A DNA stretch of 64,000 bases from a virus (IMGVR_UViG_3300008050_000037:5193-69192), one strand, 5' to 3'; shown: positions 1 to 64,000, counted from the first letter of the stretch. Notes: a model not told the origin generated them from the sequence alone. Translations and numbers: made by a program.

Positions 1-210
1 GGCAGTTAAAGGCTTAACATCATTATTGAAAATAGCCTTTTCGGCCTGAAAAACTGCTTCTGCCAACTGTTTCCGATTGTTGTTCTGAAGTGTAACCTCG
101 GTACGCTCAATAGCTTCCGGTGCAGTACCGGAAGTACGGTCGAGAATACGATTTGCAACAGAAAGAAAAGCCTCAAGTGATTCGCGAGGAATCGTGATTG
201 AATCGTCCAT
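1..210 (-). CDS. Hypothetical protein, runs off window (MDDSITIPRESLEAFLSVANRILD...)
   Basis: ATG at 210 with GGAG upstream; frame open to position 1; promoter-like site at 229-256. Confidence 0.6.
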   Translation of the reverse strand, partial: MDDSITIPRESLEAFLSVANRILDRTSGTAPEAIERTEVTLQNNNRKQLAEAVFQAEKAIFNNDVKPLTA

Positions 211-228
211 TAAAATCTCCGTGAAAAA

Positions 229-256
229 ACTATAGGAACGAGACCCCGAGAGTAAA
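229..256 (-). promoter_or_regulatory. Sigma70-like promoter TTTACT-N16-TATAGT
   Basis: Read from sequence; intergenic; same 16-bp spacer as other promoters in window. Confidence 0.55.
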
Positions 257-257
257 A

Positions 258-1052
258 CTATTCGTCATCGTATTCGATACCATGGTAATCATACGGACGC
301 TCTTTCTCGAACAGACCACGCTCCACAGCGGCGACGAGACAGCCTGCCATAGTCAGAAAATCATCGGGAAACGAAGTCTCGACGGGCGAAATAACTTCAA
401 AGCCTCGTTCCTTGTTTCGCGACCGAGCGCTATCCTCAACGTCGTTGATATTGATCAACTCTGGCTTGAGCATGTTTGAGAACCTTTCGCCGTCGGGGTA
501 GTGCTCATCTGGCGTAATGTTCGTGGCATAGATGATCTCATTGCATTGCAGATTTTCGCCCAAAGCACACTCATGGGTAAGCCTAGCCCAATCGATTCTA
601 TCGACCATCGCCAAAACACTATTGTCACCTGTGCGCCAAGAATGTGCGTGACCGAGAGCGCCGACACCCAATCCGGCTTCGGCAAATCGCTCGGCAAACT
701 TCTCGCGCGCCGCAAGAGCCTTGGTGGCAAAGTCATTCATATCATTCTTCTTATACCCGCAAGAGCGACGATTGTGTCCATATCCAGTGCAGTAAGAACA
801 CTTGCGATTCTTGCCACGATTGGCTACCTTGTTCAACTCAGCCTTGTGGCGATCGAGATAGCGCTGTGCTGACCTGCGTTCCCAATCCTCTGTGAAGTTA
901 TCTTCTGCAAGTTGGTGTTCATATTCAGCAATCTGGTCCAGGTGATTCTGCTTCTTCGCCTTGCACGAACCCTTGTTGTGACCCTTTTCATAGCAGTAGC
1001 CACAAGTTACAGTGCGCTTCCAGTTTCCATTTTCATCAGTATAATACGACAT
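258..1052 (-). CDS. Protein with two CCHC zinc-knuckle motifs
   Basis: CGYCYEKGHNKGSC and CSYCTGYGHNRRSC both fit Cx2Cx4Hx4C; GGAGG upstream. Confidence 0.7.
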   Translation of the reverse strand: MSYYTDENGNWKRTVTCGYCYEKGHNKGSCKAKKQNHLDQIAEYEHQLAEDNFTEDWERRSAQRYLDRHKAELNKVANRGKNRKCSYCTGYGHNRRSCGYKKNDMNDFATKALAAREKFAERFAEAGLGVGALGHAHSWRTGDNSVLAMVDRIDWARLTHECALGENLQCNEIIYATNITPDEHYPDGERFSNMLKPELININDVEDSARSRNKERGFEVISPVETSFPDDFLTMAGCLVAAVERGLFEKERPYDYHGIEYDDE

Positions 1053-1083
1053 TTCAACCCTCCGTTGTGTCGTTTACAGTATA

Positions 1084-1111
1084 AGTATAGTTACGCAGCT
1101 TGAAGAGTCAA
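1084..1111 (-). promoter_or_regulatory. Sigma70-like promoter TTGACT-N16-TATACT
   Basis: Near-consensus hexamers upstream of zinc-knuckle gene. Confidence 0.65.
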
Positions 1112-1570
1112 GAGCGCATCGAGCATATTAACAGTTTTTGGGGATCCGCCGCCCACTGGATGGACCCAACACTTTGAGCCCCACGGACTATAAATGTTTG
1201 TACCCTTTTCGCACAGGGCAGCTAAGACTTGGCAGATATCAACATCTTCCAAAATATATTCTGGGGTTTCGTCGTCGAAGGCTTCGGGGTTGTTAAAGGC
1301 CACTCCAGCTTCAACCAGCAAAATCATCATATGCTCGGTTAGTTCTTCTCCAGAGATGGGCGCGTCAGACCAACAGTTCTCCGTAAAATACTCATGGCAC
1401 GAGGAATCTTCGATGACGGCCTGCATTTCAACGTAGCCGTTTTTAATCTCGATGAGTTGCATATCAACTCCATTGTCATACCAGTTAAGATATCTGTGAG
1501 TAAAGCAGTTAATCACTTTCTCGTAGATATCCTTGCCATACTTGGGCTTAAAGATCCAAGATGATTGCAT
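1091..1570 (-). CDS. Hypothetical protein
   Basis: 159-aa ORF on coding strand; no motif recognised. Confidence 0.6.
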   Translation of the reverse strand: MQSSWIFKPKYGKDIYEKVINCFTHRYLNWYDNGVDMQLIEIKNGYVEMQAVIEDSSCHEYFTENCWSDAPISGEELTEHMMILLVEAGVAFNNPEAFDDETPEYILEDVDICQVLAALCEKGTNIYSPWGSKCWVHPVGGGSPKTVNMLDALLTLQAA

Positions 1571-1582
1571 GTTTTTTACCCG

Positions 1583-1753
1583 CTATTTTGTGTAGGTTTT
1601 AGTGTGAGTGCATCGCACTTCACCAGTTGAGCCAATATGCTTGCATGTTTCTTGATGATGCGCGCGAGTGGGTTTAATGCCAACTGACGGCATTGGAACA
1701 TAACAACCGTAAGTTAAAACTGAGTATATCAAAACAAAAATAATCTTCTTCAT
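1583..1753 (-). CDS. Small putative lipoprotein (MKKIIFVLIYSVLTYGC...), 56 aa, not in ORF track
   Basis: Manually translated; basic N-terminus, hydrophobic stretch, lipobox-like Cys. Confidence 0.55.
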   Translation of the reverse strand: MKKIIFVLIYSVLTYGCYVPMPSVGIKPTRAHHQETCKHIGSTGEVRCTHTKTYTK

Positions 1754-1784
1754 TATTTTCCCTATGTGTGTGAGTAAAAAAATA

Positions 1785-1861
1785 TGGTTGACCCGGTGGG
1801 ACTTGAACCCACGACTCCCACCTTATAAGGATGACGCTCTAACCTACTGAGCTACGGGTCA
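1785..1861 (-). tRNA. tRNA-Ile (anticodon UAU)
   Basis: Acceptor stem TGACCCG/CGGGTCA, D arm GCTC..GAGC, loop CTTATAA, T arm GTGGG-TTCAAGT-CCCAC, encoded CCA. Confidence 0.9.
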
Positions 1862-1880
1862 GTAATCTGTCTACGCCCCA

Positions 1881-1908
1881 ACTATAGGAACCAAAAGATC
1901 CTGGTCAA
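1881..1908 (-). promoter_or_regulatory. Sigma70-like promoter TTGACC-N16-TATAGT upstream of tRNA-Ile
   Basis: Read from sequence; -35 overlaps stop codon of last array ORF. Confidence 0.6.
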
Positions 1909-2087
1909 GACTCAGAAATAAGAAGTAGTGTTTCTTCTCGTCGACTGTGCTCTTCGCCTTCAAGTATATATAATCTAACAGATTTTCCATCTCGTTCGCT
2001 TTCAATGACCTCTACAATCATTTTGGCCGGATAGATTTCTTTGTAGTTTGAATAGCTTGAAGGTATTACTAAATCACCGACTTTCAC
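1905..2087 (-). CDS. MKVGDLV-family small SH3/KOW-like protein (array cassette)
   Basis: MKVGDLVIP...LLLISES; GTG start in junction repeat. Confidence 0.75.
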   Translation of the reverse strand: MKVGDLVIPSSYSNYKEIYPAKMIVEVIESERDGKSVRLYILEGEEHSRREETLLLISES

Positions 2088-2274
2088 TGATCAGCTCCAG
2101 CTCTTCGACGCGGAATACGCACCTGCCGCCAGTGCTAGTCAGCATTACCTCTACGCGGTGGATCCAGTTAGCGGGTGATGGTTGGAAGATGTTTGTCACC
2201 AGTCCCTTAGTACGACCGTAGTTTCCTATTGTGGAATATGCTTCGCTCGCCATAACCAAATCACCGACTTTCAC
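2074..2274 (-). CDS. MKVGDLV-family cassette
   Basis: MKVGDLVMA...LELISESR; 14-nt overlaps at both ends. Confidence 0.8.
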   Translation of the reverse strand: MKVGDLVMASEAYSTIGNYGRTKGLVTNIFQPSPANWIHRVEVMLTSTGGRCVFRVEELELISESR

Positions 2275-2449
2275 TGAAATACTCCTTTAAGACTTCTTCC
2301 ATCGCATCGTGGACTCGCCTCTCAAGATCGATAGCTCGTAGCTTGTCCAAATCTAAGTCGAATGGAATATCTACTCGGCACTCAACAACACTTGGTCCGA
2401 TTGAAATATGGTAGTGTGCGCCAGGAGTCTGGCATTTATGTTCCCTCAC
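2261..2449 (-). CDS. Unrelated hypothetical cargo cassette (MREHKCQ...YFSESR)
   Basis: No MKVGD motif but same 14-nt overlaps and SESR end. Confidence 0.7.
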   Translation of the reverse strand: MREHKCQTPGAHYHISIGPSVVECRVDIPFDLDLDKLRAIDLERRVHDAMEEVLKEYFSESR

Positions 2450-2630
2450 CTACAACCTCGATAAACTTTTCGTCCATTGGACCTCCGTAATGGAAGTTCG
2501 CGGACGGGAGTGGGTGCAAGTCCCAGTAAGCTGTTCGTCCAACATAATCGTCATCCATCTTTGCCCTACCAAGAACAATATAGTAACCAACTTTCGCTGG
2601 TAAAACTTGTACTAGGTCACCCACTTTCAT
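2436..2630 (-). CDS. MKVGDLV-family cassette
   Basis: Start placed at ATG 2630 (MKVGDLVQV...IEVVGEGT). Confidence 0.75.
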   Translation of the reverse strand: MKVGDLVQVLPAKVGYYIVLGRAKMDDDYVGRTAYWDLHPLPSANFHYGGPMDEKFIEVVGEGT

Positions 2631-2796
2631 TAACCAACACCATGCGAGGCTCAACCGTCCACACGGGATCCTCTCCTTCGATAGTCAAAGATTGAATCTT
2701 CCACCAACGATTGCCAAACTTGCAGCCTCTATCTCTCTCGACCAAAATGTAATAACCATCTTTTTCAAGTAAAGTAACTAAATCACCCGCCTTCAT
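2617..2796 (-). CDS. MKAGDLV-family cassette, 59 aa, not in ORF track
   Basis: Manual translation MKAGDLVTLLEKDGYYILV...MVLVNESG*. Confidence 0.75.
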   Translation of the reverse strand: MKAGDLVTLLEKDGYYILVERDRGCKFGNRWWKIQSLTIEGEDPVWTVEPRMVLVNESG

Positions 2797-2813
2797 AAAT
2801 CACCCGCCTTCAT
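2780..2813 (-). repeat. Perfect 17-bp tandem duplication of junction (ATGAAGGCGGGTGATTT x2)
   Basis: aaatcacccgccttcat at 2780-2796 and 2797-2813; encodes 6-aa MKAGDL*. Confidence 0.9.
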
Positions 2814-3049
2814 TTTATATACATATACGTGATCATATCGTCGGCTTCTTCGATAATATCACCCGAAGGGAACCACTTAACTTCGTAAGATTCCTCTTCA
2901 AAATCACCGTCGGCCGATGGCACGCGGCGCAGAACTATTCCAACATTCCATTCGTATATTTCTGCTGCTGAATATCCAATACCACTGATCAGATTTTTCT
3001 TCTCGCTTGGAGAAAGTTTAACTAAATCGCCAACTTCAAACTTTGTCAC
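2810..3049 (-). CDS. Array cassette (MTKFEVGDLVKL...WFPSG), paralog of 8340-8567
   Basis: GTG at 3049 gives the standard 14-nt overlap with upstream ORF. Confidence 0.7.
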   Translation of the reverse strand: MTKFEVGDLVKLSPSEKKNLISGIGYSAAEIYEWNVGIVLRRVPSADGDFEEESYEVKWFPSGDIIEEADDMITYMYIK

Positions 3050-3242
3050 AAATAACCTCAACGCAATGCGATGGTGTCCAGGCTTCTTGTGGACCGTATT
3101 CGTCGGAAAACCAATAAATCCAAGCGCCTGGGCAGCTGCCTTCTCCATGTTCGATATCGTGCAAGTTTAAGACAATCCCTGTATGACCAACAAAATATGC
3201 ACGGCCAGGGTTAGACCATCTTACTAAATCACCGACTTTCAC
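3036..3242 (-). CDS. MKVGDLV-family cassette
   Basis: MKVGDLVRW...GIVL...IYW...VEVI. Confidence 0.8.
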   Translation of the reverse strand: MKVGDLVRWSNPGRAYFVGHTGIVLNLHDIEHGEGSCPGAWIYWFSDEYGPQEAWTPSHCVEVICDKV

Positions 3243-3445
3243 TATGGATTCCCCATAGTATTTTCGTCTTCTTCTGGTTCGGGCGTGTGTCTCAAGTCTT
3301 CGATACTGTGATATTCATTAAAGTTTCGATCGCCAAATCGCACAACGGCTTCCGGGGGACAGGTGTCGACGCGCATAACAAGTCCCGGCACAGCACAATC
3401 GTCACGAATGTCATCGGCATGCCAGACCAAATCACCTACTTTCAC
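3242..3445 (-). CDS. MKVGDLV-family cassette
   Basis: MKVGDLVWH...GLVMRV...; TAGTG overlap. Confidence 0.8.
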   Translation of the reverse strand: MKVGDLVWHADDIRDDCAVPGLVMRVDTCPPEAVVRFGDRNFNEYHSIEDLRHTPEPEEDENTMGNP

Positions 3446-3609
3446 TTACAGCCCTCGCACCTACCTTTAAGATAGTCCGCGACTATATCACCAATGACAT
3501 CCATCACGGCTTCAAAATCATCTTCATCGTCAAGGCAGCGCGACGAACATCTCTCAGCTAGAGCATCGCGTATAGAATCTTTAAGATTAAAAAAATCACC
3601 CGGCTTCAT
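3442..3609 (-). CDS. Cassette with junction-type start but helical acidic body (MKPGDFFNLKDSIRDALAERC...), 55 aa, not in ORF track
   Basis: Manual translation; 14-nt overlap with upstream ORF, GTGA overlap downstream. Confidence 0.65.
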   Translation of the reverse strand: MKPGDFFNLKDSIRDALAERCSSRCLDDEDDFEAVMDVIGDIVADYLKGRCEGCK

Positions 3610-3814
3610 TTAGAACCTCCAGCCAACCAGCGAGCATACAATCTCGGCCCCCACCTTCTTCTGCTAAGTGTGCCGGTGAAACCCAACGAACCCACCAGCG
3701 ATGTACACGCCGCTTGTGTTGCCGGTATACAATGCCGATCGGGTAGTATTGCTCGCCTCCAATATCGTCTGGTCCCCAAGGGTCAGCACTTTTTACCAAG
3801 TTACCGATTTTCAT
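3596..3814 (-). CDS. MKIGNLV-family cassette
   Basis: Start placed at ATG 3814; ends LEVLNEAG. Confidence 0.75.
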   Translation of the reverse strand: MKIGNLVKSADPWGPDDIGGEQYYPIGIVYRQHKRRVHRWWVRWVSPAHLAEEGGGRDCMLAGWLEVLNEAG

Positions 3815-3996
3815 ATTTTCTCCAGCCATCTGTAACTGTTCCAAGATTCTTGTGGACAGCCCCTTGGAGGGTTACACCAGTATACGAAATATCCGCATCT
3901 GTCCTCCGCGATCGCGTTTAAGTCTACCTCAACTATAATCCCCAAGCCGCTGCGGTCAAGGGCATGCGTATTATTTACCAAGTCACCGACTTTCAT
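3811..3996 (-). CDS. MKVGDLV-family cassette
   Basis: MKVGDLVNN...GIIVEV...VYW. Confidence 0.8.
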   Translation of the reverse strand: MKVGDLVNNTHALDRSGLGIIVEVDLNAIAEDRCGYFVYWCNPPRGCPQESWNSYRWLEKI

Positions 3997-4180
3997 CGAA
4001 TGGTCTCAACTCGTTGGGCATATAACCATAAACTGTACGTGGAGTGTCACCGCCGAAAAGAGACCAATGCACATCGATGAGTGTTATCCCATTGTGCTTT
4101 GACACCCTTACAACAATACCAGTCGACGTGCGCGTGTAGCCGGGTCGATCGCGATGGCGCACCAAATCACCGATTTTCAC
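3983..4180 (-). CDS. MKIGDLV-family cassette
   Basis: MKIGDLVRH...GIVVRV...VHW...DESR. Confidence 0.8.
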   Translation of the reverse strand: MKIGDLVRHRDRPGYTRTSTGIVVRVSKHNGITLIDVHWSLFGGDTPRTVYGYMPNELRPFDESR

Positions 4181-4349
4181 TTAACATCTCCAAAAGTTCG
4201 TGGTCGAGAGGATACAGCCCACTGTGTTCGGATTTGCCAAACCAGTGAATGATAGCCTGACCTCCCCACTTATCCTCGTCTATTTCTATAATGATGCCGA
4301 CGTCTTTCGCGTGTGGGTGTATCCACTTAACCAGATCACCGACTTTCAT
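4167..4349 (-). CDS. MKVGDLV-family cassette
   Basis: MKVGDLVKW...GIIIEI...IHW...LEMLSENR. Confidence 0.8.
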   Translation of the reverse strand: MKVGDLVKWIHPHAKDVGIIIEIDEDKWGGQAIIHWFGKSEHSGLYPLDHELLEMLSENR

Positions 4350-4530
4350 TGATAACCTCTATTTCGTTCTCAGTAAAAGGATAGGGACTAGACCAGCCTT
4401 GGTAAAGCACTAAATAGTTAGTTGACCAAGCACCGGCAGGCACGTATTGCACATCTTTGATTCCAGTGATCACGCCGATTTTACCAGCGTTGTGATTTTT
4501 GGTAATACGAACCAAGTCACCGACTTTCAT
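4336..4530 (-). CDS. MKVGDLV-family cassette, KOW-like
   Basis: Start placed at ATG 4530; GDLVRITKNHNAGKIGVI resembles a KOW motif; ends IEVINESR. Confidence 0.8.
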   Translation of the reverse strand: MKVGDLVRITKNHNAGKIGVITGIKDVQYVPAGAWSTNYLVLYQGWSSPYPFTENEIEVINESR

Positions 4531-4720
4531 TGATAACCTCCAGTATACACAACTGATAATGACCAGCCGCCGTGTATTTGCAAGCCCACTCAACATAGGC
4601 AGAGCCCTGACAAGGCTGCGAAGGGTGCGGCGGCTCAGGTAAATCCTTAAAGCGCAATACAATACCGAAAGGGCCACTGACCCTGTGGCCTGTAAACTTT
4701 ACCAAATCACCGACTTTCAT
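4517..4720 (-). CDS. MKVGDLV-family cassette, probably leaderless
   Basis: MKVGDLVKF...GIVL...VEW...LEVINESR. Confidence 0.8.
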   Translation of the reverse strand: MKVGDLVKFTGHRVSGPFGIVLRFKDLPEPPHPSQPCQGSAYVEWACKYTAAGHYQLCILEVINESR

Positions 4721-4726
4721 ACTACA

Positions 4727-4754
4727 ACCATAGAAACCAAAAAATTAAAGTCTA
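4727..4754 (-). promoter_or_regulatory. Internal array promoter TAGACT-N16-TATGGT
   Basis: Sits in the only intergenic gap of the array; -10 is 6 nt from ATG 4720. Confidence 0.5.
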
Positions 4755-4973
4755 GGCTTTTTGGATTATTGTTACTAAGCCTTCAGCCAAGGCATCTTCG
4801 CCAAGGTCACAGACGTAGGAAATACTCGGCCACTTTATCTTCCACGAGGGCATCACACCATCTGGGTATTCCGCAAGTTCGCCGACTACGCCCACTTCAT
4901 AGCCAGAACCAACGGACACAACAAGGCCTATCTCACCGTCATGCGTATCTTGAACCAAATCACCGACCTTCAC
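4752..4973 (-). CDS. MKVGDLV-family cassette
   Basis: Start placed at GTG 4973 (VKVGDLVQDTHDGEIGLVV...IKW). Confidence 0.75.
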   Translation of the reverse strand: MKVGDLVQDTHDGEIGLVVSVGSGYEVGVVGELAEYPDGVMPSWKIKWPSISYVCDLGEDALAEGLVTIIQKA

Positions 4974-5136
4974 TGATGACCTCAATATTCGCCTTGAAAG
5001 GGAGCGTGACTTTCCCGTCGGGCCACAGTACCTCACACGCTTCACTACTATGTGACCATGCCTTTACGATAATCCCATAGACCTTTTCAATACCAGGGAT
5101 GGGTACAGTGCGTCTTACCAAATCACCTACTTGCAT
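4960..5136 (-). CDS. MQVGDLV-family cassette, 58 aa, not in ORF track
   Basis: Manual translation MQVGDLVRRTVPIPGIEKVYGIIV...VLWPDGK...IEVISEGR*. Confidence 0.8.
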   Translation of the reverse strand: MQVGDLVRRTVPIPGIEKVYGIIVKAWSHSSEACEVLWPDGKVTLPFKANIEVISEGR

Positions 5137-5329
5137 TGATAACCTCTATACTACTTCGGTACTCAGGCATTGCATATGACACCGCCCATCTTTCGTCTGT
5201 CCATTCTGAATCGTACTTGTTCCACAATACAACAGGGTCATTATCTTCATCGTAGTCTACAATCACGCCCACATATCCATCATTTCTTCGCGGACCGTGG
5301 ACTGGTATGACCAAATCACCGACTTGCAC
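5123..5329 (-). CDS. MQVGDLV-family cassette
   Basis: GTG 5329; GVIV...VLW...IEVINASR. Confidence 0.8.
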   Translation of the reverse strand: MQVGDLVIPVHGPRRNDGYVGVIVDYDEDNDPVVLWNKYDSEWTDERWAVSYAMPEYRSSIEVINASR

Positions 5330-5501
5330 TGACAAGCTCCAAGGCGTATTTGGCGCAGCTTCCCGGCTCGCGGTCTGGCATTGTCGACCACTTGACCCGG
5401 CATCGTCTGGCCTGAGCCTCTACCGAGATAATGATTCCAATACCATACATTTGCGGTGGTGCTACGGCTGGTCTCATCTTTACCAAATCACCGACTTTCA
5501 C
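5316..5501 (-). CDS. MKVGDLV-family cassette
   Basis: GTG 5501; GIII...VKW...LELVSASR. Confidence 0.8.
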   Translation of the reverse strand: MKVGDLVKMRPAVAPPQMYGIGIIISVEAQARRCRVKWSTMPDREPGSCAKYALELVSASR

Positions 5502-5643
5502 TGACAATCTCCAGGCCAATAGTATAGTTGTCTGCATCTTCAACTGTGCCGTCATCGAGCCATCTTATCAATGTCTCGTAGGACTCGACACAGATGACGA
5601 GAGCAAGGTATCCGTTATGCTCTACCAAATCACCTACTTTCAT
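5488..5643 (-). CDS. MKVGDLV-family cassette
   Basis: ATG 5643; IRW...LEIVSESR. Confidence 0.8.
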   Translation of the reverse strand: MKVGDLVEHNGYLALVICVESYETLIRWLDDGTVEDADNYTIGLEIVSESR

Positions 5644-5806
5644 TAACAATCTCGCAGGCTTCTTTGACATATACCTTGGTGAACCACTCGATTCTTCCGT
5701 TAGGACACAGTATACCATATGGTGTCCGACACGTATCGTCTTTAATCGTTACCAATAAGCCCATTTCAGAATACTCACTGTCTTTTATCAAATCACCGAC
5801 TTTCAT
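5630..5806 (-). CDS. MKVGDLI-family cassette
   Basis: ATG 5806; ends CEIVNESR. Confidence 0.8.
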   Translation of the reverse strand: MKVGDLIKDSEYSEMGLLVTIKDDTCRTPYGILCPNGRIEWFTKVYVKEACEIVNESR

Positions 5807-5972
5807 AGTGATACTCCACATCGTCAGATTCTATTCCTTCGATTTCTCCATCGGACCACAAACATTCGAGCCAAAAGTTTTGTTTCAAGGGTCCGTGACC
5901 GGCAGGTATACCTGAAACATCTAGAATGATAGCAAACTCGCCACCACACTTTATCAAATCACCGAGTTTCAT
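5793..5972 (-). CDS. MKLGDLI-family cassette
   Basis: ATG 5972; CLWSDG...YHYESR. Confidence 0.75.
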   Translation of the reverse strand: MKLGDLIKCGGEFAIILDVSGIPAGHGPLKQNFWLECLWSDGEIEGIESDDVEYHYESR

Positions 5973-6264
5973 TAACTTTCTCCAAAATAATCCGGTCATA
6001 GAAAGCGCCTCGTTTTTCTCGCTTATCCACAGCAACACTTTCAACACCTTCCATTGAAAAATGGTGTAGTGTACAAAGAGCCCTCAAGACCTCAAATATA
6101 TCAGCTGCCTCTTCGTAAGAAGGATTCTCGATAAACTCTTCAAGCTCCTCTTGCATTTTCTTACACAAAAAATCTTGGTATTCGTCTAAGCCAGCGATGT
6201 GATAAACACACGTTTTCCCACCATCTTCAATAATCTTTGGGATGCCGTCTCTAACTAGCTTCAC
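5959..6264 (-). CDS. MazG-like / PRA-PH-like all-alpha NTP pyrophosphohydrolase, as array cargo
   Basis: KLVRDGIPKII, KMQEELEEF, EEAADIFEV, KREKRGAF match the COG4997-type family; 14-nt overlaps at both ends. Confidence 0.8.
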   Translation of the reverse strand: MKLVRDGIPKIIEDGGKTCVYHIAGLDEYQDFLCKKMQEELEEFIENPSYEEAADIFEVLRALCTLHHFSMEGVESVAVDKREKRGAFYDRIILEKVNETR

Positions 6265-6448
6265 TTATAACCTCCAACTCATATTCGCTCCACCATCCAA
6301 TCTCTTTCTTCCAGTGAACCTCAAAAAATACTATACCATAGTCATCTTCATAGGCATCTAAAACAATACCATATTTACGCTCTTCAAAATCAGCACCAAG
6401 CACATTGGTGATGCCAGGACGTAATCGAACAACATCACCGACCTTCAC
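6251..6448 (-). CDS. MKVGDVV-family cassette
   Basis: GIVL...VHW...LEVISEAS. Confidence 0.8.
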   Translation of the reverse strand: MKVGDVVRLRPGITNVLGADFEERKYGIVLDAYEDDYGIVFFEVHWKKEIGWWSEYELEVISEAS

Positions 6449-6626
6449 TTACGACCTCCAAAAAATCGCAGCGGGCGAACAGTGTTGGCTTGTGGCAACC
6501 AGCCCACAAGATGTAGGGGCTCCAACCCCAGGATCCGCAGCGCATAACGAGGCCGATATCATCGGGTGTTCGACCATAAGTTTTGCATACTCCCGATTCA
6601 ATCCTTACTAAATCACCGATCTTCAT
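6435..6626 (-). CDS. MKIGDLV-family cassette
   Basis: GLVM...ILW...LEVVSEGR. Confidence 0.8.
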   Translation of the reverse strand: MKIGDLVRIESGVCKTYGRTPDDIGLVMRCGSWGWSPYILWAGCHKPTLFARCDFLEVVSEGR

Positions 6627-6850
6627 GCCCTGCTCATAATGTGAAACATATCGTCAGCGCTCACAAAATCTTCAGCGTTCCAGGGGTCTGTCAAAGTTTT
6701 GTTAGCAACGCTCCAGACAATTTCAACCATAAGTCGATAATCATCGAAATATGTTCTTAGCACAATACCAATATCGCCATCGGAACACCCAATCATATCG
6801 CCGGTATTCGGATATCCTGGGCCGTTATTTACGTCCATAGATATATTCAT
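6623..6850 (-). CDS. Divergent member of the small beta-barrel family
   Basis: PNTGDMIGC...GIVL...IVW pattern. Confidence 0.6.
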   Translation of the reverse strand: MNISMDVNNGPGYPNTGDMIGCSDGDIGIVLRTYFDDYRLMVEIVWSVANKTLTDPWNAEDFVSADDMFHIMSRA

Positions 6851-7079
6851 CTTTTTGTTTCCGTGCCAATTGCTTGAATCTGTACTCAGCCTTCTGGGCT
6901 GAAGATCGATCTTCGAAGACTGTCTGATAAATCAACTCAACAGGTCTTCTTGTCTTCGTATATTTCGCGCCTGTAGACAAAGCGTTGTGCTCTTTAAGGC
7001 GCCGGGTAATATCCGTTGTTACACCTGTATAATAAGTACCATCGGCGCAAAGTAAAACATAAAGGTACCAGTTTTTCAT
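6825..7079 (-). CDS. Stand-alone GIY-YIG nuclease (UPF0213/YhbQ-like)
   Basis: WYLYVLLCADGTYYTGVTTDITRRLKEHN...GAKYTKTRRPV...AQKAE. Confidence 0.9.
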   Translation of the reverse strand: MKNWYLYVLLCADGTYYTGVTTDITRRLKEHNALSTGAKYTKTRRPVELIYQTVFEDRSSAQKAEYRFKQLARKQKDEYIYGRK

Positions 7080-7375
7080 ACAGCACTGATAACCTTAAAC
7101 AAGGGAAAGCCACTTCGACTTTTGATAGCGACGAAGCACTCACCAATATTGTCCCTACGTTCGGCGAAAATGCGATCGCCTTCGGCATTATACATAGATG
7201 GGCGCGGGCCTGTGCCATCGAGCCAAAAAACTTTCACCATCTCTGTTTCCTTGAGATGGTCGAGCCATGTGTTTTTGGCAAAGCCCAAAACCAGTGCTCG
7301 ATGAGTCGATCCACCTGAGTTGAACCAAACCAAATCGCCCGTGTTGATATTCAAAACCCACCCTTGCCCCGCCAC
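7076..7375 (-). CDS. Divergent member of the small beta-barrel family
   Basis: INTGDLVWF...ALVL...VFW...FKVISA. Confidence 0.6.
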   Translation of the reverse strand: MAGQGWVLNINTGDLVWFNSGGSTHRALVLGFAKNTWLDHLKETEMVKVFWLDGTGPRPSMYNAEGDRIFAERRDNIGECFVAIKSRSGFPLFKVISAV

Positions 7376-7476
7376 TTCTCTTGTGGCTCAACACACTTCT
7401 ACATATATGTAGTCACAACTTATCTAGGATCAACAGTAAAAATTAATTTGTACAATTAAAATTCTATATGTCGGCC

Positions 7477-7809
7477 TCACACATAAGTTGTCCAGGCCGT
7501 GCGCATGCGTTTTCGCCACTTGATCGAGCCGTCCAGACACTTAATATAGATATAGTCCACGCCGTCGGCTTCGGGATCATATGCGTAATCTGGTGTGTCA
7601 TCAGACAAAAATTCAGACTCGTCCGTTTCGGGAGAAAAAAGACGATAGCCTCCGTGCGTACCTGCGACTACGATATGGTCATATAGCTGCTCATGGGAAC
7701 AAAATTTTATTTGCTTCAACATATGATCGGGATATCCATCATAGTGACAGTAGACACCGATGTAATCTCCGTCTTCTTTTTCAAGAAACAAAGTGCTAGA
7801 CGTACCCAT
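7477..7809 (-). CDS. Conserved phage hypothetical protein (YxHxDGYP motif)
   Basis: GVYCHYDGYPDH motif. Confidence 0.7.
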   Translation of the reverse strand: MGTSSTLFLEKEDGDYIGVYCHYDGYPDHMLKQIKFCSHEQLYDHIVVAGTHGGYRLFSPETDESEFLSDDTPDYAYDPEADGVDYIYIKCLDGSIKWRKRMRTAWTTYV

Positions 7810-7992
7810 TTAGGCCGCGCTCGTCGAATCTAGTTTTTCAGATATTTCAACCAGAAGCCTTCTGATATCGTCGATTCTCTTTTCTAGTTTTTCTTGTTTT
7901 TCGGTCTGAATAGCAGTTCTGAGAAGATAGAGTTGCTTCTTCGCTTCCGTTAGTTTGTCATCGACCGGATTTGGAACATAAATTCTAGGCAT
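7810..7992 (-). CDS. Small coiled-coil hypothetical protein
   Basis: ORF with GGAGG upstream. Confidence 0.6.
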   Translation of the reverse strand: MPRIYVPNPVDDKLTEAKKQLYLLRTAIQTEKQEKLEKRIDDIRRLLVEISEKLDSTSAA

Positions 7993-8006
7993 CTTAAAGT
8001 GTCCTC

Positions 8007-8294
8007 CTAATGTATACAGTAGTCTCCATCGTACTCCCAGGAACAGCTATCGCCCCAGATACACCATTCTTCTACACAATCCCATCCTACATCCCATGTG
8101 CAGCAGTCTATGCCGTATTGGGGGCTCGACGCGCAAGTTTGCGGGAGATAATTATATGGTTGAGAATATTCACATATATGGTAATCCATATATAAGGGTG
8201 GATAAATAGGTGTCTCGTACCCAAGTGAATCTGGCATACTGGTGTCGATGCACCCGTACATAAACAAAAATACAATAAAAAATAAATAACGCAT
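8007..8294 (-). CDS. Cys-rich putative lipoprotein
   Basis: MRYLFFIVFLFMYGC signal and lipobox-like Cys; many Cys/Trp in C-terminal half. Confidence 0.65.
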   Translation of the reverse strand: MRYLFFIVFLFMYGCIDTSMPDSLGYETPIYPPLYMDYHICEYSQPYNYLPQTCASSPQYGIDCCTWDVGWDCVEEWCIWGDSCSWEYDGDYCIH

Positions 8295-8339
8295 AACTTT
8301 CCCCCCTGTGTCCTGGGGGCCTCGAAACTAAAATAGATA

Positions 8340-8567
8340 CTATTTCTCTTTCGTCAACAAAATAATTGAATTATTGGTTTCTTCGTGAAGCTCTCCAGAA
8401 GGAAACCATCGTACAAGATATTGAAATAATGAAGTTTTTTGTTTTGGATGTGCTTCAATAACCAGCCCATAATTCCAGTCATCAAAGGCTGTCAGTCCGG
8501 CGTCTTCTTTCAATATCTTTCTTTCAGAAGACGACAGGGTTACCAAATCGCCAACTTTAAATTTCAT
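8340..8567 (-). CDS. Dispersed KVGDLV-family protein, paralog of 2810-3049
   Basis: MKFKVGDLVTLSSSE...WNYGLV...YLVRWFPSG. Confidence 0.75.
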   Translation of the reverse strand: MKFKVGDLVTLSSSERKILKEDAGLTAFDDWNYGLVIEAHPKQKTSLFQYLVRWFPSGELHEETNNSIILLTKEK

Positions 8568-8782
8568 TTCTTCTTTTTTCCAGAAAGCAAATTTGCCAAT
8601 TTAAGTCGCTCGTGCATTTTCAAATTTTCAGAAAGCATTTCCTGAAATTCTTCAGACAACTTAATCAATATATTCATAGCACTAACATCAAGAGTAAAGA
8701 CATTTCTTTTTTGCATAGCAGCAACCTTGTTTCTCGCCTCGTTTAAAAGATCAAGCCGCTTTTGAAACTTTCTTTTTTCCAC
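8564..8782 (-). CDS. Hypothetical protein
   Basis: ORF with GGAGG upstream and ATGA coupling. Confidence 0.6.
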   Translation of the reverse strand: MEKRKFQKRLDLLNEARNKVAAMQKRNVFTLDVSAMNILIKLSEEFQEMLSENLKMHERLKLANLLSGKKKK

Positions 8783-8798
8783 TGTGCGGCCTCCATTT

Positions 8799-9788
8799 TT
8801 AAACTTTGTATTTACTGTCAGAAAAAAATATCTCTACATTTGAGAACTGTTCCTCAATGAATTCTGTAAATTGCTTTTCACCTTTAAATTCATATAACTC
8901 ACCGTTATTAAGTAGTTTCCAGGTTTCCAAATTGCGTAAAATATCAACTTTGTTCAAGACAAGCTTATTGATACCATTGATATTTATTGCACGCCGAAGG
9001 GTATTCAACTCCAAAAAATTACATTGACGGGGGCGGCCAGTTGTGGCTCCGTATTCTTCCCCCGCCTCACGTACGCGAGCAAAAAACTCTACTTGCTCTT
9101 TTGGCTCAAATTGTTTTGAGCCAACATAAGTTTCGTATACTTTTCCTACTCCCCATACATCGCGTATCCAAGTGTGAGGAACAGCATTTAAAAGTGCCCC
9201 TGCGGTGCCGACGTGGCTAGAAGTAACAAATGGATAATCGCCCCAATCAATATCCAGGCTGAATCCCTGCGCTCCCTCACATAAAACTTTAACCGATTTG
9301 TCTCCATGAAATTCCTCATATAAATCAACTATATACGGCCTTAAAGAAGGCACGTCTTTTGCTTGTATGCCGACTCTTGCGTGCTTATCGCGGTAGGCCG
9401 GTCCATTTCCTCGTTTTGTTGTTCCAATTTTTGTCTCGTAATTCTCTTCCATAATGTGAAGGTCTGTAATCACATGTGTGTTGTGGGCAATAAAAACCTT
9501 ACCATCGGTGTCAATTCCCCCTTCTTTAAGTTCTTGTAGTTCTTTAAAAAATTGTGGAGGACTCACAACACATCCAGGGCCTATAATTGATTTAATTCCA
9601 TAAAATACTCCTGCTGGGATATGGTGTGTTACGAATTTACGACCTTCGTGATAAATCGTATGGCCGGCGTTGCATCCGCCGTTAAATCTTAGTACATGCG
9701 TATAATCCTTACACTTGCATAAGTAGTGTGTTACTTTTCCTTTCGCCTCGTCTCCATGTTGTACTCCAATTACCACATCTGCTAACAC
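8799..9788 (-). CDS. purA: Adenylosuccinate synthetase (short form)
   Basis: QHGDEAKGK, NAGHT, GTTKRGNGPAY, EGAQG, YPFVTSS, EYGATTGRPR. Confidence 0.92.
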   Translation of the reverse strand: MLADVVIGVQHGDEAKGKVTHYLCKCKDYTHVLRFNGGCNAGHTIYHEGRKFVTHHIPAGVFYGIKSIIGPGCVVSPPQFFKELQELKEGGIDTDGKVFIAHNTHVITDLHIMEENYETKIGTTKRGNGPAYRDKHARVGIQAKDVPSLRPYIVDLYEEFHGDKSVKVLCEGAQGFSLDIDWGDYPFVTSSHVGTAGALLNAVPHTWIRDVWGVGKVYETYVGSKQFEPKEQVEFFARVREAGEEYGATTGRPRQCNFLELNTLRRAININGINKLVLNKVDILRNLETWKLLNNGELYEFKGEKQFTEFIEEQFSNVEIFFSDSKYKV

Positions 9789-9879
9789 TATACATCTCCA
9801 ATGTAAAAAAACCCACCCTTTCCCGCTTCATCTGGTGAAGCCACCGCAACTCTGCCACTTACAAAATACTTACTAATGT

Positions 9880-9907
9880 AATATAGAATGGAACTGAAAA
9901 AAGTAAA
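9880..9907 (-). promoter_or_regulatory. Sigma70-like promoter TTTACT-N16-TATATT upstream of purA
   Basis: Read from sequence in intergenic DNA. Confidence 0.5.
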
Positions 9908-9981
9908 ATCTTTTTGTAAAAATTATCGCCACTATAGCGTACATAATCATTCATCTATTTATCCTCCTTGAAAATCATATT

Positions 9982-10057
9982 TGGTACCCCCTGTAGGGAT
10001 CGAACCTACGACCTGCGGATTAAGAGTCCGATGCTCTACCAACTGAGCTAAGAGGGC
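9982..10057 (-). tRNA. tRNA-Lys (anticodon CUU)
   Basis: GCCCTCT/AGGGGGT acceptor, D arm GCTCAGTTGGTAGAGC, loop CTCTTAA, T loop TTCGATC, CCA; starts 2 nt after dnaK stop. Confidence 0.9.
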
Positions 10058-10059
10058 AT

Positions 10060-11931
10060 TTAAGCGTACTCGGCATCAATGATATCATCATCGCCGCTTT
10101 GGGACGGCGGGACGTCTTCCTGTTGGCTTTCTTCTTTTTGTGCCTCATACAAAATCTTGCTTGCCGCATGAACCGCCTTTTCTAAGTTGGTATACGCGGC
10201 TTCGTAAGCTTCCGCATTTGAATTTTGAACTGCATTTCTTACTTCTTCCATGGACGCCTCAACCTGCTGTCTGGAGTCGTCATCTAATTGATCCTTATTC
10301 TTGATAACACTTTCTGCCTGAAAAATTAAAGTATTTAGCTTGTTCGTCCACTCAACCTCGTGCCTTTTCTTTTTGTCTGCCTCTTCGTTTTCTTTTGCGT
10401 CTTGTACCATACGATCGATATCGGCATCGTTTAGCCCACTGGCATCAGCTATTGTTATATCCTGCTCTTTTCCAGTGGCTTTGTCTTTGGCAACAACACT
10501 CAAGATGCCGTCTGCGTTAATATTAAAAGTTACTTCAACTTGAGGTACGCCCCGGGGAGCCGGGGGAATTCCGTCTAGAGTAAAATTGCCCAGAGTTCTA
10601 TTATCGGAAGCCATTTGGCGCTCACCCTGTAGTACATGAATAGTGACCGCTAGCTGATTGTCATCTGCCGTGGAAAAAATTTGTGACTTTTTTACCGGTA
10701 CCGTTGTATTTCTTTCAATCAAAGCCGTGCATATGCCGCCTAAAGTTTCAATACCCAGACTCAAAGGTGTTACGTCCAATAACAAAACATCACTTACATC
10801 GCCAGACAAAACACCTCCTTGTACAGCGGCGCCAAGAGCAACAACCTCATCTGGATTGACACTATGACTAGGCTCTTTCCCAAAGAAATCTGTTACTCTT
10901 TTGGCAACCAAGGGAATTCGTGTCGAGCCTCCGACGAGAAGTACTTCGTCGATATCTCCAACTTTCTTTCCGGCATCTTTTAGCGCCTTCCTGCACGAAG
11001 TAAAAGTCTTTTTAACCAAGCCGTCGATCATCGTTTCAAATTTCGATCGCTCAATGCTAACGGTCAGGTGTTTTGGACCGGTCGCATCAGCGGTTAAGAA
11101 AGGAAGATTGACCTCTGTTCTAACGGTAGAGCTTAGTTCCTTCTTGGCTTTTTCTGCGGCTTCTCTGAGACGCTGCATGGCCATAGGATCACCCGAAATA
11201 TTAATACCAGTGTCTTTCTTAAATTCTTTAAGCAAATGCTTAATAATCTTTTCATCAACATTATCTCCTCCCAGGCGTGTATCACCAGAAGTCGATAGTA
11301 CTTCAACGATATCCTCGCCCACTTCTAAAATAGACACATCAAAGGTGCCGCCGCCAAAATCATATACAGCAATAACCTGATCGGACTTGCTTCCAAGACC
11401 ATAAGCCAAAGCTGCAGCAGTCGGCTCGTTGATAATGCGCTTAACTTTCAGACCAGCAATCTTTCCAGCATCGCGCGTCGCTTGCCGTTGGCTATCATTA
11501 AAATAAGCCGGCACAGTAATAACTGCTTCTGTTACTTCGCCTCCAAGATACTTTTCAGCTGATCTCTTCAGCTTCTGCAACACTTTCGCACTCAATTCTG
11601 GCGGGCTATATTCTTTTCCAGAAACCATAATTGAAGCCTGTCCAGAAGCGGCACGTGCCACTTCAAAGGGCATATTTTCTGCCGATTCCTTTACTTCGTC
11701 ATAGCTCGAACCTATAAAACGCTTAACTGAATAAATAGTTTCCTTGGGTTTTACAACTGCTTGGCGGCGCGCGGTGGCACCCACCAAAACTTCTTCGTCG
11801 TTTCCAAAACCAATCACTGAAGGAGTTGTTCTACTGCCTTCCTCATTTACAAGAACCTTGGGTTCTCTACCTTCCATAACGGCTACACACGAATTCGTGG
11901 TACCTAAATCAATTCCAATAATTTTTGACAT
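10060..11931 (-). CDS. dnaK: Hsp70 chaperone DnaK
   Basis: [54 protein letters not shown]. Confidence 0.97.
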
Positions 11932-11934
11932 ATT

Positions 11935-12501
11935 TCATTTTCTCCTGTTTTGAATCGCATATGTTTTCTGGATCCAATCATACATCGCGATTCCAGAACT
12001 CGTGCCTACGTTTAAACTTCTGACCGAGCCATACTGCGGTATATTAACACAATAAGCACATTCTTTTAAAAGTAAAGGAGAAATTCCTTCACCTTCTTCG
12101 CCAAAAATCATTAAAGCGTTATCAGGCCACTCAAACGTCTCCATCGGTACGCAACAATCCAAATTATTGTCAAGCCCAACAAAAACATATTTTTCCTTTA
12201 GCTTCATCAATTCTTCAAAATCGTTAAGATAATTTAAATCTACGTAATGGTGTGTACCTACAGTACCTCGTCGATCAAAGCGTTTACGACCAATGTAAAA
12301 TACCTGTGAAGCATTAAAAGCATTGGCGTTTCTAATCATCGTACTGATATTAAAATCGCCCTTCCAGTGTTCCATCAAGACTGCGAACGGGTGTGCCTTT
12401 GAACGCAAATCTTTTTTAATCTCTTCAACACTCCGCGACTTATATTCGTCGGTTACATTGTATTTCCAAGCACTTAGGCGCTCTTTATCAATTACATTCA
12501 T
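11935..12501 (-). CDS. SpoU/TrmH-family RNA methyltransferase
   Basis: NISTMIRNA, FGEEGEG, IPQYGSVRSLNV; start placed at MNVID. Confidence 0.85.
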   Translation of the reverse strand: MNVIDKERLSAWKYNVTDEYKSRSVEEIKKDLRSKAHPFAVLMEHWKGDFNISTMIRNANAFNASQVFYIGRKRFDRRGTVGTHHYVDLNYLNDFEELMKLKEKYVFVGLDNNLDCCVPMETFEWPDNALMIFGEEGEGISPLLLKECAYCVNIPQYGSVRSLNVGTSSGIAMYDWIQKTYAIQNRRK

Positions 12502-12787
12502 TTTGAAACGTATTCCTGTGAAAATCCAACATAGTTTCAGCAGCCAACTGCCGGCTAGCATGCCCATTTAGATTAGCCGAGGGATTGTTTCCAATTTTAA
12601 CAATTGGAATATATGTGACAGCATATCTTTGCCCGGGTGACATTTTTAATGATTTGTCCGCACGATAAGGCGCCCAATCAATATCTTTATTTTCCTTTAA
12701 CAAAGAAAATATTTCACCAAGAAATATTCCATCGTACCAGACGCTTAAACGGCCCGTATGTTGTTGTTTCTTAAAAACAAAATTCAT
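12488..12787 (-). CDS. Hypothetical protein
   Basis: ORF with GAGG upstream. Confidence 0.55.
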   Translation of the reverse strand: MNFVFKKQQHTGRLSVWYDGIFLGEIFSLLKENKDIDWAPYRADKSLKMSPGQRYAVTYIPIVKIGNNPSANLNGHASRQLAAETMLDFHRNTFQNECN

Positions 12788-12793
12788 TTTGCC

Positions 12794-13042
12794 TCATTTA
12801 AAATCTGGCGTAGGTATGCAAGTTTCTGGATCAATTGTGACCTCATCATTCTCGTGAGCCTCAATAAATTTTTGAGCCGCCTTCTTGTTGCGAAAATTTG
12901 TGAGATAAATCATTTTTTCACCAGCCTGAAGAATCACTTCATAACATCCATGGCGTGGATGATTGATTTGATAATTACTGACTTCCTCATTTTCCTTAAA
13001 CCTTTCAAAGTTTTTCGGTATCTTGGCTCTACGCTTTTTCAT
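12794..13042 (-). CDS. Hypothetical protein, probably leaderless
   Basis: ATG 6 nt downstream of a -10 hexamer. Confidence 0.6.
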   Translation of the reverse strand: MKKRRAKIPKNFERFKENEEVSNYQINHPRHGCYEVILQAGEKMIYLTNFRNKKAAQKFIEAHENDEVTIDPETCIPTPDFK

Positions 13043-13048
13043 ATGTCA

Positions 13049-13076
13049 ATTATAATAACGCCGCGATCATCGTCAA
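13049..13076 (-). promoter_or_regulatory. Sigma70-like promoter TTGACG-N16-TATAAT
   Basis: Near-perfect hexamers. Confidence 0.65.
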
Positions 13077-13323
13077 GATTTTCTTCTTCTTGCTGCTGTT
13101 CATTTTCCTTGAGCCATTGAACATATCTTTCCCGCTCTTCCTGCGGTGAGGGAACTCTAACATATAACCGTTCATATTCATTCATTATCCAACTCCTCAA
13201 TTATTTTTTTTAATTGCTCATTTTCATCACGCAACTGGTGAATCATCTCATTCATTTCGTGAACAGCTTGAATTAGAATGTCATATTTTATTCTTAATTC
13301 CTCTAAGAGCTGATCACGAGTTT

Positions 13324-13506
13324 TCATCTCCCTTGGCCTCTGTGTTTTCGGTTATGTCGATGCGCTCTAGAGGGGGGACTTCCGGCCCTATAGCCATGGT
13401 GAAATGTTTCTCCCCCTCCGTGCGGGCTCTTTGAATATTTTCCGCCTCCTTGCTTGGTTTTCTTCGAAACATATGTTGATCGACTTTTCGTATTGATTTT
13501 TGCCAT
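13324..13506 (-). CDS. Small very basic protein (KKTKQG...RGQGR)
   Basis: Lys/Arg/Gly-rich 60 aa; resembles a small ORF type I recall from T4-like marine myophages. Confidence 0.65.
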   Translation of the reverse strand: MAKINTKSRSTYVSKKTKQGGGKYSKSPHGGGETFHHGYRAGSPPSRAHRHNRKHRGQGR

Positions 13507-13508
13507 CG

Positions 13509-13952
13509 TTATTCTCCTTTCTGACGGTCATACATTGTAACGCCATTCAGATGATCTATTTCGTGTTGTACACAAACACATTCTAGGACATTTTTATCTG
13601 CACCGAAATACAAAGTGTCTATGTGATTGTCTGCTTTGACAGCGATATTCTCATAGCGTTCGGTTAAAACATAGTCACCTGGGAATGAAAGACAAGCTTC
13701 GGTGTATGATATTTTTTTAAATTTTCCGATGATTCTTGGATTAATCAAAATCAAAGGCTTTGTGACATTTATCACGCACACTCTCTTGTCTAGGCCAATT
13801 TGGTTAGCGGCCAGTCCGGCGCCAGATTTAATTTGACTTAAAATTTCTAGCAGCTGCTTTCCAATTGCAATTCCCTCTTCGACGTTCTTGTACGTTTTGC
13901 AGGGAGCAGAAAGAAAATCCCTATCTTGTATTATTTTGATATCCATACACAT
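13509..13952 (-). CDS. def: Peptide deformylase
   Basis: GAGLAANQIG, EACLS, QHEIDHLNG motifs. Confidence 0.93.
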   Translation of the reverse strand: MCMDIKIIQDRDFLSAPCKTYKNVEEGIAIGKQLLEILSQIKSGAGLAANQIGLDKRVCVINVTKPLILINPRIIGKFKKISYTEACLSFPGDYVLTERYENIAVKADNHIDTLYFGADKNVLECVCVQHEIDHLNGVTMYDRQKGE

Positions 13953-13954
13953 AA

Positions 13955-14587
13955 TTAGTTGTCTTGAAGGCTACGTTGCTTCATTATCTTCGAAGAAAGG
14001 TAAAAACTAATTATCGCCAAAAGAACACCAGAAAAAACATCAACAATGTAATGTTGTTTTAAAGTTAGTGTTGATAAGGATATACCAACCGCCCACAAGA
14101 AATAAAGTGCGCGTAGGCCCTGCACTCGACATACGATTTTGGAATAAAAAGCGCCGAAGAACATTATCCAAGCAAATGCAACGTGGCCGGACGGAAAAGT
14201 ATTGTTTGAGCCATCAATTTGGTATGTTAAATAAACCATGGCCTCTGATATAGAACTAACTTCAAATTCCGGCCGGGGATAAAAACTAGGAAAGAAAATA
14301 TAAGAAATGTTTAGTATAACCATCGCTATGACGCAAGCCCAAAATGTCGAAAGAAATATATACTTGGTTTCAACAAGTAAAAACATAGTCAAAAATATTG
14401 CAGGCAAAATCGTATGGTATATCCATACATGTTCTGGCATAAAGGGTATGGCGGTATCAAATTCTGTTAGAAAATCAAATTTATGTGTCGTTACAAAAGC
14501 TTGCACAAACACATAAACACCAATATAGGTAACTAACATTAATAAGATATACTTTACCTTATCAGACTTGGACATATATCTCTCCAA
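13955..14587 (-). CDS. PAP2-superfamily membrane phosphatase/phosphotransferase
   Basis: Multiple TM helices; PRP, NTFPSGH, QHYIVD motifs. Confidence 0.85.
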   Translation of the reverse strand: MERYMSKSDKVKYILLMLVTYIGVYVFVQAFVTTHKFDFLTEFDTAIPFMPEHVWIYHTILPAIFLTMFLLVETKYIFLSTFWACVIAMVILNISYIFFPSFYPRPEFEVSSISEAMVYLTYQIDGSNNTFPSGHVAFAWIMFFGAFYSKIVCRVQGLRALYFLWAVGISLSTLTLKQHYIVDVFSGVLLAIISFYLSSKIMKQRSLQDN

Positions 14588-14670
14588 ACGTCTTTAATCG
14601 AAGCAAATGTAGGAACTACATCTGTTATAAATATGCAGGATTATTGCAAAAACAAAATAAAAAAATAATT

Positions 14671-15021
14671 TTAATTATACATCATAGAAACGTGATGGTG
14701 CTGCAATAGTTGAACTGTGTGAAAACGAGAAACGGTTGCGGATTCAATAAGCATCATTCTTTCTTCTGTAAAAACAATTTCTTCTTTATTTTTTTCTTTG
14801 CGAATTAGCTCGTTGTCAATAGAAAAATTTAACTCTTCTAAGACTATAGTGCTGGAGGCGTAGTAATCACACAGCAGGCGAATAACTCTTGGATTAATTA
14901 TTTCCAAGTCAAGATAGTATCTTATAAATTCTTCAGTAAGCGCTATGTGTTGTTTACATTCGTCTACCAAGTCGTTTGCGTGTTTCTTTTCCAGCGAATA
15001 AAGCAGGTTGTCATCACCCAT
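14671..15021 (-). CDS. Hypothetical protein
   Basis: ORF in operon context. Confidence 0.55.
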   Translation of the reverse strand: MGDDNLLYSLEKKHANDLVDECKQHIALTEEFIRYYLDLEIINPRVIRLLCDYYASSTIVLEELNFSIDNELIRKEKNKEEIVFTEERMMLIESATVSRFHTVQLLQHHHVSMMYN

Positions 15022-15262
15022 CGAGTGGCCTCGAATATGCCTCTAGGTCTGAAAATCCCCCAATCATAACTTGAAATTTGCCTTCTTTTTTAAAAATAAT
15101 CGGAACAGTTTGCCAATCGTAAATCTCCTTTAAGCTTTTCAAAATACTTGGAAATTCAGATAAATCTATAATCGAATATGGCTCTGATAGTGATTTTAGC
15201 AGATCTATCGCTCGTATACATAAAGGACAATCTCTCTCGATGTAAAGAATATACTCATTCAT
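15014..15262 (-). CDS. Glutaredoxin
   Basis: CPLC, TVPIIF, IGGFSDL. Confidence 0.85.
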   Translation of the reverse strand: MNEYILYIERDCPLCIRAIDLLKSLSEPYSIIDLSEFPSILKSLKEIYDWQTVPIIFKKEGKFQVMIGGFSDLEAYSRPLDG

Positions 15263-15546
15263 TTCTTTCCCTTTAATTTCTCGGCGACCGTAAAGACGTC
15301 CCCTACTACAGTTTTTGAAGATACATAATTGCCACCAGAATTAAAAATAATTTTTGTAAAAGATATTCTTTTATCTAGATCTTCTGGCCAGCCGTGGTTA
15401 ATAATTTGCTGTTTAATTTTAATATTCTCTTTTAAATAAACAACATATGCCGGGTTGATGATTATTTCATCCAGGCTGTAGATCTGGCTTGACGGCAACA
15501 CATCCTCTTGTTTATGTACTTCAGTTAAAACAACCAAGTTATTCAT
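15259..15546 (-). CDS. Hypothetical protein
   Basis: Coupled ORF; IIINPAYVVYL. Confidence 0.6.
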   Translation of the reverse strand: MNNLVVLTEVHKQEDVLPSSQIYSLDEIIINPAYVVYLKENIKIKQQIINHGWPEDLDKRISFTKIIFNSGGNYVSSKTVVGDVFTVAEKLKGKK

Positions 15547-15754
15547 CTATCATTCCATAGGCATCTTTCTTTTTTATGTACCACACTTCGCCCTCATAAA
15601 ATATCCCAACTTTATCATCTTTGTTCTCCGCAACCAAAACATTGAGTGGCACTTTTGTCGTACGATAATCCTCAATAGCACCAGATTTAGATTTGCTAAT
15701 AACAACATTCGAAGGAATATATATTAATTCACCTATTTTAGCATCTTTAAGCAA
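15539..15754 (-). CDS. Small SH3-like hypothetical protein
   Basis: KIGELIYIP...VGIFYEGEVWYI beta-rich pattern. Confidence 0.55.
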   Translation of the reverse strand: MLKDAKIGELIYIPSNVVISKSKSGAIEDYRTTKVPLNVLVAENKDDKVGIFYEGEVWYIKKKDAYGMIDE

Positions 15755-16045
15755 TTATTCCTCCTCTTCCTCTTTTGAGGCCTCATCCGAAATTTCTGGT
15801 GTGCTAATTGTGGCCTGTACGTAGCCAGAAATAATATTGTGACACTCCGCCACACAACTGTCTATACGCAGCATTCTTTCGCGAAGCTTATCAACCTCCA
15901 CAACAAACTTTTCTGGATCTTCTAAATTAATTGTTTCCGCATAGCGAGCCAATGAAGAAAGGAGTCTCTTACAGTCTCCAAATTTACGCTCTATCTCTGC
16001 TGGGATTTCTTCCAAATCCAATGCATAACTTACTCTTACTTTCAT
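15755..16045 (-). CDS. Hypothetical protein
   Basis: ORF with GAGG upstream. Confidence 0.6.
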   Translation of the reverse strand: MKVRVSYALDLEEIPAEIERKFGDCKRLLSSLARYAETINLEDPEKFVVEVDKLRERMLRIDSCVAECHNIISGYVQATISTPEISDEASKEEEEE

Positions 16046-16065
16046 AATTTCCTCTTTTACGGTGC

Positions 16066-27700: not shown

Positions 27701-28195
27701 GCGAGGGTAACGATAAAAGTTATCTCCTTGGTGTGTTTCCGACACAATTTTAAAAATATTGCTAAGACCTGTTTGATTTTGTGCAATCAAAACCAAATGG
27801 CGCCGGGCTTTAATAATATTATTTTTTTGCTTCGAAGCGGCTTCGTCTTCGGTGACTAATCTGCCGTCATCTTTCTCTAAATTTTTCGCCGACTTCTTGT
27901 CAGCCTTCGCTTCGTCATACGCTTCCTTCCATTTAATGATTGAGGGTACAAAATAGGCTTCGACGCCAAAAATTGGCTTAAATTCTTTACCCTCATTTTT
28001 CATCTTCTTAGCATGCATAACCTGATAAGAAGTTCCGTTCATATTGCCATGGTCTGTTAACGCCAAAGCGTTGCAACCATTCTTATATGCAAAATCCATA
28101 TGGTCCTGTGGATATCCAAACCCGTCGAATGGGGATCCTACGACACTGTGTGCGTGCAGGCCCACAAATGGAATTTTGCTTTCTATTCTATTCAT
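24767..28195 (-). CDS. dnaE: DNA polymerase III alpha subunit (family C)
   Basis: PHP domain (HAHS, TDHG), GRGSAAGSLV, PDIDYD, HAGG, KFDLLGL, YGFNKSH. Confidence 0.95.
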   Translation of the reverse strand: MNRIESKIPFVGLHAHSVVGSPFDGFGYPQDHMDFAYKNGCNALALTDHGNMNGTSYQVMHAKKMKNEGKEFKPIFGVEAYFVPSIIKWKEAYDEAKADKKSAKNLEKDDGRLVTEDEAASKQKNNIIKARRHLVLIAQNQTGLSNIFKIVSETHQGDNFYRYPRVDYNLLEKYNEGIIASSACLGGVYAGNYWDNRDDGPDAILDAMRETTHKMQSILGDRWYGELQWNNVPEQHELNQYVIQMHQETGLELISTADSHYPNPEAFKDRELYRRLGFLNRTNKPEWLTSELPIDVDEMGMELYPKNGDQMWESYKKYSEECGVIYDDNLIYDSLVKTHHIANERIDDFMPDDTVRLPNFVVPEGETADEALLKISVGALRNLELGEKEEYTKRLQHELNVIVDRGFSKYFLTMKAIADKANDNMLSGPGRGSAAGSLVAYVLGITQVDPIKYGLLFSRFLRADTTDYPDIDYDVSDAFGLKEILAEEWGDTTVVPISNYNTLQLRSLVKDISKFYEVPFIEVNKVTNVMVREATPKAKQAKGIKAGLYIPAFEEVMEHSDSLQTFLKKYPHIKTHIEALYGQVRSVSRHAGGVVIGEDLDKHMPLINRGGVIQTPWAEGQNVRHLEPLGFIKFDLLGLSTLAMIQSCIGHVLQRYMGIENPSYQEIKNYYDTCLHPDKIDLADSQVYTNIFQKGKFIGVFQFTNDGAQRFCKSAKPTSIIDISAITSIYRPGPLSANVDKSYVKAKRNPSEIQYVNDLVKEVTEETAGFLIFQEQIALLAHKLGKNITLDEGNKLRKLLTKKGTGKGVKEKEKIREKFIRGCLTKSIDRATGESLWRNFEYFSGYGFNKSHAVAYSLLSYQCAWLLNYYPECWVAAFLDKEPESRKELAISLAKKYGFKIEKVNINTSGLQWEISEDSKTLIQPLSSIKGLGEKAIKQIMDHRPFNTPEDLLFNEEITYSKLNKKGLDALCRSGALNDLIDERFTGLKHFWAAVVDDRPKNKKRFKENIEIYEKMGDFSNEKRIYDISELTGLFPFELVMNEDIISSLEQHCVPPLGKWDNNLKVAWFIPREVVKKKTKNGKPYWIVNAIDTTATATKIRCWGVRDSDKLHLNRPYMAKLDHNDTWGFSTRSMYHNFKLLG

Positions 28196-28913
28196 CTTTA
28201 TAGTCCTCTACTCTTTCTACCATCTTATTATAGTAACCATCATCGATTTCGCAACCAATAAAGTTTCTTTTTGTGTTCAGGGCGGCAACTGCTGTTGTTC
28301 CGGATCCCAAGAAGCAGTCCAATACCGTATCTTCTTCATTAGAATGTTTAAGTATTAATTCTTCAAATAGCTTTAAGCTTTTTTGTGTTGGATGAAATCT
28401 ATCTTTACCATGGTATATCGGATACCTATAGATTCCATTGTCGTATTCGCTATTGAAAACTGGCTTTGACTTTTTAACACCAGTCAAAGCAATTTCCCGA
28501 GAATTAGTTAGATAGTTAATTTTGCTATTGATCGGTACGGGATTTGTCTTTACCCACTCAATCAATCTAATTTGTTTAAATTTTGAAGCCTCCATTATTC
28601 TCTTAAGAGACGTAATCTTCCATAAATCATAGAACATAATCATTGTACCGGAAGGCTTCAAGACCCTATATATTTGTTCTATATACGGTAATAGATTTAA
28701 TTCTTTCTTATCCCATTCGCCAAAATCTAAACTGATTCCAAATCTTCTCAATGTTCTTTCTGTCTGGGGCGAGCCGTCCGGCTTGGTCAGACTATCAATA
28801 AAACCAGATGGCCTAGATATCTCGTATGGAGGATCTGTTAGAACAAGATCAATGGAATCCTTCTCCAGCGAGCAAAGAAACTCGTATGCATCCTGTTTTC
28901 GAAGATCAATCAT
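28188..28913 (-). CDS. DNA N4-C/N6-A methyltransferase (beta class)
   Basis: TDPPY precedes HPTQK and DCFLGSGTT. Confidence 0.92.
   Translation of the reverse strand: MIDLRKQDAYEFLCSLEKDSIDLVLTDPPYEISRPSGFIDSLTKPDGSPQTERTLRRFGISLDFGEWDKKELNLLPYIEQIYRVLKPSGTMIMFYDLWKITSLKRIMEASKFKQIRLIEWVKTNPVPINSKINYLTNSREIALTGVKKSKPVFNSEYDNGIYRYPIYHGKDRFHPTQKSLKLFEELILKHSNEEDTVLDCFLGSGTTAVAALNTKRNFIGCEIDDGYYNKMVERVEDYKDE
28227..28254 (-). promoter_or_regulatory. Sigma70-like promoter TTGCGA-N16-TATAAT upstream of dnaE
   Basis: Inside 3' end of methyltransferase gene. Confidence 0.45.
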
Positions 28914-29458
28914 CTTATCTTTTCTCCAATTGTTGTAATTTGTTTGTTTGTTAAGGTGGCGCCTAAACGCGGATCTTTTCTAATAGATTCGCTGAAGTAT
29001 TGCTTCTTAAATTTTGGCAAAAGCAAATTTAAAACGTCAGCGCCAGACGCCTTCCAGATTTCCTCAATTTCTCCACAATCACTAAACCTAGTGAAATAAT
29101 GTTCTGAGTACTTTCCTATCTTCTCTTCTGTCAGGTACTTTCTTTGTTCAGGCCAAGTTTGCTGTACCGATACACCATTATAAGTCGCTTTGATCTTTTT
29201 TTCTGTTGTGCTTTTGTATTCGACTGGTCGGCCGGCTTCATTGTAGGCGTCAGCCCCAGAAAAAGTTGGCGCCATTGTGTGTCCCAACTCCAAAGCGGTC
29301 ATTATCTCTTTTGACCTGGCGTAGTTATATGGATCGCCGTATCCATATTCTTTGCAAGTATATCCCAAGACTTCAAATAACTTCTTTGTTATTTTGGCCC
29401 TATCTGATTGGGGTATGTATGGTATTTGACGCTTTAGGGTATCAATTAATTTTTCCAT
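28910..29458 (-). CDS. Putative PD-(D/E)XK restriction endonuclease
   Basis: GADA...VEYKS motif; ATGA-coupled to methyltransferase. Confidence 0.65.
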   Translation of the reverse strand: MEKLIDTLKRQIPYIPQSDRAKITKKLFEVLGYTCKEYGYGDPYNYARSKEIMTALELGHTMAPTFSGADAYNEAGRPVEYKSTTEKKIKATYNGVSVQQTWPEQRKYLTEEKIGKYSEHYFTRFSDCGEIEEIWKASGADVLNLLLPKFKKQYFSESIRKDPRLGATLTNKQITTIGEKIR

Positions 29459-29464
29459 ATCTTC

Positions 29465-29492
29465 ATTATAGCAACTAGCTATTCAATGTCAA
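29465..29492 (-). promoter_or_regulatory. Sigma70 promoter TTGACA-N16-TATAAT
   Basis: Perfect hexamers; -10 is 6 nt from ATG 29458. Confidence 0.8.
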
Positions 29493-29501
29493 TAATAAAA
29501 A

Positions 29502-30362
29502 CTAAAATGTACTCATATATCTCTCGCCGCGATCACACAAAAATGTAACTGCAGCACCATTAATATTATTTTCCTCTAGCCACCGTTCTGCTCCCAAGAC
29601 ATTTGCTCCAGAACTGATTCCAACAAATAAGCCATCTTCCCTGGCCAAGCGTTTTGCTCTTTCTATCGCATCTTGAGTTGAAACTTTAATCTCTTCATCA
29701 ATTAAATTTCTATCAACTAAAAAGTCGGCACCATCGTTAATTCCTTGAATTCCGTGAGTTTTTGCGTCTTCTGCGGGCGCAACCAGAATTGTGGACATCC
29801 CCTTGTCTAGCTTGATCAAAGCCCGTCTGACGCCCATAATCGTACCTCCTGTGCCAGATCCACATATCAATGCGGATATGTTCTTTTTTTCCTTGACAAA
29901 GAGTTGACGGATGATTTCTTTTGCGGTTGTCATCTCATGGCACTCTATATTGTGTAAGTTTCCAAATTGGTTTGGAGACCAAAAGTTAGTATTTTCTGCC
30001 AACATTTTATCGCGAAGCTGAATTGCCTCTTGAAAGGCACTGCAGCCTACCTCAATTATTTCAGCCCCGAACAATTCCATCATTTGCTTACGCTCAGGGC
30101 TCATGTTGCAAGGCATTATTATTTTAACCTTATAGCCCCTTACAGAACCCAACATAGCAAAAGCAATACCAGTATTTCCACTCGTGGCTTCGATGATCGT
30201 GTAGCCACTTTTAATTTTTCCTTCTTCTTCTGCTCTCTTGAGAGTATAAAGCGCCAGTCTGTCCTTAATGCTTCCGGTGGGATTAAATGTTTCAAGCTTG
30301 GCATATAATTTTTCTCCTAAACGAATTAACGGTGTGTTACCAATAGTATTTTCTACACTCAT
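29502..30362 (-). CDS. cysK: PLP-dependent cysteine synthase (CysK/CysM family)
   Basis: IGNTPL, KLETFNPTGSIKDR, TSGNTG, GTGGT, GISSGA, DRGERY. Confidence 0.9.
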   Translation of the reverse strand: MSVENTIGNTPLIRLGEKLYAKLETFNPTGSIKDRLALYTLKRAEEEGKIKSGYTIIEATSGNTGIAFAMLGSVRGYKVKIIMPCNMSPERKQMMELFGAEIIEVGCSAFQEAIQLRDKMLAENTNFWSPNQFGNLHNIECHEMTTAKEIIRQLFVKEKKNISALICGSGTGGTIMGVRRALIKLDKGMSTILVAPAEDAKTHGIQGINDGADFLVDRNLIDEEIKVSTQDAIERAKRLAREDGLFVGISSGANVLGAERWLEENNINGAAVTFLCDRGERYMSTF

Positions 30363-30375
30363 TCAAACTCCTTAA

Positions 30376-31236
30376 CTAGTTATCAACTCCAATTTTATTC
30401 CATTCTTTATAGGTTAAAACTGAACGTGGGATTCCTTTACATTCTACTCCCTTTTCTCCAATATATTTACAATAATCTTTCCAATTATCAATTTTATAAT
30501 AATGTGGAAGTTCCTTTATATTAGATCCTTCCAAAGATAGTGTATCGAACACTTCGTTTAGTTTAAAAAAACGATATGAAAATCTTTCATTAATAGGAAG
30601 TTTTTCCTTTCTAGTTTCGTCTGTATATACTCCAGTCGATTTAATTTTAACTTCTGATACCAATTGTTTGTAGTCTTCATAGTCAAACGTAAAACCCATA
30701 TATTCTCCATCAATGATAGTTTTATTATCATACGAAAAAAAGAATTGCTTATCTGTTGATATCTCTCGTCTGTGATCTCTGGGTAACCAATGGTCATAAA
30801 CACCATATGGAAAGGCAACATAAAAGCGTCGTGGTTTGAGCCAAGTACTTAAACCGCTGGATATTTTATTTGCCATCCAGGCGCCATATAATATGCTCCA
30901 CCCCAAACAATCTCTTTTTTTTCTATCTCGTGGATGAATTGGGATATAGTGAATTGAAACTCGTTTTTGATGTGCCTTTTTATCATGCTCAAAGTGCCTG
31001 TGAGTCCAAACTGGATCATTGATATATTCACCCAAACGATATCGTATTAGCGGCTGCATATCATCATTGCAAACAACCCAGATTGTCTCACATCCTGCGT
31101 ACGCACATTCCAACACGGCTCTTTCGACAGCTAAGTAATCTTGGCCAATTGGCATCAAACAATCATGCCATGGCATATTAAAATCTAACGGCTGTCCAGC
31201 GACGGGTACTATACCTGCTAAATGAAACCCACTCAA
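30376..31236 (-). CDS. Nucleotidyltransferase-fold hypothetical protein
   Basis: GIVPVAG...CLMPI N-terminus resembles NTP-transferase fold. Confidence 0.55.
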   Translation of the reverse strand: MSGFHLAGIVPVAGQPLDFNMPWHDCLMPIGQDYLAVERAVLECAYAGCETIWVVCNDDMQPLIRYRLGEYINDPVWTHRHFEHDKKAHQKRVSIHYIPIHPRDRKKRDCLGWSILYGAWMANKISSGLSTWLKPRRFYVAFPYGVYDHWLPRDHRREISTDKQFFFSYDNKTIIDGEYMGFTFDYEDYKQLVSEVKIKSTGVYTDETRKEKLPINERFSYRFFKLNEVFDTLSLEGSNIKELPHYYKIDNWKDYCKYIGEKGVECKGIPRSVLTYKEWNKIGVDN

Positions 31237-31276
31237 TTATACCTCGCTTTAAGACCTAAAGCTATTCGGTCTCTGG

Positions 31277-32008
31277 TCACGATTCTTCAAGTGCGGCGGG
31301 CTCTGAAGTTGTAGCCCCACTAAAACCGCCCTTAGTTTCGTCATGGGCGCCTGGTCCGCAACCGGTACCGCCATACTCTACAACGACTTCTTCTAGGTCT
31401 TTATGGTATTGACAGGCTGCACCAGCAGAATCTTCTTCACAGGCCGGCCAACTTTTTAAAAGGCCTTCCAAGGCAGCCATTAAAGTTGCAGTGGATGCTT
31501 GGCCTTTCGCTCTCCGGAGATCCTCATCTCTATAGGGAGAGGGTGTCGGAGTGGTACCTTGGCGTGCGCGGTGTGCAGCAATATCTTTTGCCAACTGCGA
31601 ATCGCGGCCTCGTTGGCCGATCTCGGCTAATGATACAATTTCCTCTTTGACAATCTGTGCTAGCTCTTCTTTTGTAATTCCCATTTCAGCTCTTCTTTTG
31701 GCCTTGCGAGCTGCTCTTTCCGCTTCTTTTCGTTGGCCAATTTCTTGCGATCTTTGATCCCGTCTTTCCTTCGCAGTCAGTCCCCACGCCGGCTCCGGCT
31801 CGGACCACCGTGTTTTCCACGTCTCGGCTGGCTCCGTGTCGGTTTCCTCTTCAGGCGCGACTTCAGGGGTTTCTTCAGGGGCCTCTTCAGGGGTTTCTTC
31901 TTTTGATTTACCAAATGTAAACTTTGGCAATCTCGGTAATCGAAACTTAATTCTTTCATCTAATTCCTCTCTAATAATTTGTACCAATTGTTCTTTTGTA
32001 ATTTTCAT
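31277..32008 (-). CDS. Putative internal head protein with duplicated MKITKEQL..II.EE motif
   Basis: MKITKEQLVQIIREE and MGITKEELAQIVKEE; AACTAATTA upstream. Confidence 0.65.
   Translation of the reverse strand: MKITKEQLVQIIREELDERIKFRLPRLPKFTFGKSKEETPEEAPEETPEVAPEEETDTEPAETWKTRWSEPEPAWGLTAKERRDQRSQEIGQRKEAERAARKAKRRAEMGITKEELAQIVKEEIVSLAEIGQRGRDSQLAKDIAAHRARQGTTPTPSPYRDEDLRRAKGQASTATLMAALEGLLKSWPACEEDSAGAACQYHKDLEEVVVEYGGTGCGPGAHDETKGGFSGATTSEPAALEES
31849..31900 (-). repeat. Imperfect 12-bp coding tandem repeat (EETP/EEAP)
   Basis: ttcaggggtttc / ttcaggggcctc units. Confidence 0.7.
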
Positions 32009-32766
32009 ATAAAAATCCCTTCTTCCTGGTAATTAGTTGACTTAATGGGTAAAATCTCTCTTTTTTGTAGCTCTATTCTAAGGGGGAGATTATAGCCATT
32101 TCCGTGACCCGTACCCTTAATTCCTGCATTTCTCATTATATGAAGAATCTTTAATCTAGATATAGAATCGGAATATTCTATATCATTGAGCTGTTTTTTC
32201 GTTAAAAAAGACTCTGCAACTAAATCTTTATATTGTTTATTTCCCGCAATCCGCGGCGATAAATAAAAATAAATCTTTTTTACAAACTCGGAATCGTCGT
32301 AGAAATGATCATGATTATGTTTCATTCCTGATTTAACCGCAAACCAATCAAATACACGATACTTCTCTATTTCAAAATCTGGAAAAGGCAAGCCGTGCAC
32401 GTTATCCGTATCAAAAACACGCAAATTTGAAAATCTCAAAAATTGCCTGGAAAAAATATTTGAAGATATCGACATTTCATTTTTTTCTAGATTGATGCGG
32501 ACTGACTCAATGTTAGCTCCAAAAGGATGAAGACCCTTCATATTAAGCAAATAAGAAAGGCGTTTCCAAACTTCCAGCTTGGAAACGCCAGCCTCAAATT
32601 TTATATCCCCCAGATCAATTTCATGAAGGAGGGTATCGAAAGGAAATATAACAGCCATATTGTTAAAGAGTATATGGCTGCTTGTTTTGTACGCGCATAT
32701 AACTGCATCTAAATCACTACCTATTACAATGCTGGAACAATTAAATGAAAATAATTCAGCACCCAT
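32005..32766 (-). CDS. Hypothetical protein
   Basis: 253-aa ORF; IVIGS N-terminus weakly Rossmann-like. Confidence 0.6.
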   Translation of the reverse strand: MGAELFSFNCSSIVIGSDLDAVICAYKTSSHILFNNMAVIFPFDTLLHEIDLGDIKFEAGVSKLEVWKRLSYLLNMKGLHPFGANIESVRINLEKNEMSISSNIFSRQFLRFSNLRVFDTDNVHGLPFPDFEIEKYRVFDWFAVKSGMKHNHDHFYDDSEFVKKIYFYLSPRIAGNKQYKDLVAESFLTKKQLNDIEYSDSISRLKILHIMRNAGIKGTGHGNGYNLPLRIELQKREILPIKSTNYQEEGIFI

Positions 32767-33379
32767 CTTCCGCTTTCGACATTATCTCTCTCGTCTTATA
32801 TATATTGGCATGCCACTTCTTTAAAAGTCTGTAGTGTTTCGGCCTTTCTTTACATCGTCCGCCTATCTTTTTATAACGAATTCCGGTGACCCAAGCTGCT
32901 AGCCAAATCCTTCCATCAGTTTTATATCTACATCGTCTCTTAACTTTTGGTATCTGATTGGCAATATGTCTCATCCAGCCGGCAGCTGCTTGCTTTGGGT
33001 CTGTTCTATCTAGGCCAGGGAACATTTTTTCATAAATTGGCCACATCTGCAGAATACCTATGGCCATAGGAGTTTTCTTGCTCTTGCTAAACTTTCTGTC
33101 GCCCTTGGCTTTGGGATTGAAGCCCGATTCCATACAAGCTGCAGCTAAAATCATACCTCTCATTTCGGGCGGAGGATTAAAGGACTTTTCAATCTTAACC
33201 AAATGCCACAATAAGTCAACATCCACATTAGCGCGTGACCAGCGACAGTTATCTAGTGCTTCTTTGACTAATTCGTCATAGGTAACGGGCTTTTTCAATT
33301 CAAAAGTATTAGCTTCCACTGGTGGGGCTGAAACAGTGCCCACCACCATACTCATCATCACAATAAAACTATTCATTTT
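32756..33379 (-). CDS. Lytic transglycosylase-like (lysozyme fold) protein with signal sequence
   Basis: MESGFNPKAKGD and AIGILQM resemble SLT motifs; start placed at MNSFIV. Confidence 0.65.
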   Translation of the reverse strand, partial: KMNSFIVMMSMVVGTVSAPPVEANTFELKKPVTYDELVKEALDNCRWSRANVDVDLLWHLVKIEKSFNPPPEMRGMILAAACMESGFNPKAKGDRKFSKSKKTPMAIGILQMWPIYEKMFPGLDRTDPKQAAAGWMRHIANQIPKVKRRCRYKTDGRIWLAAWVTGIRYKKIGGRCKERPKHYRLLKKWHANIYKTREIMSKAEDGC

Positions 33380-34091
33380 CTCTTCTCCTGACGTCTCCAT
33401 AGGAATCAACCGCAGTCGGCCAAAGCTCTGCTATAATTTCAAGCACTGCCTTTGCAACTTTTTGGATTTCTGGCTGGGCTCCTTCATGGATTCTTAAGTC
33501 TATAAATTTAAGTAGGTTGTTAAGGTTACAAGTTCCATAATATTCTGTATACATATTTTGTGGAAGGACTCCCCTTGCTTGTTCTCTACAAACTCCTGAT
33601 TTAATTAATTTTTTGTATAGTTGTAAAGAATTTAAATGATGATGCATCACCATGTAGGAAACGCTCTGGCCTCCATGGACCGCGTCGGGATTGATTATCG
33701 GATCACCTAGATCATCGATGTTGCTGGCCTGTCTGTTGTCTGTATGCTGTGTCCTAAACACCTTGGGTTCATAAAATCTTATATCCACATCGGTATAGCG
33801 CCGGCTAATCTCGTTATAAGACCAAGTTCTATGGCGATGATGCTGGCTTCTAACGAATAAAGGTACTGTAAATCTAAACGTAGCTACATTATGTTCAAAT
33901 GTAGAAGTGTGACGATTGTGCACGAGGTATTTAATTAGTTTCTCGTCCTTCTCATCAAGGATATCTTTGTGTTTACCAAAAGATACTCTCGCTGCATTAA
34001 CAATAGTCAGGTCGTTCCCCATATAATCTACTAGTTCAACCGTGCCTATTCCGTCTCCATACAAATCAATCGCAATGTTCTTTTCTTTCAT
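33369..34091 (-). CDS. thyX: FAD-dependent thymidylate synthase
   Basis: AARVS, HTSTFEH, RHRTWSYNEISRRY, EQARGVLP, AQPEI. Confidence 0.95.
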   Translation of the reverse strand: MKEKNIAIDLYGDGIGTVELVDYMGNDLTIVNAARVSFGKHKDILDEKDEKLIKYLVHNRHTSTFEHNVATFRFTVPLFVRSQHHRHRTWSYNEISRRYTDVDIRFYEPKVFRTQHTDNRQASNIDDLGDPIINPDAVHGGQSVSYMVMHHHLNSLQLYKKLIKSGVCREQARGVLPQNMYTEYYGTCNLNNLLKFIDLRIHEGAQPEIQKVAKAVLEIIAELWPTAVDSYGDVRRRENE

Positions 34092-34420
34092 TCAGCCTCT
34101 ATTATACATTGGATATAATTTTCCAGCAGCAGCGAAAATGTTTTACCATTGAGGGGGATGTTCTCTAACATTGAATTATTATAAACAATTCGATCTCCTT
34201 CTTTCACATCAATCTTATATTCACTCGGACAAGCTAAGATTCTTGCGACGCCATATGGCGAAGCTTGTCTATAGCCTTCCGGAAGTAGTATGCTGCACTC
34301 TTCTTGTTCTTCTTCATTAGAGAGTGGTTCAACTAAAAAATAACGATTAGTCGGCTTTATTTTCACATCAGACTCCAACTTTCTTTGAAAGCTTCTCGTA
34401 GATGTCGGTAAATTGATCAA
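34088..34420 (-). CDS. GroES-like co-chaperonin
   Basis: IKPTNRYFLVEP...ILLP...VKEGDRIVY...LLENYI pattern. Confidence 0.6.
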   Translation of the reverse strand: MINLPTSTRSFQRKLESDVKIKPTNRYFLVEPLSNEEEQEECSILLPEGYRQASPYGVARILACPSEYKIDVKEGDRIVYNNSMLENIPLNGKTFSLLLENYIQCIIEAE

Positions 34421-34625
34421 AATCCTCTCCGGACTTCATCATACGGTAAGCTCTCACGGCAAAACGTAGCTCATCCTTACTTATCCAGCCATTTTCTACA
34501 TAATTCTTCTTAAGGTCGCGACGGTGCTCCTTGTACGGCTCCATCTCGTCCTCAACGGCCTTGAAAGCCTTAATAAACTCAACAATATACTCATCACTTG
34601 TCTTTTCGGTTGTCTGGTTAGACAT
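34368..34625 (-). CDS. Small helical protein, possibly dsDNA-binding
   Basis: Coiled-coil pattern reminiscent of GapR/DsbA-type proteins. Confidence 0.5.
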   Translation of the reverse strand: MSNQTTEKTSDEYIVEFIKAFKAVEDEMEPYKEHRRDLKKNYVENGWISKDELRFAVRAYRMMKSGEDFDQFTDIYEKLSKKVGV

Positions 34626-34672
34626 ATATAACTCCTTTTTATATTAACACAATAGTAACTCTTTTTTAAGAG

Positions 34673-36529
34673 TTAAGTAATTTCGCACGCTCCTCCCGAG
34701 CATGCTAACTCTCCCTGGAGGTCGGTATTATCTTCAAATTCAACAACCTTTGTTAAGTCAACATCACGAAGTGAATCATATAGAACCTGATACTTTTCCT
34801 TTGAACACTCCTCAAATGGCGGCTGCACATATGTGTGATCTTCATAAGGGAGAACAGAAAGTCCATTATAGCAATCTCTATTGTCCCACATCCACTCTCC
34901 AACGTCTGTCCATTCGTCATTTCTTATTGAAAGAGTCGCAGAAACATTATGTGTATTTTGACCTCGACGGTGGCCGGCTCGAATCCAGCCCTCGGTTACC
35001 GCCTTTATGCGCTTTAACAGTTGAAGAGTGCTTTCTTTGCGAGTAACCGCAGACGACGGCGCGCTTTGTGGAATAGTAATTACAGCAGTATCATGGGGTC
35101 TAAAATATTCATCTTCAATTAATTCTGGATGGTGAATCATCAAGTGCGTATAAATTGATTCATTTTTACCAACTCGGACACGACGTAAATAATATTCACT
35201 GTGCCACGGATGAATCCCGCTTGAAGTACCCAGCGCTAAAGATGTAGTACCGGCTGGCTTTACCGTAGTACATCTTGCCGCTGTCTTAACACCAATCAGT
35301 TTGGCAACTCTAGAGTTTTCCCTCTTCACCGCTTGTGCGGCCTTCTTCATATCTAATTCTGTTACTTTACCAGATGCAATACCAGTCATAGACACCCCAA
35401 TGAGTGCTTCTTTTTCAGTTTGTTTCTGCCAAATATCACGTAGATAATGAAAATCTGTATAACCGGCTTGAAGTGTGCCAATCAAAGTCGCAGCCTTAAC
35501 TCTATTTTCATATTCTTCTTGCGTCTCAAGATCAGAAGTGTTAACTTCTGTCAAGTTACAGAACTGATATGGACGCAAAGCAATTTCACAACACGGATTC
35601 GTTCCCCAATCCTTGTCGTTCGAGAAATAAAAGCCAGGTTCGCCAGAACCAGAGGCCTTTACCCTCTCCCAAAGATCCATAAAATACTCTTTTTCAATTC
35701 TATGTCTCAATAAAACTACTGAGTTGTTTGCCCGCCCTCTTTGGGGATTTTCTTCCCACCATCTTCCTGTTTTTGCAGCGAGCATTTCTTCATCGTCTGC
35801 CGAAAAAAGTGAGATAAGAGCAGCACGACGAATCCCCCCGGCAAGAACAGCATCAGCAATGTAGCAAATAATATCATGAACCTCAACAGGTCGTAGTTTG
35901 TCACCAGTTTCTTTCTCCCTTAGTATGCCCTCTATCTTTACCAGGCATTCTCGTAACGGTTGTGGCCCGGGGGCCTTGCCTCCACTAGTAACTAGTAGGG
36001 CGCCCTTGGGGCGGATATCAGAAAAATCAAATCTTATTGGAGTACCCCCAAAAAGATAACTTTTCATCAAGGCTTTGATGGCGTCGGCCCAGCCCTCTAT
36101 AGAATCACCAATCAAATATCGTTTTGTTCTTTTCGATATAGGCTTCTGAATTTCAGGAAGCTTCTCAACGTGGTGCTTCTGTACACTAAATCCAACACCA
36201 GTTCCCCCAAGAAGGAGAAACATTGTTTCACTAAAAGATAGCCAATCATCAATAGGAAGGTAGGCACAATTATAAATACGGTTAGGAGCGACCTCAATTG
36301 GCTTACCACCGAACTGCATAGATCGCATAGATGGAAGTACTTTCTTGTCGTATACATACTTGTAGGCATTTTCAATTTCCTCCTTAAGCTTTGGGTACTT
36401 TTTAAGGTGCATATTTTTATTTCGTGTAACTAGTTCACTCCAGACTTCTCTTCTCTTCTTGCGCGGTAGAAACCGAGCATACTTCATGTAGACCGTTATA
36501 TCAGACAATATTTTATTTGACAATTCCAT
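34673..36529 (-). CDS. nrdJ: Class II (B12-dependent) ribonucleotide reductase
   Basis: YNCA, GGIRRAA, TNPCCEI, CNLTE, TTVKPAGT, C-terminal ACSGGACE. Confidence 0.88.
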   Translation of the reverse strand: MELSNKILSDITVYMKYARFLPRKKRREVWSELVTRNKNMHLKKYPKLKEEIENAYKYVYDKKVLPSMRSMQFGGKPIEVAPNRIYNCAYLPIDDWLSFSETMFLLLGGTGVGFSVQKHHVEKLPEIQKPISKRTKRYLIGDSIEGWADAIKALMKSYLFGGTPIRFDFSDIRPKGALLVTSGGKAPGPQPLRECLVKIEGILREKETGDKLRPVEVHDIICYIADAVLAGGIRRAALISLFSADDEEMLAAKTGRWWEENPQRGRANNSVVLLRHRIEKEYFMDLWERVKASGSGEPGFYFSNDKDWGTNPCCEIALRPYQFCNLTEVNTSDLETQEEYENRVKAATLIGTLQAGYTDFHYLRDIWQKQTEKEALIGVSMTGIASGKVTELDMKKAAQAVKRENSRVAKLIGVKTAARCTTVKPAGTTSLALGTSSGIHPWHSEYYLRRVRVGKNESIYTHLMIHHPELIEDEYFRPHDTAVITIPQSAPSSAVTRKESTLQLLKRIKAVTEGWIRAGHRRGQNTHNVSATLSIRNDEWTDVGEWMWDNRDCYNGLSVLPYEDHTYVQPPFEECSKEKYQVLYDSLRDVDLTKVVEFEDNTDLQGELACSGGACEIT

Positions 36530-37889
36530 TTTGTTTTTCTCCTATGAACTTTTTATATGCCTCTTTTAAGCTTTTTCGTTCTTCTTTCGCGACAGTCATC
36601 TTAATGTCTCCAATGGTTTCATCAGTCTGCTCTAATACTTTTATCTTTACATTACTGGTGTCCATAAAAATAGGAAATATAATACCATCTGGCCCATTCC
36701 TATTTTTGGCGATAAACATTCTACCGGTATTTGCATTTTTATCCCTGATCGTTCTCGATATTGTAAAAATAAAATCAGCAACGAAGCACTTATTAAATGC
36801 CTCTGAAATAGATTCCATAGTTATAACCTCCGCATTTAAGCCCGAACGATTGGTTTGTGAAGCTGTCCAAATAGGACATTTAAATTCTTGTGCCAAAGCT
36901 CTTAATCCTTCATAAATAGACTCCAACTCTTCTCTTTTCTCCCTAAAACGCGAGGTTGTTTTGAGCAAATCAGCGTAATCTACTAGAATTAAATCGATTT
37001 CTTTGTCAGATTTTTTTAATTTTTCTAAATGTAGGCGCAAAGTATTAACAGAAGCAGATTTTGTTGGGTATTCTTTAATGATTAATTCTCCCTCAACGTC
37101 GATGCTACTTTCGTATACCGTCTCTTTCAAGGCGTGCAAGTCTTGAAGTTTGATTCCGCTTATACAACTATCATAGCGCTGGCCAGTCCTCTCTTCCGAA
37201 AGTTCCAAAGTGTAGTGTACAACACTCTTCCCCTCTCTTAAAGCAGAGGTACCCAGGTGTGCCAAAACCATAGACTTGCCAGCACCTGTTGGAGCAATAA
37301 CAACACCCAGTTCACCCTTACCCAGGCCGCTTTTGCTTATCTTATCAATTTTTTCCCATCCAGTTGTAACGGGATTTCTTGCACGCAGAAGGTACCTGGA
37401 TTCGAAATCTTTCTTAAAGTCATGACCAAAATTATTATCGCTGCCCAACTTAAGGGCACAATCAATAACATCCTTGATCTCATCAAATGAAGAATTTTGT
37501 AATAAATCTACAGACTTAATCATCGCTTCTTTTAACTTTTGCTTCTTGCAAAAGTCTAGAGATGTTTCTTTGATATAGTCACTATCATTTATTTTTCTGA
37601 TACATGTTCTGGCGAAATAATCTCGTACTTGTTTTTGTGTCGTTTCATTTTCGCTAGCCAGATCAGTTCTCAAGATACTAGCTACGATATTTTTAGTTGG
37701 ATGAACTCCATACTTTTTTCTATAATCAAAAACTTTACTAACAAAAACTCGCAAATACTTCAATTCAAAAAAACTAGTATCTAACACTTCTTCTATTTGA
37801 TCTGAAAAAGGACGATCTTCTAGAATTAGATGTACCAGTGTTTCTTGGAAGGACTTGCCGTATTTGGAAAAACCAATTTCTTCGGTCAT
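36513..37889 (-). CDS. Replicative DnaB/gp41-like helicase
   Basis: APTGAGKS, YTLE, VDYADL, TASQTNR, KNRNG. Confidence 0.9.
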   Translation of the reverse strand: MTEEIGFSKYGKSFQETLVHLILEDRPFSDQIEEVLDTSFFELKYLRVFVSKVFDYRKKYGVHPTKNIVASILRTDLASENETTQKQVRDYFARTCIRKINDSDYIKETSLDFCKKQKLKEAMIKSVDLLQNSSFDEIKDVIDCALKLGSDNNFGHDFKKDFESRYLLRARNPVTTGWEKIDKISKSGLGKGELGVVIAPTGAGKSMVLAHLGTSALREGKSVVHYTLELSEERTGQRYDSCISGIKLQDLHALKETVYESSIDVEGELIIKEYPTKSASVNTLRLHLEKLKKSDKEIDLILVDYADLLKTTSRFREKREELESIYEGLRALAQEFKCPIWTASQTNRSGLNAEVITMESISEAFNKCFVADFIFTISRTIRDKNANTGRMFIAKNRNGPDGIIFPIFMDTSNVKIKVLEQTDETIGDIKMTVAKEERKSLKEAYKKFIGEKQNGIVK

Positions 37890-37931
37890 CTGTGCCTCAC
37901 CACTGTTTGTTATAATATATTATCGAATATA

Positions 37932-38897
37932 CTAATTGTCAATAACAATTCTTCTGAAACACGCTTGAAGTTCTAGCCAATCTAGATCGCCAAAGCCGTC
38001 ATTTGTCATATGTTTAATAACTTCGGTCTTGTTGAAGGTTATGTCTGCATTTTTGATTGTTTCTCGAATCGTTTTTTTAGCATCGATATTTAAACTTGGA
38101 GTATACAACTGCATCATCTGGTAGTTTCTTTCCAAAATGTTCGTTTTGGAAACTACGTTTCGATAAACTTTTAGTTCATTTTCTCGGAGCTGATCTTTAG
38201 AGTATGTTACGATGTCAGCTATGGTTTTGCTCTCCTCTTCAACCAGAAAAGGAAATCTTTTACTAACTGTTTTCAGGCCACAATTACCAATACCTTCTAA
38301 GTTATCAGACTTGTCTCCTGCCATAGCTCTAGCTAGCGCAAAATTGTTTGGATGAATTCCAAATCTCTCAACAATATTTCTTTTGTTTAAAACTTCTTTT
38401 TGGATGGGACGATACAAAACCGTTTCTCCATTCAAGAGTTGAAGAAAGTCTTTGTCGCTTGAGACTATTATCTTTTGCGATCCCTCTAACTGTGGAAGAT
38501 TAGAAATATATGCTATAATATCATCAGCCTCAACTCCACTAAAAATTAACTGTATGACCGGCATGTTGTTGAAGTATTCAACAATGCGTTGCATTTGCCA
38601 AATTTTATTTGATTTTTCTTCATTCTCTGTAAGAGTTCTGATATCTCGATTTAAGCGCAGCGGTTTTCGGCCGGCCTTATAATCCTTTTTCATTAACTTA
38701 CGTTTCTTTGATCCGCCTTCTCCATCCCAACAAATAATAATCTTATCCGGCTTAGTTTCACGACAAATCTTTTGTAAAGATTTGACGGTACCGACTAGGC
38801 CGCCAATTGGCTGGCCGTTATTTGAAAGAGACGGGTTGACGATGTAAGAACGAAAAAATAAATTTAATTGATCTATTAACAGTATTCTTTTAGGCAA
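37932..38897 (-). CDS. 5'-3' exonuclease / RNase H (flap endonuclease family)
   Basis: LID, WDG, YKAGR, EADD, SSDKDFLQL, GDKSDN. Confidence 0.9.
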   Translation of the reverse strand: MPKRILLIDQLNLFFRSYIVNPSLSNNGQPIGGLVGTVKSLQKICRETKPDKIIICWDGEGGSKKRKLMKKDYKAGRKPLRLNRDIRTLTENEEKSNKIWQMQRIVEYFNNMPVIQLIFSGVEADDIIAYISNLPQLEGSQKIIVSSDKDFLQLLNGETVLYRPIQKEVLNKRNIVERFGIHPNNFALARAMAGDKSDNLEGIGNCGLKTVSKRFPFLVEEESKTIADIVTYSKDQLRENELKVYRNVVSKTNILERNYQMMQLYTPSLNIDAKKTIRETIKNADITFNKTEVIKHMTNDGFGDLDWLELQACFRRIVIDN

Positions 38898-38908
38898 TAT
38901 TATTCTCT

Positions 38909-39247
38909 TTAGTTCTCTCTAAACTCTACTTTGCTAACGGTTAGCACACGAAAAGAGTATACGCCATCAATTTTACGAGCTTGTTGGCTTATTTCTTTTA
39001 AGTCCTCGGACAAAGATTCTTTAATTCTTAAAAATTTAATACGCAGTTTAGCCTGTTCTTTATAAAGAGATAAGGGTTTCGCCGGGCCTATGACAGCAAC
39101 GATCGTTATTTTACATACCGCTCGTATTTGATCTAATATTTCTGTTAAATTCTTTTCTCTGTTGGAGTCTAACATCACAAGAGCTTCATAGAAATCTCTT
39201 TCCAAAGCTTCATAAACCAAGTCTTTAATTATTTTTTTATATTTCAT
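38909..39247 (-). CDS. Hypothetical protein
   Basis: ORF preceded by GACTAATTA motif. Confidence 0.6.
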   Translation of the reverse strand: MKYKKIIKDLVYEALERDFYEALVMLDSNREKNLTEILDQIRAVCKITIVAVIGPAKPLSLYKEQAKLRIKFLRIKESLSEDLKEISQQARKIDGVYSFRVLTVSKVEFREN

Positions 39248-39289
39248 TATCGTCTCTCAGTAATTAATTAGTCAGCTTTTGCCATAAAC

Positions 39290-39754
39290 TTATAATTTGT
39301 AAGATCTTATTTCTCTATCTCCGGCGGTGTATATCACCTTCTTTACTCCGCAGTGCTTGAGTACTTCGTGGCACATTAGACAAGGCTTGGATAATCTATA
39401 CTCACCCTTCCTATTAATCCTTGTAACATAAACTGTGGCGCCACTAGTCTTCGACTTATTAACTCCCATAATGCAGCCAATTTCTGCATGATGTGTGGCG
39501 TGGCCACGATCCGGTCGTCTGAACCTGTTACCAAGAGAATTAAACTTGTCCTTATTAAAGGATGTGTTCAATACAGAGCCTCCCTTGACCAAGACGGCGC
39601 CGTGCTTTATCTTGCCATAGGTGCTTTGTGTTGCCATACTCTTTGCCATCTCTATAAAACGTTGTTGTCTACGAGATGGTTCAAGTAAAAAATCAGCAAT
39701 ATAATTCCTGTCCTTAAACGGCTTATCATCCTCCTTGTTCATTGTGCTCTCCAT
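39290..39754 (-). CDS. Cytidine/dCMP deaminase-fold protein
   Basis: HAE and PCLMC zinc-deaminase motifs. Confidence 0.85.
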   Translation of the reverse strand: MESTMNKEDDKPFKDRNYIADFLLEPSRRQQRFIEMAKSMATQSTYGKIKHGAVLVKGGSVLNTSFNKDKFNSLGNRFRRPDRGHATHHAEIGCIMGVNKSKTSGATVYVTRINRKGEYRLSKPCLMCHEVLKHCGVKKVIYTAGDREIRSYKL

Positions 39755-39798
39755 TAATTAAAGAGTAGGCACACTACTATCATTGTAAAGATAATAAT

Positions 39799-40095
39799 CT
39801 AATATCTTACAATAATACGACGATGGTGCCGATGATGATGATATGCTCTGTTTGGCGACCTATATATATAGTGATGAATCCGGCCGCGCTTGTTATATAC
39901 TGGAATTGAATTTGGTGAAATTTGACGAGTGGCCCTGGCGTGGGAAGACCCGGGATGGCCATAGTGCGCTTGGGTTGCGCTATGGCCACCATATATATGT
40001 CCGGACGGGCGATACGAATTATAATCATCCGCGTATACATAACGCGTGCATGAAGATATCATAGCAAAACAAATTAAAATTATAAACTTATTCAT
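39799..40095 (-). CDS. His/Tyr/Arg-rich putative lipoprotein
   Basis: MNKFIILICFAMISSC signal and lipobox-like Cys. Confidence 0.55.
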   Translation of the reverse strand: MNKFIILICFAMISSCTRYVYADDYNSYRPSGHIYGGHSATQAHYGHPGSSHARATRQISPNSIPVYNKRGRIHHYIYRSPNRAYHHHRHHRRIIVRY

Positions 40096-41207
40096 TTTTC
40101 TTCCCCATCTATATCATAATATTCTGATGCGTCACCGACACGATCCTTGAATTTCAATATAATCTCTCTATCCATAATGTCAAGTACCCTGCTCTTAAAT
40201 TTCTCACTTTGAAGCTTCTCCTTCCACTTTGATGCTTGAAACTTTTCACTACTACCATCTTCATATGTTAGATTATACCAGGCGCCGGCTTGTTTTATAC
40301 TTTCTGTACCCTTTATGGCTTCAAACCAGCTTTCTTCATCTTGAATAAAAATATCTCCACCCCAAAGAATTTTGAAAGTGCATTGACGACCTTGTGTACC
40401 AAAGCGACTTTTCTTGAGTGTACATTTAACTTCAGATCCAACCCTGAAGCCGCGGCCATCCGTTATGAAAGAAGCCTTTGCTTTACGACCCGTAAGCCAT
40501 ATGCGTAATGAATAAGCATACGTTAATGCTTTTCCGCCCGGGGTCACATAAGGTGTAGTCATCGCTTCAGCTATATTATTTGTAATATTAGTCTTAAGTT
40601 GGTTTAAGACCAAGAGCGTTGACTTGGAGTTGGCAATTGGTACCGTTAGTTTTGACATCCCTTTCGAAAGGATCCTCGCTTTGACAGCCATAGAAGATTG
40701 TGGATTAAAATCTCCCTCTATATCACTTATAGCTGGTGTGAGAGCCAAACTATCCCAAATAAATAACATTTTGTTTTCATTAGATCCAAGCAGCTCTTCT
40801 ATTGTTTCTAAGACAAATTCAACACTTTGTGCTTGTACATATAAAAGCTTATCTAGATCACACCCAGCCTTCTCCAAGAAACTTGGATCAATAGCAGATT
40901 CTGAATCGAAATAAATTACATCAATATCCATTTTCTGAGCATTGGCTGCAACTTGTGCTGCCATATAAGATTTACCACTACTCTCCAGGCCAGCAATTTC
41001 AACAATTTTTCCTACTGGAACTCCAGCCAATTGTCCTCGACATATTATGCTATCAAGCCAGCGTGAACCAGTGGGAATCCAGTCTTTAACTTCAGTTGGG
41101 TTATCTTCCCTCAAATTATGTGCGACGGTCACACCCACCTTTTTGTTGATGAGGTTGCGCATTTCATTTAAGTTTAGTCTTCCAAGTTTATTCGGCTTCT
41201 TCGCCAC
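40092..41207 (-). CDS. recA: RecA/UvsX recombinase
   Basis: IPTGS, GLESSGKS, DSE, WDSL, NQL, TPGGKA. Confidence 0.92.
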   Translation of the reverse strand: MAKKPNKLGRLNLNEMRNLINKKVGVTVAHNLREDNPTEVKDWIPTGSRWLDSIICRGQLAGVPVGKIVEIAGLESSGKSYMAAQVAANAQKMDIDVIYFDSESAIDPSFLEKAGCDLDKLLYVQAQSVEFVLETIEELLGSNENKMLFIWDSLALTPAISDIEGDFNPQSSMAVKARILSKGMSKLTVPIANSKSTLLVLNQLKTNITNNIAEAMTTPYVTPGGKALTYAYSLRIWLTGRKAKASFITDGRGFRVGSEVKCTLKKSRFGTQGRQCTFKILWGGDIFIQDEESWFEAIKGTESIKQAGAWYNLTYEDGSSEKFQASKWKEKLQSEKFKSRVLDIMDREIILKFKDRVGDASEYYDIDGEEK

Positions 41208-41646
41208 TTGTCGCCTCGGTATTCTTTACTTCTACCAGCTCAACTTCAAAATTAAGATCTTTTCCAGACAATGGGTGGTTGTGATCTAGTACAACTTCGT
41301 CATCGTCAACAGATGATATAGTTGCTAAAATAGTTTTACCGAGTGTGTTTTTTCCCATAACTCTGCCGCCGACAATAAATTCAAAATCTTTCGGAAATGC
41401 AGACTTGGGTACATTAACAACAGCTGCTTGGTTGGGATCGCCATAAGCATTCTCCAGTCTAAATGACCTAGATTCGCCGACAAGCATGCCAGTAATTTCT
41501 TCCTCAAAGCCGGGTACCATATTTCCTGCTCCCATTTTGAAATCAAGCGTTTGATCTCGTGACAGCGAATCATCAAAAACCGTTCCGTCATCAAGAGTTC
41601 CTTTGTAATGAAGTCTTACTTCACTTCCATTTTCTACTTTACTCAT
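41188..41646 (-). CDS. slyD: FKBP-type peptidyl-prolyl isomerase (SlyD-like)
   Basis: HYKGTLDDGTVFD, PGFE, AYG, DHNHPLSGKDLNF. Confidence 0.88.
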   Translation of the reverse strand: MSKVENGSEVRLHYKGTLDDGTVFDDSLSRDQTLDFKMGAGNMVPGFEEEITGMLVGESRSFRLENAYGDPNQAAVVNVPKSAFPKDFEFIVGGRVMGKNTLGKTILATISSVDDDEVVLDHNHPLSGKDLNFEVELVEVKNTEATSGEEAE

Positions 41647-41668
41647 TATATTTTCCTTTTTTATAGAG

Positions 41669-41693
41669 TGAGGCACCTATAACCCCGTGCCTC
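41669..41693 (-). other. GC-rich hairpin between ssb and slyD, no U-tract
   Basis: GAGGCAC-N10-GTGCCTC inverted repeat. Confidence 0.55.
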
Positions 41694-41711
41694 CCTGCGG
41701 ACATAAGCAAC

Positions 41712-42437
41712 CTATGAAAGAAGCTCAGCAAAAGCCTTGTCTACGGCGTTACCGCCTGATGCAGGAGCAGGGGCTTCAACCTGCGCATCCTCTCCCAGCA
41801 AAAACTCATCAAGCATTTCTTGAACCTGTGCCGGAGTTTTACGCTCGAAGAGCGTTGTAAAATCAGGGATCGAGTCCAACAATTGTGCTGTAGTTTCAGC
41901 ACTCTTTGTCATTGGCGACGGCCGACGGCGTGGCGTAATGCTGGTTTGTGGAAACTGAGCGCCGGGAGGCTTACCGTAATTAATAGTTAAATCGGTACCA
42001 TCTTCGGTATCTGTAATATCTCCGTAATCCGGATTGAGAACCAGGTTAAGTAACTCTGCATATGCAGTCTTACCAAATCCCCAAACACGCACGCCCTTCT
42101 CTTCCTCTCCTCTCACAAGGACAGGGGCAAAAAAGCGCTGGCGCGCAGAAAGATTCTTTGCCATCTTAATGCTCTCTTCCGTACCCTCATTCCAGAGTTG
42201 ACGTACGAATGAATCAAGCGGATCATCCTCTCCAAAATTCTTCTTAGGGCTAAGGAAGCCAGGGTTCTTACCTACATTGTAGTGGAACCAGTACTCCCTA
42301 AACGGATCACCGTCCGAGGTGGGAACAATACGAATAGTTGTTTCCCCATCTTGAGGTCTCCAAAAAGTATCTCGGTTACCATTTTTGTTTTGAAGGGCTT
42401 CTGCCTTCGCTCTCATTTTGTCCATATCTAAAGCCAT
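41712..42437 (-). CDS. Single-stranded DNA-binding protein (gp32-like)
   Basis: FWRP, IRIVP, WFHY, VWGFGK, GDITD..GTD, acidic tail. Confidence 0.8.
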   Translation of the reverse strand: MALDMDKMRAKAEALQNKNGNRDTFWRPQDGETTIRIVPTSDGDPFREYWFHYNVGKNPGFLSPKKNFGEDDPLDSFVRQLWNEGTEESIKMAKNLSARQRFFAPVLVRGEEEKGVRVWGFGKTAYAELLNLVLNPDYGDITDTEDGTDLTINYGKPPGAQFPQTSITPRRRPSPMTKSAETTAQLLDSIPDFTTLFERKTPAQVQEMLDEFLLGEDAQVEAPAPASGGNAVDKAFAELLS

Positions 42438-42500
42438 TATATTCTCCTTTTTTCTTAGATAGAGTCAGTCTGATTAATCTCTCAAACTGCTGTTACATAC

Positions 42501-42528
42501 ATTATACTCACTATGAGCAAAAAGTAAA
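42501..42528 (-). promoter_or_regulatory. Sigma70-like promoter TTTACT-N16-TATAAT upstream of ssb
   Basis: Read from sequence in intergenic DNA. Confidence 0.7.
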
Positions 42529-42537
42529 CATTTAAAT

Positions 42538-43377
42538 TTAAAAATTTTCTTCCTGTATCATAGTTGCGCTTGCGATAACGTAGCCGTAATTCTGCTCATA
42601 ATCATTTGAATATATGCCATACGATGCTTTCGTATTTTCGCTAATGCTACTCTTGACTTGTTCTAGTGTAGTCGCAAGAAGTTGAGAGTCAATCTCTAAT
42701 TGTTTTTCGCAAAAAGAATAATAAAACTTATATTCGCGCGTGTATTCTAGGGGATAAAATAATTTTCTCTCGCCGGAGTCAACATTCAGAATTCCAAACG
42801 TTGATATTTTGGCTGTCGGAATTGGGTCGGAAAAAGTATTCATTATAGAGTCTATATTATCATAGACATTTGTCATATGAACAGTGTTGACTATTAAATC
42901 ATTTATTTTTTCATAATATGTGGTGATCGGTATACCACCTAATATTTTTTCTACCATTGGATTTGAAATAATGAATAGCCTTCTGAAAACGTCGGAGCGC
43001 GCATATTGTTGCAACACTTGAAAGGTGATCTTATCTTGTATTCCCTTCTTGTCCGAGATTAAAGATGCATCTGGTTTTATATAAAGAATATATATATCTC
43101 TGCTATTTAATTGTTCTAAAATTCTCAAAACAGATCCAGAAATTGTTCCGCCGCCGGCGATAATGAACAAGTAGGGAGGTTTCGCATCTTTTAAAAAATA
43201 TTCCAAAGAAGGGCAAAACGACTCGTATTCTTCATGTGAGTTTTGCAGTGGTATCTGTTTAAACTTAGACATTTTATGATGGGCTGAGTCAATGCCGTAT
43301 ACATCATATTGAGAATGCTGTGAAAAACTTGCAGCAATTCTGCAGCCGGCGTTTCCCAAACCAATTATTGTTTCCAA
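42538..43377 (-). CDS. Tubulin/FtsZ-like GTPase (PhuZ/TubZ-like)
   Basis: IIGLGNAGCRIA and degenerate tubulin signature AGGGTISG; ISN..; INDLI. Confidence 0.7.
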   Translation of the reverse strand: METIIGLGNAGCRIAASFSQHSQYDVYGIDSAHHKMSKFKQIPLQNSHEEYESFCPSLEYFLKDAKPPYLFIIAGGGTISGSVLRILEQLNSRDIYILYIKPDASLISDKKGIQDKITFQVLQQYARSDVFRRLFIISNPMVEKILGGIPITTYYEKINDLIVNTVHMTNVYDNIDSIMNTFSDPIPTAKISTFGILNVDSGERKLFYPLEYTREYKFYYSFCEKQLEIDSQLLATTLEQVKSSISENTKASYGIYSNDYEQNYGYVIASATMIQEENF

Positions 43378-43386
43378 TTTATTTCC

Positions 43387-43995
43387 TTACGAATTTGGGC
43401 CCACATCTTTGACCATGGTTCTTTGCTGGCCGCTAGCTTTAAGTTTGTCTTCTAGAAAGCTTGCTAGTGCCCTATTAAAGTCTGGCATCGGCGCAGTGGG
43501 GTCATGGCGAATAAGCATTTCTGTATAGCGAACTACGTTTTTATAATGATCACTTTTTAGGAACTCTACTTCGGTTTTATTATCTAAAATTCCTAGCAAA
43601 GCCGGATCTACACAAAACATATCAAAAAGTTCTTTAAATTTTCCTTCAGCAGCACTTTCGGGATCCTTTCTTGCTTTCTTTAATATGGCTATGAATATAA
43701 CGGCGCCGATGCCGACAAGGGCTGCTGTACCACCTGATGCAGCTGCGAAGGCGGAGAAGGCCGTGAACTCTCCCAAAGCTGCAGCCATGGTAAAAGCCGT
43801 ACTGATAGTGGCAGTGCCATATTTAGCATATTTTGCCTGAACCTCTTTCTTACTCAATTCATTAACGGCAATATCAATCGCCATTACAAGATCTATTGCT
43901 TTTCGTACATTGCATGGAGGGAGACTAGCTTCGCTCAATTGAATAAATTCAGAATATCCGCGCCAGCCCTCCATTATGAACTTCATCTCAGCCAT
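43387..43995 (-). CDS. Hypothetical protein with central hydrophobic region, possibly an internal/ejected virion protein
   Basis: MKFIMEGWRGY N-terminus; Ala/Gly-rich TM-like segments. Confidence 0.6.
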   Translation of the reverse strand: MAEMKFIMEGWRGYSEFIQLSEASLPPCNVRKAIDLVMAIDIAVNELSKKEVQAKYAKYGTATISTAFTMAAALGEFTAFSAFAAASGGTAALVGIGAVIFIAILKKARKDPESAAEGKFKELFDMFCVDPALLGILDNKTEVEFLKSDHYKNVVRYTEMLIRHDPTAPMPDFNRALASFLEDKLKASGQQRTMVKDVGPNS

Positions 43996-43998
43996 GGC

Positions 43999-44310
43999 TC
44001 ATACCTCGGTCGAGGTGTCTTCTGGGCCGCTAGCTGGCAATTCAGCTTGTGCCGCTCTTTCTGAGGCGCCTTTCGCCCTTGAGAACAAGTCAACAATGCT
44101 TCCTTCGGGACGTACTAGTTTATGGATTTTTACCAGCAAGTCGGCAATTAACTGAGGATTGTTTTTTCTCTTAAGTACCTCTAGTCTGGTGCTGATAGCG
44201 GTAACACCAATCATAGCTTCGGCAATCTCCTCAGAAAGACTTGCGCCTTCAGAAATACTTTGCACCTCTTCTTTGATTAAGATTCTTAATTTTTCTTTTG
44301 TTAATTTCAT
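43999..44310 (-). CDS. Putative internal head protein (MKLTKEKLRILIKEE)
   Basis: N-terminal motif shared with 31277-32008; TACTATTTA upstream. Confidence 0.6.
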   Translation of the reverse strand: MKLTKEKLRILIKEEVQSISEGASLSEEIAEAMIGVTAISTRLEVLKRKNNPQLIADLLVKIHKLVRPEGSIVDLFSRAKGASERAAQAELPASGPEDTSTEV

Positions 44311-44345
44311 AAACTCACCCCATCAATGTAACAATAAATAGTATC

Positions 44346-45530
44346 TTATGTTTCAATATACTTCATGTTTCCGAAATCTTTACCCATACTTAAGTTTACT
44401 TTAAATTTACCTAGCTTGGTATTTTCAAATATTTTTACAAGTTCGGAAAATATTTCTCTATCTTCCTTTTTAAAATCCAATACGATACTATCATGTATAC
44501 AAAACGCAACGTTGCTAGCTCGGTTTTTCAAGGCATCGATAATTTTAATTGTCCTCTCTAAAACCAAATCACTTGTTACGCTCTGTATTACATAGTTTAA
44601 GGCGTGATGATCATCTGCTTCGATGCTTCTGCCAAAACATGTTTTAACAACGTTGTCGGTGTAATATTTATTTAAAATTTTATCCTTATCGAAGACATTT
44701 TCAAGCCTAGGATTTTTTGCCCTTGGATTATAAAGCCAAGCAAAAACTTTCTTTTTAACCACTTCACGACTTAAAGGTACTTTAAAGACATTCTTTCCTA
44801 TCCAGGTATGGATATCCTCATCCGGCTGCTTGGCGCCTAAAAGACCCAAAAAAGTCCTTAATTCGGCGGCGTTATAATCAAGCTCAATAAAAAAATCATT
44901 ATTTGGTTTGATCAAGGAGCGATATTCTTTTCCAAGAGTTAGAATCGGAAAACTATTTTGTGTAGTGGTAAGACGACCTGTCTTTGTACCAAAAATATTA
45001 TATTCTATCTGCGGCTTGGAACTCATTAATTTCTTTTTTAACTTTAAAGACCTGTAATTTGTCTTGCCCTCAAAAATAGAAAAATCTAAATTCAATTTTT
45101 GTTTGCTGATCTGGCAAATCATCTTTTGTATGCTTAGTAAAAAATTATAATTTTTGGGTTTTTCAAAATTTTCAAAAACGTGCTTTGTTATTTCATTTCT
45201 AAGATCAAAGTGCTCCAGCAAAAATTGCTGTGGTGCAAGATCGTAAAAACACACATCATCTAAATTTATTTTTGCCTCATTGAAAGAGCGCAAGTATGCT
45301 TTCATCTTATCTAAAGAAGCATTCCAGTCCTCAGAAAGATTCTCTGGACACATATCTTCATACGATTTACCATAACAGTACAGACTAGCATATTCTATGT
45401 TATTGTGGTGCGTATCCTTGCTGTACTTCCAGGTGCCAGTTAATCCTTGGGGCCATTGTTCGCGATAAAATTGTCCATTGGCGTATACCGCAACACACTC
45501 TTCTTTATAATCTAATTTCTGAAAAATCAA
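44346..45530 (-). CDS. Family A DNA polymerase-like domain, compact, no exonuclease domain evident
   Basis: TKTGRL, LDYNAAELR (motif A), NYVIQS, IHDS (motif C). Confidence 0.75.
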   Translation of the reverse strand: MIFQKLDYKEECVAVYANGQFYREQWPQGLTGTWKYSKDTHHNNIEYASLYCYGKSYEDMCPENLSEDWNASLDKMKAYLRSFNEAKINLDDVCFYDLAPQQFLLEHFDLRNEITKHVFENFEKPKNYNFLLSIQKMICQISKQKLNLDFSIFEGKTNYRSLKLKKKLMSSKPQIEYNIFGTKTGRLTTTQNSFPILTLGKEYRSLIKPNNDFFIELDYNAAELRTFLGLLGAKQPDEDIHTWIGKNVFKVPLSREVVKKKVFAWLYNPRAKNPRLENVFDKDKILNKYYTDNVVKTCFGRSIEADDHHALNYVIQSVTSDLVLERTIKIIDALKNRASNVAFCIHDSIVLDFKKEDREIFSELVKIFENTKLGKFKVNLSMGKDFGNMKYIET

Positions 45531-46810
45531 AATGTTTTTACGTTAACGTTTAACTCTCTATTGATTCCTTTAATAGTCTTACTCAGACCATGCACTTTAT
45601 AATACGGAATTATATCATTTCGAAATTTTTTATTCATCTCGTAGTCATCAATAAGTTTACGTTCTTCTACCATCCTCAAATAATAGTAGACACGAAGCCA
45701 GAAAAGTTCACCATATTGTTGTGCATAATTGCTAGCCAAGTCGAGTTGTCCCTTAAAGAAGCAATCTTCTGGTTTTCTTGTAATCGTCTTAATTTTTGTT
45801 ATTTTCTCAAAGGAATACGTGCTCCACTTTTTACAGGGATCTGCTACGGCCATTGTCGGCCGTTTCAAAACATAATTGTTGTACAACTCTACCATATAAT
45901 GCCTCAAAATAGAAATTTCTACATCATATGCACTTTTGTAAAATCTCTTAAAAGGTTTGTTCATTTTTTCATAACTGTAAGGAACGCCGTACTTAGACAT
46001 TTTTTGTGCTATTTTTTTGTTAAGAGTCATATTGGCAACGAGGCGCCATGGCGCATTTTTATCAACAAGAAAACCAAATTGTTCAGCAGTTTTCACATAA
46101 AAGTTTATATCAATATCTGATAGGAAGCCACTTTTAATTGTATCATCGGAATAATCTAAATTATGTACATCAACGATTAAACCACTAATTCTAGGATTGC
46201 AATGTTTTGATCTCGTGAATGCAGATAATGTAACAGGAAGTTGTCTTGTTATACTCCGGACAAATTCAACAAATATTCTTACAAAGCTTTCAAGGTTAAG
46301 TATTTTTTTCTGTCTTTGGGGCGTTAAATAAAATTCGTTAAAGGCACTAGATAAATTTTGTAAATAATTCGAATATTCATTACTCAAAGAAACCCATCCT
46401 TTTTTAACCTCGGGGCTGAAAAATATATTTTCTTTTTTCAATCCTCGTGCGCCGGCTTGTAATTTGTATCTAGAAACATACTCCATCATATCGTTGTAAG
46501 CATCAACAACAAAAGCTAGCCCAAAAACAGTCTTCTTGGCTGAATATTGTTTTAAATAATGTTCATCTACATAAATCGGATCTCCATTCATATCAACCCT
46601 ACCGTAGAGATTTCCACCAAATTTCCAAAAATTAATTTGTTTTGTGTCCTCAAGATAATCAGTCTGAAAGGCAAAATTTTTATAAAAATTTCTTTTTTCA
46701 AACGTCTCTTCTGCAGAAAGAAAATTATTTGCGCCTATGGTGGAGTACTCGTTAAAGCCTTTTCTAGGTTTGAGGTTTTTTTCTACTAGTTTATTTTCTT
46801 TATAAGACAT
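45527..46810 (-). CDS. Hypothetical phage protein
   Basis: 427-aa ORF; LYGRVD and GFLVDKNAPWRLVA blocks. Confidence 0.7.
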   Translation of the reverse strand: MSYKENKLVEKNLKPRKGFNEYSTIGANNFLSAEETFEKRNFYKNFAFQTDYLEDTKQINFWKFGGNLYGRVDMNGDPIYVDEHYLKQYSAKKTVFGLAFVVDAYNDMMEYVSRYKLQAGARGLKKENIFFSPEVKKGWVSLSNEYSNYLQNLSSAFNEFYLTPQRQKKILNLESFVRIFVEFVRSITRQLPVTLSAFTRSKHCNPRISGLIVDVHNLDYSDDTIKSGFLSDIDINFYVKTAEQFGFLVDKNAPWRLVANMTLNKKIAQKMSKYGVPYSYEKMNKPFKRFYKSAYDVEISILRHYMVELYNNYVLKRPTMAVADPCKKWSTYSFEKITKIKTITRKPEDCFFKGQLDLASNYAQQYGELFWLRVYYYLRMVEERKLIDDYEMNKKFRNDIIPYYKVHGLSKTIKGINRELNVNVKTF

Positions 46811-46892
46811 AAATATTTACTCACTTTGTATTTTATTATATGCGTTTGTTTAATGTAGCTACCAAGTTCGATGGCCCTAGAAGCGCTTAAGC

Positions 46893-49454
46893 TCACAGGA
46901 TGTCGAGGCCTCCGGGGGGGCTGAGCAGCTCGGACTTGGGGGGAGGCGGAACTTCGGCGCCGGCGTCCTGCTCGCCTTCGGGAGCGAGCAATCCTTGCTT
47001 CTCAGTCTCGGATGGCTTTTTCTCTGTGGCGGATTTCGGCGTAACATTCTCAGTTTTAGGTTCATTGCCGGAAGACGTCCATATGGCAGAAATATTAGTT
47101 GTAAAATTACCATTCGCTAATGTACTCTCCACTTTGTCTACTTGATAATAGCCGCCTAGGCGTATACGACTAGCTACAGAATTCTGGTCGCGCGGGTCGC
47201 CTAGGCCCAGCGGCCTAGACTGTACATAAATCAACTGTCCAGGTACAAATAAGCTATTACCCACCAATTCAGCATTAAAATTATATATAGATCCTCCACC
47301 TAGATCATTAGCTATATTATTTGTGCCTATTACTTTCGCTTCACCGAGAAATGGGGCATCATTTTTTTCAAAAGTAAGGCCTTTAATAATGCCAGAATCA
47401 GAACCCAGAGTAAAATAATATATACCTTTTCTTAAATCATCCATTCGTTGGCCGGAGAGCGCACCAGATCTATGTCCTCTCGCGTACAACAACAAAAAAT
47501 CATATACCGGTGCGTCTGCAGTTTTTAACCACGCAGCTGAAACTGGCGTGATATCATCCACCTTTACACTTCCGCCGGTGAGGTTCGGCTTAAGACCAGA
47601 AAGCTGTACGCTCATCGCCTGGGTGTTTATCGAAGTGAAAACCTTACTTTCACTATCAACACACTGCTCTCCCATTGCTGCCGGTAATAACTCTCCTATT
47701 AAATCATTAATTAAGTTCCTTAGCAAATAAGAATCTCTTTGTGGAGAAATCACTTTTTTGACAAACCAGGCTTGAAAAAGGTGCAAAGAAATAGGTATAT
47801 CTGCAATGCTGATTGCAGCAGAAATAGAAAGATCACAAGGATTAACGATAGACATTGGTCCAACCAATAATCTTACTTTGGAAACAGGAGATTTCTTATA
47901 ATCAGAACTCTCATTCAGTACGTCATAGCAAGCTTCTAATAAATCACCAAAAAAGAAATACATCACCCTTACTTTTGTAGCGTCTAAGGGGCTTAAGCCA
48001 GGTTTTAGCTTTTTAAGCGCCTCGGTAGCTTTTTGCGAAGATTCCTCTCTAGTCTGATCGTCAACAACCCACTCTGTTGTTCCCTGCTTAGCGATCTGAT
48101 CAACGGCCTCATCGACTTCTCCGGACCGAGTGGTCGACGTCACCATCTCCCCCTGGGTGCCCACTATTTTATTGTAGTTTGCAATCAAATCTGCGCAGTT
48201 TTTTGCTTGAGATGATTGGCTTTCGTCTCGAATTTTTTGGCTTCCTTGGGGCCCCTGTCCGGCGACGGCGGCGGCGTGCTGACCGGCGGCGGGGGTTCGG
48301 CCGTGTCGACCAACTTGTGACAAATCAACATCCATAAAGAAAATCGTTGCGCCCTGGTCGTCCGGATCAAAAAATCTATCTAAAATCTTTCTATAGGTTT
48401 TCGCACGAAGGGTGGAATTAATTCGGTTGCGCGCCTCTTGCTGAGATTTGATGCTCTCATCTATATCTTCGGTGGACGAAGAGTCTGGATTTGTGCCCGG
48501 GCTACCGGGGGACTGGCCGGTTTGTTCTAGGCGTTTTTGTCGGTCGGTTTGCGAGCGCTCCAGGCTAGCGTTGATCTGATCTTGGCGTTTTTTATCTTCA
48601 GCATCGGGAATTAATAGATCAGTTTCCGGGGCGGATAGGGCGCCTTCGACCCACGCGTGATATTCAATCTCTAAGGAAGCAGTACCATCTATTCTAAAAT
48701 CAAACGTATGATTCTTCAAAGTTAAATTTAGAGTAGTCTGTGTGCTGTGCAAAATATCTTTTAAGTTAGTGCTTATGTCCGCTGTATTTGGCCTAGCCCA
48801 GCCAACCATTAATTTAATACGATAATCCTCTGCATGATATCTAGTTTCATTTCCGCGGCCAGGAGGCCGGACTATCAAATCAGAATAAGTATACTCCTCG
48901 CCATCCGGAGACGTTCTTTTTTTTGTTAAAGACGTAAGATTTTGAAAAAATATTTTGAGTGTACACCTTATATTATTAGAAATCTCAGCCGGCTGTGATG
49001 CTAAAAGTTCAAAATTCACACTCTCGATTCCAACATCTTGGCCTCTGCCGCTCATATCTGCAAAAATAGAAACCGGGGAACTGCCGGCAGTAAAACTCCC
49101 TTCACTAAAAAGAAATTCAACCACCCTATCTTTTTCTGTGGACTCGCCAATTACTTTAAATAATCGTATCATCGGCTGCATATGCGCAAGTTCTTTCGAT
49201 GTTATTTTGAACAGTTCTTCGGCGCCGCTAACATTTGTTATCTTGCTTACTAGTTCGTATATATCCCCCGACGGTGGCGTCTTGATTTTAAAAAAATTCT
49301 TATAAGCACCCACGGGATTATTCACACTAAACTTTGTTCCTCCCCCGGTCAAGCCCATCGATAAATTTCTCATTAAAAAACATTGCGCCTGAAAGCGCGC
49401 TTCGTATGCCGCATCAATATCATTTTCGATCGTCTGTTTGGTGGTTGTTACCAT
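46893..49454 (-). CDS. Putative baseplate hub / tail-associated protein
   Basis: Position in tail module; C-terminal GNSLFVPGQLI...GGYYQV..V hub-like pattern. Confidence 0.6.
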   Translation of the reverse strand: MVTTTKQTIENDIDAAYEARFQAQCFLMRNLSMGLTGGGTKFSVNNPVGAYKNFFKIKTPPSGDIYELVSKITNVSGAEELFKITSKELAHMQPMIRLFKVIGESTEKDRVVEFLFSEGSFTAGSSPVSIFADMSGRGQDVGIESVNFELLASQPAEISNNIRCTLKIFFQNLTSLTKKRTSPDGEEYTYSDLIVRPPGRGNETRYHAEDYRIKLMVGWARPNTADISTNLKDILHSTQTTLNLTLKNHTFDFRIDGTASLEIEYHAWVEGALSAPETDLLIPDAEDKKRQDQINASLERSQTDRQKRLEQTGQSPGSPGTNPDSSSTEDIDESIKSQQEARNRINSTLRAKTYRKILDRFFDPDDQGATIFFMDVDLSQVGRHGRTPAAGQHAAAVAGQGPQGSQKIRDESQSSQAKNCADLIANYNKIVGTQGEMVTSTTRSGEVDEAVDQIAKQGTTEWVVDDQTREESSQKATEALKKLKPGLSPLDATKVRVMYFFFGDLLEACYDVLNESSDYKKSPVSKVRLLVGPMSIVNPCDLSISAAISIADIPISLHLFQAWFVKKVISPQRDSYLLRNLINDLIGELLPAAMGEQCVDSESKVFTSINTQAMSVQLSGLKPNLTGGSVKVDDITPVSAAWLKTADAPVYDFLLLYARGHRSGALSGQRMDDLRKGIYYFTLGSDSGIIKGLTFEKNDAPFLGEAKVIGTNNIANDLGGGSIYNFNAELVGNSLFVPGQLIYVQSRPLGLGDPRDQNSVASRIRLGGYYQVDKVESTLANGNFTTNISAIWTSSGNEPKTENVTPKSATEKKPSETEKQGLLAPEGEQDAGAEVPPPPKSELLSPPGGLDIL

Positions 49455-49462
49455 AATTTATT

Positions 49463-49804
49463 TTATGTCTCTAGAACAGACAACGCCTCCTCTAAATTAA
49501 TAGGTATAAATATAACATCACCAATCTCGTTAGAAAAATCTCCCGGCCTTTTGTTTATCCAGGCAATCACCCACCAATATCTCGAATCTCCAAACGCTCT
49601 AAAAGCTAATTTTTCATATCTATCTCCGACTTTCCATATATGCTGTGCCAAGTGAAGTCTGGCAACTTGTGATTGGGTTGGATATACCAGTGTCGGACTT
49701 CTATAATGATGAATCCCGACAACACCACGAGATTTAAAAAGATCTTTATAAATTTCATTTGTATTTAGGGTCTTGTGTCTTAGCGCATATCTTGAAACTG
49801 CCAT
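49463..49804 (-). CDS. Baseplate wedge protein (gp53/LysM-like)
   Basis: GDRYEKLAFRAFGDSRYWWVIAWIN...GDVIFIP. Confidence 0.75.
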   Translation of the reverse strand: MAVSRYALRHKTLNTNEIYKDLFKSRGVVGIHHYRSPTLVYPTQSQVARLHLAQHIWKVGDRYEKLAFRAFGDSRYWWVIAWINKRPGDFSNEIGDVIFIPINLEEALSVLET

Positions 49805-49817
49805 TTTTTTCTCCTAT

Positions 49818-50591
49818 TTAATCGTTTGGTGCGGTGTGGGACATCTCAAGGTCGGCCGCATTAGGATCGCCACCAAGCATATTGGACGCCTGGCCGTGGG
49901 CGACGGATGCCGCGGCACTGTTTGGATCAGAATAATTCTTTGCAGTGTGGGCAGTCGTCATAGACAGTCTACCAGTACCATATGGATAAGTTTCGCCGGG
50001 CCCTCTAAATACTGAATTATTATATCCCAAAGCGTGGGAGTGCAACACTGTAAACTCACAACTAATTTGTAGTGTTTTTGGAACAAACATCGAGGCTCCT
50101 CCACCAAATAGACCTCCGCCGCCTTCAGTAAAAAAGCCGGCTTCCAGCTTTGGTTTAAACGAAAATGATTTTATAACACCATAAATAAATTCATCTCCGG
50201 ACGGGTGTTGGATTAAATTACCAAAACTTAATTTAAATATAGGCGCCTCCGACAACGTTGCTACGGAGGCGTTTTCATTGTATGTCGGATACATGGAACG
50301 AATCATTATCTGAGCCATGTCCATATTTACCATTGCTTCTTTGGTACCATATGACGGCGCGTCAAAACTAAAATTAATTGTTCTTTTAGTATTTTGATAG
50401 GTCATAATTGGATCCATTCGAGCATAAACCTCCTGTTCATTCCATTTAGAATCAAATTTATCTTCATAAGCTGTCAAAAAAGCTTTAAATTCAGCATTTT
50501 GTTCATACTGTCGTGCATTTTGAAAAATTATTTTTTGGCCCGCTTCAAAAAGAAAATCAGAATTATCTGCACCCTCAAATGTTCCTGCCAT
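49818..50591 (-). CDS. Putative tail tube initiator / baseplate protein
   Basis: WN...ARMDPI..YQNTKRTI, P..KL.FG pattern; follows tape measure gene. Confidence 0.6.
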   Translation of the reverse strand: MAGTFEGADNSDFLFEAGQKIIFQNARQYEQNAEFKAFLTAYEDKFDSKWNEQEVYARMDPIMTYQNTKRTINFSFDAPSYGTKEAMVNMDMAQIMIRSMYPTYNENASVATLSEAPIFKLSFGNLIQHPSGDEFIYGVIKSFSFKPKLEAGFFTEGGGGLFGGGASMFVPKTLQISCEFTVLHSHALGYNNSVFRGPGETYPYGTGRLSMTTAHTAKNYSDPNSAAASVAHGQASNMLGGDPNAADLEMSHTAPND

Positions 50592-50594
50592 TTT

Positions 50595-53500
50595 TTATGA
50601 CCTCCTTACAATTGCGCTATGTTTCTTGTTGAGATATGTCTCAACAGCTTTTGCAATAACTTTTGTTCCCGCCGTATCCATTACCAAGAGGACGTCTTGA
50701 CCCTTCTCTTCAACATCCGATGCACCTGTTAGCGTAGTTGTGAGATTACCAATCATCGACGAAAGGCCACCAAGAGCTGCAGCAACAACAGTACCGGTAC
50801 CCATTTCGTTAATTTGAATCATCATATTTTCCAACGCTCTTACTTTTGTTTCGTCAACTCCAACTGTCGCTTTTATCGTCTCGGCAGCTGCAGTAAGTAC
50901 ACCAGACGCTTCTGGGCCCATTTCTGCTAGGTTTTCGAACCCTTCGGTCAATAAAGCAAATTTAAGCACAGAAGAGGTTGGCATAGCCGACATAACTTGT
51001 CCGACATCCTTCAGATTTTTTGTAACATTCATCAAGCCGGCGGATCCGGCGGCCATGGCTTCAAACATATGTGCCATAGAAAGTGCAATAACGGCGACAA
51101 CAACACCCAACGCAATCAGCGGAGGTAGAGTTAACCAGGATGAAAGAGCAAAAATAACGAGCGCACCAGTAAGCATTACTATCGCTGCGGCAAACATAAC
51201 CAAACCAGGAGCTGCCAGCAAAGCAAACAACCCTATTAATACCAAGCTAGCACCCAATACTACAAGAGCCGCAACAACAATAACGACGGCTATAGCGATA
51301 ATAGTCAAAGCAACCGCTGCCATAAGAAGAGCGACACCAAAGCCAATAGCACCTATTCCAGCCATCAAAAATCCTGCGCCGGCCATAATAAGTGCTGCTC
51401 CGGTAAATAACATTGCTACGCCGAAGGCCATCATTGGGCCTGTGGCGCCTCCGCCGGCAATTGCCAAGCCGATCATCAAGCCAATCAATATTGCTAATCC
51501 GATATATAGGGGAGGGGAGTGAATAGAGGCAAAAAGCGCGTATCCTATTAGCAACAGTGCCGCGGCGAGGAGGCCGACAAAAAGCGCTGCCTTGATACTA
51601 CTCAAGCCAAGCACTGTTTGCGCCGCACTATATGCCCAAGTTATGGGAGTTAAGATAGCCAACCCAGCTGCAGCTGCATATATTGCCGCGGTATACGCAG
51701 CTTTAATTGGCAACAAGAGCATATATTTAGCAGCCGAAACAATGCTTGCTTGAGCATTTGTTATTTTTGCAGCCGTATTTAAACCAGTTGCTGCAGCCTC
51801 GACGCCGTCTGCAACTGTATTTGCGCCGGTAGCGGTTAATTCCGCTCCCAAGGCGACGGTTACAGAACCAGAGGCTGTGGCATTAGTTCCTTTTGCAATC
51901 GTGTTTGCTGCTATGGCTTGGCCGTTGGCTCCATATAGCAAAGTTGATGTAGATCTTCTGGCATTTGCACCTTCTTCGACGACGGTACTTTCGAGATTAG
52001 ATGCGGTATTTGCTTCAGTGGCAGCTGCCACAGTGGCCTGGGCAGCTGCCAATTGCGCGTCCATTAAAATTGCTCTTGCGGCTGCAGCTGCCTTGAGCTT
52101 CATTACATAAGTAAGAACCGTCATGGCGGCGGCCAAAGAAAGAATACCGCCAGTGATCACTGGACCGGCAATTTTCGTCATCCAATCCAAAACAGTCTTC
52201 AATCCTGCGGCGATGGGGCCAACAAAAGCAGAAATAGATTGCATTATGCTCTCAATCGATTCTTTAAAGTTACGTGATCGATCAGCCAATTCTTGTAGTT
52301 CATCTGGAGAAAGCAAAGTCGCCTCTCCCTTATCCAGTTTATTTAATCTCGCATCTAGTCCATCAATTGACATACCAAAAAGCCTATTAGCCTCGTCCAT
52401 ATCAGTGATTCCAATTGCAGCTGCAATTGCTTTTTGTTCATACTTACCCAGTGATCCAAAAGCTTTACCCTGCGCCTTGATAGATTTGTGAATTGCCCGA
52501 ATTCTATCATTTTCTGACATTTCTACCATTTTAAGGCTATTGAGATAATCACCACCTAATATGCCGTTTAAACGACCGGTCGCTTCGGCGGCGCCTCGAA
52601 AGGTATCAAATTGGCTTGTTATGTTTAATAACCTACTGGTTTCAACACCAGTTTCTTTTGCCATGGCCGACAACTCCATATAAATTCCTGTGAGTTTTTT
52701 AGCATCCCTGCTATAAGCAGCCAACGTTGGCATAGCGGCTTGTAAATCAGAACTCAATTTTGCAATCGGAATATCCATTGCGCGGGAGGCTTTAATTAAT
52801 TGGCTGGTCATCGCCATCGATTTGGTCGCGCCCATACCAAGTGTTTTGTTAAAGGTATTAAGCAAAGGTACTGATATATCAGAAGATACACCTATCCTAT
52901 CCATTGTGGCAACAAAGCTCCCCAACTCAATACGAGACGTCTCAGATATATCGGTAAAGCTCTGCATACCAGCATATAATGCCTTTAAGGCTTCGCTAGA
53001 TCCATCAATTGTAACGCCATACCTAGAGGTCTCATCCCTAACAGTCGTTATTATCTCACCATATTCTTCACCCGCGCCGGTCGACTTATAGAAACTAGCT
53101 TGCGCAGAGTCTAACGCTCCGATCATCATTGTTGTGCCTTCCATGACTTTCATAGACATGGAGCCTATTATATTCTGAACTCCAGCAAATGCTTTTTCGG
53201 CGGCCTTTGCCATACTGAAAGATGCTTTCTCTACGCTGCCAAGATTGCCAATCATTCCAAAGAGAGATTGATTCCAACTATCGCTTGTAAAACTTAGCGG
53301 GCCCAATCGTCCTGTTAAGCCATCAAAAGAACTACCCAGCCCGTCGGCCGCGGCTGCAGCCTCAAGATGTCTTTTTACTAACAACGAGGATGCGGCAATC
53401 TGCTTTTCAAAGTTTTCTATTTGATCTTTGTTAACTTCGGCATTTGCCTTTAGTGCCTTAACATTCTTTCTCAGCGCATCGCGGATAGCCTTTAAAGCAT

Positions 53501-53774
53501 ATGCATGCGCCTTCTCTTTATTAACTACCGTCTCAAGTCCATCAGATAGTTCGTCCAGATAACGCTTGTGTTTTTGTGCACCGAGAGCACCCAGCTCTTG
53601 TTTTCTAGTTGCCTCATCGAGACTAAGGCTCATTCGTCTAACTGCTTCTTCAGCAGAAAGAGCACTACCAGAAAAATCTTGTACTTCTTCTTTTAAGGCG
53701 GCGATAAGCTCTTCAGCCTCTTCGGCCTCTAGGCCAAGCTTTTCAATAAGCCTTATTGCGTCTTTTAACGCCAT
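50595..53774 (-). CDS. Tail tape measure protein
   Basis: 1059 aa, Ala-rich helical with long hydrophobic block; downstream of tube and chaperone genes. Confidence 0.75.
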   Translation of the reverse strand: MALKDAIRLIEKLGLEAEEAEELIAALKEEVQDFSGSALSAEEAVRRMSLSLDEATRKQELGALGAQKHKRYLDELSDGLETVVNKEKAHAYALKAIRDALRKNVKALKANAEVNKDQIENFEKQIAASSLLVKRHLEAAAAADGLGSSFDGLTGRLGPLSFTSDSWNQSLFGMIGNLGSVEKASFSMAKAAEKAFAGVQNIIGSMSMKVMEGTTMMIGALDSAQASFYKSTGAGEEYGEIITTVRDETSRYGVTIDGSSEALKALYAGMQSFTDISETSRIELGSFVATMDRIGVSSDISVPLLNTFNKTLGMGATKSMAMTSQLIKASRAMDIPIAKLSSDLQAAMPTLAAYSRDAKKLTGIYMELSAMAKETGVETSRLLNITSQFDTFRGAAEATGRLNGILGGDYLNSLKMVEMSENDRIRAIHKSIKAQGKAFGSLGKYEQKAIAAAIGITDMDEANRLFGMSIDGLDARLNKLDKGEATLLSPDELQELADRSRNFKESIESIMQSISAFVGPIAAGLKTVLDWMTKIAGPVITGGILSLAAAMTVLTYVMKLKAAAAARAILMDAQLAAAQATVAAATEANTASNLESTVVEEGANARRSTSTLLYGANGQAIAANTIAKGTNATASGSVTVALGAELTATGANTVADGVEAAATGLNTAAKITNAQASIVSAAKYMLLLPIKAAYTAAIYAAAAGLAILTPITWAYSAAQTVLGLSSIKAALFVGLLAAALLLIGYALFASIHSPPLYIGLAILIGLMIGLAIAGGGATGPMMAFGVAMLFTGAALIMAGAGFLMAGIGAIGFGVALLMAAVALTIIAIAVVIVVAALVVLGASLVLIGLFALLAAPGLVMFAAAIVMLTGALVIFALSSWLTLPPLIALGVVVAVIALSMAHMFEAMAAGSAGLMNVTKNLKDVGQVMSAMPTSSVLKFALLTEGFENLAEMGPEASGVLTAAAETIKATVGVDETKVRALENMMIQINEMGTGTVVAAALGGLSSMIGNLTTTLTGASDVEEKGQDVLLVMDTAGTKVIAKAVETYLNKKHSAIVRRS

Positions 53775-53787
53775 TTACAGTTTCCCC

Positions 53788-54135
53788 CTACTTAAATGGC
53801 CACTTAATACCCGTTTTTCTAAAAAATGTATTTGCTGCTTTTTCAAGTTTGAATTTATTTTTATATGTCCTGGCATCACTTAAGCCGTGATCTTGAGCCA
53901 GCCTCATATAATCTTTCTCTTTTGCCAAGACATTCATAAAACTTTCAACTTCTGATTTTGTACCAGATATTTTAACATCAGGCACTGGGCCTCCGAACAT
54001 ACCACGCAAAATCCACTTTACCCAGCTGCCAAACATGCCAAGCCAAGATTCATTAAGCTTTTCTTTCCTCGCCACACCAAGATCAACAACCATTTTTGAT
54101 AATTGATCTTCTGTTAAGGTCTTTTGTTCTTCCAT
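53788..54135 (-). CDS. Conserved hypothetical protein of tail module
   Basis: Preceded by TACTATTTA; ends TGIKWPFK. Confidence 0.65.
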   Translation of the reverse strand: MEEQKTLTEDQLSKMVVDLGVARKEKLNESWLGMFGSWVKWILRGMFGGPVPDVKISGTKSEVESFMNVLAKEKDYMRLAQDHGLSDARTYKNKFKLEKAANTFFRKTGIKWPFK

Positions 54136-54184
54136 GGAAAGTCTCCCAAGAGTAAATATAATACTATTGTAAATAGTATTTTAT

Positions 54185-54213
54185 AAAAAAAGCCGAGAAG
54201 CATTTCTCGGCTT
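54185..54213 (-). terminator. Rho-independent terminator
   Basis: AAGCCGAGAA-ATGC-TTCTCGGCTT followed by T run. Confidence 0.8.
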
Positions 54214-54218
54214 ATTTC

Positions 54219-54398
54219 TTATCGTTTTGATTTAGCCTTCCTCATAGCATCTTCTTGAGCAGCGTTTTCTTCTTCAAATTGTCTCTGCAATCTTCTAAGA
54301 AACCAAGTACGAAGACCGACAGGCAAACTATAGGCTTCTGTAAAACTCCAACCACCATGATATTTGAGGACAAAAAACTGTTCGTAAACAGCCTCCAT
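54219..54398 (-). CDS. Small tail/baseplate assembly protein (MEAVYEQFFVLKYHGGWSFTEAYSLPVGLRTWF...), not in ORF track
   Basis: Manual translation; resembles gp51-like/chaperone C-terminal modules; possible frameshift extension of upstream gene. Confidence 0.65.
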   Translation of the reverse strand: MEAVYEQFFVLKYHGGWSFTEAYSLPVGLRTWFLRRLQRQFEEENAAQEDAMRKAKSKR

Positions 54399-54405
54399 AT
54401 AGTTA

Positions 54406-55269
54406 TTACTGAGGCCAAAAAAAGTCCGCAGTAAAGGGCACCTCCATTAGTGCATCTGCACCGCAAGTGGAACAAGAAAAATCTTGTGTTAAATCTATAT
54501 TGGGACTTAATTTCTTATAAATATTTCTTAAATATCTAGAGTCTGAAGCCGGTACCACATTAATAAAACTATTAAGCTGTGTTTTATCTGTTATTCCACT
54601 CACAGAAACAATATATAGCCTCATTTGATCTGTTAGGGTTGTTTCGCCTAAACTATGTTTTCTTTTTTGTTCCATAGATTTAGTTAACCACTTTTCATCT
54701 TTTCCGCTCAAAAGACGCACCTCGACATCAACTTCCATTTTTGGCAAAGTAACAATAAATGTTCCTTTCTCTGTCTTACTAAAAGATTCTTCTTGGTCAT
54801 CCGGATAAGTGAGCCCCGCTTCACTTAGAAAAAAAGTATGTTCTCCGACAGTATTACACACTGGGCAGGATACTTTGGTTGAATATTCATCACCATATGC
54901 TATGCGCCTGGTGCTAATAATAATTGCATTTTTATCACCTACAAGCAAATCATCAACTTTTATGCGTTTATCAACAATAATGCTTTGTAATAGCCTATCA
55001 ATTGCAATACCTTTTTTTAACAAAGTTCTGGAAGTTAAAATATCTTCTTCTTTCGCCGTCATGTGGCGAACTTCAATCGATTCCTGATCACACAAAGGAT
55101 GGGAAGCGGAATAGAATTGACCCCTTGAGGGCAATTCAACAAATTCCGTTGGTACCACAAAAGTTAAGCCAGTGGAACTATTGGCTGCCGGCGGCTGTAT
55201 TGCAGCTGCCGGCGGATCGGAAACGTGAGTGCGTGCCGGGACGCGCTCATCATTATTTCTAACAGACAT
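54406..55269 (-). CDS. Baseplate hub / tail assembly chaperone (gp26-like)
   Basis: VELPSRG, MTAKEEDIL, R..AYG..Y, two CxxC, C-terminal FFWP. Confidence 0.75.
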   Translation of the reverse strand: MSVRNNDERVPARTHVSDPPAAAIQPPAANSSTGLTFVVPTEFVELPSRGQFYSASHPLCDQESIEVRHMTAKEEDILTSRTLLKKGIAIDRLLQSIIVDKRIKVDDLLVGDKNAIIISTRRIAYGDEYSTKVSCPVCNTVGEHTFFLSEAGLTYPDDQEESFSKTEKGTFIVTLPKMEVDVEVRLLSGKDEKWLTKSMEQKRKHSLGETTLTDQMRLYIVSVSGITDKTQLNSFINVVPASDSRYLRNIYKKLSPNIDLTQDFSCSTCGADALMEVPFTADFFWPQ

Positions 55270-55337
55270 TTCTACCTCTCTTATGTCTAACTTCGTCTAT
55301 TATAGTTTATTTTTAAAAAATTTTAAATATTTTTTTG

Positions 55338-55991
55338 CTAGGCGTCGTCGGCGCCGAGACCCTCGGGGGTACCAGGAGCGGCCGTCGTGCCAGCTGCGCC
55401 GATGATTTCCGGAGCAGGCATACCTGACACCGATACGTTGTCGTTATTAAGCTTTGCAAAATCATAACGTAATGTTAATGTAATTTCAGTCAAATCATCA
55501 CTAGTATAATCCAACTCGCCCCACTTTACATCTTTAATCCAGCAGTTATAAAGAATCCAAGATTCAACAGGATCATGTGTCTGGGCCTCGGGAGGGCTTC
55601 CCAGGACAGACGGCACAACTGTGCCTTGTGTGCCAATTTGATCAATTCTCACGCGTCCAAGAGCGGAGACAGCATCAGACTTATTAATAGTCAAGGTGTC
55701 AAACGCATCTTCCGGTGGTGACCAGCCACTCCATCTAATAATATTATAAATTGTAGCCGTTGCATCGGGGGTTACAGGATCAACCAATGTGACATCAATT
55801 GTTTGCCACTCCAGGCGGCCCGGGTAGTAAAACTTGTGATTTAAGTAGTCGTGGTTAATTTCTGTAATGGAAAAAGATGGTTTTGAAACTTTTTTGCATA
55901 TCCAAGTGGGGATACCGCCCAAGTATAAAAGCCATCTAAAATTTCTTTTAGGCTCCGGAACTTGTGCTGAGACGTCTGACCAAAAAGGCAT
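55338..55991 (-). CDS. Tail tube protein (gp19-like)
   Basis: PKRNFRW, KP, YPGRLEW, W.L, GELDY, LTLRYD; follows sheath gene. Confidence 0.85.
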   Translation of the reverse strand: MPFWSDVSAQVPEPKRNFRWLLYLGGIPTWICKKVSKPSFSITEINHDYLNHKFYYPGRLEWQTIDVTLVDPVTPDATATIYNIIRWSGWSPPEDAFDTLTINKSDAVSALGRVRIDQIGTQGTVVPSVLGSPPEAQTHDPVESWILYNCWIKDVKWGELDYTSDDLTEITLTLRYDFAKLNNDNVSVSGMPAPEIIGAAGTTAAPGTPEGLGADDA

Positions 55992-56064
55992 TGTATTAAT
56001 TCTCCTGTTTTTTGTAATGCTTTAAAGCATATGTTGTATTATTAACTAGTATTAATATTTTTTT

Positions 56065-59000
56065 TTAATCCTCAAAAGAAGCACCAGTTCTTGTTACCAT
56101 AAAATCAATTGCGATATATTCGATGGCGCGGGCTGGCTTCAAGAAAATCTTAGCATATAAGATGTTTCTGTCAATCAAATCAGGCGTTGTTGTAGTTTCG
56201 TCAAGAATAATTTTGTAATCCGCTAACCCTAAGCGTGTCTTGACACCCTTCAGGAAGGGATCAACTTGGCCAACAAATCTATTCCAAGTAACTTGTACGT
56301 TCTGGTCAAATAATACTCCCGCAGCCATTCTGGAGATATTCTTTTTAATGAAAATAAGAAGTCTTCTAACATTAATTCTGTCCAAAGCAGACGGTGTTAT
56401 TTGCAAAGTCTTTTGTCCAAAAACAACAATTCCTTCCGCAGGGAATGATGCAATCGGATTAATATTGGCTTCGTAAAGCTTATCTCTGTTTTTAGCAGAG
56501 AGTTTCTCCGTGACACCAATAACTGTTAATCCGGAAGATCCAGCACTCAGGCCCCCTCTATTAAAGCCCGCGGGCGCGAACCATGGTTCTGTAGACGCCT
56601 CAGAAGATGCCATCGTTCCTAAAGCCACCACCGAAGGAGGCACTTTTAAGTTGACGTCGGATGATGCATCCGTGATAAGAGCCCAGGGATAATATGTGCA
56701 GCCATAACTTGAATTGATGCTACGATCTTGCAAGTTTGCCACAACTTCTCTTACATTGCCATATCTATCGTATGTGTTGGTTTTCTTAATTTCCGGAGTG
56801 GGCACAAATACATCCGGCAAATCAATAATTGCTAAAGCATCCCCCCTCTCGGTACAAACGTCAACGAGCTTTTCTGTAAGACCGGCGTTAGTAATACCGG
56901 GCATTGTAACAATGTTAAATTCATAATCCTCCACAGAGCTAATAATATCAATTGCCTCTTCTATCGTATTATATTCATAACTAGTTTTTGAATCGCCGGC
57001 GGCGGCTAGCAAAATTTTGTTTGTGAAGGGCTCGCGCTCTGTGATGTCCAAACCATCGAAACCGCCATGCATAGGAACAATAAAACGATTGATTCCTAGT
57101 TTCTGAAGCAAGAATCGCCAGCCGCCCGGATATAGATTGCTTTCGCCGGCGGTACCATCATTGGCTAAGCCGGCCGTCTTCGCGGTGATCGATGACCCGT
57201 TGATAGTAGATGTACCAGCGCGTGAGCCAGAGATCCACAGAACGTGATTTGCGTCGTCCGGATTTGGGCTATCAGAAGTAAATGAGCCGCTAATATCATC
57301 CAATGTAAAGTAGAATGGAGATACCGTATTGCTTCCCGCAGTATGAGTTTCGTCTTTAAGGTATTGCGGAAGAGGACGAAGTAAATCTAGCGTGCTGGGT
57401 TCAAAATCTGTATTTGACGTTGTTTTACCAGAGTAAAAGCCAAAATATGCCTTCTTGGGATCACTAAACCCACCATCAGCAGAAGATGCGCGACAAGTAA
57501 TTGTCGGCCACTTGAAGGATCCGGTAAAGCCTATGGTGCCACTGATAAACGCACCGGACTTGCCGGCATATGCGATCGATTCGCCTTGCGCAAATTGCTT
57601 GGTCTCGACGGCAGCTGCCGTCGTAGTAGATCCTTCAACGTAAGGGGTGGCGGCCTCACCAAGGATTGAGAAATTATACGGGCGCGGAGGGGCTTCGAAA
57701 CCAAATGGTAGCAAAGCCGGATCCATGCCTGATTCATCTAATTCTTGATTCATTTCAACACGAAGATACTGAGATTTATTACGATATGCGCCATATGTTC
57801 TCAGGCGACGCTGGGTTGTATCAAATCTTGTAAATTGATCTCCCAATCTAGCTGCAAGGTAATTTCTTGAAGCAGGGTTTAAACTAAGCCCACTGTAACG
57901 TTCCACAACTTGTTGTTCTTGATCGTGATCCCTAAGTCGGCGGATAACAACCGTAAAGGTGCCAAAAGGATTGTTATCATTAGTCGATGGCATAATATCC
58001 TCAATTGCAACTTTTAGATTATGCATATCCCATTGGCCGGCCTGGTGTGAAACAAAGCGGAAAAGTTGTTGACAATCAGCAGGTTTCATAGATCCTGTTG
58101 GACCCATATGTTGACTAAAAATCCAAGGAGATTTGGCCGGCTGAGCGTCCATTCTCATATTAGCCCATTGCTCGTCGGCGCCACCGCCGGACGACTTTGC
58201 CAGGCCCAACACAACACCAAAAATATCACCCTCTTGAGAACCAGCGCTGGCTAAAACATGTGTTTCGACAGCTTTTTCGTATGTTTCACCTAGCCAATAA
58301 TTTTTAGAATTTGTTGTAATAAGGGAATTAATCAATGTTGGATTTGTATCAAAAACTTTTCGAATGTGTTTTGAAGATCCATCGGCAAAATCAAAGGTAA
58401 CTGACTTTGTAACTTCTCCGGCATTATCGCGGATGTCGAGGACAAAGCGCGCATTGGGGCCGGCAGATTTAATCATATTTGAATTGGAAGAAGTTACAAA
58501 TGACTCCCCTAGTGTAGTTTCAACGCCCAAGATGAAGACTTTTTCATCGAGAGTATCCCCATATCCCTGCACTGTCCACGCAGCGTGAGTCGGCGTAGGA
58601 ACAACTGAAAGAGTCGCGCTATTTCCTGCGTTGCCGACGTCAGCGTTGTTTGTGACAGTGACTATATCACCCGCTCGAACCGCAGACCAATTAGCATGCG
58701 CGTGAATAGCATCCTTCAAGTTCTCGGCAGTCAAAGTATCAGCAGTTGCTTCAGTAAGGTGCGGGTTGACGAGAAAGCCGTAACTGCCTGTTCCATTCGC
58801 AGTAAACTCACTTATATCACCACCTTCAGTCTTAAGACGCACCCGGGAAGCACCGGTGCTAGTACCGCTAGTGACATCGGCATCAGTCATGATGCCACCA
58901 CCTGCTAACTGTATAGTTGGAGTTACTGACCAAGTATCACCGGTGGGGCCGCCATACCACCCGTAGTTATTGGCATAATCAGCAACGCCGGAACCCTGAG

Positions 59001-60153
59001 AGCCTCTAGCTTGAATTTTTACGCCGTCAGTGTTAACAACAGACGCCACCAGAGGAGTTGTTGTTAGGCCGCCGGAGTCTCCGCCGGCGGTGTCATCATT
59101 CGTGCCGGCTGTGCCGCCCAGCTGCCATGAAGCTCCAAAGGTAAATTCTTCGGTCGTGCCGGCCTCGCCGCCGCCTGTAGAATAGCCGGTATCACGCTTT
59201 AAGGCCTGAACGATACGATTAGCCAAAGTGGCCGCGGCGGTCAAATCTCCGCCGTCGGAACCTCTACAAGAAATACGACACTCATGAGCGCCAACCGAAC
59301 CAAGGACGCCGGCGGATGTACTCGTCGCGTCGGCGTTATCGATTATAGTAATAGTATGATTCTGAAGTGCTGCCCCGGCCCCGTCTAAGAATTCCGTGTT
59401 ATCAGAAAAGTCAAGAATAATTTGCTGACCGTCTAATACAGTTCTATCTAATGATCTTATAAAGATACCTTTGTTGAGGGTGTTCTCTCCATCAGAGAGA
59501 ATAGCGCCGTCGCCGGTGGCCAAGTCATCTCTGGTATCGAGTGCAAGAGTGCCGGTTGCTGCAGTGCCTCCGATACCGGGTGAGCCGCGAGTCGAACCCG
59601 ATAGGGTAACAGAGCCCTCTGCAACATACCAAACAGCAGCCAGTGTGCCAGTTGTCGGGAAGGCCGTGACGATACCATTTAGCGGGTCGTCGGTGCTAGC
59701 GGAAGGAACAAGCCAGAGTCCATATGCGCCGCCGCCAGTATCTGAAGCAGAAACTGTCTTCATTGAGCCTTTCGTGGCGCCATCCCAAGTCCACCAACCG
59801 GCTCGGGCTGAGTCAGTTGCCACAGAAGCATGAGCTTTGCCAACTAATCGCATAAATGTCAGAGGAGAATTGTTTGCCAGCCAAGCCTGTGCTGCATATG
59901 CTGCATATGTAGGCGCAGCGGATCCATCAGTGGAGCGCCAAATATCCTTTCCAGGGACGCCGGGATTAGGCGAGCCAAATATTTGTATAAATTCAGAATA
60001 TGATGATACCTGTACTGGTCTATTGCCCGGGCCTCTCGTAGAGCGACCTATGACCAAAGGCCCAACCCCGACGGCTGCCTTTGGAATTTGTGATTTGTCT
60101 ATTTCATTTAGAAAAACACCTGGTGAAACAAATTTAAACTTTTTGACTGACAT
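56065..60153 (-). CDS. Contractile tail sheath protein with large insertions
   Basis: SPGVFLNEID, YYPW, VPPS, WFAPAGFNRG, NINPI, FGQKTLQ, DRINVRRL. Confidence 0.93.
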   Translation of the reverse strand: MSVKKFKFVSPGVFLNEIDKSQIPKAAVGVGPLVIGRSTRGPGNRPVQVSSYSEFIQIFGSPNPGVPGKDIWRSTDGSAAPTYAAYAAQAWLANNSPLTFMRLVGKAHASVATDSARAGWWTWDGATKGSMKTVSASDTGGGAYGLWLVPSASTDDPLNGIVTAFPTTGTLAAVWYVAEGSVTLSGSTRGSPGIGGTAATGTLALDTRDDLATGDGAILSDGENTLNKGIFIRSLDRTVLDGQQIILDFSDNTEFLDGAGAALQNHTITIIDNADATSTSAGVLGSVGAHECRISCRGSDGGDLTAAATLANRIVQALKRDTGYSTGGGEAGTTEEFTFGASWQLGGTAGTNDDTAGGDSGGLTTTPLVASVVNTDGVKIQARGSQGSGVADYANNYGWYGGPTGDTWSVTPTIQLAGGGIMTDADVTSGTSTGASRVRLKTEGGDISEFTANGTGSYGFLVNPHLTEATADTLTAENLKDAIHAHANWSAVRAGDIVTVTNNADVGNAGNSATLSVVPTPTHAAWTVQGYGDTLDEKVFILGVETTLGESFVTSSNSNMIKSAGPNARFVLDIRDNAGEVTKSVTFDFADGSSKHIRKVFDTNPTLINSLITTNSKNYWLGETYEKAVETHVLASAGSQEGDIFGVVLGLAKSSGGGADEQWANMRMDAQPAKSPWIFSQHMGPTGSMKPADCQQLFRFVSHQAGQWDMHNLKVAIEDIMPSTNDNNPFGTFTVVIRRLRDHDQEQQVVERYSGLSLNPASRNYLAARLGDQFTRFDTTQRRLRTYGAYRNKSQYLRVEMNQELDESGMDPALLPFGFEAPPRPYNFSILGEAATPYVEGSTTTAAAVETKQFAQGESIAYAGKSGAFISGTIGFTGSFKWPTITCRASSADGGFSDPKKAYFGFYSGKTTSNTDFEPSTLDLLRPLPQYLKDETHTAGSNTVSPFYFTLDDISGSFTSDSPNPDDANHVLWISGSRAGTSTINGSSITAKTAGLANDGTAGESNLYPGGWRFLLQKLGINRFIVPMHGGFDGLDITEREPFTNKILLAAAGDSKTSYEYNTIEEAIDIISSVEDYEFNIVTMPGITNAGLTEKLVDVCTERGDALAIIDLPDVFVPTPEIKKTNTYDRYGNVREVVANLQDRSINSSYGCTYYPWALITDASSDVNLKVPPSVVALGTMASSEASTEPWFAPAGFNRGGLSAGSSGLTVIGVTEKLSAKNRDKLYEANINPIASFPAEGIVVFGQKTLQITPSALDRINVRRLLIFIKKNISRMAAGVLFDQNVQVTWNRFVGQVDPFLKGVKTRLGLADYKIILDETTTTPDLIDRNILYAKIFLKPARAIEYIAIDFMVTRTGASFED

Positions 60154-60219
60154 TGCTTAGCCTCCTTACATATAAAATTAGTTTTGTATAAGCTTGTTGC
60201 TAATATTATAATTCTTTAA

Positions 60220-60228
60220 TAAATAGTA
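60220..60228 (-). promoter_or_regulatory. Candidate late-promoter motif TACTATTTA
   Basis: Identical copies at 21988-21996, 44335-44343, 54170-54178; variants at 56043-56051 and 62975-62983. Confidence 0.6.
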
Positions 60229-60261
60229 ACATTTAAATCCAAACTCCATAAGAGTTCTAAA

Positions 60262-61164
60262 TTAATCTCTGAATTGTTTATCGCTTTCCAAGTTCTGTGT
60301 TGTCCCCGGAATGTCGCCCATTACCACTCTTTCTCTTCCTATTTTTACATCAACAAAGTTTTCTTTAACAATAATTTTAGAACCCTCTTGATTTTTACCT
60401 GTGCCGATGATATAACCCAAAACTTTTATATCAACTTTTGTTTCGTACTTTCTTTCCCCTTCTTCTAAATTAGAAATATTATTCTCTACGGAAAAATCTT
60501 GCTGTACAAACGCCTCATATCTATGATTATTGCGAGCTAGAGTAGCGTAATTAATGTGGCTGCCTATGCGTATAAACGGCTCAATCATTTCATTTATTTG
60601 TTGTTGATATTCCGCTCTTAAAGTAACAGAGTACAGCAATTCGATATATGTTGGAGCAGGTATTGTATACGTCTGATATACGACTTTTTTATTTTTTGAT
60701 ACTTTATTGCCGGCACCAATTGTTGGAAAATTATCTTGTTTATTGAGTCGATAAGAATCAGCATTTGCAAATTTCTGAGTTTTTTCTTGATTTATTCTTC
60801 TTGCAATTGTGATGGCTCCGCCTCTTTCGTTTGTTAGCGCATTTCCAAAAATACCACCTTTCCTTGATAAATCTTTTGTTATTGAACTCCTTTCAATGGT
60901 GATGGCCGGCAAAGTAAAAACTCCTTCAATATTTCTAAAATCTTTATTGTGTTTGATTTGGAAGGCGCGCTCGGGTGTGACCCAGATAACAGGAGTTTCT
61001 TTCCACCCCTTGTTGGTTGTGGTGAATATATTTAAACCATCGATGTAGTCGTACAAAGCGAAATCAATATTTTCAATATTCGCTGGCTGTATATGTATCT
61101 CTTTAATTACCGAAGGGTCTTCCAAGCCAGTACGTACAGACTTTTGTTTATCATCAACTGGCAT
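60262..61164 (-). CDS. Putative tail terminator / sheath stabiliser (gp15-like)
   Basis: Between neck and sheath genes; PVIW..PER, LPAITIER pattern. Confidence 0.6.
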   Translation of the reverse strand: MPVDDKQKSVRTGLEDPSVIKEIHIQPANIENIDFALYDYIDGLNIFTTTNKGWKETPVIWVTPERAFQIKHNKDFRNIEGVFTLPAITIERSSITKDLSRKGGIFGNALTNERGGAITIARRINQEKTQKFANADSYRLNKQDNFPTIGAGNKVSKNKKVVYQTYTIPAPTYIELLYSVTLRAEYQQQINEMIEPFIRIGSHINYATLARNNHRYEAFVQQDFSVENNISNLEEGERKYETKVDIKVLGYIIGTGKNQEGSKIIVKENFVDVKIGRERVVMGDIPGTTQNLESDKQFRD

Positions 61165-61648
61165 CGAACAAACCCTCTCTGGATCTAATACACTTCGCTG
61201 TTACTTCAAATCGATGATCAATTTGGCCAAATAGTTGTTTTTGTTCCTGCAGAGAAACTATTTGATAATAAAGACTACCGTACAAAACAAAATCGCCTTC
61301 GCGAACAAATAAATTTTGATCTTCAGTTAAACGTCTTTTATGAAAATGAACAGTCATATTAGTATCTTTGTCTAAACCATATTTATCTGTACTGGTTTGT
61401 ATGCCTTCCCATTCTATTAGTGCATAAACACGAATAGGTGGTAAAAATGTCTTTTCAATTGCTTCACCATATAAAGAATGAAAATCAGTATGTTTTGTGC
61501 TTATCGGATAATATAAAACCTGCTGTCCTATTACTCTCTCAATAAGTTCATCATTTACCTGCTTAACTAAATCACGTTCTTTCTTGCCTAAAAATAAAGG
61601 CGGCGGCGGCGCGGCCGGCTGAGACCATTTTTTTGAATCATCTGGCAT
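61154..61648 (-). CDS. Neck / head closure protein (gp14-like)
   Basis: GQQVLYY, LYGE, EGDFVLY. Confidence 0.7.
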   Translation of the reverse strand: MPDDSKKWSQPAAPPPPLFLGKKERDLVKQVNDELIERVIGQQVLYYPISTKHTDFHSLYGEAIEKTFLPPIRVYALIEWEGIQTSTDKYGLDKDTNMTVHFHKRRLTEDQNLFVREGDFVLYGSLYYQIVSLQEQKQLFGQIDHRFEVTAKCIRSREGLFDAS

Positions 61649-61659
61649 ATTTCACCCCT

Positions 61660-62952
61660 TTAACCAACGAAAACGCCGGCCGGTACATTTTTGAAAGCTT
61701 CGTTTGTATTGCTTATCATCTTAGATTCAGTTTCAACCAACTTATCATAAGTCATTTCGCTCAATATCGTCTTTAGTTCTTCTCTTAATTTTTCTTGCTC
61801 TTCTTTCGCTTGTGATAATAAGTCTGAAGCGTTAAGGGTGACTGATTCTCCAGGAATTGGAATGGTGGCAAATTTTCCTCTGATTTGGCCTAGCATTTCT
61901 TTTGCCAATGATAATCCAAATCTTCTTATCCACTGTTTGCCTATACTATTAATATTCCTATAGGGCAAATTGGCAAACGGAAGGGTGTTTAAGTTGTTAA
62001 CCCCGTCCAATCCTGTTTCGCTGGTGGAACTTTCTATCCAAACATCTTCTTGAACGGTAAAGCGAACCCAAAATCTTTGTGGAGTGGTGGTGGTGGGAAC
62101 AGGATGTAATCTTAAAAGGTTATTTCTTAGTTCAAATGAATAATGTGAATTTCTTGTGTATATAGCATCTTCATAGGCCATGGCTTGCAACTTGTTTTGC
62201 CATGGGGGGATAACTTCAAACGTAGAATCATCCGCGAACATACCATATGTAGACAAGTTACCCACTGAATTCATCCCGCCATAATATCCATAGAATCTCC
62301 ACATTGCGTGAGGAGTTTTAAAATAAACTTGCTTAATTGTAACTTTCTTATTACCCACCAGATTATAATACGCAGAATCAGACTCTAAACTAGCTACTTT
62401 AATCAACGCTTGCAAATCATATTCTTGTTGTTTGTCGCCGGTGGCGAATGAAGCAGAATATTCAGTCGTCAGGCCGCCAGCAGATACTTCTTCTGACATA
62501 CGATCGCCAATTCTTCTTGCATATGCGAAATTAAATTTTGGAAATTTAAGAGCCGCTGGCGATTTGCCCTCCAGGCTTGCTGAAAGAGGGCCGGTCAAAT
62601 GACCATCATGATCAAAAGTACCAGTTGCGGCGCCTAGGACATTTGTTAATACGCTCTTGCCTTGATAAATATTAATAATATATGAATATTCTAATACCGC
62701 CTCTTCATAGGCAGCATATATATTCTCTTCCGTTAGTTCTACATCTAAAACATCACCGCCAAGTTTTTTATATGTATAGGCAACTTGATCTAGTGCGCCA
62801 GATATAAAATTTGTATCATAAAGGTCACTTCCAACATCAGCATACATACCAAAGGGATATGATGTGGTTGCTTGTGCTCTAGATTCTGTTCCGGTAACCG
62901 GAAGCGTGATCGCACTTACCTGACTGGCTGGAGTTAACGTTGGTACGGCCAT
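61660..62952 (-). CDS. Neck protein (gp13-like)
   Basis: KLGGDVLDVEL, WIRRF.L..AKE.LG.IRGKF, VTLN. Confidence 0.75.
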   Translation of the reverse strand: MAVPTLTPASQVSAITLPVTGTESRAQATTSYPFGMYADVGSDLYDTNFISGALDQVAYTYKKLGGDVLDVELTEENIYAAYEEAVLEYSYIINIYQGKSVLTNVLGAATGTFDHDGHLTGPLSASLEGKSPAALKFPKFNFAYARRIGDRMSEEVSAGGLTTEYSASFATGDKQQEYDLQALIKVASLESDSAYYNLVGNKKVTIKQVYFKTPHAMWRFYGYYGGMNSVGNLSTYGMFADDSTFEVIPPWQNKLQAMAYEDAIYTRNSHYSFELRNNLLRLHPVPTTTTPQRFWVRFTVQEDVWIESSTSETGLDGVNNLNTLPFANLPYRNINSIGKQWIRRFGLSLAKEMLGQIRGKFATIPIPGESVTLNASDLLSQAKEEQEKLREELKTILSEMTYDKLVETESKMISNTNEAFKNVPAGVFVG

Positions 62953-62990
62953 TCATGATGCCTCCTTTATGTTGTAATTAGTATTCGAAT

Positions 62991-63030
62991 AAAAGAAAAC
63001 CCCGCCTCAATTGAAAAACTGAAGCGGGGC
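62991..63030 (-). terminator. Rho-independent terminator after major capsid gene
   Basis: CCCCGCTTCA...TGAGGCGGGG followed by TTTTCTTTT. Confidence 0.8.
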
Positions 63031-63055
63031 TTCTTAAGCCTATGGTTTTATTTTA

Positions 63056-64000
63056 TTAACCTAGCATATGTTGTACAACAACGAGGCCGTACATATCAGG
63101 TCGAACCATCTTCTTAGCGTAACGAGTCATCACGCCCTTACGGGGCACGAAGTCCTCGGTACCGAAGATCGTCGGGGTGACCTGTAGCGGGACATAAGGA
63201 GAGTATACGTAGCCACTTTCGAGGAAGCTACCACCCTTACGGCCAACTAGAACCAAGTTACGCGGGAAGTAGGGATCAACCCAGACATCCCATTTCTTGG
63301 AAATACTACCTGCCTTTACGGCACCAACAGTACCCTTGTCAGAGTCTGCCGTGACGTCAGCACGGAACCCAGCAGTAAACTCAAGGATGTTCGCAACCTC
63401 CGGTGAAGTAACCAGGAAGTTAGCACCACCACGAAGAGTCTTTCTGTGGATCTGCGCCGAAATGTCATTAATGGTCTCGACAAGGGTCTCATACCATTCA
63501 GAAACATTACCGGTAAAGTCAGCACCAAGCAAGTTATCAGCATCATCAATACCACCAGTTGCCCAATCTTCGACCACAGTACCGTTCGAACGATTGACGA
63601 ATCGACCAGGACGACGCGACCAGTGATAAGTACCAGCAGTAGCACCCTTGACCAGATCCTCAAGAATCTCACGATCAATTTCTAGAGCAATCTGCTCAGA
63701 AAGAATGCTAGTAAGCTCGACTTCGGCATCCAAGTTGTGGTAGGCATTGAGATCCTGTCCCAATTCCGGAGTCCACTTGGCTTTGAGCTTCTTGGTGACA
63801 GCGGTGACACTTATCGAGTCGACCTTGATGTCGATCTCGGGAATGTCAGTCGTGACGTCACTAAAAACGCCGCTAACCGTGGTACCATCAGACTCTAAGA
63901 GCCACTCAGTTCCGCCAACAACGGCTCCAATGGCATGATCGCCAGAAACCGCACTGAATGCATCAGCCGTTGGATATTCAAAACCCAGAGTTGAAACGCC
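63056..64000 (-). CDS. Major capsid protein (gp23-like), N-terminus outside window
   Basis: TKKLKAKWTPELGQDL, EIDREI, YSPYVPL, PRKGVMTRY; frame stays open upstream of the ORF-track start. Confidence 0.93.
   Translation of the reverse strand, partial: GVSTLGFEYPTADAFSAVSGDHAIGAVVGGTEWLLESDGTTVSGVFSDVTTDIPEIDIKVDSISVTAVTKKLKAKWTPELGQDLNAYHNLDAEVELTSILSEQIALEIDREILEDLVKGATAGTYHWSRRPGRFVNRSNGTVVEDWATGGIDDADNLLGADFTGNVSEWYETLVETINDISAQIHRKTLRGGANFLVTSPEVANILEFTAGFRADVTADSDKGTVGAVKAGSISKKWDVWVDPYFPRNLVLVGRKGGSFLESGYVYSPYVPLQVTPTIFGTEDFVPRKGVMTRYAKKMVRPDMYGLVVVQHMLG

Follow-up and report, generated by a model that had tools for sequence, protein, structure and literature searches.

A dual-frame coding junction and likely whole-gene turnover in an array of predicted SH3/KOW-like mini-genes from an uncultured marine phage

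The array and its joint

How can a run of very small genes differ in content and order from one phage to the next while each join continues to supply a stop, a start and a ribosome binding site? The question is raised by a locus in a 64,000-nt stretch of DNA (the window, W) from an uncultured marine phage about 180 kb in size, which was compared with four relatives (G001, G002, G003 and G004). A sequence-only reading had described about 25 tandem ORFs of 51-101 aa with 19 overlaps of exactly 14 nt, and both were recovered at the same positions (Table 1). The core array has 24 junctions in total; those other than the 19 comprise two 4-nt overlaps (3814, 3445), a 1-nt overlap (3242) and two gaps, of 31 nt ahead of 4720 and 13 nt ahead of 2796. 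In 19 of the 24 gene pairs no non-coding DNA separates the two genes, and the joint itself is coding, in keeping with the proposal of a junction that lacks a non-coding att site. The protein family that fills most of the array reaches past it, with outlying members listed in Table 1. The junction start ATGAAGGCGGGTGATTT, duplicated in the window, is present as a single copy in G001 and G002.

Table 1. Positions of the array, its joints and associated genes in the window.
Feature	Position	Strand	Remarks
Core array	1905..6626	minus	25 tandem genes, 51-101 aa (ORF table)
14-nt overlaps, first part	2074-2087, 2261-2274, 2436-2449, 2617-2630, 3036-3049, 3596-3609, 3983-3996	minus	
14-nt overlaps, second part	4167-4180, 4336-4349, 4517-4530, 4960-4973, 5123-5136, 5316-5329, 5488-5501	minus	
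14-nt overlaps, third part	5630-5643, 5793-5806, 5959-5972, 6251-6264, 6435-6448	minus	
Example of a full junction	4336..4366	minus	L/I-E-V-I codons with GAGG(T), 6-nt spacer, ATG, AAA GTC GGT GAT
Non-family cargo, 62 aa	2261..2449	minus	starts GTGAGGGAACATAA, ends ..YFSESR*; 14-nt overlaps at both ends
Non-family helical cargo, 55 aa	3442..3609	minus	first five codons (MKPGD) are those of the family cassette kept in G001
Non-family cargo, 101 aa (MKLVRD...)	5959..6264	minus	14-nt overlap at each end
Duplicated junction start, 17 nt (ATGAAGGCGGGTGATTT)	2780..2813	minus	head to tail, which creates a 6-codon ORF, MKAGDL*
Sole sizeable non-coding spacer, 31 nt	4721..4751	minus	kept with the upstream cassette in G001; deleted with the same cassette in G002
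Outlying family member, N-terminal extension	6623..6850	minus	..NTGDMIGC..FHIMSRA*; ATGA overlap to next gene
GIY-YIG nuclease-domain protein, 84 aa	6825..7079	minus	embedded among family members; PF01541, E 1.3e-17
Outlying family member	7076..7375	minus	..NTGDLVWF..KVISAV*
Outlying family member, MKFKVGDLV subtype	8340..8567	minus	paralog of 2810-3049
UvsX/RecA-like recombinase	40092..41207	minus	phrog_97, E 3.2e-59; context only

The joint was recognizable by a 13-mer core, TGAAAGTCGGTGA, of which the window has 17 copies at one mismatch or fewer, always on the minus strand and between 2074 and 6447; the expectation was 0.09 (sd 0.32), and 17 occurrences were reached in none of 100 shuffles. 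The junction consensus, TTGGAGGTnATCA-RTG, finishes in the downstream gene's Shine-Dalgarno and start codon. As had been proposed, the same bases read LEVI(N/S)ESR* in the upstream frame and MKVGDLV in the downstream frame. The family start is RTG-AAA-GTC-GGT-GAT, in which the T-GA inside GGT-GAT is a stop in the upstream (-1) frame, and the upstream L-E-V codons hold GGAGG. The 14-nt overlap is a by-product of this start sequence. Two junction copies (4336-4359 and 4517-4540) are identical over 24 nt, as had been noted earlier; this is the longest in-register run among the 300 junction pairs of the window, for which the median is 8 nt.

Encoded proteins and cargo

The interiors of the cassettes had been judged impossible to align by eye. 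They can nevertheless be aligned: MAFFT finds a common G-I-V ... W ... LEV pattern with 18-33% identity to the first sequence, and 22 of the 25 core-array genes form one divergent paralog family with the overall pattern MKVGDLV...GIV...W...LEVIsESR*. The earlier description of whole-gene cassettes holds in that genes are swapped as units, but needs qualification in that only three of the 25 are unrelated cargo. The family proteins are stand-alone, 51-80 aa long, and have highly variable loops. An AF2 model of one (pLDDT 91.3, with four strands assigned by DSSP) predicts a five-stranded, SH3/KOW-like barrel. The best Foldseek rows were SH3-like barrels with TM 0.63-0.78 (all at E >= 0.03), including Spt5/NusG KOW, FeoA, NdhS and YorP. 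Pfam KOW matched one of seven scanned family proteins at E 0.005 and 17.1 bits, under the gathering cut-off of 22.3, and searches against PHROGs and NCBIfam gave no significant match; the array proteins may resemble KOW and other SH3-like small beta-barrels in fold, without significant membership of those sequence families. At E <= 1e-3 the family comprises 1,911 representatives at 50% identity, and among the best 150 matches 104 of 142 short proteins end in E-x-[R/G/W]. For 15 orthologous cassette pairs, core dN/dS was defined in 11, lying at 0-0.35 in nine and 0.63-0.67 in two; the other four comprise two pairs without amino-acid change and two with saturated dS. Judged by these substitution rates, the cassettes are shown to be real genes under purifying selection. 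The proteins may be a varied set of binders for early infection.

Two of the cargo genes illustrate how unrelated sequence fits the joint. The stop that the gene at 5959..6264 provides for its upstream neighbour is a TAG within its own GTT-AGA codons. This gene lies outside the array in G001 and G002 and inside it, behind another cassette, in G003; searches with family profiles gave it no family name. The gene at 3442..3609 is joined to a family start at a GTGATT microhomology.

Gene turnover among relatives and its possible causes

Whether cassette content and order are fixed was examined among W, G001, G002, G003 and G004, which have common flanking genes and differ in both the sets and the orders of their cassettes. 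Cassettes shared among W, G001, G002 and G003 change their place in the array from one record to another, and for two moved cassettes the blocks of high identity span junction to junction (window 5112-5333, 94%; 5787-5984, 96%). The closest comparison is G001 with G002, whose identity is 99.0-99.5% across stretches of 4.2 kb and 0.9 kb. They differ by three whole-cassette indels (232, 244 and 336 nt), each with its crossover inside the junction, and by two replacements with three of four edges in the junction, the fourth lying within a gene about 100 nt from its start. Exact identity at the indel crossovers is 8-19 nt, and the crossover point varies within the junction. The whole data set yielded 12 distinct clean indels (175-1352 nt), and in 11 of them the repeat overlap is at the junction. 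Across 119 loci, blocks of >=90% identity had 306 unique internal ends, of which 222 fell within junction windows (-25..+30 of the junction start, 6.1% of bases) and 84 outside them, counts that are not independent because the same event is seen in related loci. The indels and replacements support the earlier suggestion that crossovers between junctions delete, duplicate or swap whole genes.

These comparisons make it likely, with a probability that we put at roughly 70%, that the locus is a hyperplastic operon of SH3/KOW-like mini-genes whose whole-gene turnover is mediated by the junction through short-homology recombination or template switching. The array would have grown by tandem duplication of one unit bearing its own joint. 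One half of the joint is the M-K-V-G-D N-terminus (RTG AAA GTC GGT GAT) with TGA in the -1 frame, so that any upstream gene entering in that frame stops 14 nt beyond the following start codon and acquires the tail (S/N)-E-S-R. The other half is the conserved last strand, L-E-V-I, coded xxG GAG GTn; it places a Shine-Dalgarno 6 nt ahead of the start codon, and neighbouring genes are therefore probably translationally coupled. The resulting block of about 33 nt is the sole part of each unit alike at the DNA level and would therefore be the only place for misaligned or foreign arrays to pair. Short-homology recombination or template switching at the block would remove, add, replace or reorder whole genes, occasionally unrelated ones, and every such exchange would rebuild a working joint. 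The UvsX/RecA-like protein encoded by the phage, which also encodes an exonuclease, is a plausible enzyme for short-homology exchange; since exact homology at the crossovers is very short, efficient homologous recombination there is not a given.

A bolder and rather doubtful extension is that the junction has evolved into a coding att site, a self-propagating dual-frame joint that is uniform throughout a wide clade of uncultured marine phages. Through it, co-infecting phages would trade single cassettes from a shared pool of thousands of SH3-like mini-binders and, now and then, unrelated genes, perhaps via excised circles and with no dedicated recombinase. If so, the array would be a recombinase-free counterpart of the integron and a fast-changing arsenal against host defences.

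The strongest alternative is that the array is an ordinary tandem paralog family, in which the junction is conserved solely in its roles as N-terminus, C-terminus, ribosome-binding site and stop. Recombination would then be random and illegitimate, selection would keep only the changes that involve whole genes, and the junction would be a mark of the survivors instead of a preferred crossover site. That phage mosaics are built by illegitimate recombination followed by functional selection is a standard idea (PMC3974807), and crossover tracts here are as short as 8-13 nt. Codon use provided evidence on both sides. It was analysed in 884 family genes of the 119 loci (14-nt overlap in 607, 4-nt overlap in 116, otherwise in 161); because the loci were retrieved by a junction 19-mer, the codon statistics carry an ascertainment bias, for which leaving out one exact match from each locus corrected only in part. 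Function accounts for most of the junction's conservation. In the C-terminal motif, Glu is written GAG in 381 of 390 cases (44% in gene interiors), and GAG is found in 396 of 409 genes with a following gene but, among terminal genes, in only 26 of 40 (Fisher p 1.7e-9), a relaxation that also bears out the L-E-V codons as the source of the Shine-Dalgarno. GGT is used in 528 of 528 genes where the stop is needed and in 173 of 247 where it is not, and the tail Arg is kept by CGG and AGG alike (498/528). However, conservation exceeds that expected from protein constraint and overlap, since starts that lack the 14-nt overlap still over-use GGT (70%, against 30% in gene interiors), GTC (102/166, 61% against 21%) and AAA (179/220, 81% against 50%), and codon use of the Val at codon 7 is free. 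In addition, cassettes are moved and replaced as well as deleted, which requires two in-register joins, and the overlaps at 11 of the 12 clean indels are (ambiguous) repeats of 12-40 nt instead of blunt joins. We consider selection acting alone on random joins rather unlikely, although the data are compatible both with a mechanistic hot spot and with a filter that retains in-register products.

The preferred reading, turnover mediated by the junction, also depends on the differences among relatives being real. Every compared record is a metagenome assembly, and the repeated junction could lead an assembler from one strain into another; in four runs, Logan contigs end at or close to junctions, and many of the short ones match the window only over the 20-25-nt junction. 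Each of the joints listed from these contigs had just 20-25 nt on one side, and none of them showed junction-to-junction joining within a population. Such chimeras are nevertheless a very unlikely source of the differences. At 8-19 nt, the exact identity where the three G001/G002 indels cross over is below the usual assembler word sizes, dS between W and G001 varies from cassette to cassette between 0.07 and >1.8 within the same two records, identical spacing patterns recur in two separate records (L008 and L009), and 13 of the 19 overlaps are spanned, in the order that the window shows, by contigs from run X2. Least probable of all is an integron-like, site-specific system with a dedicated recombinase recognising the junction: cassette-like behaviour and a uniform joint, whose 19-mer is present in at least 118 IMG/VR stretches, would fit it, but PF00589 tyrosine recombinases were absent from G000 (69 kb, 38% complete) and G002 (158 kb, 87% complete) in a search of the assembled parts of these incomplete genomes (control positive in 14/14 genomes), 14 junctions folded as 66-nt single-stranded DNA gave z-scores of -1.74 to +1.24 and no common stem, and the crossover points vary.

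Comparison with known systems

Hyperplastic regions are home to most of the unknown genes of phages, and their turnover is known in detail from a few cultured T4-type phages with promoter-early stem-loop (PeSL) elements. The present array suggests a different solution in a large uncultured marine group, with expression signals, stop and start held within about 33 coding bases that would also be the site of gene gain, loss and swap. It provides an annotation rule for such arrays, in which many ORFs go unannotated or are given a wrong start, a natural setting in which to weigh recombination hot spot against selection filter in phage mosaicism, and a natural library of very small, predicted barrel proteins on one scaffold.

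Integrons are one-directional arrays of small promoterless genes with varying content and order and a standard joint. The phage locus is likewise an array of small genes that differs among relatives in content and order and has a standard joint, and the term integron-like, used for it earlier, is apt as an analogy. As a mechanism it fails: with no IntI-type tyrosine recombinase found in the two incomplete genomes searched and no attC-type hairpin in the 14 folded junctions, the array is not an integron. It further differs in its variable crossover point, in lacking a non-coding site and in carrying cargo mostly of one protein family instead of unrelated genes taken up from outside. In poxvirus genomic accordions, tandem copies are near-identical over their full length and can recombine anywhere. 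The two systems have in common a tandem paralog array whose copy number is altered by misaligned recombination, whereas in the phage array interiors are 18-33% identical and only the joint can pair; recent accordion amplification was rejected on that divergence and on the 24-nt limit of in-register junction identity. Boundary or linker sequences are a concept from the modular evolution of lambdoid phages, where they are sporadic boundaries between functional modules, unlike the present joint, which is serial, self-propagating and coding in both neighbours. No published description of a coding-junction array was found in the literature searched.

The closest parallel is with PeSLs. As described by Arbiol et al. 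2010 (PMC2839356) and Comeau et al. 2014 (PMC4122927), these are short repeats between many small non-essential genes in hyperplastic regions of T4-type phages. They are intergenic, conserved over about 100 bp, contain a sigma-70 promoter and a terminator stem-loop, and are flanked by unrelated ORFans; the repeat closes with the following gene's Shine-Dalgarno and start and bounds indels and replacements, and mini-circles have been demonstrated. The earlier analogy with PeSLs, and the contrast drawn between an intergenic promoter/terminator and a coding overlap, agree with these accounts. At the phage array's junctions no promoter was placed (1500-9000 has 15 promoter-like sites, where 15.3 were expected), terminator-like sites numbered 5 against 4.9 expected, and the junctions lack a stable fold. 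Both repeats lie between small genes, end in a Shine-Dalgarno and start, bound indels and replacements between relatives, and pass on expression signals for the next gene with each exchange. The array repeat differs in being about 33 nt, wholly coding and dual-frame, in mostly joining paralogs of one family, and in that it would couple translation where the PeSL couples transcription. By analogy, the array appears to work like PeSL shuffling, but with a coding, dual-frame repeat.

The array and its dual-frame junction

The window (bases 5193-69192 of a 69-kb IMG/VR virus record, estimated to be 38% complete) encodes a DnaE-type polymerase, ribonucleotide reductase, a DnaB-like helicase, a UvsX-like recombinase, a 1362-aa tail sheath and two tRNAs, together with a chaperone pair (see table). 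No close cultured relative was found. Among 50,697 phage records, a collection that may omit those near the window, nothing convincing was returned by megablast with the array or by tblastn with one cassette, and blastn with a 45-nt junction gave only 19-22-nt matches (E 0.8) in unrelated genes.

The array comprises 25 ORFs of 51-101 aa on the minus strand, running from 6626 down to 1905. Its 24 junctions consist of 19 overlaps of 14 nt, two of 4 nt and one of 1 nt, plus gaps of 31 nt and 13 nt; the ORF table bears out, coordinate for coordinate, the nineteen 14-nt overlaps that had been described in the sequence-only reading. A 13-mer junction core (≤1 mismatch) is present 17 times where 0.09 would be expected. 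One family can be aligned from 22 of the 25 genes and those at 6623-6850, 7076-7375 and 8340-8567, with the pattern MKVGDLV ... G-I-V ... W ... L-E-V-I-(S/N)-E-S-R and 18-33% identity to the first member. A profile of this family finds 25 matches in the window's record, every one within 1908-8567.

Genes discussed here, in window coordinates
Gene	Position	Strand	Remarks
DnaK-like, full-length	first listed of the pair 10060-11931 and 16066-17649	(-)	52-59% identity; matches include records annotated DnaK
GroEL-like	second listed of the pair 10060-11931 and 16066-17649	(-)	phrog_5725, E 1e-144
GIY-YIG protein	7079..6825	(-)	
Non-family gene, 101 aa	6264..5959	(-)	
Non-family gene, 55 aa	3609..3442	(-)	helical
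Non-family gene, 62 aa	2449..2261	(-)	

The downstream start, RTG AAA GTC GGT GAT, reads one base back as xRT GAA AGT CGG TGA, that is (S/N)-E-S-R-stop, and the 4-nt overlaps arise in the remaining frame, where the stop is R-TGA. Since the family start thus holds a stop in both other frames, an upstream gene running into it ends either 14 or 4 nt past the start. The upstream L-E-V-I codons, xxG GAG GTn ATC, contain GGAGG 6 nt ahead of that start. Across 884 family genes in 119 loci, the 14-nt overlap is found in 607 and the 4-nt overlap in 116, with neither in 161.

Some joints in the window depart from this form. At 2780-2813 (minus strand) the 17-nt start block ATGAAGGCGGGTGATTT is doubled head to tail, leaving a 6-codon ORF (MKAGDL-stop) between two ATGA overlaps; the block is single at the same place in two related records, G001 and G002, and the doubling looks like a slip within the junction. 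The starts at 2436-2449 and 3036-3049 (minus strand) read GTGAGGGAACATAA and GTGACAAAGTTTGA, with the overlap still exactly 14 nt; because GTGA and the T of the stop are kept, both seem to descend from the standard joint and to have diverged since. The array's sole 31-nt non-coding spacer, at 4721-4751 (minus strand), is conserved along with its upstream cassette (..VTIIQKA-stop) in G001, and both are deleted in G002. A promoter consensus scan listed no site at this spacer, and promoter-like and terminator-like sites were as numerous as in shuffled sequence, with no excess.

The cassette proteins

No family in Pfam, PHROGs or NCBIfam was found for the cassettes or for the three non-family (cargo) genes of the array. 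An AlphaFold2 model built from the 25-sequence alignment reached a pLDDT of 91.3, and its best Foldseek matches were SH3-like barrels (TM 0.63-0.78, all E ≥0.03), including Spt5/NusG KOW, Mind bomb/HERC2 repeats, FeoA, NdhS, YorP and PsaE; one family member also gave a sub-threshold KOW match. A word-index protein search with one cassette recovered only three relatives apart from the query, and an Atlas search gave unnamed viral clusters only. Of 15 orthologous cassette pairs, 11 allowed a core dN/dS to be calculated: nine gave 0-0.35 and two, both weakly diverged, 0.63-0.67; the rest comprised two pairs without amino-acid change in the core and two with saturated dS. The cassettes are real genes under purifying selection, and their products may form a set of varied small binders for host takeover.

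A profile search of 1.84 billion representatives returned 1,911 proteins at E ≤1e-3, nearly all of them stand-alone and 52-75 aa long. Of the 142 short proteins among the best 150, 119 start with M[KQR]xG[DN] and 104 end with E-x-[R/G/W] (ESR in 79); the overlap design thus accompanies the family. Three relatives of 115-129 aa (P0006, P0025 and P0038) are in-frame fusions of two family domains, with a second MKVGD or MQVGD directly behind the first domain, as though the frame offset of a junction had been lost. A programmed frameshift across the overlap, yielding fused proteins, was considered and has no support beyond these few two-domain relatives. Two long proteins, P0020 (803 aa) and P0074 (2269 aa), contain 6 and 14 stretches matching the family profile; these could be repeat proteins with no relation to the family beyond a common KVGD strand.

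Rearrangements between related arrays

Related loci were found by using the 19-mer start of the junction as a DNA pattern, which occurs in at least 118 IMG/VR stretches, most of them one-strand arrays with 140-200-nt spacing. Among the matches listed, 34 of 118 loci have at least one neighbouring gene in common with the window. In four more distant relatives (L007, L028, L054 and L055; DnaE 63% identical) the family arrays adjoin the DnaE polymerase gene, so the genome site differs between lineages. Four records share the window's flanks, an adenylosuccinate-synthetase-like gene with tRNA-Lys on one side and tRNA-Ile with a 264-aa gene on the other, and their arrays were cut out for comparison.

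Two of these, G001 and G002, are 99.5% identical over 4.2 kb and 99.0% over 0.9 kb, yet three clean indels and two replacements separate them. The indels remove or add one cassette (232 nt), a cassette with spacer (244 nt) and two genes (336 nt), and base-by-base reading places all three crossovers inside a junction, where the exact identity between the parental joints is 13, 11-19 and 8 nt. The replacements have four edges: three fall in a junction, and the other is some 100 nt into a gene. Comparing blocks of ≥90% identity over all loci gave 12 distinct clean indels, and in 11 of them the repeat overlap (12-40 nt) falls at a junction; these junction indels range in size from 175 to 1352 nt, roughly one to seven cassettes. 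Of 306 unique internal block ends, 222 lie within -25 to +30 of a junction start, a zone holding 6.1% of bases, and touch 156 of 519 junctions in 43 loci; the other 84 lie elsewhere, and block ends do not count as independent events.

Cassettes also change place. With clusters defined at ≥55% identity, the window has cluster 17 in mid-array and G001 has it in penultimate position, cluster 13 lies behind the 101-aa cargo gene in the window and near the 3′ end in G002, and cluster 31 likewise changes array position. Between the window's array and G001, individual cassettes have dS values between 0.07 and more than 1.8, and for the two best-conserved of the moved cassettes the match runs from one junction to the next (window 5112-5333, 94%; 5787-5984, 96%). 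A G002 cassette (L120:2407-2559, minus strand) has a normal junction start (MKAGDLVRH..) followed by a frameshift, its second half reading in another frame to ..ELEIVNESR-stop, and is either a pseudogene or a sequencing error.

Unrelated genes are joined in the same manner. G001 and G002 have the 101-aa gene outside the array, attached through a GTGA overlap. In the window and in G003, another of the shared-flank records, it is inside, behind differing upstream cassettes; in these last two the 14-nt overlap comes from a TAG in the gene's own GTT-AGA codons, and its C-terminus (..ILEKV) already reads TTGGAGAAAGTT ahead of the next start. Searches of Pfam, PHROGs, NCBIfam and PDB sequences gave nothing significant for this gene and its AlphaFold2 model was poor (pLDDT 48); the label MazG-like is tentative. 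The helical 55-aa gene shares its opening five codons (MKPGD) with a family cassette retained in G001 upstream of that record's own copy; the join lies at a shared GTGATT. These two cases indicate that the same short homologies take in unrelated genes.

Mechanism, rival explanations and known systems

The proposal that whole cassettes are shuffled at their junctions is supported as a working mechanism by the indels, replacements and moved cassettes of the relatives. We favor, at a probability of roughly 0.7, an array that would have grown by duplicating a unit carrying its own joint, followed by short-homology shuffling at that joint. Held alike by protein, ribosome-site and stop constraints, the joint would be the sole similar DNA in each unit and hence the site of short-homology recombination or template switching, perhaps driven by the phage's own UvsX-like system. 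Exchange there could delete, duplicate, replace or reorder genes and would rebuild a coupled joint every time.

The main rival, that breaks fall anywhere and only in-register products survive, is considerably less probable in our judgment. Codon use at the joint was counted after dropping one exact trigger match per locus, which kept 775 of the 884 genes. The Glu codon of the C-terminal motif is GAG in 381 of 390 cases, compared with 44% in gene interiors, and GAG is used by 396 of 409 genes with a gene behind them but by only 26 of 40 array-terminal genes (p 1.7e-9); the upstream half of the junction is explained by the ribosome-binding site. Where the codon supplies the stop, GGT is invariant (528/528), and the tail Arg is kept as CGG or AGG in 498 of 528. 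At starts without the 14-nt overlap, GGT is still used in 173/247 (interior 30%), GTC in 102/166 (21%) and AAA in 179/220 (50%), unlike the codon-7 Val, for which all four codons occur. Most junction conservation is functional, yet the start block is also alike at silent sites, an excess that may retain some ascertainment bias since the loci were found with the 19-mer. This silent-site likeness is consistent with recombination having spread one block repeatedly, or with selection at the DNA or RNA level.

Chimeric assembly is improbable, and an artefact of this kind is unlikely to account for the arrays, since the crossover identities are just 8-19 nt, shorter than the words assemblers usually use, and contigs from one marine sequencing run (X2) span 13 of the 19 overlaps, in the same order as in the window and with 0-2 differences. 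Parts of the window are present in 24 marine runs; in the four compared (X2-X5), all listed joints have only 20-25 nt on one side, the junction shared with other phages. Over window 1700-7400, public contigs from these runs end at or near junctions, and many short ones share the 20-25-nt junction alone, so that assemblers branch at the joint, and such arrays are probably under-assembled in metagenomic data. A dedicated site-specific system is likewise improbable: neither the window's record nor an 87%-complete relative yielded a tyrosine recombinase, and the 14 junctions folded showed no hairpin (z -1.74 to +1.24).

Since these hallmarks and any promoter or terminator excess are lacking, the array is neither an integron nor a PeSL system; "integron-like", as the sequence-only reading had it, stands as an analogy. 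A full-text literature search for "MKVGDLV" found no paper, and matches listed for tandem, paralogous, overlapping small phage genes included nothing relevant. Conserved boundary sequences in phage mosaics are an older idea, mentioned in a part of PMC3974807. The nearest known idea, as set out in parts of PMC2839356 and PMC4122927, is PeSL-mediated modular shuffling in T4-type phages, which follows the same logic as the window's junctions, but with an intergenic repeat of about 100 bp that consists of a promoter and a terminator. The present array is thus a new variant of repeat-mediated modular shuffling.
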